Assembly (NCBI GenBank): GCA_021613535.1 | Contig: CP075497.1 | Location: 2,356,001 to 2,420,000, forward strand | Length of the DNA: 64,000 bases | Direction of reading: 5' to 3' | DNA from: Adineta vaga | Lineage: Eukaryota > Animalia > Rotifera | Part shown: one piece after another, positions 1 through 64,000 of the stretch | Layout: each line of letters starts with the position of its first letter | How positions within the stretch are numbered: position 1 is the stretch's first letter | Notes under the pieces: generated by a model | What the model was told of the DNA's origin: nothing | Seen by the model: only the letters and a program-made list of their open reading frames with translations | Database searches by the model: none | Position numbers and translations under genes: made by a program

Positions 1-1391
1 CTTGAATTTGTTATTGTTCTATCCAACTAGCTATCCTATTTTCATTTCTTTAGTTGTTCATGTAGCATAAAAGATGTAACAGTCAATAAAACATCTTTAA
101 TTATTGAATATACTTTATCAATAACTGGAATATCAACAAAAACAGTTATATGACGTGTGAAATAGACTTTTGTTCTAGTGAATAGCATATATGTTAAACA
201 TATTAAAGGAAAATAAATAACGCAAAGAAGGTGTTCGACTACTTGATTCACATCGGGAGAAGCAGAGAGAGTCTATATGTCTTTACACAAAAAAAAGCGT
301 TGCATTATTTACGAACACTATGAGCTTATATAGCTTTACGAAAAGATCAGAAGACTAGAGAACACACATGACACATAGACAAGACATGACGTAAGGGTGA
401 GATGAATAGTAATGTCAAACTCAAAAGTTGAATTCAACTTTCGCGTATTACATACATGGTTCTTTGTATAATATTTATCATCCTACGTCTCAGACGAAAA
501 GGATCTATAGTTAATAAATAAACACAAAAATAAAAATGAAGACTATACCTAATCGAAAATTCGTTATAATCTTTTTACCTTTGTTTCAGTTATGCAAAGT
601 AAAAAATGTCTGTGTCATTAAATTAACTTTTCTTTTTTGTGTTTATTCAGGAAAGATTCATCAACTCTCGTTCCAGCAGATTCTTAGGAATAAAAGTGTT
701 GCCTATTTTTCTTGATGAATCCATCGTGAAAAAAAGGAAAATGTTTTTGATAAAGTAGATAAAAGATTGTCAGACATTTATTAAAGAGAACATTTCCATA
801 TACACTGATTTCAAACATTCCTTTTTCTTTATTTCTCCATTTCCTCTTCAAAAATGAATCAAATTGAACTTACATAATCATAATTCTTTCTTAAAAATAT
901 TTCTTTATCCTGGTATAATCATTTACGAATAAGTTGACGATCAAATTTGTCAATTACCTGTTGCACTTTCTTGGTTTACAGTACATGGACTCATTGTTGG
1001 CTTTTCAATTCCAGTTTTATTAATTATGTATTTGTAGGTTTATAGGTGCTTTCAATAGAGCACCGAAATATGTTCATTGAATTGTTTATGTATTTTTCGA
1101 TAGTGCAGTTTTATCAGTTATGATTGCGTCATTTTATGTTACTAATCCACTTAAAGAATCTATAATGAAAAGAATAAATATGGTAGGGCCAAGTATGACT
1201 TAAACAGTAGGTTGTATTCGTTTGTAAAATGGAATCAAAAATAAACAAGTAACGTTCGTTGTTTCGACTGACTCAATTCCCAGGTCCATATCTCATCGTT
1301 CATTAATGTTTTTTACCTTTGACCCTGACACAAACAGACAAGCTATTTTTCCATATGATCCTCGCTACAGTCGGGGGATGATTTATTTTGG

Positions 1392-2091
1392 ATGGATTTA
1401 CTTAATAATTCATCAACGAAATGGAACTTAATTCTATATGAACAAGATTGGATGAATCATGAAACAATAGATTTTATTTCTTTACGTGAAAATTTCAATC
1501 TCGGTCGACAATACTTAATCGAAATGGGCCATGCAGCGAATATATTTGATGTAAATATTCAATATTGTATGAGTTTACCACCCTTTAAAGGTATTTTTTG
1601 GTCAACTGAAATTCAAAATGATGCTCCGTATAAATCGAAAGTCATAGAACCTTTGCCTGATAGAGAAATTCTAATAGCAACACTTTCAAAGGGTCCAATA
1701 GCAGCAACAGGTGATGGAATAAATTATATTAATCGAGAACGTATTATGAGATGTTGTCGTGAAGATGGTCTTATTTTGAAACCTTCACGTCCTTTAACAA
1801 TGATTGATTTATTAATTTCTGACTGGGCTAAAAACAAAGGAATTAATCAATCTTCTCTTCTTGATTTATCTCATGAAATTTACTATCTCGTCTTTTAGAA
1901 ATGATCAAATTTTTTCGATAATATGTGCATCATCAATGCGAGGTAGTTATTCCATAATTTCTTCAATAATTGCATCATCAAATGGTATCATCTGGTTATT
2001 TTCAAATCCTTATGAATTATTTACATTTGATCAAAATCATTCATTTGATATATCTTACGAAATATGTAATGAAACAACACTTTGTCTTTAG
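1392..2091 (+). pseudogene. Truncated, internally deleted glycoside-hydrolase-like gene fragment (YEQDW-motif family)
   Basis: ORF 1392-1898 has LYEQDWM...IQYCMSLP directly fused to PFKGIFWST...ATLSKGPIAATGD...CCREDGLILKPSRP. It lacks an N-terminus and continues out of frame in ORF 1861-2091. Family assignment is from recalled motifs. Confidence 0.55.
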
Positions 2092-2625
2092 TATAGTTCA
2101 CTTTCATGGCAATATTCTCGCTTCATTGTTAAGAATCATATATTAGAACTTTTTTCCATCTCGATTCAAAAAACGAACATATAGTAGCAGACTACGGGCG
2201 ACATCTATGTCGAGCAGAAGAGATAGTTGATTTTCAAAATAAATAAAGTAAAATAGGAAATTTTTTTCAGAATAAATTTTTAGTTAGCTAAATTAATTTA
2301 TTTGATGGAGTTTCATTTTTAAGGTTATTTGAGTAGAAAACTGATTGGTTCGATGTAATACTATTCCAAAGATTCATAGTTTATTATTTGTTTTTAGAAA
2401 GAGGTTCTTATATTATTCAATCGAAGTTTCATTCGAACATCTTTATTTGAGTTTTGTGAACAGTAGTATACTTCACATGATTGTCTATCGAATATAAAAG
2501 ATGATTTGAAAATAAAAAAAAACTTAAGAAATAAATCTTATCTAATTATTCGAATTTATTTCAGATCTTGTTTCATTTCGAACATCTCAGGTATGGATTT
2601 TTCCTTATTTAGTTTTCGAAAAAGA

Positions 2626-2705
2626 TCAATGCTCGAGGATGATAATTTTTATTCACAGATATATATACTGTTGACTAATCACCAAGTTTTCCCTGAGAGC
2701 ATTGA
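2626..2705 (+). ncRNA. Probable box C/D snoRNA in the RPL39 5'UTR intron
   Basis: Perfect 9-bp terminal stem TCAATGCTC (2626-2634)/GAGCATTGA (2697-2705) encloses C-like box AGGATGA (2636-2642) and D box CTGA (2693-2696). It lies in a 171-nt intron (donor cag|gtatgg at 2591, acceptor tttag at 2761). Confidence 0.65.
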
Positions 2706-2761
2706 AATTTGTTTTTTTTTCTTCTTCAAATATCTATTTCATATACCATTCCATTATTTAG

Positions 2762-2976
2762 ATGGCCTCGCATAAAACCCTCAAAATAAAAAAAGTACTT
2801 GCCAAAAAACAAAAACAAAATCGACCTGTTCCACAATGGGTAATTATAGATTTGAATGTCTGAAATCGAATGAAAAGATTTGTTTTGTTCCGATTTAGAT
2901 TCGTATGCGTACAGGTAATACAATTCGATACAACTCAAAACGTCGTCATTTCCGTCGTACTAAACTCAAATTATAA
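2762..2976 (+). CDS. RPL39: 60S ribosomal protein L39 (eL39), 2 coding exons (2762-2839, 2899-2976)
   Basis: Spliced translation [51 protein letters not shown], 51 aa; GT-AG intron 2840-2898. Confidence 0.97.
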
Positions 2977-3734
2977 GCAGTTATCAATCATGACGACAAT
3001 GACAATTTTTCGCTTTTATCGTCTATATTGTTATTGTTGTATTGTTTTTGTGAAAAGACAAGAAGATGAAAATAACACCTATTCATTCGAATAAATAAAA
3101 AATAATAACCATCGAACGAACGAACGGACGAATGAATAAAATCAAAGATCTTCATTAATTATCTCTAGGATTCAATTTTCATGCTCAAAATATTCATTGT
3201 TCACATAAAATGAATTGAAGCATGGTAACGAGATCAGTACACTTCAATTTCCAAGAAATAATTCTTTTCACTATTGATACAAAATATAAATCATAGTCTA
3301 ATATTGTGTATTTGAAACATAATCTTGAATCTAAAGAAAGCATTACTATGGAGATACGATCCTCTCATTTTCTCTGTTTATGTACTGATAAAACTCTATG
3401 AAAAGTTTCATATGCACTATTAGAACGAATAGAATACTGCGAAGTATTTTTTGATGATGCATTTTCGTTCTATAACAGAAATGAAAATGAACTTTGATAA
3501 AATTTCTGTTGTATCTCTCAACGTGCTGCTGTTACCATTTTTCTTCTATTTTTTTATTTAACAAACAACGACATTGACATGATAGAATCTGGTATGATAA
3601 GATACAACGAAATTAATTCTTATCTTCATCCGAAATTTTGTGTCTTCTCGAACAGTCCATTAACGTCGCATACATAAATAACAAGTGTTTTTGGTGTTTT
3701 TCTTTTTAGTGATATTATTCGAATATCAACAAAA

Positions 3735-5566
3735 ATGCAAGACCTTACTCGTCTTGCAGTTTTTCTCTGCTCACTATTGATTATTTCGACAATAGATGCT
3801 CGTCTTCACCGGTTAGGCAATGAAATCATTGATTTCTCCTCATGATCTTTATATTTTTATAATTTAGAGTAAAACTGCAACATATTGAATCGGCTCATGA
3901 TCAACTTTTTAAAGTAGGATCACATGAAGCCATCGCATTTGCACGTAAATACCCAGTTAATGGACCCATTCCAGAATCATTAACAAACTATTTGGATGTA
4001 GGAAGCATAGAAGAGATTTAGATTGTTTAGAAATAATTACACTATTTTTTTCAGGCTCAATACTATGGTGATATTGGTATTGGCTCACCAGCTCAACCTT
4101 TCCGTGTTGTATTCGAGTATGTCTATCTATGCTAATTACACTGAAACGAAAAGTATATTTATTCCATTTTATAGTACTGGTTCATCCAATCTTTGGGTTC
4201 CAAGGTAAATATTGAAATGTTCTATTCAATAAATATCATGACGAGATCTATTTAGTGTTCATTGTTCACTTCTTGACATTGCTTGTCGTAAGTTAATTGA
4301 TTGTTCGAATACATGATGAACATCGAAAATTTTCATTATTTAGAATTACATAAAAAATATGATAATTCAAAATCACATACCTATGTTGCTAATGGCACTG
4401 ATTTCAAAGTAGCATTATGTTAATGAAAAGTAACATTCTTATAAATTCTTTCTTTTCAGATTCAATACGGCACTGGCTCACTTCAAGGATATATCAGTAT
4501 TGATACTGTTACAGTAAGATATAGATAATATTGTTTTTTCTTGGATTGAAATTCTTGATTTCATCAGATTGGTGGTGCTCAAATTCAAAATCAAGGTTTT
4601 GCTGAAGCTATTAAACAACCTGGCATTGTTTTTATAACAGCCAAATTCGACGGTACGATTGAGTAAATTATTCAAATAAAAACATAGATCAATGTATCTT
4701 TGAAGGTATTCTTGGTCTTGCATATCCATCCATATCTGTTGATGGTGTTTATCCAGTTTTCAACAATATGATTGATCAAAAATTAGTTCCAGAAAGTGTT
4801 TTCAGCTTCTGGCTTGATCGGTAAGATTGTCTTTGATTGATTACATTTCTTAATAGACAGTTAATTTTTTAGTGATCCAGATAATCCACGTGGTGGTGAA
4901 ATTATCTTTGGTGGTTCAGATCCTTCTCTCTACGAAGGTAATTTTACTTATGTGGATGTTACTCGCAAAGATTATTGGCAATTTAAACTCGATGGAATTT
5001 CATTCAACTCCAATCAATATTGTCAAGGTGGCTGTCAAGCGTAAGACACATTTTGTTACAAAAATTCCATAGAAATTTCGTTTTCTTTGATAGTATTGCT
5101 GATACTGGTACAAGTCTTTTAGTTGGTCCTCCCAGCGAAATTGCAAATCTTAATGCAAAATTAGGTGCTACACCAATTCCTGGTGGTGAAGTAAGCATGT
5201 GATAGCATCAGAAACTATCCTTATCTTTAATTCCTCATTTAGTATCTCATTGATTGTAATTCGATTCCAAACTTACCACGTATTCATTTTACTCTCAATG
5301 GAAAGGATTTATATTTGGATGGTCATCAATATGTTTTATCTGTATCACAAATGAATAAAACTATCTGTATATCTGGCTTCGCTGGTATCGATATTCCCCC
5401 ACCAGCTGGCCCACTTTGGATTCTTGGTGATGTTTTCATTGGACCATGGTACACAGAATTTGATGTTGCTAATAATCGTGTTGGTTTTGCTAAATCTGTT
5501 ACACCAAAGAATGCAACAATAAAACATCCAAGAAAAATCGCATCACTTCGTGAATTATTATCATAA
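3735..5566 (+). CDS. CTSD: Lysosomal aspartic protease, cathepsin D-like (about 12 exons)
   Basis: Signal peptide [22 protein letters not shown]; LTNYLDAQYYG; catalytic motifs VFDTGSSNLW (split by an intron) and IADTGTSLL; polyproline loop [18 protein letters not shown]. Confidence 0.93.
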
Positions 5567-5701
5567 ATAAGTTTTTTTTAATGAAATTCTTCCGTTTTTT
5601 CAATTAAAATACTAATAAAATCTTACTACTCTTGATATACAATCTTTTTCTTCGATTACAACATATTACTTTCCACAGTAAAATAAAGATGATAAAAACA
5701 A

Positions 5702-5765
5702 AATCAGAACATAGTGACGTATCGAGATAGATAGTAGACGAATATAAGGTTTACTTACATATGCA
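5702..5765 (+). repeat. Short dispersed repeat, copy 1 (second copy at about 12995-13058)
   Basis: aatcagaacatagtgacgtatcgagatagatagtagacgaatataaggtttactt aligns without gaps to aatcagagcacagtgacgtattgagataaataataggtgaatatgacgtttactt. Confidence 0.75.
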
Positions 5766-8078
5766 AGTTATAGGTTAGCATTTATGCATTTGGGTCAATT
5801 TAAGATCATTGTTTACCATCATTGATAACAGAATTCGAGATAATATGTTATTTGAATAGAAAAGCTAGTCGCCCTCTCATCAAGCTAATCATTTATCAAT
5901 AAAACATCATACTGAGCTTGTTTTTGATTTATCACATTCTTAAACTTTCTACTGATTGAATCTCTAGTTAATCATTAAGTAAAATAATATACTTGAATGA
6001 ACTGTTCAGACAAGTGAGAGTTTCTACAAATAATCTGAAGTTTATGTAAATCCTAAAATTACGAAGTTTACATCTTTATGAAATTGAAAAGCTTCGTTGA
6101 CTTAACTATTCGGTAATATTCCATTGATTTTACTAGAGATGTTTTCGAAGTGATATGATCAAAGGAGAAAAAGAACATTTCAATTCTATTGTCGCAAATA
6201 TTGTTCAAAACAAAAGATAAATCGGATAAATAAAACTGACTTCTTTTGTATTAACTTTAGTTCTTGAGTTTTCCAAATACTCACTTCTCACACATATCAC
6301 AATCGAAAATGAAGTATCAAGTATTTGATCAATATTTCGTTTCCAAAGCAAATGGAAGGAAAAGTTTTTACTCGTTTTGTACTAATCTAAATAATGAACT
6401 TAACAAAATAATTATCTGTATTTTATTCAATACCACCTTCGATTGATTCATACGCATGGCTTATTGGAGAAGAATTAATCATATGATATATAGATATTGA
6501 GTTGCTTATTCTTTGATAGAAAAAAATCAATTGTTCCATTAAATATTATAAATCTTCAATTCTTTTCTGTACTAGACGTCATTTAGAAATTTTTTCGTTG
6601 TTAGTTGATACTCTTCATCTTGAGAAGAGTAGAATGATGATAAAAGTGATTTCCTCTAGTGTATTTTTTTCGTGTTTTATGAATGATATCTGTATTCGAT
6701 AGAAATACAGAAATCATAGATATAAAATCAAAATTCGAACGAGATGAGTTACTTGTAATCATTTGATGTCGTTATTTTTATCAAATATGTCAGTGCCAAA
6801 ATGCCATTCACTACCAAAGCAAGAGCAAAAGTAGATGTGCATGGCAGATAAATTCAATTTAACAACACACTTCAAACTGTTGAGATCATTTGTGTTACTA
6901 AAACACTAAATTCTACTTCACAATCCATTGCGGTTGATATCAAAACGTATTGATTGATGTTCTTTTTATTAACTGTTGCATTTCATCTGTAACAAATTTG
7001 TTGTTCATGATAAATAATCATTCTGTCTGTATAGATGAATCAAAGAACACTGACGAAAAAACAGAAATAAAAATATTAAAAAATCATGCTTTTCTTTCGA
7101 CATGTTTTCTTAGATAATCGATGGAGATCTCCAGTCGTGATATACTATTCTGTACCATTTTTAATAGGATAAATCATTTTGTAATCAGTTGAACGACGTA
7201 CATTACATACATATATATTATTTCATAATTATAGTCAATTAAAATGTCACTAGCGAACTTTAATTGAAATCATTAACTCAAGTACATGACGAATATCATC
7301 AGTTACTCGATCATAGATATATTATATTGGAACATCAGAAATCTAGCAAACACATTTTAGCAGATATTTCGTTTATCAACAATTGAAAGCCAATTCTATA
7401 AGAGAATATACACACAACGGACAAAATGTAAGTTCATCGGTAAAAATAAGACTTTGCATCAATCTCCTCTAAAATACTGTTTTTGACTCATTTCATCAGA
7501 TACGAATGCATTTTGTATGTCATATAGATTATTTGATAGGGTTTACACCACATATCGTATCTATCAACACATACATCGAACTATCAGTGAAACACCAGCG
7601 AGCTTTCCGGAACAAAACACATCAGATGACACTTGTTCTGTCGTTAATTTGAATCCGATCACTTTTATTCTTTGCACCGAAACTCAGACGACATTATTTG
7701 TCTGCTAAGAAGTCATTGTTAAAAGTGGATCTCATTAATAATCATTCAACCATTTCTAATTCTACTATACGCAATCTACTCTATTCTGCCATGTTAACTA
7801 AGCTTCAAAAATAGAACTTTCTACCACTATGATATCTGATGAATGAAACTAGAAGAACTCAAACACATATCAGATATCGCACAACTGATTAAAACATGAA
7901 ATATGCAATTTTCTTTTATTAAAATTTCATAAGAGTTCAGATAAAAACATGATTCTAAATGCTTCTCTTCATCATGACTACATTAAATAGAGCAGCGTTC
8001 AATATCGAATACAACAATTCTGAATGCAAATAAAAGCAAAATGACCGTTTCATACACATCAAAGAATAAAAAAATTAC

Positions 8079-8162
8079 CATTTTGCCTCGTAATACATCA
8101 GCCAAGTGCTGTTCTCCTTGATCTCCAATTCTATTCGACCCGAGATCCAGCCTGGTGAGTGT
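8079..8162 (-). pseudogene. Isolated 84-nt ribonuclease-inhibitor/NLRC3-type LRR exon within a decayed gene
   Basis: ttcttcag|TLTRLDLGSNRIGDQGEQHLADVLRGKM|gtaatt: exactly 28 codons, phase 0. Adjacent upstream sequence (to about 8750) has in-frame stops. Confidence 0.7.
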
Positions 8163-10094
8163 CTGAAGAATAGATTGTTTTGAAAGAAGATGATCGAAAA
8201 GTGGAATAAGAACACTGTTTACTCGTGTTGTATTTGCTAAGAATGGAACTACCTTAGAAAAGAAAAAGCGTCGAGATTGTAGGTAGTACTGTATCATAAA
8301 CCTTAGTTAGTAGGCCAATACCGTAACGTGATAGATGCTCTTTTTGGAATCGAAAGTGGGCGTGAATATTTTTCGGTTTGGTTAGTATGCTATTTTTTCT
8401 GAGTGGGTATTAAATGTTTCGTTGAAGGTACAACTGATTGAAGTATGACGGTAGCCTTCTGATGGAAATGGATGTGAATAAGAGTAAGAAAGTATTTTTA
8501 AGAAGAGTTGTCGTTCGGTGATACTTGTTGATTGCCATACTATTTGATGAAGAAGTGAGGAGAAGAGAGTGTTAGTGTGGGTGTGTCTGAGAGAGAATGA
8601 GCATATCTGTATTGTCGTACATTTCTGAGACACTTTTTCTCATTCCTTCATTCTTCAGGGATAGCTGGGAGCAATTGGTACCATATTGGTGCGGTATATG
8701 TCGAAAGTGATTCTTAACACTCTTCCATAAATGCTTTCCGTAGTACGTCTTTGTGAATTATTGTATTCTAGAGTTTAAGTGTGGGTTCCGATCGAAGAAA
8801 AAGTGAATTCTAGGAAAATTCATGATTTTGTATCTTTTTCTTGGAATTCTCAAAAAAATCAGCAGGAATTGCGTGACAACCAATGAACACAGAGACAGCA
8901 ATCGATAAATTCAGCGCAGTTTCATATTCGTGAATTTAAAAACCATTAGGCAAGAGTGAGTCTGGTATTCTCAATACATGATGGACTTCTTGTCCAGAAA
9001 CGGTTGTCGATTAGTTAACAAATCGATGAGTACTGAGAGACTTTCGTGTTGATATGGATATTTCCTTTTCTCTCTCTCTTATGTTTTCTTCTGTTATTTT
9101 TTTCTTAAATAAGGGCGTGTATTATGTTGTAACGTAAACAAATTATTGACATGTGAAGTAGTTCATTAAACACTTATAATGCGATCGACGGTTAGGTATT
9201 CGTCCATTTTGTCATTATAACTTCAGCTATTAATAGCTCCACATGAATGTATTCTCGATACTCGGTTTTATTGAATAACACCTAGAACTTGGTTCCCTTA
9301 AACACATAGTGATAAAAAGAAATCTCCTGCGCCTGATTCGTCTCGTGTCTACGTCACTATGCAACAGGTCAACAGACGTTTTAAAAATAAAGTTTTGCGC
9401 TGACAAAAAGAACAGATGTGTTCATTACTTAAATTAAATCGTCGTTTCAATGAAATATTTAAGACTCGTAGAATAAACAGTGTACTTTGATGAAACCATG
9501 GAATACTCACAACTTCTTCAGAAAGTAAGAAGGAGATGAATCGACTTAAGATATTTTACTGCTAACTAAGTTTTACAAGACAGAACTACTTTGAATCCTA
9601 ATGTTTTTTTCACATCGATAGGTTTTCTTATTAGTGCTGTGCACTTTGCTTTTCGGTTCAATTGCAGTAAGAGTTTAGATCAGCGTGTGCCAGTGTATAT
9701 ATGTATGATGAGAGAAATCTGTGCTAAATTAGCATTACTTATTTACCTTTCTGCTATTCCTATGTTTTCTTATGTATAGAGATGAGTCACGAGTGACAAC
9801 AGTTTGGAATTAATGGTTAGTGTTTGCTAGTATGTAAAATATATCGAAGTGTTTCATAAACGAGAAAAGGTCTCCAACTCCGTCAAATATCCTTAAAAGG
9901 GGTTTATTATACGCTGCAAATTCATGAACTCTTTTTACATCCATTGGGATATCAAAAAATATTTTACCATTGATTATTCTACGCTTTTTCTACAGTGTAC
10001 TTTTACATCATCAGAAAAATATATTTAGCCTCTGTGTAGATTCGAAATGCCTCCAGTATTATTGACAAGTAAACAAAACTTTTGCATTATTGAC

Positions 10095-10899
10095 GGACAT
10101 TTCAAATGACTTATATTTAATTGAGCAATACAAATATTGGAATGAGCAATAATCAAATTTAGTAATAAATATATTGAATGAGCAATATACATAATGGATG
10201 AACAATACATATAATGAATGAACAATATATATACTGAATGCGCGATAATTATACTGAATGAGGGATAAGTAGATGGATTGAGCAATAATTATTTTAAATA
10301 AAACAATATGAATATAAAAAGAGAAATAATAATCCGTTCATTTAATACAAATGGCTCAATCGAAACGTGTAGCAGACTATATTTCTGATTCTGAAAATGA
10401 CATGGAAATGCAACCTTCAAGTAATATTGAGGATGAGGGTGTAGGTGTGGGTGTGAGGGTAAGGGTAGGTCTGAATGTAACAAAGACACCCACACTCTGC
10501 ACCTGTCCATCATTCATGAAAAATTATATTTGAAAGCACACCATTGATATGTCCATTAGATAAAAATATTGCAAACATCCACCTGAGGCAAAAAATGTAG
10601 AAATTGGTACAAAAAGAAAAGGAGGTAGACCATCGAAAGCAAAAAAAGCTTTATTGATTCAATGATCAGTTGTATATATTTCATTTTTCTTTTTGTTTCT
10701 TGCCAATTGTAAAGAAAAAGAATGTAGTTTTTTCTTTTTGTTGCTTAAATATGAAATTAATACTATTATGTACTAAACTATTTATTGCTCATTTAACATT
10801 ATAAAATTGCTCAAACAATGTTTTCTTATTGCTCGAAAGTTACTGCTAAATCATGTTTTAATTATTGCTCAGATAAATACAAGCCATTTCAAATCATCC
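10095..10899 (+). mobile_element. Internally deleted Mutator-like (MULE) DNA transposon
   Basis: Decayed SWIM finger CTCPSFMKNYI*KH and AT-hook-like tail KRKGGRPSKAKKALLIQ* (about 10498-10665). Imperfect ~37-bp TIRs (ggacatttcaaatgacttatatttaattgagcaata vs reverse complement of 10863-10899). Subterminal TGAGCAATA repeats on the left and ATTGCTCA on the right. No TSD found. Confidence 0.8.
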
Positions 10900-11263
10900 T
10901 CTACAATTGCTGAGATAAAAACAAGATTCAGTCTATTGATATGAATACTACGTTATCTGATTCTTCAGTATTCAAATCGTGCTATTCTTCAACTATGCAT
11001 GGCCGACTGAGGTATCACAGAAGGTATCAATAATGTATCAAAACGTTCGGTCGAACATCAAACAACTGTCACGGTGCTAATGATCCAGAACATTGAAATA
11101 CCTCTATCATCCACTTCGTGTCCTTATCAGGGATGGGTGAGAACAGTCAATACTATGATTGATTGATAATCTAACTTGTCTTCTAGTAAATTCACTGAAT
11201 GATACTGTATAACTTTCATAGAAGTTCAAACTCAACAAGTATTATACAAAAACAATGATTTAC

Positions 11264-11401
11264 CTGATATCGATAGTAGGTATTCAGAATTTGATTGAGA
11301 CGATGACAGACGTTTTGTACCGAGCAAAAAAGACTAAAGTCATCCAGATTATCAAGAATTCTGTAAACAAATTCGACCGGTAATGTGACAAAAGTCGACA
11401 T
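11264..11401 (-). pseudogene. F-box first exon of an F-box/LRR gene, probably decayed downstream
   Basis: MSTFVTLPVEFVYRILDNLDDFSLFCSVQNVCHRLNQILNTYYRYQ|gtaaat matches the F-box consensus LPxE...IL...V...VC. No clean next exon was found. Confidence 0.7.
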
Positions 11402-12994
11402 AGTTTTTGTATTGGTATGTTTTCTGTGTGTTTGTTATTGATAGACTGTGTTGATGTCTTCTTCCACTCAATAGTTTCCAACAGTTTTGCAATCTCTTAC
11501 CTTATCTCTGAATTTATAAAGAGAACGTAAAGAAAAAGACACCAATGTACCAAATTCGGACTTCATACAAAAAGATAGCGTTAACATATTTGTCTTCGAT
11601 TCGTAATTTTGAATTCCAAAACACAGTTCTTAATTAAATGTAAAAAGCTTGCTTCAATCATTCTAAAATTCAATTGCTGTCAAATTCCAAAAGATCTTGA
11701 TACAGTACATCTCCAGCATATTTCATATGAGATTCAAAGTGAGTTTAAAACTTGTCTAGAAAATGCAACTATACAATTTAATATTGTGTCATTTCGTGAT
11801 AGTGCTTATACCTAAGAAAAGTTTACATGAAATTCATGAGATAAATAGGAATAAAAATAGCCTGAATAATAGATTTATTTTATGAATCAACATCGATTAT
11901 ATACATTTATATGATATAAATCTGTGCCATGTTAATGTTAAAAGAATTCTTATACATTCGCGTCCAATTTACAAAGTCTTCTGTTTCCCTGCTTGACATA
12001 AATAAACTGAAAAGAAATTGTTTTCTTATCACATCCGAGTAGATCATCGAAAACCTTTGTGCACCGTCAAGCAATGGAACATCTAGTTGATAAACAAGCA
12101 AAGAGTTTGCGACACTAAAATTAAACAAAATGAAGTGTATTTTTTTAGAAGAAACATCAACTATTTGATTTCTTAGAACACATAAAATCTCGTAAATGAG
12201 AGGAATGAAAAGACATCAATAAATATTTGGGCGAGATTTTGTCTTTTGAATCCCAACATTTCATTCAGTTAATGTTTTGCATATAATAAATATAACGAAT
12301 TGAATTAATATCTCAATTTTCATCTATATTGATATTAATAATAACTAGATCAATTTATTTCATATGAAATTTTCAATCATCCTTTTTCCGAAAAAAAGGA
12401 GTACACTCGATAAATTAGTTTGTTCATCCAAGTCAATAAGCGTGCAGGAAACTTCTATCACCAAACTCTTCATACTTTGGGTGAGAAAGAAATGACCCTA
12501 GAGTTATCGAGATCGAGGAACTCGAAACTAATTTTTGTTATCTTACTTCCTTCGTTTTCGCTTTTTCACCTCTGTAGTTACCGTTCTTCTTTCTGCAATA
12601 CTATGAACGCGATCACTGATCGAAATCTATTCGATTATGTTTAATTTGATTCATTATTCTCCTCTCTTGATACAGACAAGTCTATTTCAAGGTGTATTTG
12701 TATGAAACAATTAATAAAACTCTTATTATGCTGATGTTCGTGTTTTCTCTTTGACTAGAAATATGTATAAGAACTTAGGCTGAAAGAAGGTGTTACTTGA
12801 GAAGTGAGAGAGAGGGAGAGAGAGCAGAAATAATAAGAGATTACTTATTCTACGATTTTGAACAACAGAATACATTATAAACAGAAGTGAAGATTATATA
12901 ATGGCTAGATTTTAGTCTTTAATTGAACAATAACACAATCTGAAGTAGCATTGAGAAATAGGTCAGAGAAATACGTAAAAAGAACGAAAAGGAC

Positions 12995-13058
12995 AATCAG
13001 AGCACAGTGACGTATTGAGATAAATAATAGGTGAATATGACGTTTACTTGTATACACA
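12995..13058 (+). repeat. Short dispersed repeat, copy 2
   Basis: Similar to 5702-5765; TGACGTA core. Confidence 0.75.
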
Positions 13059-15228
13059 TAGATATGAAGAGAATATATTACTTGAATGCGATTAATGAAT
13101 TGAACGAAAGCACTGATTGTAATTTATTAAATATATTTTCAGAGTAAATGAACTAAAAATCAGAGAGTTTTGTAGTTGATCTAAATTTATCAAATTTCAA
13201 CAACATCTATTCTTCTTCGGTAATGAATTACGTAGACAGCAATACATCATTCTGTTAATTTATATAATATTCATTCGTTAAGACAAATAGATCTTCGATT
13301 TTTGTTCCTAACTAAAATACTTGGATAATAGTATATTTTAATTCGAGAATATCTGATTCATTATTATTCAATATATACACATCTTGGTGCTAGTAGAAAT
13401 GATTTCAAGATAAATAAACGAGTCATTCAATAGGTAAAAATATCTCACTTTTGAAGTATTCGTTCTGTTATTTAATAATATTTGATCATACAATAAATCT
13501 ACTATCGACGATAGTAAGATTTCTAGTAATCAGATATGTATTTTTAGGTCATTGCATAAACATCATGTGTCGACATATGTTATGTTTGTTTTGGTATATT
13601 GAAATAACAAAATTTAAATCTAAATAAAGCTTCAATTTTACGCAATTATCAATAATTAGATATTGATGATGCATCCAGAATTAATCGTTTTTGTCTATAT
13701 CTCAAAGAGATTTATATTGAAAGAAAACATAAATATTATCGTGTTTATTTGTCAACTACAGATAAAGTCCTTTTACAAGGTAATAAATTGCTGTTGATCA
13801 AACGGAATAAGAATCAACTTATCTATACGTAACGAAATGAGATATATACGTATAATTGATCAAACTTGAGAAGCATCAGATATCAAGACAGAAGAGAAGA
13901 ACATAAAAAGAGAGAAAGAGAGAGAGAACAAAGATGAATAATAATAATAATAATCGATGTTATATAGTATGATTTTGTTGTCTTTGTTGATATAGCAGGT
14001 ATGACTTGTAAAAAACGACAAGAGAAAAAAAGAAAAAGAATTTTATTCTTATGTATGATTGTCATCTCCGACATCGACAGAACAAATGTCATGTTCATGC
14101 CAGTTAGATCATTTGACGAGAAAAAGAATGACTGTTTATTTGCTGTTACTATTTCTTCTGATGATGATGATTGTAAAGAAAGAAAACCGCAAGTGAACGT
14201 AACGACTATAATATACATTTAAATGAGAAGAAGAAGAAGAAGAATGTCGACGAGAGAAGCCAATTTCTTTCTCTCTACGTCGTCTTTCGTTTCAAGTGTA
14301 AAAGAAAAGTTGTAAATCTTAATGGAATGTATGTAGTTGAAAGAAGCAAAAATTCTCTATCAACTAACATCACCATTGCAGTCAGCTTATGCGACGCGCA
14401 CGACCGTCTTTTTTCGCTCTCTCTCTCTCTACACAATCATACAAAGACACTCCATGCTTTCAAACTCATTTGTTCTTTTCATATGTTCATTACTCTTCTT
14501 TCATTTTTCTTTCTTTAACAATTCTCTTTCTTCTCTAATGTGCCAGATATCGACTCGATTACAACGTTAGTAAACTTCATAGTTTACCTATGTGTAATTT
14601 TTCGTAATGTATGACATATTTATTTTCTCCGATTACAAATCCACACATCTCTTTTAAAGAATTCCATCACTCGTTTTCTTTCTCTCCCTCTCTTTCTGTT
14701 TTTTTATGCTTATGCGACCGCAAGCCACAACTTTTCTTTTTGTGTCCTTCATGGCCATTGTCGTTCTGAATAATAATAATGATAATAACGACAAACCCAT
14801 CCACACGATGAAAAAAAAAACGTTATTTTTTTTCTCTTCTTCTCATCGTGGCTTTTTATTCTCGACTTCTCTTTGTCTTGAATCTTATTTTTAAATATAT
14901 ATTAAAAAATGTCTCTCATCCATCCATTCAGCTTTTTTTTTCTTCTTTTTTTCTTCTCTTTCAAATTTCATTCATATGTATATTTATGAATAGAACGAAA
15001 AAAACAAAAAACCAATTTCAAATTCATTTTTCTCTTTCTTCGTTACTTGTTTTGTTTAATTTCTATCTAGACAAGAGAAGAGAAAAAAAATCGAACGTGA
15101 ACAAAGACACATAGCAGGTTCCCTAAGGGAAGTTTTGGGATGAGAATTTGACAGCTTGTGCTGGTGTACGTATGTATGCGTAGGTGGTGAAGAAGAAAAA
15201 AACGAGAAATATAAACACCGAAGGAGAC

Positions 15229-18200
15229 ATGCACTCTTCACAACGTAGTGGCCCGGTAACCGATTTACACAATGCTCATACAGTTTCAACATTGATGAGA
15301 ACAATGACGACATCAACACAACGTCCTCATCGTCATTCATCTCGATCGAGATTGCCTTTAGATGGAACATATCCAGTTCGATCATCAAGTATTCATCAAG
15401 TCTGTTAAAAAAAATAAATTCTTTCTTTTTTTCATTATTTAAAGATCGTTTCAGATGGACAATCATGATCGAGATTTTGAACGATCAAATCGAACACTTG
15501 ATAGTGTTCGTTCAGCTGATTTACTTGCACTTGAAATAAAATTAAACAGTAATGAGAAAGTGATTACTCATCAAAATGCACAGGTAATTATTAAATTTCA
15601 ATCAAAAAAAAAGTAGGAATTTCTTTCTCTCTTATAATAAATTAATTAGATTGAAATGTTGCGTGAAACAAATCGTACATTAGAACGACGACTTCAGGAA
15701 TTAACAGACTATAAACGTGATTTATCAAATAAACAATATGAAGAACGTTTGAAAAATGATGATCTCCTTCGAGATCTTCAAGATATTGATCGTTTAGCAC
15801 GAAAAGTTCAAGCAGATAAACAATATACCGTTGAAGCAGCTGATCGAGAATTAACTGAAGCAAAAGTAATTTTTCAAACTAATAATTTTGCTCAAACATT
15901 TTCTCTTTCTTTGTTTTTCAGATGGAAATCGAACAAAATCATCGTGAAATGCAAGCACTCGATACTAGAGTTGTCCATTTAAATACAGTATGTCTTTTAT
16001 TAATGATCAATTTAAGGATTGTTTTTCGAAGAGAAACAAATAGATCTCTCAATCAAGAGTAATAAACGTACATTTCTAAAGATTCACTTTTCGAGTAGTT
16101 GATCGATGATAAAAATAGAAAATGAAAAAAAACAATAGATTTCACTTTATTTTTAAGAATAGCTTAGTGAGAAGAATCAAATTATCGATAAGAGAGATGT
16201 TGATGAAAAAATTTTCTTCTCCGTTGACTAAGTTAACCTTGATTTTTAACATACAGAACATTTGTAGTTATTCAATAACAAAACAAACGATGAAGGTATC
16301 CCATATAATAATTTCATCGTATACGAAACGAGAGAATGAGTTTTCATTTGAGAATAGAACGAGTGTGAAAGAATAGTTTCGGTGGTTTAATGAATATTTA
16401 CAAAGATTTTGCTTTTTTTCTTTGAAAAGGAAAAAAAGAACTTAATCGAAGATCTTGCAATAATGAAAAATCAATATGCTGATTGCAACAATGAACTTCT
16501 TCGTCTACAAGATATTATTGATCGTCTACAAGCAGACAAAGGCAAACTTAGTCGACGCGTTTCCAAACTTGTTCATAACGGTAAAACAAAATTTAATCTT
16601 GAATAAAACTACGTCTTTTGCCTTTTCCCAGAAAAAGAATTACTTCAAGAATTACAAAGATGTCGTCGTACAACTAAACCTCCTACACCTTCCGTCTCTG
16701 GCGGTACATCATCAAAAAAACTTTCACTTCCCGCTCGACTTGAAGTTCATCTAAAAAATGTCGAAGACGAACGTGATATGTATAGAAATGAACTTGAAAT
16801 TTTACAAAAACTAACCAATGATCGTTCTCACTGTGTTTCATCCCTATCACCATCTCGTTTAAGAACTCGATCTATATCACCATCCATTGCCACACGTGCC
16901 AGTGGTAGACGTGATATGGCGACATCACCTGTTATGCAATTAATAAAACGATCAGCAAGTAGCATTAGTACTTCACCAACACGTTGTACTGTATGTGGAA
17001 TCCATCGTAATAGAGCATCATCAGCGAAAGTAATAGAACATATGAGAAAAACATTCTTTTCGATCTCGTTGCTTCGTTTTCAGGATATGAATTCTTATGA
17101 CACTCAATTGAGAAATTTAGAAGAAGAACGCGATCGTTTTCGACGAGAACTTCATAAATATAAACGATCAACAAAAGATAAAGTAAATCAAGAGACTCAT
17201 TTTTCAATGCTTTTATTTGATCGAAATACATTCTATTCAATAGGATTCAACAGATTCTCAATTGTCTAAAGTATTACGAGAGAAAGAAGATTTACAATTA
17301 CTATTAAATAAATTTGAACGACATATGGCTGAGGTATGAACTGTCACATTAGTTTAATATATTTGACGTTTCTTCTTTTGCAGATTCAAGGTAATATAAA
17401 GGTGCTTACCAATGAACGAGACAGTATAAATATTCTTTATGAACAAGTATGTTTTTCGCTTTCGTTGTCGACTTCTTTCTTTTTAACTTCTGAGTATATT
17501 AGGCAAAAGACGAATTACAAAAGGCTCGTCTTGAACTTTTACAAAATTCACAAACACCGAAAGTTTCTCTTGCTGCTCAATCAATTTTACGAAAAGTTGA
17601 AAATGAACGTGATTCAGGTATAATTATATTCCAAAACGTTTGTTTTATCTTCTCTTATCATTCATAATTTATAGCTCTTGTCGAAGCACGAACTACCGCT
17701 AGTGAACGAGATTCTCTACGTGAACGTTTACGAGTATGACAACAAAATATTTTGTCTTTCTCTAATCATAAAACTCTTCTTCAGATTGCTACTGATACTG
17801 GATTAAATGAACGAGCACGAAATGAACAACGTATTGAAGATCTTGAAGTTGATTTACGAAAGGTAAACTTGTATTCATTTCAACTTAGTCCACAATTACT
17901 TTTCTTTTTCATCGAAACAGCTCGAAAATGATCGTGAAGAAATCATTCAACAAAATCATTCCTTACGTGAACAAATTCGAGATTTAGAAAATAAACTAAA
18001 TGAACGATCATTTACAATTTCACAATTAAATCAAGAATTAGATGATCAAAAGAATGCTTCCGCACAATTACGATATCTTTCAGAAGAAGCTGAACGACTT
18101 GTACAAGAAAATCAAAGACAATTGAATTTTAAAAAAGATGAACTTCGTACTCAAGAGGAGAAAATCATTCGATTAGAAAAGAAAATTTGTATGTAATACA

Positions 18201-20360
18201 TTCATTTTCAATGGAAAAGATTGTTTCTCTTGGTTTTCTAGATGAATTACAAGAAGCAAATAAAGCATTGAAAGATGATTTTCATGTCGTACGGAATACT
18301 GTTCAAACACTTGACAAAGAAAAGGAACATCTATGTGGTGTAATCGATATAAAAACCGATGAAAATTCACGTTTAACACAGGAAATTAATTCAAAATTAC
18401 GTCGAATTGAAGAATTGAATCGAATGGTTTCAGAATTAGAATCCGCTTTAGAGTAAACTAGTTTCGTTTGTTTGAATAAATTTCAATTTGATTGCATTTT
18501 TAGTCGAACAAATGACGAAGCAAAACAAAAATCCAAAGAAATTACAAATATCAGAATTCAAATCGATCGAAATGTCGAAGAATCAAATGATTATCGACGT
18601 AAATTCGAGCTTAGTTCAAGAGATAATAAACATTTACAAGATGAACTTTTGAATGTATCACGTGAAAATCAAGTAAATAAAATAAATCCATTCGAAAATA
18701 TCAACTTTATCATTTGATTTTCAGTCACTTCGTCAAGAACTCGAGCATGCAATTGATGATAAAGAAAATCTTAAATTACAAGTCCAAGAATACATTAAAC
18801 AAGTATCCAATTCGGAAAATATCATTGCACAGAAGGTAAAATATAATTGAAGATGGATAAGGTTTTTTTTTAAATCTTGTTCTTTTTTTTAGGAAAATGA
18901 TCGAACAAGTTTAATTGAACAATATCGTGAAGCGAGTAATGAATTAGGTCGAGTGAAAATGACACTTGCAGATATTGAATCGCATACGAATGATCTTAAA
19001 CAAGAATTACAAAACAAATCAGCTGATATCAAACGTTTAACAGAACGTATTGATTATCTTGAACGAGATGTTCATCGTGTAAGTTAGATTTCATGTTATA
19101 TTCCATCTCGGAATAGTCAATGGATCATTTTAGCATGCTTCTGTTGCTCAAGACTATGAAATACAACTATCCAATATGAATCGTTCATTACAACGAAATG
19201 AAGAAATGGTTAAAAAATTACAATCAGATAAACAAAATCTTCTAAATGATTTCAATAGTATTCGAGATCAAAATTGTTCAATTGAAAATAAAAAAGAACA
19301 AATTCTTCGACAATTAACATCAACTGAACTCGATAATGATCGATTACAAAGTATAAATGGTGATATGAAGATTGAAATCGATATGTTACGTACACAAATT
19401 AGTAATGAAAAAGCTGTTGTACAAAGTCTTGAAGAATTAATAAATTCTCTACGTGAAAAAGAATTTCAAGGACAAATTAATTCCAAAGAAAGAGAATCCG
19501 AATTACATATAGCAAGAGATCGAGTGAATCTATCGGATCTTAAAGTGTATGAAATAGATTTACAAAAGTTTTTGTTTTGCATTCTTAATTTATGAAAATT
19601 TTAGACATAGTCAAAGTAAAGAAATCGCTGCATTACGAACACAAATCATTGGAATAGAATCTGATAATAAACGATTGAAAAGTTTATTATCAAATGAACG
19701 ACATGAAAAGTAAAATAATAAACTGAGCTTTTCTTTTTTTCTTCCTATGATTGATTCATTTTATTATTGAAGAGAAATGGCAGTACAAGATTTAAGAAGA
19801 TTAAATGATCGTTCATCACGTATTGAATATGATTCTCGATATCGTAGTGTATCACCTCGAATAACTACATCAACTTCAAAGTAAAATATAATCATTTGAA
19901 AATTCGATTTTTCAATCCATTTATTTTTCAGTACAAATATTCATCGATCGCCAGCAAGAAGTCGTTCGCCATCTTATTCAGATTCTTCTCCAACTAAAGT
20001 AAGTGTGTTTTACATCAGAATCGAATCTATTCATCTAATATATGAATATAATTTTCATCTAACTATGTGTGTCTATTATCTCTATATATAAAGATCTCCA
20101 TCTCACTCAAAGTTTCTGAGATTGACGATAATTGTGAAGCTACTGCTGAAGACAACGGTAATATCACTACCATTCTCACTATATAATCACGATGATTTCA
20201 CCGTGAATTTTCATTATCTCAAATATTGCTTCTGCTTTTTTTTGCCGCTTTATTTTCGCTTTCCATTTGGGAATTCACATGATCTAAAATGTTTCTTTTT
20301 TTCTTTTTTACTTAGGGCATTAATCGAACGTGCAGTTTATGTGTTAACACAACCGCATAA
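15229..20360 (+). CDS. CEP135: CEP135/TSGA10 (Bld10)-family centriolar coiled-coil protein, multi-exon; last exon uncertain
   Basis: Segments RSADLLALEIKLNSNEKVITHQNAQ, RLEVHLKNVEDERDMYRNELEILQKL, LLNKFERHMAEIQGNIKVLTNERD and SILRKVENERDSAL...ERDSLRERLRIA match recalled CEP135 blocks; long heptad-rich exons. Confidence 0.8.
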
Positions 20361-20724
20361 CTTTCAAATAAAATTTATTTCTTTTCCGTCCAAATTTTCA
20401 TACTTTGTTTCTCTATTTCATTTGTCTTTGTGTGTGTGTTTGTTTGTATTCTCTATTTAATTTACTAAGAACAAGTGTTTATTTGACTCTTAGCGTGCGT
20501 GCACGCTGTATTCTTTTCCTCTTCTTGTGTGCGTATTTTCTAGGCAAGAACAAAATTTGGAAAAGCTCAAAATGAAAAAAAGAAGAACATTTTCTATTTT
20601 CTTTTCTCTCGTTCTCTTCTGTGTAGATTTGTGATATGAATAAAATAATATGGAGTAGAAATCGATTTTTATTCTTTCATTTATTAGTTGACAAGAAATA
20701 ATGATTTCCTTCGAGCAAAGTTAA

Positions 20725-21091
20725 TTAAAAATGATGAATAATGGAACTTTTCATTTGATCATTTGTTTTTCGACGATTGAGTCTTCCAAGAAATTTCTGA
20801 ATACGATACGGTTCAACTTGCATTTCACCTCGACGTAAAATTTGTTCTAACATTTGTGCAACTTTTTTTGAATTTCGACGATCTAATTGATGATCATTAC
20901 TATCCTCAACTGATGATGACGATGATAATAACTCAGCATCAAGTGCTTGACTAACCTAAATACAAAACAATTGATGTATCTTAAACAAATCAATTTCTTT
21001 TTACCTGAATGATAACCATCGAAATACATAAGAAAACGAGAAAGTAACGAAGACTGATGAATGTATATGATTGATGATGATGAGAAACCAT
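20725..21091 (-). CDS. 105-aa secreted, neuropeptide-precursor-like protein (exons 21091-21005, 20955-20725)
   Basis: MVSHHHQSYTFISLRYFLVFLCISMVIIQ|VSQALDAELLSSSSSVEDSNDHQLDRRNSKKVAQMLEQILRRGEMQVEPYRIQKFLGRLNRRKTNDQMKSSIIHHF*; canonical 49-nt GT-AG intron; hydrophobic signal peptide; dibasic sites. Confidence 0.7.
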
Positions 21092-22162
21092 TTTTTGTTT
21101 ATTTTTCTTAAACAATCTATGAAGCTAAAATGAAAAGAAATTAGTTTTTGTTTTACAGACAAGATAAGACAATCGGTTTTCTTTCATTTAATGATTAATG
21201 TATTAACTGAAACGAATGTTTTTCTTTATACCGTCAGTTGAATATCAATGAAATATTTCATACTCACAAAACGATAAGTTTGAGAAAAAACGGATAGTTC
21301 GATCGGTATGTGAAGAATTAGCAATGCTATTTAAAGATGATCATAAATTGTAATATGATTAAGATCGGGTGAAGAAATAAACATTTCTTCGTTTTTCTTT
21401 TTCGTATATTTTCCGAATGATAGAAAAAGAAATTATTCTTAGCTAATTTCATGCAGTAATCAACCGGCTTAAATTCTCTGGAGAAAAGATTAACATTTAT
21501 CTCCTGTTTGATTGAATTTTTATCATTAATATTTTCTCATGTAATCATATTAACAGTAAAAAACCTTTTTTTTTCCAAATACGAAATTTCCTAATGATAT
21601 TCCTTTCAATCAATTATCAAAAACAATCAAAAATATTTTTTCTTCACATATAAAAATGATTGATCACTGAGAGAGAAGACAAAACTTGACTGGTCATAAA
21701 TCTCAATTATTTGTATTGTCGAAAAGGTCAAGTACCATTCTCTTTTACATATTGATGTCTAATTTTGCCGAAAGGAACAAGATGTCTTATCTCATCATTA
21801 AACTTTCACTTTTGACTATTCAACAACCAGTTTATCACAAATTCTTTATTGATATTAACATAAATATATTGACCATTGTCCAATTATTTTGTCAGTTTAT
21901 GGAAACAATCAATGATAATCTTCTTTTTAGGTTTGTCGATATCCTAATGAGGAAATTATAATTGTAGAAACAAATGAAGAAGAAGAAGAAAGATTGTGAT
22001 CGGTCGATGGCGATACAGATGTGCACTTTATTGATGTATTCATCTCTTCGAACTCGAATGGCATTAGACAGAAAAGAAAGATATGTTCATTAGAGAAAAG
22101 AGAAAGAGAGAGAGAAAGAGAAACAACATATCTATCAATTAGATTATCAGTCAGTCAAATAA

Positions 22163-23850
22163 ATGGCACGGGTCAAACTGATCAGTCTGTCCCGTCTGTG
22201 GTATACAATTATTGTTGTATTAATTCATTTAATTCTCATCTATTACGGAATAAAACAATGTTATTTTAATGATCGTTTATTATGGCCAAAATCATCTCCG
22301 TCGCCAAAATTTGAATTATTAATACAAAAAATATGTCTTTTAACATCAATGATTTTACTTTTTGTTTTTATCTATCCTTCGTTATTTCAAATTGGAAATT
22401 ATGCGAATGATCATCAACAATTAACGAAAATTGATTTAAAACAATCGAATAAAGATATCTTTGCACAGTTATGGCAACATTCGTTTTCTTTAAGCAGTAC
22501 TTTACATTTAATTATGAGTTTTCTCATTCTAATATCTACAGTTCTTATCCATGCGAAACAAATTATGGTCGGAATTAAAGATGCAGGTAAATACCATCAT
22601 CATCATCCTTTGTTTGTTTCTATAGGTAATTGAAATTATTTTTAGCGCTTTTATGGCGAACGGATTTTGATTTACTTTTCGATTGGTCAACTGCTTCATC
22701 ACCTCCAATGTTCGTATCGAAACGTTTGACATTTTCATCAATAAATTCTTCATCTTTATCCTTTTCCATTGATTCCTATTCTCGTTTAAGTTTATTAAAT
22801 TTTCTATTTGCATCATTTATCTGTATTCTTCGTGAACCATTTGTCTTCTGGTCAATCTCGAAACTTTTCTCTCTTCTTTATTCATTTGCAATCGCTCTAA
22901 ATGTTCTACAATGGTGTCTTATGTACGGTGCATTACAATTATTATTAAAAAATCTTTGTTTTAATACGATTGAATCCCGACATAATATCGGATATCTTCT
23001 TTCCAATCAACCCTATACCACATTTTGTCTTTATTTACTTTTGGAATTTCTTATTTATATTTCTTCCATTACATTCTATTATTATGCATATAATCGTTTT
23101 AAATCCTCTTCTTCTTCATCATCCTATGATCGTTGTTCAAATTATTGTCCAAGTTTAATTGGAATTATTCTTTTATTATTATATACTGCATGCAAAATGC
23201 CACTTGTACATGATATATTTTTACTTTATATTCAAACACGTTTACGTCTTTTGTTTTTAACATTTATTTTTGAAATTGTTCATGTATTACTTATTCTTGC
23301 CTTGTGGATATTTTTAACCACAAAATTAAATTGGAATATTGAATCTCAAGAAGATTATTCATCGAAATTTTATCCGGCTTTAACTGTAAAAAATCTTCCC
23401 GAACAAACGAAATCTTTACCCGATTTAAATAAAGAAAAACCATATGAAAAAATTCGAATATTCCAATCAGAAATTTATTATCACAATCGTCCAAAAAATT
23501 GGAGTCTACCATTAAATCAACATCCATCAATGATGGCAACATTTGATCATCATGATGATATTATAACACGATCACCTTCCTATCCAATCAATCCAAATTA
23601 TAATACAGAAGTTCAATATCGAAATGCTATTCGAAAGACTCTTACAAATTTAACAACTTCTCAACAACAAGCGAAAGCAGTTTTCTTCCGAAGTAATACT
23701 CCACCAATTCCACCTGTAAAACAATTTACAAAAGAACAAGTAGAAGCAGCTCGATTACGAGCAAAACATATGATTCTTCAACAACAAAGATCAATAGAAT
23801 GTAAACAACAACAGCGACATTCAGCAGCTTTACTCATTAGTCAAGTTTGA
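22163..23850 (+). CDS. Tincar-like multipass membrane protein (2 exons, intron about 22587-22645)
   Basis: Multiple TM helices; motifs SLSRLWY, FQIGNYAND and REPFVFWSISKLFSLLY resemble recalled tincar-family blocks; long cytoplasmic tail. Confidence 0.7.
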
Positions 23851-23891
23851 TGTTCATGTTTTCTTTTCCCTTGTGTTTTCTTTTTCTTTTA

Positions 23892-24686
23892 TTACCAAAT
23901 AGGTTTAATAAATTCTTTCTGTTTAACAATCGTTGTTTTTAATTTGGATTTTCGAGTTGTTGTACTTGTAAGAAAGGTTTTCAATTCAAGTAATTCATCA
24001 TGACGAATTCGTGTACCTAAAAGACAAAGATTAGAAAAAAGCGTTAATCATAATGAAATGCTTGATTTTTTACCATTGATAAAACAATGTTCAGCGCTTG
24101 CTTTTGGGCAACGATTGAGAAGACCAATATTAGGAAAACCTAGAAAAATTTATAGATTGATGGAATATTCGTTTTCTTTAATCTTACCGATGGGAAGTTT
24201 TGGTCGAAGAAAACAAAATTGTTCAAAGATACGAAGTTCTAAATCATCATCTAAATCAAATGCTTCACTTCGATTACCAATAATCCACGTATTCTTCGTT
24301 TGACTAGTCTTTGGAAATAACACAAACCATTTATTTTGTCTCATATCAAATTCAGTTTCTAAATAAAGTTCACAATTCAAATCGTTTTCTTCATCTTACA
24401 CGTTACTTTACTTACCATTATTCGATATAATTATCTGAATTGAACGTGGAACATTGACGGGTGATTTGCTTTTCTTTATTGTACAATAAACAATGAATTC
24501 GAAGATGTTTTGTCTTTCAGTTTGCAAAGGAATGGCCCAATTAAATCGACCAAAGAGAATGGTATCCGCATGTTTCACACGTGTTTCAAACGTTGATTGC
24601 TCAATATGTAATAAAATCACAACATTGATTAATGAAAAGACTATAGTCAAGAAAAAAGTTGATATCATCTGCATGAGTTCTTTCAT
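23892..24686 (-). CDS. Secreted protein with an NtA (agrin N-terminal)/OB-fold-like domain, 4 exons
   Basis: Hydrophobic N-terminus; FETRVKHADTILFGR...FEFIVYCTIK; three GT-AG introns give an open frame ending ...EFIKPIW*. Domain call is tentative. Confidence 0.6.
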
Positions 24687-25490
24687 AGGATATTAATTAT
24701 GGTAATATGTTAGTTGGATTGTATTCTTTTGTCTATGGTGTATATTTATGTTCTATATAAGAAATGATGAAAGGGTGGGAAACCATCTGGACAGAAAGAA
24801 AGCAAAAGAGAAATAGAGAGTCTTTACTGAGAAGATTCTAATGTAAACATTGTTTGCTTCGATATATAATCAGAAACGATTGTTAGACAGATTGGTAAAA
24901 TCGGAGGTTATTTAATCGCATGAAGGAGAATGACAATCAAAGGATACGACATTATTTCGACAAAGAAAATGTTAAATACATACTTTTGGATAGAAATACA
25001 AAATAGAGCGTATATTCTTAATACTGATATATGTTTTACGATGGATACAATCGATATTGTATAATCATTGTACTGAATGATAAAGTTATATTGCAATATA
25101 GTTATAAACTTCACTCTCAAGAATTGTGTAACATCTTAAAACACTGAAAATTTATCTTTGTATTAGATTATGCGAGTGTATTTTGAATACTTGGAAAATA
25201 AAGTCTCAAAGATAAAGATATTCAGATGATAATAAAGTTGTCAGTTTTTCTTTGTTTAAAGTGAATTAGTGACATCTACTAATGTCTAAAATATGATATT
25301 ATAATTACAACTAAATATTTATAATAATTAAATTATCTTTTGTTCATAAGTTTAGATTTGAAAATGTTTTCATAAAGTTCGTTATTCTCTTTCTTCTAGA
25401 TGACATGATATGTCCGACTGATTTTGTTTTTCTCTTCTCTATAACGTTAAGTTACATAAACAGAATATCGAAAGGCTAAAATAACAAATC

Positions 25491-26836
25491 ATGTCTGAAC
25501 TTGGTCAGTGTAGTGATCCGTCATGTACGAAAAAAGATGTTCGTCTTTTTGATTGTGTTCATCATTGTATGAAATTAGTTTGTCTACAACATTTGATAGA
25601 ACATGATCGTTCGATTGATTATAATCAAGAATATTTCGATGGACTTCGTTTCGAACTTAAACAATTATGGACAACATATTCAACATTTGTTGATGAAACA
25701 AAACTTCGTTTAGAATTCGAACAAAAAATTAAAAGACATCAACAAATAATAGAAGATGTGACAAATTTATATGAAACTGATTGTGTTAATATTGAACAAT
25801 ATCGATTGATAAACGAGAAACTTCGTTTAAATATTGAACAAGAAAAATTATCAAATCAAGATTGTTTAGAATTAGTCTCGAATTTTGAAGATATTAAAAA
25901 TGAACCAATTGACGAAGTAGAAATGATCGAGAAACTTGGTACGAATGAAATATATTTTAAATACTTATGTTTCGTTTTTTTCTTTGTATAGATTCTTTAG
26001 ACTTTGATATGACAATTCAAACAGAGAAGTAAAGAATATTACTTGTAATGAAATTATAAAATCGATAAATTGATTTCTATTAGATCAATTGATAAATACC
26101 GATCAGAAAGACAAAAACTCACGACAGATAGTACGTTCTCTCTGACGTAAATTCATTATCAACAAAATTTTCTTTTCGTTTTTAGACTCAATTCCTATCA
26201 ATCACTATAATCATACAACGTAATGTGATATTTAATCTTATATTTATAAAATACTCTATATTTTTCTTCTAGTCAAAACAATTCAAATAAAACTCGATCA
26301 ATAACTTCACTTGAAACTACGAATGTTCGTCGTAATATTGAATTCCTCATTAAAACTCATATCTTATTTTCTTTTAGAATCCTTCTCGATTAGTCGTAAA
26401 ATTCCCTGGTTTCTGTCCATTTACAATCGATGGTGTATTTGGTTTAACTAAAAACTCTCATGGAATCTATCTATGTCCTGAAGGAAAATATTATCAAAAT
26501 GTTTCCGGTCATTTATTCAAATATCATCGATTCACTCTATCAACAATCGAGAGAATCCGTTGTGCAATTGGAAGAAAAGAAGATCCTTCGAAAACAATCT
26601 TGTTTCAACCAAACGATTCTGTGATCAATCGTATTACTTGTCAACCATGTCCGTTTAGTATTCATCATCAATCAATATTGAAAACAACTTATCCATCGAT
26701 TCGAAAATGTCGATCGAAAAAACCTCAATTAAATTATGTATTACGTGTGCATTTAGCAACTACACATCGAATGAAATCAACTGATATTGAAAAACTTCTC
26801 TGTAAATTAGAAAAGAAATGTTCAACATCTTTCTAA
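25491..26836 (+). CDS. Lineage-specific B-box-like/coiled-coil/zinc-finger protein, paralog A
   Basis: N-terminal CSDPSC...FDCVHHCMKLVCLQHLIEHD; coiled coil; short middle exons; C-terminal FCPFTIDGVFGL...LCP and LRVHLATTH. Confidence 0.75.
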
Positions 26837-26891
26837 ATAAACATTTTTGTTTTGTGTATTCGTTATAGTTTTGTGTTTTTTCAGATAAATC

Positions 26892-28418
26892 ATGTCGGAA
26901 ATATCCGGTCAATGTGAAGATCAATCATGTTTAAATCACTTAAAGGCGATTAGTCGTGTTTTTCCTTGCTTATATCATTGTCAGAAAATGTTATGTATTC
27001 AACATCTATCCGAACATGATAAATATATTGAAAAACAACTTCAATATCAAAATCAATTAGAAGATTTATGGACAAATTATCATTCACTGTTTAATGAAGA
27101 AAAAGTTGAAGAAGAATTTCAAAAATTAAAGATTAAATTGGACAATTTTCGACAATTAAATCATGAAATCAAACATTTATTATCCCTGAAGAATTTTCAT
27201 GATTCAATTGAAAATAATGAAAAGTTACAAATCGGAATTCAAATGGTACAAAAAGCCATTGAACAAGAAAATCAATCCGAATCCATGATCAGTATGTGAT
27301 TGAATTCTATTACAACGAAAAAATAGAACGAATTGTTTAGATACTGTACATCTAAAAACCGAATTAATTGAAGATGAAAATCATTCAACAATCGATTTTG
27401 GTAAATTCAAAATTTCTTTTGTATTTAGAGACGATGATTTATGGGTTATTTTAGAATATTTGGCTTCATCGGATACGACAAATGATGGTGAATGAGTTCA
27501 ATGAATGTTTTTCTACAAGAAATTTCTATTTTATTGTTTGAATGTATGTTTAGGCTCTGAAACCGGTGATTCTTTTCCTTCATTTTCAAATACTAATGCA
27601 AATTCACCGTAGGTTAAAGATAATTTATGCTAATTTTAACATTCTTTTCATTTGATTTTCAAGTCCGATTGCACAAGAAGATGACGATTTTGAAAATATG
27701 GATGAATGTAATGATTTCGATTGAATTTGATGTTCATTTTCTGATTTATTTTCAGCTGATGAACATGAAAACAATATGGAATCAGAAACTGAAGATAATA
27801 CGATGGATGAAAATAATTGTGGAACTAAAATAACTGTAAGTTTTCAATACAAAAATTTCCTATTCGAACTTGTTTTTTTCACTGTCATATAATTTTTAGT
27901 CTCGTCTAAGTATTGTCGCATCGAAAATTCGTGATTACTGTCCTTTAACACATGATGGAGCTTTCGGTATTAATGCTGAGACTCACGGAGTACGTTTATG
28001 TCCAAAAAAACCTCTTGCACATCAGCGTACATATCGTTTAAATGAACATTTTCGTCGTGTTCATCATTTAACTGGATTTGCATCTTTAGCACTTGCTCGT
28101 GCAGTTGGTGCTAAACAAAATCCATTAACAACACGATTATTCAATGATCATGACACAATTCTTAATATTGAGGAATTACGAACGATTAATTGTCCAATAA
28201 ACCAACCATTTCTCCATCATTCTTTACTTCAAATTGAAAATTATCCATGTAAAACAGTGCGACAAGTTCGACATTTACGTGATCATCTAAAACGTTCTCA
28301 TAAATTTACCAATCGAGCTGCAAATATTATTGTCAAAGCAGTTAAAAACAATAGACCAGTTCATATGATTGAATTTCCTCAATGGATCAATGTTCTCGAA
28401 GATGAAAATCCTTTCTAA
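26892..28418 (+). CDS. Lineage-specific B-box-like/coiled-coil/zinc-finger protein, paralog B
   Basis: N-terminal CEDQSC...FPCLYHCQKMLCIQHLSEHD; C-terminal YCPLTHDGAFGI...LCP...HFRRVH and LRDHLKRSH; stop TAA at 28416-28418. Confidence 0.75.
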
Positions 28419-29095
28419 ATATTTTACAGATTCTCTTTTTTATTGACATTTTCGTTTTGTTATGTAAATATTTCTCCAGAGAGTTTTTTTTTAAATGAAT
28501 GAAAAGATCGAAATATAATATGATGAATATATCCAAACTTGTCTTTTAATTTATTATTTAGTATTACCGATTGCGAACAATTGATTTGACAATCGAAGAA
28601 ATGCTTTTAATTCCAATGACATTTCAAATCGGCTGTCATAACGAATGATTAATCAGAAGAAAATAAAAACGAGAAGAAGAAAGCAAAGCAAGACATCCGG
28701 TATGGAAAACAAAACGACTAAAATAACAATAACACCATTAATCGTCATGCTTGACAATATCCAAATCATGTCCTTGAAGAAGTTCGATGACTTGTTTGCA
28801 CGGCAATCTTATGCAAATCAGTATTTGTTAATGTCTTTTCAAAACACAATCGTTTCAACGTCACAGCAGTCAACAAGACAATCATCGAATCCATTATTCA
28901 TGATGAACATTTTTCTTTACCAATGAATTCAGTATGTTAACTATTTTTTTCTTCTTAGAAAGGAAATGTGTGCCTCTATCGGGTTGTGGAGGCGTAATTT
29001 ATTGAAATGCTTTGTCTATATAAATCGAACTACTTTGTTTTTTCTCACAAAAAAACCGACTCATACTTGCGATTATTCATTCACGTCAAATAGCA

Positions 29096-31040
<1,945 letters not shown>

Positions 31041-33923
31041 ACTAAACTTTAATATTGAACATAAAAACCGAATGTGTTTGCTTGACCCCATATTCTATTT
31101 AAAGAATAAAATGATTTAAACGAAATAAATGACAAAATAGATCAAAATGATTATCCAATGAGATGATAAAATACATCCAACAGATCAATATAATCATAAT
31201 CAACGATGATAAATGTGAATCTATTGAAGTATCTTCAATGAGAAATTTTTGTTCACTATTCATTGCAATGCGCCAAAAAATAAGGATAGTTTAAAAGAAA
31301 TTTCTCTTTCTCAGGCGTAAAATTCGTTGACACCATTCTCCTATGAATATATACATATGCGCATGAAACGTTTAGAGATGAAAGAAGTATGTTTCTATCG
31401 ACATTTGACTTGACACACACACACACCGGTTGTTGGACCGATATCAACACCTCATAATGCACACGGGACGGCGAGTTTCAGAAGCAAGCGAAAAATGACA
31501 TATGGTGTTAAAAGTCGTAAAAAAAATGAATTTTTTATTTTTTAACTCATCAAGAAAACACAAAGACATACTCGAATGATTAAATCAAACGGTTCATTTT
31601 TTGTCGTCGAACGATTTTTATATAATAATAAGCGCGTGTACGCTCTGATCGTCACAGTCAGTGTTCATCCTGATCTCTAATTAGCATAAAGTTTGAAAAT
31701 GAAACATCTCTCTAATTGAACAAGTGCGCGTCCAAACACCTCAAACAGGTCAAAACTCAGTAGGTGGTCTACAATGATGACTAGTTACACGTTTTCCTTT
31801 TCGATTTTTTTGTGTTTTTACCGCATAGGTAAAGTTATTGATCCATGAATTGTCTCCCTTCTTCAAGGGTGATGATAGTGGCTTGAGGCAGCGTTAAAAA
31901 ACATTGGGTGTGGACATGTGAAAGGAACAGCATAGAAATATAAATGTTATACAATTAAAACGATGTTCTTTCGCACTATAATTTATGAGAGAAATAACCG
32001 GATGCAATGTGAATAAATATATTTTTATAGAGATAAAAAAACAAAAACGTTCGAATCGATCAGATGAGATACAAAACTCAGCAGGTGCCTTGATCTATCT
32101 GTTCGAACAGTCTGTCTACTAATAATCAATTTCTTTTTTTGTTGTTACTCTATTCTTCGAAGGTGACAAACCGATCACAATTAGTCTACTTATGCATGCA
32201 GTGTATGAAACGACGAACGAGATCAATCATGTGTCTGTTACAATTCTAAAAACGTAATACTAGCGAAAGCAATTGTGCGTAAAATAGACTCAAGTTAAAT
32301 TAATCTTTAATGTATATATGAAGTGAAGCATAGAAAATAATCTTTTTTTTCCAAAATTAAATCGATTTCACTTTCTCTCGATGTATTTCATGTCTTTATT
32401 ACTAGCAATTTATCCATTTTCTTGCCGACATATTTGTCCAAGATTGAGACTTATGATTAACAGCAACATTGTCAAACATATTGAACCCTTTCAAATATTC
32501 TTAGTACGCGTGGATACAAGGTCATGAATATTTCTTTTTTTCTCTCTCTCTATTCTTATGATATAATGAACGATTAAATTGACACATTTTCTAAACCTTT
32601 TAATTCTTTTTCGTTTAATAACCGACAGGATCAAAGCATTTAAAAGAGTGTTAAAAACAGCAGCAAGAGGAGCCGATCGAAGAAAAAGATATAGCTTTAA
32701 GCAGCAAGTAACTTGTTGATTCCAATTTTCAGCATTCGATTCAAAGAGATGCGGAATGAATATTGATCGTATGATAAAACTAACTAATTCTTTTAGAACA
32801 AAAATAAATAAAACGAAAGTCATTATATCTTTTCTCTTAACACATTGAATTTTCATGACTCTAATTGATTATATTTCCAAAATTACTTGTCGCTCTTTAC
32901 ACATACACACATTTCGTCGTTATTATTCTAACAGAAAATAATGTATGAATGTGATCTTACTTGACCATGGAAAGAACATCTATATAATTAGGTGTAAGAT
33001 CAAAATGATTCTCTAATCGTTGTGTGATGATTGTTATCTTCACTAAGTCGCATCAGATAATCAATTAAATAATGCCCTAAAACATTTTTTCTCATCCCTA
33101 TAATAAAAACCGATGATCCGTTTATCGAACCGTTTTGTTGTTTAGTTTTAACATGTGATGAAAAAAAGAAGACGAAGAAAATTAGTCCATATGTTTTCTA
33201 AATTGACAAGCATCATCGTTTTTTTGCCATCAGGCTGTGATGTAATGCTGTCAAGTTGTCTCATCTTTTTAATCTTGTTTAGTGTTTACTTAAAATGCAC
33301 GCGATAGATTTCATGTGTGGAAAGAACAAACTGACAATTGTGAAACGAATCTGTGATATATTTTTTTTTCAATTCAATAATTCAATGAAGTTCTCTCGAG
33401 ATCTTCATTTACATATTTGATGTTTATTTTATTAATAGGAAGAGCATATGTATCCGCATGGTTCACTTGTTCATTTGACACCTTATCAAACCGAAACGAC
33501 AAACTCATTCCGCTATCTCTTTCTCTCACGATCGCACTTATTTCATAGTTCATTTAATGAGCTCATCGTTCGTTGAAGATATACGTTTAATTTGTTAAAA
33601 TAAAACAGCTGACAATTAATTTCATTGATGATTAGATCAACAAGTTAAATATATATACAATCATCTTAAAATTATAAGAACTTTACAATGACAATGAAAA
33701 GAATTCTCTCCAATTTGATTGGTTCATGGTTGTCGAACAGAGAGAGAAAACGAGAATGAGAGAAAAAAAAGGAGGAAGAAGAGAAAAAGAAGAAGGCAAT
33801 TTCTCTTCTTTTATTATCAACAGGAAACAGAAAAGAGTGTCTTTTTTGTCAAGTTTTTTTACGTGAGGAAGAAGGGTGTGGTTACTTAAAGTTTGTGTGA
33901 AAAAAATTATCGAAATTATTGTC

Positions 33924-35457
33924 ATGCTTGACGACAACAATCTTTTTCAACGTGCTGCTTCATCCGCCTATGCATCCATGGCAGCATTTACTGCTGCAGC
34001 AAATATGTACAATTCATTTTATCCATCACCATCAAATACAAATACAAATATGGATCCAGTGAATTATTTTAATTGTCAAGGTAGATGAAGAATAAAATTG
34101 AAATGAAAGAATCCAATTCTCTTCTTTTAGATATGAAACGAGAAAGACTGGATTCAAAAGTTCGTGTTAAACTTGAAGATATGGATTTATGGGCACGATT
34201 TTATTCATTAGGAAATGAAATGATCATCACAAAGTAATCATTTTTTAAATGTTTTCTATTCAATAAAAATATCTCGTTTTCAAGTAGAAATGGCCGTCGT
34301 CTTTTTCCAAATCTTCGTCTGAATGTTAGTGAACTCGATCCAAATACAAAATATATGTTTCTATTAGATATTGTACCAATGGATGATAATCGATATAAAT
34401 ATCACGAATCATCATGGAATATATCTGGTAAAGCTGAACCACATATCTATGGCCGGTAAGAAGCATTCGATTGTGTATTGATATCAATCCATTAAACAAT
34501 TCTTTTCTTTAGATATTATGTTCATCCAGATAGTCCACAAACAGGTTCACAATGGATGAAACAATCGATTCTTTTCAATAAAGTAAAGATAACCAATAGT
34601 CCAGTACAAAATCCTAATCATGTAAGTTGTTTTCTTTTCTTTTGAAAAGAAAATGATTTTGAACGTTTTGTTTAATATTAAAGATTATTTTGAATTCAAT
34701 GCATCGATATATTCCACGTTTACATATTGTTCAAGCAGCGGATAGTTATTCAATGCGAACAGGTCCTTTAAGTACATTTGTTTTCCAAGAAACGGCTTTT
34801 ATTGCAGTAACAGCGTATCAAAATGATCAAGTATGTCAATTATCGGGAGAATTTCTTTGTAATCATCGTCTTTTTCTTTGTTAGATTACAAAATTAAAAA
34901 TTAATAACAATCCATTTGCCAAAGGTTTTCGTGAACCAACACATGGAAAAAAGTAAGATTGATCTTTTCGAAAAACAAAAGAGATCTAAAAAATTTCTAT
35001 GATAGAATTAATGCCAAACCATTAAAACGACTTCAATCAAGTTTACCATCTGATAAACCATTAAAATATGATGAAAATCTTCATCGTCCATATAAAAGTG
35101 ATTCATCTTTATTATCTGTCAATTCGAGTTCTCCACCATTACAATCGATCATGCATGGTGCAATAGCTGATTCCACTACTCCTTCTTATTTAGACAATAG
35201 TATAGGCTCATGAACAAGACAGTGATATCAATCCAATGAATTTTTCATCATCATATCATCAACATTTCCCATCCAATACTTTCTACAGTAGTTATGCCAG
35301 TGATTCATCGTCGATGATTTATAATCCGGCATATACATATATGGCTCCACCATCCAATTCAATTCCTTCAACATCCACTCCAATGCATTTTAATCCATAT
35401 GGAAGATATCCTTCATCAGTTTATCCAACAAATAATTACAATCCGGCATTTTTTTGA
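33924..35457 (+). CDS. T-box transcription factor, tandem copy 1 (junction to last coding segment unresolved)
   Basis: [71 protein letters not shown]. Confidence 0.9.
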
Positions 35458-36112
35458 CATAAACATAGCATTTCTTCTATTCTTCATGTTTGTTGTTTTT
35501 CTTCTTCTTCTTCTACTACTTTTTTTTGTCTTGTGTATATTTATTCCATAATAAAATCTAACAATCAATTTGAAATGATTTTAATTACTCAAATGACTAA
35601 CTGAACGTGTCAATGCATCGAATATATTATACATTTACGAGAATAGTTTAGTTTAATATAGTAAATGGGATTTTCACACTCATAGAATGTATCCTCTTGT
35701 GCATTCGGTGACATTATTGAGAGAGAGAGAAAGAAAAACCAATAGGAGACAAATATTCGTTTTCAATGTTGTGCTTCTCTATTCATAAACGATTATAGTC
35801 ACACATCATAAAAAGCTAAAACGTATGCTTTAATCGAAGTAGAAATGTCCATGAAAGAAAAAAGAAGAATATGAACTACCTTTCAGATGTTTAGTTCGAT
35901 AAAAAGAGAGAGGGAGAGAAAAAAGAATTTTCCTTTTTTTCCATTGGACGAACGAGATCATTGGATGTGAAGCGAATAAAAGAAAGAGAAAATTTCTCCA
36001 CTTCACTCTCTTTCTTTCTCTCTCTCGTCGTGTTACAGCATTATGCCAATTGTTTTGACCTGAACATAAGCGATATACATCACACATCAAGATCGATTGA
36101 ATTACATCAGAA

Positions 36113-38190
36113 ATGTTATCCTATTTACAACCACAACTTGGATCTGAGTCGATGCTTGCCATCTGTTCAACATCTTCGGATGAAGGAAATAAATCTACAT
36201 ATCCCAATGAAGATGAAACTGAGACCATATTTAATTCAGCAAGTTCATCAACACGAATGCCTTACCATCATCCTCATCATCGATCACCAGTACCATTTGG
36301 TTATGGACATACATCAACACCAGCTTATGGCTTTGGTTTTGGTTTTTGTGATGAAATGTCACCTTTTTCTGGTAATTATTGAAAAACTGAATTGGACTTT
36401 GAGCATAATTGAAAATCATTTAGATACTAGTCGATCACCTTATACATTTATTCATACAACTAAACGTGCTGATCCAAATATAGATGTCAAACTTGAAAAT
36501 TTAGATTTATGGAAACGTTTTGCTGCATTAAATTTAGAAATGATCATTACAAAAAATGGAAGGTAAAGATATATGCATATACTTTCTTTTTGAGATTCTA
36601 TCGAAGAACAATTAACTGACAAGTCACTTGATCGTTCTCGTCATTTAAGTGGCCTGACTAGTTGATCAAGTTGTATGTATGTGTTCTCTCCCTCTCGTTC
36701 TCTCTCTGCTCACCTTATTGTCTGAATCTCTTGAGAGATGTGCGTTCATGCCCAGTTGGTGTTTCATATTTTGAGTAGGTGACATGACCACTGTTGGATA
36801 CATCTGCTCGTTGACTGACGCTTCCTTATTGTCTGACGTCAATGATGATTGAACAACTAATTGATTTTTTCATCTTCAAACTCAGCAGTGATCAATGTTT
36901 ACATATCATTTTTTTTCTCGTTTGTAGACGAATGTTTCCAACATACAAGGTCTCATTGACTGGACTTGATCCAACAAGTAAATATATCATCTATATGGAT
37001 GTTGTACCTGTAGACAATCATCGATATAAATATCATAATTCTCATTGGATGATTACGGGTGCAGCTGAACCACATAGTAAGTTGATTGTCTTCGAATCAA
37101 ATCAAACAATTTTCTTTTCGTTTTTTTTTCTAAATAGTGCCTGGACGATTCTATCCTCATCCCGATAGTAATTCTACAGGAGCACAATTAATGAAACAAC
37201 CATTATCATTTAGTAAACTGAAATTAACTAATAATACTGCTGATCAAAATGGACATGTATATTTTGTTATCTTCAAATCTCATTTATCTATATTTTAATT
37301 TTCGAATTTAGATTGTATTAAATTCTATGCATAAATATATTCCTCGTCTTCATATAATTCAAGCAATGAATCCATCAAATAATGATATGAAATTATCTAT
37401 GGCACCATTTGATAATGTCAATGTATTCGTTTTTCCAGAGACTCAATTTATTGCCGTTACAGCATATCAAAACGAACGAGTAAAAAGATTTCTTTTTCTT
37501 TTCTTTTGAAATACCGATTAATTTTATCCTTGTTCTAGGTCACTCGATTAAAAATTGATCATAATCCAGTAAGTGAAATAAAACGATTACGAAAACAATT
37601 GATTGATTGATTGATCTTTTTAACTAGTTTGCAAAAGGTTTTCGTGAAAACAATGGACATGCGACTCGAAAGTATGTGCTTTATTTCCAAATTAAACTCT
37701 ATATTCTATAATATTCTTGTTTATAGAGATTCAAAAGGAGTAAAACGACATGCTGATGATAATTATAATCGAAGATTAAAATGTGATGGTATGAAATATA
37801 TTTCATTAGTTTTAATTTTTATTATTTTTTTCTTCTAAAGATTTATATTCAACATCTGAATCATTGAAACGATGTAAATCAAGTTCAGGAGAAGAAGATC
37901 ATACATCACCATCTCGTGTTGTACCAACGAGTAGTACAGTTGATGTTCCTGATTCGACAACTCCATTTACAGATCTCTATGAAAATCAATTTCCTTCTCA
38001 TCAAACTCATTTCTATGATCCAAATTTATATTCATCACCTTATTCGCGTTTTACTCCAACATATCCATTTACTTACTCGCCAATGGGACCAACATCTTCA
38101 ACAAATCCATTCACATTGGCAGCAGCTGCTGCAAGTCGATATTCATCTCCGTATACATTTTCATCACCGTACTATCAACATTCAAATTGA
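36113..38190 (+). CDS. T-box transcription factor, tandem copy 2
   Basis: [89 protein letters not shown]; Ser/Pro/Tyr-rich tail. Confidence 0.93.
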
Positions 38191-38503
38191 TCTGAACAAT
38201 TTTTCTGTTTCTTTTCTTTTTAAATTTGTCTATAAAACATTTATCATAGCGTTTGTTGTTTTGGTTTTGCAAAATATAAATATACGTGTAAAAACAATTG
38301 CAAATTCTTTTTTCCAAGTATATTCACTTGTATTTCCCATGTGAAAAGAATGTATTAGGTTAGATCGCTAAACGATTTTGTGATTTCTATTTGTTAAGAA
38401 TACAAGAAAACATCGAATATATGTCAGAAAATGAAATATAATAGATATTTGAAGAAGAAAAAAAATGATACGTTGTCTGTTCTAAAGTGATTCATTTATT
38501 GTT

Positions 38504-39412
38504 TTAAATATGACGTGATAAACCAAAATTTTGACCAGATTGACTTGCACCTTTGTTCATACCATCATTAAGTAAACCGACCATACCTTGTCCAGCACGT
38601 AGTTGTTCTTCTGTGAAGTCACGTTGATTTGCATCAGACATTTTAGGACCAAGACTTGGACCAGTAAATTTCTTTTTTTGTGCATGTCGACCAAGTGCAT
38701 GAATACATTGTGTTACTTGAGGAATATTACGTTTTTCAAAAAGATCAACGGTTTGAAAAAGTTCAGAATCAGGTAAACCATAAGAACGAGCAGCCGTTTC
38801 TATTTATTGATTAAAAATAGAATAAATTTCATTTCATGAGTAGAAAGATGACTTACGAAATGCAGAAACATTTTCACGTAATTTAAAACCTCCACCTGAT
38901 GTACAAATTTTTGCAATAGCACCTGGTTGAAGTTTATTCATCAATCTATCATTATTTTAGTATTTACATATGGTTAAATTGCAGAAGAATGTATAACTTA
39001 CTTGCAAAGAAGAACACCATCTTTAAGAGCATCTTCATAAGGAAGATTTGGAAATTTCTCTCCAATAACAGCTTCAATCCATTCTTGAGCTTCTCGATCA
39101 AGATCTGTACTACGTTTACCAGCAATCTAAACGATATTTATCAATATACATAGAAGAAAAGGAAATAATTGATTACGCTTTATATAATGATTCTATGACG
39201 ATAGCTCAAGGTCTACAATAGTTCATGGTTTGCAATTAAGGGACAGAAAGAACTATTGCACATATTCGTACTACGTAGTATTTCTTTTCTTTTTATAGAA
39301 AAAGCAAATTGTTTATGAAGTTATATAGCGAACTATTGAATATCGGATAAGTTTCTATTACCTTTGCTTGATTTTCAGCTAAAGATCCATATGAAGGTCC
39401 GTAATTCGCCAT
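38504..39412 (-). CDS. Myophilin/muscle protein 20 (transgelin-calponin family), copy 1
   Basis: MANYGPSYGSLAENQAK; CH domain (EAQEWIEAVIGEKF, LKDGVLLC, LFQTVDLFEKRNIPQVT); calponin repeat ending QSGQNFGLSRHI*. Confidence 0.92.
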
Positions 39413-41415
39413 ATTCTCGCTTTAACTTTAGCTAACGTACAAAGTAGAAATGATAGTGTTAGAAAAGAGAAGTAATATCAACGAACAGCAATAAATAACT
39501 ATCTGGATATTGCCAACAAAGATATATCCAAAGTAGGCGTAGAGAAAAAGAAAGAGAAAAGAGGAGAAAAAAAGGAAAGAGAAACGACCGGCAAGGACAA
39601 TATTGATAACTTATAGAAAATATTGCATTCATGTTAAAATTGGATGTTACTATATGTGGAATATGGATATATGTAGTCATATCAAGCAGGGTTAATAAGT
39701 TCAAGGATGATATTTATGGCAAGACAATGAAGATTCTACTTTGAAAGTTAATTTAACATAATAAGGAAATAAAAGTAATTATTTTTTTCTAACAGCTGAT
39801 GTACAAAGTACCTGTAACGCTTTGACATTGTTTGCGATGTTAACAGATACTTTTCATCCTCCGAGATAACTCGTCTTATTAGAAACACTGTCTATCTTGC
39901 TAGCTTAGATTTCGATATATGTTAGGCGAACTACATTGCTTATCACTCGACTGAAAATGCTATTCAAAGTAATAAAAGACTTTTCTCAGATGATTATAGG
40001 TATAAACTATTGCTTTTCACAGAATCAACACAATGAATGATATTACATATTCACAAACAAGATGTTCTAATAGTAATAATCAGATCTTTTCTATATCGTA
40101 TTACATGTTATGTTATTGATTATATATATATATCATTATCAACTTCTATCACTGTTACAATGGGATATTATCAAGATACATAGTGAGACCAACTGTTCTC
40201 TCGTTTTTTTTCGATTTCTCAAAGACATCCTTTCTTCCTCAGATGTTTAGATCATGTTACCAAACAGAAAAGTTCTGTTTTTTTTCTTCTACCCATATCC
40301 ATCATGCAACTACATATACTTATAATATGTTAGAAAAGAAAGAACGTCTCATGTCATTCTCTGCGCTTATTAACCTTTAATTTGTGATCCCGCATAAATA
40401 GAACGTGAATATAAATAATGTGTTTTTGTAAATTCATTGATTCATTCTAAACACCTATGAATGGGTGGAATTGTATGAGTTATTCAATGAAATAACACGC
40501 CAATTTCTCTTTGATAAAATGAGTGACCGATTGGAGGTCCATTACATACACAACAAACATCCATTAGACTATTAATATCTGACGACAATGACGTTGACGA
40601 TATAAAGAATTACCGAGAACTTAATCTGATGTAAGCATGATGATGAAGATTGATAATAAATACAATAATGTTTGTATTTTCATCTGTTGATTGTTGTATC
40701 AATACGAATAGAGTTAAATCGTAAATGTATACATAGTCGTGAGAATCACATCAATATAAATAGGAGGAAAATATGCGTAATAATCTATTTTTATCTGCAA
40801 AAACGAGAAAACAATAGTGTAAAATAGTTAAATATCTATCTTTACCATGGTATATATTCATGACAAAAGTAATAGTTGAATTATTCTCGTGTTTTTGCTG
40901 ATAATAACAGGTTATTACGTATATTTTCTTCCTCTTTATGGCGCTACAATACATAGGAATATGTGCGTATTTGCTAATCATTTCTTTTCTGATTCTCAAA
41001 GCAATCTCTAGAAATAGATGAAGATGAGAAAAAAGTGCCATCATTCAATTTGAATTATTCACATGAACTAGAGGAAAACACGCTAAATTAACTATAATGA
41101 TGCCATTCTATACATCCTCAATTGTAATTAATGAATAACTGGTAAGATACTTTTTGTTTATATTTCAAATGTATTTAACTTAAAAAAAAAAAGTACATAA
41201 AACAATTCTTATCTTCGCTTAATTTCCAGCTAATAAAGCATACAATAGCTCATTATTAACTCTTCTTCTTTCACTTTAATATACATGCTAACTAAAAACA
41301 AAAGTTAAAATAAGAAAAAACTGTTATCTAAAAGAAAACCTCTCCAACTATGATGATTAATAATATGAGTTCATGCAATGAATTCTTGTTCAAAATGTTC
41401 GATTTATGTCCTTAT

Positions 41416-42204
41416 TTATATGTGACGTGAAAGGCCAAAGTTTTGACCAGATTGATTCGCTCCTTTATTCATGCCTTCATTCAATAATGGAAGAGCATTT
41501 TTCGCCGCAATTAATTGTTCTTCAGTAAATTCACGTTTATTGCTTTCCGCCATTTTAGGACCAAGTATCGGACCATGAAAATTATGTTTTTGTGCCTGAA
41601 GAAGAAAATTCAAGTTTGCTTTCTACTGGCTTGAATAAAATGCTGACTTACATGTCGGCCAAGTGCAAATAAACATTGTGTCACTTGTGGAATATTACGT
41701 TTTTCAAAAAGATCGACACTTTGAAAGAGTTCTGCATCTTCGAGACCATAACCACGAGCAACATTTTCTAATTTGATTCATATATTCATCTCATTTCTTG
41801 ATGAGAAAAACAATGATTTAATACTTACGAAAAAGTGAAATATTCTCACGTAATTTAAAAGATCCACCTGATGTTGCATATTTTGGGATAGAATTTGGTT
41901 GAAGTTTATTCATCAATCTATCATTGTTTTAGTATTCACATAACGTTCGATCACAAAAGAATATATAACTCACTTGCATAAAATAATACCATCCTTCAAT
42001 GCGTCTTCATAGGAACCACTTGGAAATTTCTCACCAATAATAGCTTCAATCCATTCTTGTACTTGTTGATCAAGTTCTGGATCTCGTTTTGCTGCGATCT
42101 GAATATCAAATACACTTTGGTATATATCAAACAGATATGATGTAGAAACTTACCTTTGCTTGATTCGCAGCCAATGATCCATATGAAGGTCCAATATGAG
42201 CCAT
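41416..42204 (-). CDS. Myophilin/muscle protein 20 (transgelin-calponin family), copy 2
   Basis: MAHIGPSYGSLAANQAK; CH domain; calponin repeat GMNKGANQSGQNFGLSRHI*. Confidence 0.92.
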
Positions 42205-42269
42205 AGTTTTTCACTTAGAATATATAACAGATAAGCTGAGTACAAAGTAAATATATTCGTCAGTTTATA

Positions 42270-42497
42270 TAGATATCCTACAGAAGATGGCGTTCCAAAA
42301 ATGGAAAGAGCAGAGGAAAATATCGCCGAAAAATCCCACGCAGATAATTTTTTTTGCTGAAGATATCGCTATAAACATACATAAGATGGCGTTCCCCCTC
42401 CCCAAAAAAAGAAGAAAATGTTATCAGCAAAAGAACTGGAGAAATATTTTTTTCTCACTGAAGATATCGCTGTAAATATACAGAAGAGGCCGTCCTA
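42270..42497. repeat. Imperfect ~100-bp tandem repeat upstream of myophilin copy 2
   Basis: tacagaagatggcgttcc (about 42279), tacataagatggcgttcc (about 42378) and tacagaagaggccgtcc (about 42479); ctgaagatatcgct precedes the last two. Confidence 0.7.
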
Positions 42498-42991
42498 AAT
42501 GAGAATAATATTGACGATGACATCTGCTGTACCCAGTCGAATAAGATTATTCTGGAAAGAATTATGTTACATATACAAGAGAGAGAGAGAGAGAAAGAGA
42601 AATATACATGAGGATAATGATCTTTGTTTTGCTAGATGATCATGTACAAATTCCATTGTAAATAGTAAAAGAAATGTTGTTTTCCAACAATCATAGTTAT
42701 AACTTGCTTTTCTATATGTCAAATAAGTTTCATTGAAAATATCAATCATCATATCACTACCTTAATGCATATATTGTCTTTAAAAATTCTATCATCTCAA
42801 CGTGGATCGTATGTCTGAACAGTTATTTAAAAACAGACTCGTTCCGTAATATCTCTTTAGTTGAAAGTGAAGAGATTTGAATATAACATGTCACAATAAA
42901 ATTACTTTACTTCAATTATTAAAAAAGAATAGTCAACTATATTCGGAAAATGATTTGTCCATAAATGCATTTAAACATGTCTTCTTATCAT

Positions 42992-43869
42992 TTACATAGG
43001 AAAGAAAGAAAAAACATACAATGAGAGAAAAATTCGTAAAGAACAACACGTAATTTTATTACTATCATTTGATATTGTGCTATTATCTCCATTCGCTGGT
43101 GTACTTAATTCATTAGATGATCGTTCAACAATAGCAATATCTGCACAATTATAAAATTCTTCTTGTTGATCAGCGCAACCTAAACATTTTCGTCCTTTTT
43201 GATCTTTTCCCCATGTATTTCCTGCATGATATTTCCATTGCAGTACACAATGTTTACATGAAACGATTTCTAGAGGTAATTGAACAGGAACATAAAAATA
43301 TGATTTATTTCCATGTGGTAAATAATATCGTGTATCATCTCCATTCGATTTTGAATCACTTGGACCAATATTTAATATATGTTGATCTAAACATCGTTGA
43401 GTTAAACGACGTGGTCGGCGTGATTCTCCTATATCAACTGGACATAATCGAAATTCGAAATAACCGAAATGATTTGCAGTTATATCAATTGTTGTATTTA
43501 GCATTTCACCTGATTCATATGTACGACCAATGATACCTGTTGAATAAATTCCGCCATCTTCATGATCACGTGGACCTTGAAATGGATCTCCACAAATACC
43601 ACAACGACCATTTTGAGCACCCCATTGATTTTCTTTTCCACCACAATAATTACTCATATCATTATAATTCGTTGGTACATCAAATCCAAAACGCCACATT
43701 GAACCTAATGAAAACATACTCAGATCAATTATTTGAACATTTCTTTCTTACCTCTTTGTGGTGGTTCGAGTAATCTTCCATGTGAATGACTTGATTTTAT
43801 CAATGAAATAAAAATTAACCAATTGAAAAGTATTGATTGGCTACAAGCCAGTGTACATTTCATGATCAT
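42992..43869 (-). CDS. Lytic polysaccharide monooxygenase, family AA15 (chitin-binding type-4 domain), probably GPI/membrane anchored; 2 exons
   Basis: Signal peptide then mature N-terminal His: HGRLLEPPQR|GSMWRFGF...YCGG...CGICGDP; second His in ITANHFGYFEFRLC; LQWKY.AGNTWG; EEFYNCADI; hydrophobic C-terminus. Confidence 0.9.
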
Positions 43870-44711
43870 GGCATTCAACTATTCATTCAGTATGTTCAAT
43901 ACATTCAATCTCGTTATAATTGTCTGGTCATACAAAACGAAAGAAAATGAAAGATCGAAGTTAAGCTTTATATAAACAATTCATTAAGACACATACAAGT
44001 GTTACCCATCGATACGAAGAAACAAAAGATGATGAGCAGAGAAAAAAAGAGAAGAAAAGAAACAATTGTACACGAAACCTTTCATTTTATCATTTAACTC
44101 GGAGGTTACAATGATAAAAACACATTCTTACTAAACAACTATTATAAGTCAATCAGTATGACAAGAATTACAAACAAAAAATATCATATGATGAGATCAA
44201 GATCAATACAATTCATGTTTTCAGATCTTTTGAAATTGTTTGTTAGTAATAAAAGACTTGATTTATATACTAATACACAGATTTACATATTGTTTAAATA
44301 AATATGTGTTGATACTCTTTCTTATATGACAATATATCAGATAGATCTCTATGCAATGAATATTTAGTGTTCAAGACCTTTTTTTCTCGCTCGAGATGAA
44401 TTTAATCCAAATAGATATAACAACTAGCGATTATACTTCGTTAGAATGATTTCATTCCATGAATGAAGGAACAAATTTTAAAAATGTCTTACAAAATACT
44501 ATGGAAAGTGATTATCCAATAGAATCGAATGATACTAGAGACCTCACTGTTTGGATTTGTTGCTTACTCTACCAATATGAAAAATGTAATCAATGGATGG
44601 AAAAAAACTCGTTCGTTTCGTTCCTTGTAAATTCTATTTTACAGCTAACTGACTGGACGTTAAATATTATTTTTCTATTTTAGATATCTTTCCTATTAAT
44701 CTTCTAAAATC

Positions 44712-46218
44712 ATGCAGTTAACTTCCCGATTTTTCAAAAATCGTCTCCCTGAAACAGATGATTTAGTTATGGTCAATGTCGTTAATATCGAAGAAATGGG
44801 TGTGTACGTTCATCTCCTTGAATATAATAATATCGAAGGTAAAATTCATGTAGTTTTGTATCATAAATTGATTTTTATTCATTTGCCCAGGTATGATTCT
44901 CTTAACTGAGTTATCTCGACGTCGTATCCGTTCAATCAATAAACTTATTCGTGTTGGTCGAAATGAAGTTGTCGTTGTTGTTCGTGTCGATCGTGATAAA
45001 GGTAAAGTTTTATTTCTATCCAAATGTTATCCTATTGTGCTTTTGTTTAGGCTATATCGATTTATCTAAACGCCGTGTTTCACCTGAAGATATTAGCAAA
45101 TGTGAAGAAAAATTTGTTCGTGGAAAAACTGTATGATTTCATCGCTTTTACAATTCAATATATATATATATTAGTTGGATGTTTTTAGGTCAGCAGTATT
45201 CTTCGTCATACGGCTGAAGTCTTAGGATTGAAAACAAATGAAGAATTTGAAGAATTATACGATAAAACAGCATGGTATTATGATGAAAAATACAAACGAG
45301 CAGGTGCTGCTTATGATGTTTTTGCTCGAGCTGTCAAGTAAGAAATTAACAATAGATTTATGCTTGAGAAGAAATGTTTCCTCCTAGTGATGAACATGAA
45401 CTTGACGATTGTAAAGTTGATGATGCTACAAAGAAGATTCTCTTGAATAACATTCGTCGACGTTTAACTCCTCAAGCTGTCAAATGTCGAGCAGGTTGAG
45501 ACAAATCCGAATGTTTTGATATCATGCTTTCGTTTGATTGATATTTAGATGTGGAAGTTGCATGTTATGGTTATGAAGGTGTCGATGCAGTGAAAGCAGC
45601 ACTCAGAGAAGGTCTCAATGCATCTACAGAAGAAATGCCTGTGAAAGTAAGATTTGTTTTTTCGATTTCAAAAAACTGAAAGATATGCTGATTTGAATGT
45701 GGATTTAGATTAATTTAATTGCTCCACCTCTTTATGTTGTCACCGCAACATGTCTAGATCGAAATGAAGGACTTGATGCATTGAAAAATGTAATCGAAAA
45801 GATCAAACAAGGAATTGAAAAGTATCGAGGTATATTCAAAATAAAAATGGAACCAAAAGTCGTTACTGATGTTGATGATATAACATTGAAAGTAAAATTC
45901 GCAATAGAAATATTTCTTTCTCTTGTATACAGAAAGTTTTTCACAGGAAGCAATGCAACAAGCTGAAGATGAAAATCGTGAACGATCTGGTGATGACGAT
46001 GAAGATTCAGATGAAGACGAAGGTATGTGAGATTCTAATAATTGGACAAAGCAATCGTTTTTCATCTTTTAGAAGGAGGAATCAAAGGAAAATTACCAGG
46101 TGAAGATGAAGATGAAGCAACTGGAGCATCGACAGAATCAAAACGCACACCACAAAATAATGCTAAGGGTGATAATGAAGAGGATGACGATGACGACGAA
46201 GCCGAAAATGAAGATTAA
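44712..46218 (+). CDS. EIF2S1: Eukaryotic translation initiation factor 2 alpha
   Basis: [83 protein letters not shown]; acidic tail. Confidence 0.97.
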
Positions 46219-46299
46219 TCGTATTTTATGAAAAAAAACAAAGCAAGAAAAATCATTAAATACGATTTTTTTAAATGTCATTCTTTCTTTTGAATTGTT

Positions 46300-46683
46300 T
46301 CAAAAAAAAACATTCGATGATACAATTGAAGGTTTATGAACAAGAACTAATGCATCAATATAAGCACATTTTTCTTCATGATCAATGATTGATCGATGTA
46401 AAAAAGATTCTAGTCGATAGAAAAAGTGTTGTCTTATGGAATTTGTTATTTGATTTGTTTTTTCATTGTTGATTAATTCTTTCCATGATGATTTGTCTTT
46501 ATCGGATGAGATCAGTGTTAAAAGACTAACTTCGATAAGTCGTGCAAGATTTTGAACAGATTGATCCAATGTTGATAAACGTTCTTCAGCAAGACAAGCA
46601 CGCTGTTCGATAAGATCACATTGATTGGTACCACGGCGGAGACGTTCCGACAAACGATCGATTCTAATAGAAAATTCGGTCAT
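46300..46683 (-). CDS. 127-aa coiled-coil protein, possibly resembling a WAVE/NHS homology domain
   Basis: Intact single-exon ORF with a splice acceptor just upstream; pattern R...AEERL..L...V..L...EV...W...Q...F...L...I..H..C loosely recalls the WHD. Confidence 0.5.
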   Translation of the reverse strand: MTEFSIRIDRLSERLRRGTNQCDLIEQRACLAEERLSTLDQSVQNLARLIEVSLLTLISSDKDKSSWKELINNEKTNQITNSIRQHFFYRLESFLHRSIIDHEEKCAYIDALVLVHKPSIVSSNVFF

Positions 46684-47290
46684 TGAAGAATGAGATGCAC
46701 TCTATCTGATCTGAGAAGAATACAATCAGTAGCTAGATTGTAATATTCTTGAGCGATGAGAAAAAAAAGCGATAGAACAAGAAAGAGGGAGAAAAAAAAT
46801 CGATGGACAGCTTGCTATTAATTGTCTATTCGATAGAGTTTTTCTTCTCTTTCTGAAAGTAACATCACCATCAGTCAAAATGACATGCAGATTGTATTTG
46901 TAGTCGTGCACACAGGCGAGGAAAATCTGATTAGATCAATAAATAGATGCACCAAGAGACAGTCATCGAGCAAAGTCAAAGACATTTTTTTTTCTTTCGT
47001 TCGTTTATTCGTTCGTCTTATGTATATATCAGAAGTGTAAGTGTAAAATTCTCTGATTTTATTGTATAAATTCACATTCAGTGAACAAATGTAAATTCTT
47101 CTTACATAAGAAGATATTCAATGTCCTTGTTCATCCAATAAGAATCATGAGAGATCAAGAGAAATATTTTCTCTTGCATTTCAACAGAAGATTATTGTTC
47201 ATATCATTTTCTATGGATTTAAATATCATCGAATAGATTGTAATACAAAACTTCATTTCTGTAGAAGAAGACATTTTTTTAGAGAAATAT

Positions 47291-48932
47291 TTAGTTTTTC
47301 TTTTTAGATTTTTTTGAAAAACGAATATTTCTTTCCGACATGCCTTTGACATTGATCAGTGGTTTAAGTCGATGAACGATTTTCACTAATGATTCTTGAT
47401 TCATCATGACTGTTGTTAAATCCTAAGAGAGAGCAAAAAAAAAGAAGTACAAATCATCAACAGAACACATTCTTATTTACTTTATATGCTTGTGGTGCTT
47501 CATCTCTCAATCCTGAATTTGTATCACTAACAATACCCTTCATTGCTTGTTCAAATGATTGCTGAGAAATTTGTTTCATTGCCTTGAGAAGTAAAAGTAA
47601 AGCATCAAATGAAACAGATTATTATTATTTCCTTTAAATAAAACGAACCATAGTTCGAGACATTAATCTACCAGCACCATGTGAACATGAATAAAAAGAT
47701 AGAGGATTTCCTAATCCTTCGACAATAAATGATCCTGTACCCATCGAACCAGGAATAATCCCAAATTGTCCTTTGCGTGCACTTGTCGCACCTTTCCTTG
47801 TTACCCAAACTAGTTCTTCTTCTGATTTTTCAAAACAAATCTTTTCCTGCTGACAATAATTATGATGAATATTAACCATTCGTTTCAAATCAGCTTCATG
47901 ATTAGTGACTGATTTAATAATTAAACAAAGTTCATCTAACATAATTCGACGATTTTGTTCAGCATAATTCAAACACCACCGCATATCAATTAAATAATCT
48001 CGACCTTCAGACGAATCAATTTCAAGATATTTCAACTCATTAATAATTGGAAGACGACGTTGAGACATTTGTTGACCAGCAATACTATGATAATAATCAC
48101 ATGTTTCTTTACCAATTCGTCGTGAACCACTAAAACAAACTTTCTCGTATCTACATTAAATTTTTCACAAAAATTCTTCATACCTATGTAACATAATCCA
48201 AATTTGTTCATTTTCATCGTATAGTATTTCAAGAAAATGATTTCCTGAACCTAATGTTCCTAACTAAATCGAAAAACATCAAACAACTACTACAAACATT
48301 CATCTTCCTACTTGTTTTTTCGTAATATCACATATTTGATTCTTTAAATAATTTGTACATGTTCCTAAATTTCGAATAATTTCATTTGCTTTTGCATGTG
48401 CTTTTACTCTTGCATCATGTCCTGTTGGTATTGCATTTTTAATCTTCTGTTGAATTTCTCTTTTCCATGTTTCTTTTAGTTTAGTTGTTGTTAAACCAAC
48501 GATAGGTACAGCAATCATTCCACAACCAATATCAGCACCAACAGCATATGGACTGACATGAGTTAAAGACGCAAAAACAGTTCCAATCGTTGCACCTACA
48601 CCTAATAAATGGATTCCAAGGCATAGAAATGAATTGACGATATCATAAATCTTACCTACATGAACATCAGCCATAGCAGCAACGAAACCTTTCACAATTC
48701 CACTTTCAGCTAAAACAACTAATTGTTGCAATGCTTTTGATTCAAGTTGACGTGTATAAAGATGAATTGGTACACCTGATGTCGGAATAATAAGAGGTAG
48801 TAGTGTTGATGAATCAGCGATGGAACATTGTGCACTTTTCCCCTCGACATCTACTTCATGAACTAAAGTTGAGAAATAACGAGATCGAATCAAACGAGAG
48901 CATGATCGTTTGATCAAAGTATTCAATATCAT
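47291..48932 (-). CDS. rtcB: Bacterial-type RtcB RNA ligase (3'-phosphate/5'-OH) with N-terminal extension; 6 exons
   Basis: MADVHVGVGATIG, AVGADIGCGM, QLGTLGSGNHFLE, MLHSGSRRIG, NIHHNY, VTRKGATSA, IIPGSMG, SCSHGAGRLMSR, DEAPQAYKD, LKPLINVKG. Introns 48602-48655, 48264-48311, 48130-48183, 47583-47648 and 47423-47480. Confidence 0.95.
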
Positions 48933-49063
48933 ATTCTAGCGTGTAATTCTATAAGTAAAAGTTTATTAAGAATTTTAGTGCAGAATCAAAACAACATACA
49001 TTGAATTTATTATTAATTTACATAGGAAAAAAATGATTCGAGATTAAAACACTGTTCAGTTTC

Positions 49064-49546
49064 TTATTTATCATTTGAATTTTGTTCATTTATAGCATCA
49101 ATTTTTTCTTCTTCAACTTCTCCAGCATCATCACGTGCTCTTGCTGTTGGAGCATCTTCACCATCTTGATTCGATATCAGATCTTCATTTGACGCTGTTG
49201 CTTTTTCAATAACTTGTTCATCGGTTTTCTCTACTTGTTTACATTCTTCAACTTGCATATCCAATTGTTCAATAAATGATTTATAGAATGAACATTCCCA
49301 ATTTTCTTTTCGTAAAACAAAAGTACATTTAATATTAAGTCCATTGACAACTTGAGTTTTACAAACGTGATCCGATACTAAAGTTTGAACATCATCACCA
49401 ACTTTTACACCATGTATTTTTGTAAGAGCCTTCTGTAGACATTCTTGTTTAAGTGATTCATCAGTAGATGTAGTCCATCCACCAAGTAATTGTTCAGCAA
49501 AACAAGAATTCACCGAGAGAATAAGAACAAGAATAATCGGTTTCAT
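49064..49546 (-). CDS. Secreted cystatin-like protein with acidic C-terminal tail
   Basis: Signal peptide, LLGGW, cystatin motif QVVNG (QxVxG); Glu/Asp-rich tail. Confidence 0.75.
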   Translation of the reverse strand: MKPIILVLILSVNSCFAEQLLGGWTTSTDESLKQECLQKALTKIHGVKVGDDVQTLVSDHVCKTQVVNGLNIKCTFVLRKENWECSFYKSFIEQLDMQVEECKQVEKTDEQVIEKATASNEDLISNQDGEDAPTARARDDAGEVEEEKIDAINEQNSNDK

Positions 49547-50103
49547 TATTTGTTTAATCTAGAAGAACAACATAGTCAAATGTCGAATATATTTATATCA
49601 CAAGTTCAAATATGTAACCGATCATCTTATAAATAATAAGCTGCTCAGATAGATCCCATAGCAACATCAACACACAGATTATTTGAACTATTAAATGAAA
49701 ACTTACTGTACAATCAGATTTTTCTTACATTTTCAAGGTTAAACTAACGAAATTCATTCCATCCTTTCAATACAACGCAATTTGATCGATCGATATTTCT
49801 CACCTGATAAGAGTACAAATTTCGCAAGTATGAAAGTAAAATAATTAATCATACACTATTTTTCTCATTGGTTCGTTGTATAATCGAATCGCGCAATCGT
49901 ATGTATAGATATCGTTCGTTCGTTCTTTTCCTAATTAAAATCTTATCTTTTATTATTGATATACTATATTTTATTAATGGTACACGTATAAATTTACATG
50001 CATTTAAGAGAAAAAAAAATGTCACTTATAGGACAAGAAAAAGAATATTTCATGATTATAAGAAAGACAAAAAAGAGAAATTCATATTGAATTAAGAATG
50101 AAA

Positions 50104-51122
50104 TTATTTCGAAGATGAAATATGATCCATTAATTTTCCCATCGCACTTTGACCAAATGCTGGTATACTAATTGCTACTAAGATATAAACAAGTTGTTCA
50201 ATAAACTCATACCAAATACTACAATCATTCCACATTTGTAACATATTCGATATGATTTCTTTCGCATCATTATATTCTATGTTACCTTGAAGAACATCTA
50301 TGAACGAAAAATAAGAAATAAAAAAGGTTTTCATGAAGAAATATTTTACTAGTAATAAGACCAATAGCGAGATCTGGTACAGCTGCTTTAGAAATAGCTT
50401 TAGTAGGTTGGGTTTTAATTGAAACTAGTAGTGGAAAGAATTGAATTGATAATTTTTGAATTTGATCAATTAAAACCTAATAAATAATCGAATGAAATGC
50501 ATAAGTTCATATGAATATGTTTACTTGATTTTTTGTATGACAATTCGTAAATCGAGTTTGTATCGTTGTAAACATTCCAAAAATTCTTCCCCTATTCAGT
50601 TCAAAAGACAAATTGAATTCTACGAATGAATTATTTGATTTACATAAAATCCGTTTGTTGAGTTGGTTGTAATGCTTTTGTCATTGCTGCATGTGTTTGT
50701 TCTAATTGAGAGTCAGTTACTCTAGAAACAAAATCAAAGATCTTACTTGAATTCAAATGAAACATTATGAATTTACTGAGTCGTTTTTTCATTGATTTGA
50801 TTTTCTAATAAAACAATTTCTTCAATTTGTAAAATTAAAGCCATTTCACCATCATCATCAATTTGATTTATCTTTTTTCAAACAAATATTATAATTTCAG
50901 TTATTATCATAAAACAAATATATCTGTATAAATACTTGAGGTTTTGAAATGTCTTGTACATGATCAAATTTGAACTTTTTTACTGAAACAGGTGATGGTG
51001 ATCTCGATCGTAAACTATTGAATGAAAACTTAATTTGCCAATACAATCAAATAAACTAACTTATATTCTTCTTGTAAAAATCGAGCAATTTCTTCATCAT
51101 TTTCAGTTTCAACAGACAGCAT
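50104..51122 (-). CDS. Uncharacterised multi-exon protein with ubiquitin-binding (MIU/UIM-like) helices
   Basis: MLSVETENDEEIARFLQEEY and DDDGEMALILQIEE; several GT-AG introns; last exon ends ...MGKLMDHISSSK*. Confidence 0.65.
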
Positions 51123-51408
51123 GTTTTTGTTTGACAAAATACTCGACGAGCAAAACCCCTTGTTGAATAAAACCAACAAAAGATTGTCGATTACTCATTT
51201 TTCACTATTTCATTTCAAAAACATTAAATTTAAGCGACCTCTGATGAAGTAAATCAGTCAATGTATGTCATCTGTCGATAGTCGATTAAATAAATTTCAT
51301 GCATATCTTTCTTTTCTTCATAAAAAAAAGCACGGCACAGATATAAATACAAACGAATATTTAATCACAGGGTTAAAAGACAAAAAAAGAAACAAAAACA
51401 AAATGATT

Positions 51409-52828
51409 TCAAATTGGTGATGATTCTTCAATAAATTTCAAATGATTATTTGAATCATCACTATTATTATCCATTCGTGTCATTAACATCGGTTGAAGTT
51501 CAAAAAAACGATTATCATTTCGTTGATAATATGTTCGATGATAACATGAACAATGATGTTGACATGTTGGATTAGAAGATAATGGTAAATAACATGCTCG
51601 TTGAAGATTTGTTCGAATACAGGATGATGATGATGTCGATGAAGAAGATGATGTCGGATGATAATTTGCACATTGACGACAATATACAAGGCAATAATAA
51701 TGTAACGAATTCGACGATGAATCATCACATTTAATTTGTTCATATTCATGTTGATTATCACGAGTTAAAAGAGGTTCATTAACACCAGGAACACCATTCG
51801 AACATGGATATTCATTTGGAGGTGTACTCGATGTTTGATCACTACTACAACTATCACTTAACAATGGAATACATGTCTGAAAAGAAACGAAATTTATTGT
51901 TGATAATTTTTCAATAATCTCGCCATTGGCAATATTGATTTAAAAGTTAGTCAGCTGTTCAAATTGTTTGAACGTCTGTCTGTCTATCCGATTACTCGTG
52001 CCTGATAGATTTACAAAGGTTCACACCCCTTTTTTTGAAAAATGATAAGAAAGCACTACATATGCTTTCTTTTGTCTGTTGATCAATTCTATATGGTACA
52101 AAGAAGACTTACTGTCCAATTTTGATGATGATGATTATTATATCTGACAGATGAAGAACTGATCATTCTTGTATTTTGATATTTGGTTTTATGTTTTTCT
52201 CGTCGTTTTCTAAAACGAAGAAAAAAAGTTCAATATATATATATATATATATATAAAAGCACAAATGGCATTCTGATCATTTAATGATAACAAGGACATT
52301 ATCATGTGTATATATCTTATATGTTTATTCAGCACGTACGTTCATACACGCGTGTAAAACAAATTGGATCAATATTTTGCCATCATCTATTCTCTTCGAA
52401 TAAACAATGTGTACGTGCTTTGCAGAAAAATAAATCATGACTTTCAATATCCTGCTGAGAATAAATATGTGTACATATATGTAGTTATTTCTCGATAGAT
52501 GATGAATGTCATTTGTTCATTATGAAAATCAAATCACATTGTGTGACACCTGAGAGACTAGAATGAAGAAATCATTGACTTACTTGATCAAGACAATAGT
52601 ACTTAGTGTGATAAGAAAAGTGATTAAAATTCCCAATACGATCGCTAAAGATAATGATGATGATGATGATGATGAGGTGCCTTTTTTATTTTCAATTGAT
52701 GGAAGTGATAATAAACGTGATGAACACCGAGCTTCAATTGATAATATATTTGGTGGTGGACCGATAGCAAATATTGGAGGTGGAGGAGGCAATTGAGAAC
52801 AACGTTGACACGCGTAGCCACTGGCCAT
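51409..52828 (-). CDS. Single-pass membrane protein with N-terminal Cys/polyproline motif and Cys/His/Tyr-rich cytoplasmic tail; about 3 exons
   Basis: MASGYACQRCSQLPPPPP...LAIVLGILITFLITLSTIVLIK|KRREKHK (stop-transfer, exon about 52210-52092)|TCIPLLSDSC... to stop at 51409. Confidence 0.7.
52233..52255. repeat. (TA)n microsatellite (another at about 53227-53247)
   Basis: Direct dinucleotide run. Confidence 0.9.
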
Positions 52829-55800
52829 CTGTAGAGGGTCACTTGCATCGATCTACTAAGAATGAGACATTGAGAAGAATGATGATGAAGTATTAGCGAT
52901 GATGATAAAGCAGCAAGCAGAAATAGAAGAGAAATTGCTTGTTCTCTTTCTTTCTTTCTTTTTTTCTTATTCAGACGCAACTGTTAGCTATTGAAAGTTC
53001 ATTTTCTTCAAGAATAGACACAACATTCTCTCTCTCTCTCTATGTACTTCATTCTTTCTTTTAAAGTCTACAATAACACCAAAATGTATATCATTTTGAT
53101 CGAGTTTAATTACAGGTTTGTATCAAGCAAACATACGCCTTGATTATTGTATATATTAGTATACTATACATGTACATATGTCATGTAATCTTTCATACTT
53201 GTATATAACTTATGTCATCGATTTCTATATATATATATATATATATACATGTTTCTACATAGGTAGTTCGAGAATATTGAAAGAAATTATAGGGTACAGA
53301 TGAAATGCGTCAGTCTGATTGATGAGTAGATTTTTTTCTCCTTTTTGAATAACAATAACAACTAGAGTAACTATCACGGTAAAGATCAAACGAATAAAAC
53401 TCACCGATAACGATGAATGGCATCAGATCGCGAGACAACAATTAATTCAAGAATTTCGAAAATTTGTCTTACATCAGTTAATAAAATATGCAAAAAAGAA
53501 GACTCATTGGATGTTTCGATTATCTCGTACGAGAGTCTATTTGATGAACAAGAAGAAAAGGAGAATGTTGAGACATGCATAATCCTATCAATAGGACAAG
53601 AAGAATGACCTGTTTTATTGACTAGTAGACCATTCAGTGTGAAGATTGACATGTCGGTTATATATTTTCTGATGTTCTAATCATTTCAAATGAACTAATC
53701 GGATTAGGAATGATGGAATATAAACTAGAAAGTCAAATTTGAATAGTCCTTCATTCGTGTTAGTTTAGAAATGTATCATTGATCTTGAACGGAAACAGAC
53801 TTTAACCTATAAGTTGCCATATACAATCATTGTACATTCTAATTGTCGCATGTCCGGATATCTGTCTAGATTCTTTTTGATGATGATGTCGGGCATATTC
53901 TACTGGTGTATACTGACAGATTCAAGATGACTTGATATCATGTTCTTGAATATTTACCAAAGCAAACAAACAAGAAAAATGCCATGATGATCACAAGCAT
54001 TGATGAAGCAGACAGGGACGATTAAAACAGACAATGCTAATTGAACATTTATCATGATTGACGAGAAATGAAGAAAAACATGGAGAAGAAGAAGCCTTGA
54101 CGAGAAATATGGGGATAGGTACCTTGTTGAGAAAGATGCTCGTAATGGGGATACATATAGATGAGACTAAGAAGTGCAGACACAAGTGTTTGCCCCCCGG
54201 CGAGTGGAATGAACAGAGAATATGATTAAGCATTTTTCGTTGTATGACAACAGTCTTTCTAATCAACGAGACAACTAATTCAATCGAATAGATGCCTAAG
54301 CAATTGAGTTCATGAAATGGCAGCAGGTGTCATTTTATTTTCTTGCTCGAAAAATGACGTCAAATTAAAAAACATACCCATCATTGAATATTATTCATGC
54401 AGTTGAATCAACCAAATCGAAGAATAAATTAACTGCTTTCAATTTTTCATACACATATACAAATGAATGTTGATGAAATGTTCACACCCTGGAAATGCTT
54501 ATTCGAATGATAAACGATGTTTGCTTGTTATAAACGAACTGAAGAGGAAGAGAAAAAAATCGAACATAATGGATCGTATCTCTTATCAGAAAGAGAGAAA
54601 GAGAAGAGAAAATAGTCTGAACTCTCTTCTTCTTCTTCTTCTTTTATTACTATGTATCTATCAATGATCGAAGGCATATGTATAGTAGAAATTCGTTTAT
54701 GACTCGAACTCATATATCTAATATGTATGAGTGCCTTTTGAACTTTTATATTTCTAAATGTGCTGCAGGAATATATATATATATACAGAAGCTGAACAAA
54801 TGTCACGATATTTTTATTTCTCATTGAATCAAACATACAACTGATAGGTGAAATGAGAGTTACTTTTTTTTAATGTTAATGAGGAATTAAATATTGGACA
54901 AAACTTTTGTAATCATATATAAAGAAATGAATGCTATTAGTACCAGTTCTAGTGTTAAATCTAACAAATTATTATTGTTCTATGTATCTTGACTCAATGA
55001 AACCAATGAAGATAATTGTATTGATTGTGGTTGGACAGATCATGCAAATACTTAATTGAACAATGTTGTCATCTTTTTTTTTCTTTCTGTTGATTGAACT
55101 TCAATTTACAGATGCCTCGTGTCTAATTCAAGTACCGTCTTGAAATGAAAGCCTGCAAGGATGAAACTTTTATTTTAATCTCTCTCTCTCTCTCTTTTGT
55201 TCATGTTAGTTTTTCTTTCGCACCACAATGTCGCGCTTCTGTTTCGCATAACATCATAAAGTATTATGTATCAATCGTAAGATTAGGTGATGCATGATAA
55301 TCGGTTTGTTGACATTCGTAATTAACATCCGTTCTATGTGATGTACAAAAAACGTTTGGATAAAAAATTCATCACCAATATAGAGATATCGATGTATATA
55401 GAATGATAATATACAATTCATATATAATGAGATTGTACTTACCAAATCAATGCTATTGAACATTCAGTATGTACAATATGTTGCGGAGAAAATGTCTGTC
55501 ACTACCCAACATTCAAGTGGGTTATATGAATGTTATATTAATTTATAAGATTCTTTTTCTGTTAAGTGTTCAATTTTACATATCAAATAATGTATTTAAA
55601 TCAACAAATATTTTGAGGGCGTGGATGAAGAAGAAGAAGAAGAAGAATCCCCAATCTCATCCTCTCATTCATCGACATCATTAACTCTTTCATCCACACC
55701 CACAGTAAAGCTATTAATACATATACATACATATGTGAAAGGTAAAATGAGTATGAATGATACCGTCGTCATCACCGGAATACTTTTATTTTTAGGTTTT

Positions 55801-57240
55801 TCTTTGATCAAAGAGCTTTTTGCGAATTTTCTATATGAAAAGATTTCTCTCTTTTTACTCTACCGAACAATAAAAATAAGATTTGAACATACTATTAAGT
55901 TGGATTCAGTAGATTGAATCTAAACTGTCGAGACATTCTTGAAGTAAAAACCTATTTTATGTGAAAGAGTACGTGCCCAAGGGCCAAATTTTTTCTCATC
56001 AGACTTACTATATAATCAACTGAGAAGAATAAAAAAGTCATGATATTACGTCTTATGATTACCGAGAAATCAAAGACGCAAAATTAAACATCTATTGTGA
56101 CATTCAGGAAAAAAAATAACACATATTCCGTCGTATTTTTAGTTTTTCATTTGATTTAAAAGCAAATTAAAAAAAGTCTTTTTTGTCACAACATTTCTCG
56201 CTGTTTGCTCTACTGAATAGTGAAAAAACCGTTAATTACTTTAACACCAGCGTCAGTATATTGAATTCAATGTACCGAAATATAAACTAGTCAAAGTGTA
56301 AGTTTCTCTAATTTGGTCAGGAAATCAGAAGCTGACGATATCTCGGGTATAGAATTTCTAGGATAATAAATTTTTATATGTTCAAAAATATGAGACAAGA
56401 GACTGCTTCTCATTCTGACCTGTCTTACTTGGAAATTCTATAATGATAAAAGTCAAAAGTCTTAATAGTTTGACGCTGAGTATGATAAAATCAAGAGACT
56501 ATTTCAAAAATTACAATTAGTTGATTAGAACTTGAAAGATAAGCATTGTTATGATGAAAACATAACCATACAATCCAAGTACAATTCATTAATATATGTA
56601 ATAATTTAATCGTGATATTTATTGAAAACTAGAGAATTTCTATCGCCTTTGTGTCAACAAGGATAACTCTTTTTGTATGAACGATTCGTTTAAATATACA
56701 GAAGAAATGATATTTCCCAAAAATGTTTCACATCTAAAGATGCATTTTAGTGTAGAATAGCATGCATGAAAAAACACAAAGATCTATTATTGCAGCGATA
56801 TTACCGATTATGTCCTCTGAAAACATTAGTATAATACAACATACCATCGTTCATAATTTTTCGTCCATCAATGTAATATCCTGTAGGATATTTTAGTAGA
56901 AGAATAGAATTAAATACAAATGTAGAAATTGATTATTCACTGCATGTTTGCACTTTCGACTATATTTTCACACCCTCTCAAGATGGTTATATGAAATATT
57001 AAAGTTTCCTACTAATCAAAGGTTACAAATGAAGATTCATGCTGACGTAGATATAGTTTTCATGCTCGACGTTATTTGAAATCAAGCGCTACTAATGGAA
57101 GTTTCTTTTTTTTAATCAAAGATAATCCGATTTAGTTTCACTTAATTATAATAAATGATAAAAATACTTACTTCTAAAAGAAACATCTTACATATAAAGG
57201 TGAACTTATTTATTCTACAAACTGTAATTTCTTCGAAAAC

Positions 57241-58182
57241 ATGGTTTACAACATCGAGTTTTCCTTAGCATTTATTTTCGAAATACAAGCGGTAATTATT
57301 TCGATTATTATTTTTCTATACTTTGCACAAAAACCCGATACTCGTTTGAAACGTCATCATCACAGTTGGCTCGCTTTATTGATTATGAATTTTGTTCAAT
57401 TGATCTTAGATCTACCGATAGCATTAAGTTTTTACTATCGAGGACAACTTTGGCCAGAATCAGATTCATTGTGTTCTTGGTGGGTATGGTTAAGTTTTTC
57501 GTGTGATACTGCTGCCTTGTTTCTCATGGTTTGGATTTCAATTGAACGGCATCTCCTCGTTTTTCATTCTCAGATTCTTCTTCAAGGACGATGGAAAAAA
57601 TGGATACTCAATATTATACCGATTTTTATTTGTTTGATCTGGCCACCGATTGCTTATTTAAATTTAGTTGTCTTTCCATCACAATGTACGAATACTTGGG
57701 ATTTTCACACGCTACTTTGTGGACCACCATGCTATACTTTCACAAGTTTTCTTGGAATATATGATTTTGTTTTCAATGTTTGTATTCCTCTTTTTATCAA
57801 TATTCTCGTTAATTTTCTGTTAATTATTCGAATAATCAAAGGAAAAGTATCTCGTCAACAAGCAGTCAATTGGCGACGTAATCGTAAAATGATTCTACAA
57901 TTTTGGGCGATCTCTACACTTCATTTAGCATTATGGTCACCACTTGTAACAGTTAGTCTTATTCAAATGTCAGGAATGCCTACATTTATGGCTGATCAAT
58001 ATACAACTTTAGAATATGTTCTATATTATATGCCATTATTATTGCCGATTACATGTCTATGTGCAATACCAGAATTAGTAACAAAAATCTATGGTTTCTT
58101 TCGTAAAACAAGAATTCATATCGTTACGGTGGCGGACGCACCCGGTACAAGACATGCCATTGTGAATAATCTTCAAAATTGA
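57241..58182 (+). CDS. Intronless class A (rhodopsin-like) GPCR
   Basis: 313 aa with seven hydrophobic segments; WP...LC.WW in ECL1/TM3; SIERH (DRY equivalent); LWSP in TM6. Confidence 0.9.
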   Translation: MVYNIEFSLAFIFEIQAVIISIIIFLYFAQKPDTRLKRHHHSWLALLIMNFVQLILDLPIALSFYYRGQLWPESDSLCSWWVWLSFSCDTAALFLMVWISIERHLLVFHSQILLQGRWKKWILNIIPIFICLIWPPIAYLNLVVFPSQCTNTWDFHTLLCGPPCYTFTSFLGIYDFVFNVCIPLFINILVNFLLIIRIIKGKVSRQQAVNWRRNRKMILQFWAISTLHLALWSPLVTVSLIQMSGMPTFMADQYTTLEYVLYYMPLLLPITCLCAIPELVTKIYGFFRKTRIHIVTVADAPGTRHAIVNNLQN

Positions 58183-58804
58183 CAAATAGCATTTCTTATT
58201 TTGTTTTCATGAAATGATTAAAAAGCTTTATTTGTCGTTCTGTAATTCTTGATGTTACTAATTCTCGTAAACTGAACTATCGTAAATAAATTTACCTTCG
58301 TACGATATTAGTGAAGTGAAAAAAATAGACACTGCTATTCTGTCAAGCATTCATTCTATAAACTACGTACATTATTGATATGAAAGGATGCACACAACTC
58401 GTTTCAAAGAAAGTGCGATTATGAGGAAGAATGTCATATGACCCAAAATATTAGCTGAGAATAAGTACATGTACTCGTATATGTTGGCTTGCTCTATGAC
58501 GTCTCAATAGTGTTTCAAGAAAGGTTAATTCTGCATTATATAAATAGGTTTTGTTACACATGACTATAAATATAGTCATGTCTTTTTCGAATATATTTGT
58601 GAGAATATCTTCCGTGCACTGAAGTACTTTGTTTTTATTGTTGCTGATGTTCTTATTAATTCTTTTTTGTATATAACTGACAGAATGCCACGAACATGCA
58701 CATATACACGCATAATTATCAAGAAAGACAAAAAAAAAGTAACAATATGACAGTAGGCAAAAAAAGGTCGAAAGCAACAGAGATGATCATAACAAAATCA
58801 GATC

Positions 58805-60131
58805 TTAAACATTAACCATTTCCCATAGACCATAAGTACTGCCAACTGTATTTTGCCATAGACGTAATGTTCCATCTTCACTTCCTGATGCATAAACTTC
58901 TCCATCAGGTGAATACGACATGCAATGAATTGGACCAAAATGACCTTTGTATGATTCTATACGAAGATTATAAACATATATGATGTTGTTTATAGAATTT
59001 GTCATACCTAGCTCAACACCTGTTTCAAAATTGTATTTATATATACGAAAATCTAATCCACCACAAACAAATTCTCGTGCAGTCGGATGAAACGTCGCGG
59101 TATTCATCTCACATGGCATTTCAAATGATTGCAACTTGTTCAATCTATATAAAATATCGAAATAAATGATAGGAAAATCTATTAAAACGAAACATACGTA
59201 TTGCCATCGTAGATTTCTACTTTTTTCCCGTGAGTAATAAGTAATGAAGCTTGATCATCACGTGAAATTTCAATACTATTAGGTGGCGAAGGAAAATCAA
59301 TTGTTGATATACAATTTCCTGAGTCAATATCAAAGATTCTTTAAAATAAAAAAAGGCAAATATCTAGAAACAACAAAGAATTTAAAACTTGAATATTTAC
59401 TTTACAGTCTTGTCATCAGATGCTGTACAAATACGTTTAGCATCCATAAAGATTGCTTTCTTTACTGCACCTGTATGACCATTAAAGACTTTCACCGGTT
59501 CTACGAATGAAATTAATAAGAAAATTGCTTTTTTTTCCATCAAATATCTTACCTGTTGGTGCAGTAACATCGTATATTTTTATTAATTTTTCATTAGATC
59601 CAGTCAATAACCATTCTTTATTTATTGTTGAGAAATCTACCGAACGAACGATATGCTTATGCTCAAATGTTTGTAATTCTGCACCCGTATTCGCATCCCA
59701 TAATTTCGCTGTAAAATCTGAACCAGCTGTTGCAGCTAATTCAGCATTTCCTGTTATCGTTGCTCCCCATACTGCTCCTTTATGACCAATAAAACTACCA
59801 ATCCTAAGGAATAACAAAAAAAAAACAAATCAAAATTAACTCTCAAGGAATCCGTTGATCTTACCAATCACCCGAATCACCTTCGCGTAACATTGGTATT
59901 CCATCTAGATATGAATCTAAGTTATAATATATAGGAAAATTTTTGTAGAAACTTACCTTTACAAGCGCTTATTAAGAAGTAACTGTATTTCGTTACATCA
60001 CTAAAGCGAAGATCAACAACTAAATGAAAATAATTTTAAAAGATCGTAAAGAAATTCTTCGAAATTAATTAACCTGGTCTTGTATGACCGTTGCATGTAA
60101 TAGGTACTTGCCGAAGAGTTGTTGTTGACAT
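58805..60131 (-). CDS. STRAP: Serine-threonine kinase receptor-associated protein (unrip), WD40
   Basis: [85 protein letters not shown].TYGLW. Confidence 0.96.
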
Positions 60132-60707
60132 AATTGAAATAAAAATATATAGGACGAATTAAAATAATTGTTGTTCTTTAATTTTTCAGTTGAGATATTT
60201 GAAGAAAAATAAATAAGATAATGATTATGTACAATGAATTGAAACGAGAGAAAAAGAGAAGAATATTAACGTTTGAAATGAACTAGAAACATAAACTTGA
60301 TTTTGTAACTCTAGAAGAAAAGAAAACAAGTTGTAAATTACTAATCAATAAACCCTTCTTTTTTTTCGTGTTTTTTATTTACATTGATGATCATATAAAT
60401 AGTTTAAGAAGAAACAAACAAAAAATAAATAAACAAACACCTTGAAACTAAATAGCACTTGTCTGTCTGTTCCATACAAAACAAAGTTTAGAAGAAAAAC
60501 AGAGAAGAAAGACATGCACCCAAGAAATCTTCTTTTTGTTTGTTTGATTTACTATTACAGATAACAAACCAAAAACTAAAAGTAATTTGAGAATTTCGAT
60601 TGTAGTCTATAGTACGAATAGATTCTATAGGATAAAAATTGTCACTCATATATCATATATATGGAAAGACATCAGGTATGTGTAATGATCATATGTACAG
60701 ATAGTAT

Positions 60708-62829
60708 TTAACCCTTTCCATTGTAAAATTTTAACGCTCTTTTGAGTAATGGTGGTACTACTGGTTCTAAAAGAACGAAACAATAGTTTGTTTGAAGGAA
60801 AAAAAAGAGATGGAGATTTTTATTTACTTTTTGGTTTGGCTTGTCCTCGAGCAGGTTTTGATGGCGGAAGACCGACAACTTCTCGACTAATTTTCTTTAT
60901 ATTACCAGTATTTATTTGACGATTGGCTGTTGGACGCATAGCGAGTGATTTTGTTTGACGACCTGAAGAGAAAATGAGGTGACAAAAATTGATAATTACA
61001 TGCTAATTACCTGTATCAACTGTTTGCTCTTTCTTCTTTTTTGCAAGTTCTGTTATGTATTTTAAGCGTGCTTCATTTTCATTAAATTTACGCTGAAAAG
61101 AAAGGACAAAATTGAAATCCAGAAAGATTTTCTCGATTTTCCTACCTGATAGAGATCATAATAAGTTTCGTCTTCATCTAATTCAGCATCTTTATAATGT
61201 ATTGAACAAAATTTTTGCCATAATGGTTGCACTTCATCAAAGTAATCCTTCAAATACATAAAAAGATTTATTTCAAAATCAGATGTAAATCCTTTTTACT
61301 TACAGGATTATTATAAACTATATCATTTAGTTGTTGAGGTGTAGCAATGTCGAGTATTGGTTTAACTAATTCATAAGGAAGTCGATTGAAATGCGTATGA
61401 GAAATGTCTTAAGAAATTAAAATGAGTTATATAGTTTGTGAAAGATTTGAAGATCAAACTATTACCTTCAACATTATCTTTGAGAACATCAACACAAAGA
61501 TCTTGAAGAGATGGAATATTGGTACGGCTAGCACGTTTACCAGAATAGATTGCTTGACGTCCTTGTCTTGGACGAAGAAAATTAAAGGTATCTGTAAAAT
61601 TGAACGAATAGAAAGTGAAATCATTTTTGAGATTCATAAAAGATTTTTACCAGATTTTTTTGTATTCGGTGCTGGTTGTGATTGTGTTGGACGAGGTGGT
61701 GGTTGTGAATGTTCGAGAGAAGCAATGCTTGATGCGATTGCTGCTTTTATTGAATGACTATCCGTTTTATTTGTTGTTGATGATGATGATTTCTTTTCCT
61801 AAGAATATGAATCATAAAATTTCATAACAAAGAATACCAATGACTTATTCTACCTGTTGACCTTTATTGTTTACTGTTGTTTTGATCTGTACAGGTGGAG
61901 ATGGTTTACTATTATCTTCATCATCATCATCGTCGTCTTCATCTTCCGCCCAAATATCCTTTTGTTTTGTAATTTTTTGATTATTGTTGATTATCGGTTT
62001 TGTAAGATGGCCATTAGCAATGGCATCGTTTCGACTGTTATTTCGTGTTATTATTTTATTCACATCCTTTGAAATTTGAGGAGCACTAGCTGCTAATTCA
62101 TCATATTTTGCATTGAATTGTGCATAGATTTCTTCAATTTCAGTCTTAGATAATTCACTTTGAGTAGAATTGACAACTGTTGAAGTGGGTTTTTTATGTG
62201 CGGTATATTCAGCAAGTGAAAGAACTTTTCGTCTTTTGACTGATGATGATTGATTTCGATCATTTGGTTTACCGTCATCAGATGAGTGAGATTCACTGAA
62301 AAAAAGTCAAATAGATAAAACGTAAGATTATTCATTGTCAAACCTCAATGAATGCGAACGTGTTTTATCTTCCTCATCATCATCAGAGCATTTTCGTTTT
62401 ATTGAAAGTCTCTTTTCTTGAGCTGGTTTCGTTGTATTTGTGATTGTTTTAACTTTAGTTGAATTATTTGATTTTGAGAATTTATTTCCACTATGCCATT
62501 TATCTAAAAGACTCTGCGCTGTTGCGTTGTATGAAGTTGTTTTATCCAATGCAAGTCGATTGACGAGCACATCAATTTTCGTTTCCTTAAAATAAAAGAA
62601 AAATCAATCATTTTATTCGATATTCAATTAGTTATTTACTCGGAGTAATGCCGGAGTCATCGAAGTATGATGTAATTTTTGAAGATATTCTTTGACCTAA
62701 AATAAATATCAGTAAATAAAAGTAAACCAACAAAATCTTCCTTACCTTATCATTCTGTTTTAAACCAAGATATTTATCTAATTTGTTTTTAACTGATTCA
62801 ATCATACTGATGGCTGTTTCACTGCTCAT
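60708..62829 (-). CDS. ELOA: Elongin A (RNA polymerase II elongation factor), multi-exon
   Basis: TFIIS-N-like start ([14 protein letters not shown]...AQSLLDKW); RQAIYSGK; BC box [14 protein letters not shown]; [15 protein letters not shown]; LWQKFC; C-terminal [11 protein letters not shown]. Confidence 0.88.
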
Positions 62830-64000
62830 GTTTGCTGTTCAATCTAAGATAATATTCGAATGAATAACAATGTTCGAAGTGATATTTGAAAAAAGTTTTA
62901 TTCCGCAAAGAAAATGTTCAAGGTATTTTACATAATCGAAATGCGAATTTTCCCTTTAGTCATTTTTCGTTGAAGTAAATAAGTAAATAAAGAAAGAAAA
63001 CGATGGACGGAGGATGTGATGTTGCAATATGCAGCGGTAAAAATATGAAATAAGATTAGTTGATAAGAGAACAAATCAACGAATAGGAAAAAAGAAATTT
63101 ACTATACACAACTGATGATGATGACGATGTCGTTACTTGTTGAGTTCTATTAATGAGACATTTTTTATACCATTTAACATACTTTACATATGAAAAACTA
63201 TATTCGTGTTCGAATTTCAAGCATATCAACGGAACTATAGATTTAAAAACAATGGATCATTCCAGAAACAACAGTTTAGGTATTTATGAGTCTCAGGTTT
63301 TCAAGAATGTAAAAATAAAACACAAAAATTTCAAGGAATACTATTTATTCATATATATTTGTACTGATTCATGATCCATTGTTCATAGAATCATTGTTGT
63401 AATTTGGATGCAATGCTATCTATAGATAGTTAATTGTGAGAAGTGGTTGCTTGATATTAGGATCCAATCAGAGAAGAACATGAAATAAACCTCACTCACC
63501 TAGGTCTGTCTCTATAGTATAGTAGTAGTAGTTCTGCATGATTCGTTTTGTTTCTGAAGATATCGCGAAACATCCGGAGTAAGAAATTGAAGAAACTCAT
63601 CAACTATGTCAAGAGTATAGTAAGAGATAAGGGTAGAGTAACATACTAGTCAAATATAAGAAATTTATTGCGGAAAAAGAAAACAAATAGATTGTTTCAA
63701 TCATCATGGTATTTGGTAAATATGGGAATGGTAATGGGAAGATAGTTTTTTTTAGCGAATGGGAATCAGAAAAAGTCATTCCTGCAAAACACTAGTACTT
63801 AGACATAACCTTTTATCATATAATAGTTTTTTCCTATACTTCAAAACACACACATGGGTGTGGTAGTAAAGAAACGATAAATATTTTCTTTTTTTGCATA
63901 GTTTGATGTCTATGTTGAAAATTTTCAATTTCATGTTTTTCTCGACCACACGTCAAAACATGCTTCCATTTAGTGAAAATTGCCATGTTACCATTGTGTG

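What the first reader, a model, noticed from the sequence alone, without database searches (positions are those of the whole stretch)
47291..48932. Horizontally acquired bacterial-type RtcB with five introns and a mitochondrial-presequence-like N-terminus
Seen: all RtcB catalytic motifs are intact (D-x-G-C, GNHF, HSGS, HHN, H of SHGAG) across six exons. The motif context (MADVHVGVGATIGTV, TRKGATSA, DEAPQAYK) and compact length resemble E. coli-type RtcB rather than animal HSPC117/RTCB. The first ~25 residues (MILNTLIKRSCSRLIRSRYFSTLVH) are Arg/Ser/Leu-rich, have no acidic residue and carry an R-x-F-S cleavage-like site. Known: bacterial RtcB reseals RNA with 2',3'-cyclic-phosphate/5'-OH ends without archease, and bdelloids carry many foreign genes; I recall bacterial-type RtcB being noted in them. 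Inference: a domesticated foreign ligase retargeted to mitochondria could form an organellar RNA-repair system for mt-rRNA/tRNA damaged by desiccation, radiation or ribotoxins. I do not know of that being described in an animal.
Basis: partly seen in the sequence, partly recalled or inferred. Interest (0 to 1): 0.85.

Follow-up and report, generated by a model that had tools for sequence, protein, structure and literature searches.

The report
Alga-type mitochondrial RNA ligase in rotifers
This rotifer gene encodes an intact, spliced RNA-joining enzyme (RtcB) whose closest relatives are mostly algal and protist proteins rather than the animal version; it was likely borrowed from such a microbe and is predicted to enter mitochondria, where it would mend broken RNAs, a role our literature searches did not find described in any animal.

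Summary
The gene is real. Six exons (minus strand, 48932-47291) give a 453-aa RtcB identical to the Adineta vaga record UJR35239.1. All five introns are spliced in transcript-like contigs and lie at the same positions in three other bdelloid-like loci. The catalytic residues are intact, and the core is under purifying selection.

It is not the metazoan RTCB (22% identity), but not a simple bacterial import either. Trees nest it in a mostly algal/protist clade (green algae, diatoms, dinoflagellates, chlorarachniophyte, ciliate), and an AU test rejects grouping it with the nearest bacterial subclade (p=0.005). Most clade members carry N-terminal extensions, many presequence-like, and basic tails; the bacterial members lack extensions. 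So the likely history is transfer of an already organelle-targeted ligase from a eukaryote, not retargeting in rotifers.

The N-terminus is presequence-like in 6 of 8 bdelloid proteins, and no other Met precedes the core. No targeting predictor or localisation test was available. Mitochondrial bacterial-type RtcB is known in Euglenozoa; I found no report for an animal. A stress or repair role is untested.

Side finding: a leader intron removes the upstream gene's poly(A) signal. No earlier scan note matched.

The parts
48656..48932 (-). Exon 1 (Met1 to H91/V92): presequence-like region, acidic linker, start of the RtcB core
48873..48932 (-). Predicted mitochondrial presequence, residues 1-20, ending in R-Y-F|S (R-2/R-3-type cleavage motif, motif recalled)
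   Evidence: low-confidence helical region in the model; conserved in orthologues. Targeting itself is inferred
48602..48655 (-). Intron 1 (54 nt, phase 1, in frame and without a stop)
   Evidence: joint in X1-X4; same position in L089, L091, L092
48312..48601 (-). Exon 2, with D116 and C119 (metal ligands)
48264..48311 (-). Intron 2 (48 nt)
48184..48263 (-). Exon 3, with N197/H198 and H215
48130..48183 (-). Intron 3 (54 nt)
47649..48129 (-). Exon 4, with H305, TRKGA, PGSMG and the guanylylated His equivalent H366
47583..47648 (-). Intron 4 (66 nt)
47481..47582 (-). Exon 5, with E404 and Y409
47423..47480 (-). Intron 5 (58 nt); retained in the NCBI isoform model UJR35240.1 (417 aa)
   Evidence: spliced in X1, X2, X5; retained model
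47291..47422 (-). Exon 6: last strand (K436), 16-aa basic tail (47294-47341) and stop
48949..48999 (-). 5'-leader intron (51 nt, GT-AG) that removes the upstream gene's likely poly(A) signal
   Evidence: joint in X2, X3, X4
48962..48967 (-). AATAAA 35 nt before the RtcB ATG; 33-34 nt before it in L089, L091, L092
   Evidence: an X5 contig of the upstream gene ends at 48947
49064..49546 (-). Upstream gene, 160 aa, with a signal-peptide-like start and acidic tail; cystatin-like by recalled motifs only; same neighbour in L089, L091 and in A. steineri models
   Evidence: no cystatin hit in Pfam or PDB

Best explanation
This is an intact, spliced RtcB RNA ligase gene shared by Adineta and Rotaria rotifers; it was likely acquired from an alga or protist whose RtcB was probably already organelle-targeted, is predicted to be imported into mitochondria, and would there rejoin broken RNAs. 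Shown: gene structure, splicing, intact active site, RtcB fold, purifying selection, placement in a mostly eukaryotic clade apart from E. coli RtcB and from the archaeal/metazoan type, and a conserved basic, acid-free N-terminus. Inferred from known families: the matrix peptidase cuts at R-Y-F|S. Mn2+ held by D116/C119/H198/H215/H305 lets H366 take GMP from GTP; the GMP passes to an RNA 3'-phosphate (after opening a 2',3'-cyclic phosphate), and a 5'-OH attacks to seal the break, probably without archease as for E. coli RtcB (recalled). Inferred and weakest: the substrates are mitochondrial tRNAs/rRNAs nicked by oxidation, drying or nucleases.
For: Gene and splicing. Same five intron positions and phases in 3 of 3 complete metagenome loci. 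Core pN/pS 0.13-0.20 in 6 of 6 pairs; residues 1-24 give 0.36-0.60 in the 5 pairs that have synonymous changes, with no frameshift. Fold: core pLDDT above 90, residues 1-30 at 47-57; all matches under E 1e-22 are RtcB structures. Metal and GMP residues map to PhRtcB D95, C98, H203, H234, H329, H404 (alignment; roles from PMC10630183 passages). Tree: bdelloids 100/100; with P0010 99/91; with the chlorarachniophyte cluster P0095 95/88; all inside a 100/97 clade that excludes E. coli (taxon). AU p=0.005 against bdelloids plus the bacterial subclade. Of 111 non-bdelloid rows, 20 name an organism: 15 algae/protists, 5 bacteria, no animal. N-termini: 87 of 122 other clade rows have a Met start and a 10-120 aa extension, and 33 of those 87 pass a crude presequence rule. 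0 of 22 bacterial-subclade rows pass; 6 of 8 bdelloid proteins pass; internal-window nulls pass at 3.8% and 4.8%. Precedent: mitochondrial bacterial-type RtcB in Trypanosoma (shown) and Diplonema (predicted) (PMC12699882).
Against: No TargetP, MitoFates, DeepLoc or proteomic result. The presequence rule was written by me after seeing this N-terminus, so the window's own pass is by construction. R. socialis and R. magnacalcarata fail it (an Asp at position 17, only 2 Arg; RYFS lost). Only 33 of 87 extended relatives pass the strict rule (61 a looser one), and some look plastid-type. A basic C-terminal tail could act as a nuclear/nucleolar signal. The sister P0010 is an unnamed Logan protein whose eukaryotic origin is assumed. 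Branches are long (1.04 to the bdelloids), the deep nodes are unresolved, a bacterial subclade sits inside the clade, and the AU group was defined after the tree was seen. PMC12699882 says relatives of Diplonema RTCB3 are predicted nuclear/cytoplasmic, and I could not tell whether this clade is theirs. No expression data under stress were obtained.
Confidence: 0.55

Rival explanations
1. One reading: a bacterial RtcB was taken up directly by a bdelloid ancestor and gained a presequence in the rotifer.
For: Several of the best-scoring non-bdelloid hits belong to the bacterial subclade (53-55% identity). The presequence shows no evident sequence likeness to algal ones (by eye). An unsampled bacterial donor is possible.
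Against: AU test rejects grouping with the sampled nearest bacteria (p=0.005). The supported sisters have N-terminal extensions. The basic tail is shared with 54 of 85 scored clade rows.
Confidence: 0.14
2. The enzyme works in the cytosol or nucleus (repair of cytosolic tRNA/rRNA, or a back-up for tRNA splicing). The N-terminus is a vestige and the basic tail is the working signal, or the protein goes to both places.
For: Lys/Arg-rich tail in 8 of 8 bdelloid proteins printed. Weakened presequence in 2 of 8. Fungal ribotoxins proposed to act on rotifer ribosomes (PMC11258130) would hit cytosolic rRNA.
Against: The extension keeps its acid-free basic make-up across Adineta and most Rotaria at pN/pS below 1. 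There is no alternative Met before the core. Basic tails also occur on relatives with clear presequence-like starts.
Confidence: 0.15
3. It is mitochondrial but does routine maturation (joining RNA pieces), as proposed for Diplonema RTCB1, rather than damage repair.
For: Precedent in PMC12699882. Strong purifying selection in all bdelloid loci compared.
Against: Bdelloid mitochondrial genes are not known to me to be fragmented (recalled, not tested). Other animals mature mitochondrial RNA without such an enzyme (PMC13247085 passage on human tRNA ligase subunits).
Confidence: 0.09
4. No transfer: an ancient eukaryotic organellar RtcB was kept in bdelloids and lost in other animals.
For: The clade spans green algae, stramenopiles, alveolates and Rhizaria, so it may be old in eukaryotes.
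Against: No other animal, fungus or other opisthokont is named among the best 120 hits of three searches (most rows are unnamed). It would need many losses, and bdelloids are known for frequent transfer.
Confidence: 0.07

Closest known systems
E. coli RtcB (RtcB1, b3421), RNA repair ligase
   Same: Compact architecture without the archaeal/metazoan insertions; 38% identity over 412 columns, E 4e-86; same motifs.
   Different: Separate clade (100/97); has a 41-aa N-terminal extension, a basic tail and spliceosomal introns; no rtcA/rtcR neighbour seen among the window ORFs scanned.
Mitochondrial RtcB of Trypanosoma and Diplonema RTCB1 (PMC12699882)
   Same: Bacterial-type RtcB acquired by a eukaryote and sent to mitochondria: the same working idea.
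   Different: Those fall in the clade holding E. coli RtcB1, with only Naegleria and kinetoplastids as other eukaryotes; this one is in another clade and in an animal. Their sequences were not in my trees.
Metazoan RTCB/HSPC117 tRNA ligase and P. horikoshii RtcB
   Same: Fold (TM 0.67-0.77) and catalytic residues.
   Different: 21-24% identity; lacks their insertions; far from archaeal-type proteins used as outgroup. Human tRNA-ligase subunits have not been found in mitochondria (PMC13247085).
Uncharacterised algal/protist RtcB clade (Trebouxia, Coccomyxa, diatoms, dinoflagellates, Chromera, Partenskyella, Halteria) with a nested Leptospira/Dehalococcoidia subclade
   Same: 48-55% identity; N-terminal extensions and basic tails in most presumed-eukaryote rows.
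   Different: No biochemical or localisation study found; bdelloids are the only named animals in it.
Horizontally acquired RNA ligases already reported in Adineta (PMC11258130, PMC10809525)
   Same: Foreign RNA-repair enzymes in the same animals, proposed to counter radiation or ribotoxins.
   Different: Families PF13563/PF09414/PF09511, or genes FUN_027119 and FUN_021735; neither text names RtcB.

Membership tests
RtcB family (PF01139) | Profile match over the curated cut-off | tested here: met
   3 of 5 exon-level ORFs exceed 27 bits (169, 48, 28); the other two match weakly
RtcB family (PF01139) | Metal ligands D95/C98/H203/H234/H329 and nucleophile H404 (P. horikoshii numbering) | tested here: met
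   D116, C119, H198, H215, H305, H366 (roles)
RtcB family (PF01139) | RtcB fold | tested here: met
   model pLDDT 91.9; Foldseek hits to RtcB structures E 2e-32 to 2e-23
RtcB family (PF01139) | GTP/Mn2+-dependent 3'-P/5'-OH ligation | not testable with these tools
   needs an in vitro assay
Metazoan RTCB/HSPC117 | Orthology: high identity and grouping with the archaeal/metazoan type | tested here: not met
   21-23% identity, 80 bits; separated from six archaeal-type bacterial proxies by a 100-support branch. No metazoan RTCB sequence was in the tree
E. coli RtcB1 clade | Groups with E. coli RtcB | tested here: not met
   separate 100/97 clade
RtcB2/PrfH-linked family (TIGR03073, NF007153) | Score over the curated cut-off | tested here: not met
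   125.5 vs 271.8 and 168 vs 407 bits
Mitochondrial matrix proteins with a cleavable presequence | Basic, acid-free, amphipathic N-terminus | tested here: met
   no D/E in residues 1-25, net +5; residues 7-17 have the highest 11-residue hydrophobic moment in the protein, 0.89; 6 of 8 orthologues pass a crude rule
Mitochondrial matrix proteins with a cleavable presequence | Conserved R-2/R-3 cleavage motif | tested here: inconclusive
   RYFS/RHFS in the three Adineta species and in L089, L091, L092; shifted or absent in Rotaria records; motif definition recalled
Mitochondrial matrix proteins with a cleavable presequence | Prediction by a trained tool, import or proteomic detection | not testable with these tools
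   no such tool on hand
Domesticated horizontally acquired gene | Integrated in the host genome, spliced, conserved across species | tested here: met
   host-like GC and intron size; neighbours include T-box (weak), 7tm_1 and WD40 genes; synteny on both sides in L089
Domesticated horizontally acquired gene | Absent from related animals | tested here: inconclusive
   no other animal named, but most rows are unnamed and only the best 120 are shown

The most novel reading that the evidence does not exclude
A widespread, so far undescribed clade of organelle-targeted RtcB ligases exists across algae and protists. One member passed, targeting signal included, into the bdelloid ancestor, giving these animals a dedicated mitochondrial RNA-repair ligase not described in any other animal. 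It is expressed by read-through from a host gene whose poly(A) signal is spliced away.
Probability: 0.35. Interest if true: 0.82.

Novelty: new variant of a known kind. Interest (0 to 1): 0.62.

Why it matters
Animal mitochondria are not known to have an RtcB-type ligase (PMC13247085 notes that human tRNA-ligase subunits have not been found there). If this protein is imported, bdelloids add mitochondrial RNA repair to their borrowed stress toolkit, and whether resealing mitochondrial RNA helps survive drying or radiation becomes directly testable, also by expressing the gene in other cells. It would be a case of eukaryote-to-animal transfer of a ready-targeted organellar enzyme. It also points to a large unstudied clade of organellar RtcBs in algae, diatoms and dinoflagellates, lineages with fragmented organellar RNAs.

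Tried and rejected
No whole genome is held for this window, so copy number, the canonical RTCB, archease and RtcA could not be searched in this organism; whether bdelloids keep HSPC117 is untested.

No run is on record as RNA ('no RNA holder listed'). Only contigs could be laid, so no start site, strand or expression level was obtained. X6 and X7 gave no match. No loose ends suggesting a spliced leader were seen in the RNA-like runs; contigs cannot show absence.

The genome-contig scan with the rotifer protein found nothing. The Atlas gave only generic bacterial RtcB clusters for the A. steineri homologue. The 50%-cluster search ranked two protist proteins first and added no named lineage.

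Supplements: the expression tables of PMC10809525 were too large to read. For PMC11258130, 13 of 16 files were searched, some cut, without a hit for RtcB/PF01139. The one cut file of PMC12220480 had no hit for FUN_028004; that the FUN and I4U23 numbers correspond is my assumption. PMC12699882's tree sits on FigShare and was not seen; its three supplements name no rotifer. Unseen supplements may list this gene and its stress response. Burroughs and Aravind 2016 was not held; PMC10161547 has no 'RtcB' in its main text.

Rejected: contamination (introns, synteny, orthologues). Pseudogene (pN/pS, splicing). Upstream in-frame extension (a TAG lies two codons before Met1). Downstream AUG start (Met87 lies inside the fold). 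Fusion with the upstream protein as in two A. steineri models (stop codons separate the ORFs in the window and in L089, L091, L092). No complex prediction was run.

Full report
Observation. The minus strand from 48932 to 47291 holds six exons that join to a 453-aa protein, with five short GT-AG introns. The protein is identical to P0121 = UJR35239.1 of Adineta vaga. Contigs of runs X1 and X2 skip all five introns and X5 skips two; X10 skips none. X3 and X4 skip the three that lay in the narrower stretch; X6 and X7 gave nothing. The tool only guesses that these runs are RNA, and contigs give no level, strand or start. Orthologues of 79-86% identity (full-length models) occur in A. ricciae, A. 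steineri and several Rotaria. Three complete bdelloid-like metagenome loci (L089, L091, L092; 3 of the 18 loci, the others partial or more distant) have introns at the same five positions and phases. Core pN/pS is 0.13-0.20 in all six pairs. The gene is an old, maintained part of the bdelloid genome.

Enzyme. Pfam places the exons in RtcB. Alignment with P. horikoshii RtcB maps D116, C119, H198, H215, H305 and H366 to D95, C98, H203, H234, H329 and H404, the two-metal ligands and the guanylylated histidine (PMC10630183, passages). The AlphaFold model has mean pLDDT 91.9, with residues 1-30 at 47-57 and the last block at 52, and it matches only RtcB structures at E below 1e-22. Activity itself is inferred.

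Which RtcB. Identity is 38% to E. coli RtcB and 21-23% to human and zebrafish RTCB. The RtcB2/PrfH models are missed by a wide margin. A FastTree of 183 rows rooted on six archaeal-type bacterial proteins (redundant bdelloid models and proteins lacking the three motifs were left out) puts the bdelloids in a 155-row clade (support 100) apart from E. coli's. An IQ-TREE LG+C20 tree of 45 rows chosen from it gives that clade 100/97, bdelloids 100/100, bdelloids + P0010 99/91, and these + P0095 95/88. P0095 clusters with a Partenskyella (chlorarachniophyte) protein. P0010 is an unnamed Logan protein with a short presequence-like start; its best named hits are green algae and bdelloids. A 10-row subclade with Leptospira and Dehalococcoidia (100/99) sits inside the clade. 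Forcing the bdelloids together with it costs 17 log-likelihood units, AU p=0.005 (the group was defined after the first tree was seen). Of the 111 non-bdelloid rows, 20 name an organism: 15 algae or protists, 5 bacteria, no animal (the labels Botryococcus and Chlorokybus are my reading of JGI codes). A eukaryotic donor is therefore more likely than a bacterial one, but the branches are long and the deep nodes are open.

N-terminus. It extends 41 residues beyond E. coli's start. Residues 1-25 have no acidic residue and net charge +5, and residues 7-17 give the highest 11-residue hydrophobic moment in the protein. The only Met before the core is Met1; Met87 lies inside the fold, and a TAG two codons upstream excludes a longer N-terminus. 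I wrote a crude rule after seeing this sequence (first 22 residues: no D/E, at least 2 R, net at least +3). It is passed by 6 of 8 bdelloid proteins (R. socialis and R. magnacalcarata fail). Of 122 other clade rows, presumed eukaryotic from the tree and mostly unnamed, 87 have a Met start and a 10-120 aa extension; 33 of these pass the rule and 61 a looser one. None of 22 bacterial-subclade proteins passes (2 of 24 were dropped as incomplete), and 21 of the 22 have no extension. Internal windows pass at 14 of 370 and 117 of 2416. Residues 1-24 evolve at pN/pS 0.36-0.60 in five pairs (the sixth has no synonymous change), looser than the core yet below 1, as targeting peptides usually do; the counts are small. 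A basic C-terminal tail is shared with 54 of 85 scored relatives and leaves room for nuclear or dual targeting.

Mechanism, most likely. The protein is made with a presequence, imported into the matrix and cut near R18-Y19-F20|S21 (inferred; motif recalled). It then seals 2',3'-cyclic-phosphate or 3'-phosphate ends to 5'-OH ends through enzyme-GMP and RNA-ppG intermediates (family knowledge; PMC4931112 passages). The substrates would be nicked mitochondrial tRNA or rRNA (inferred, no direct evidence).

Expression layout. Only about 130 nt separate the RtcB ATG from the stop of the upstream gene. In the window and in L089, L091 and L092, an AATAAA lies 33-35 nt before the ATG, with a conserved TATGTAA upstream and a CTAG just before the ATG. 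An X5 contig of the upstream gene ends at 48947, while contigs of X2, X3 and X4 (one study) run from the upstream gene into RtcB and splice out 48949-48999, which holds the AATAAA. Two A. steineri gene models fuse the two genes. This fits read-through with the poly(A) signal spliced away, or a promoter inside the upstream gene; contigs cannot separate these.

Literature. Bacterial-type RtcB in mitochondria is known: shown for Trypanosoma and predicted for Diplonema RTCB1, both in the E. coli clade (PMC12699882: passages and section 36 read, supplements searched; PMC13247085: passages). That paper also says RTCB3 relatives are predicted nuclear/cytoplasmic; I could not see its tree to tell whether that is this clade. 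Bdelloid studies report other foreign RNA ligases and do not mention RtcB in the main text (PMC11258130, PMC10809525: passages; supplements only partly readable). Searches RtcB + bdelloid (1 paper), RtcB + rotifer (5 papers), and searches listed no paper on this gene, on a mitochondrial RtcB in an animal, or on this algal clade; these were seen as listings only, and most subscription papers are outside the library. PMC3577742 and PMC3400036 were seen as passages. Earlier scan notes gave one unrelated hit and two blanks.

Verdict. It works like E. coli RtcB and like the mitochondrial RtcBs of Euglenozoa, but is a member of neither clade nor of metazoan RTCB. It is a new variant of a known kind: probably a eukaryote-derived, mitochondrion-bound RNA ligase in an animal (confidence 0.55 for the whole chain, higher for the gene and enzyme, lower for the repair role). 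Interest 0.62.

Noticed in passing
window 48933-49063 (minus); L089 2140-2297, L091 906-1047, L092 138-280: Conserved tight coupling to the upstream gene: AATAAA 33-35 nt before the RtcB ATG, removed by a 51-nt leader intron in X2-X4 contigs. Possible read-through or operon-like expression of a foreign gene.
   Followed up: partly
window 49064-49546 (minus): Secreted-looking 160-aa protein with cystatin-like motifs (recalled) and an acidic tail that is much longer in L089; no Pfam or PDB cystatin hit.
   Followed up: partly
window 47423-47480: NCBI lists an intron-5-retaining isoform (417 aa) lacking the last strand and K436, probably inactive; models diverging at the same point exist in A. 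ricciae and Rotaria. Not seen in the contigs shown.
   Followed up: partly
proteins P0041, P0044, P0080, P0182 (dinoflagellates): Dinoflagellates have two RtcBs of this clade with N-terminal extensions. They are candidates for the mitochondrial cox3 trans-splicing described in PMC3577742; my speculation, untested.
   Followed up: no
proteins P0017, P0019, P0022, P0054, P0067; L093, L097: A bacterial subclade (Leptospira, Dehalococcoidia and unnamed) nests within the mostly eukaryotic clade, and many members carry an extra C-terminal region of about 100 aa; possible eukaryote-to-bacterium transfer or a rooting artefact.
   Followed up: no
window about 44700-46218 (plus): S1-domain gene, eIF2-alpha-like by recall, convergent with RtcB; same arrangement in L089.
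   Followed up: partly
window 42995-43747 (minus): Lytic polysaccharide mono-oxygenase domain (LPMO_10, E 4e-16); possibly another foreign gene.
   Followed up: no
window 47814: A 3-nt deletion in the Glu run (exon 4) in X1 and X2 contigs, a likely allele or strain difference.
   Followed up: no
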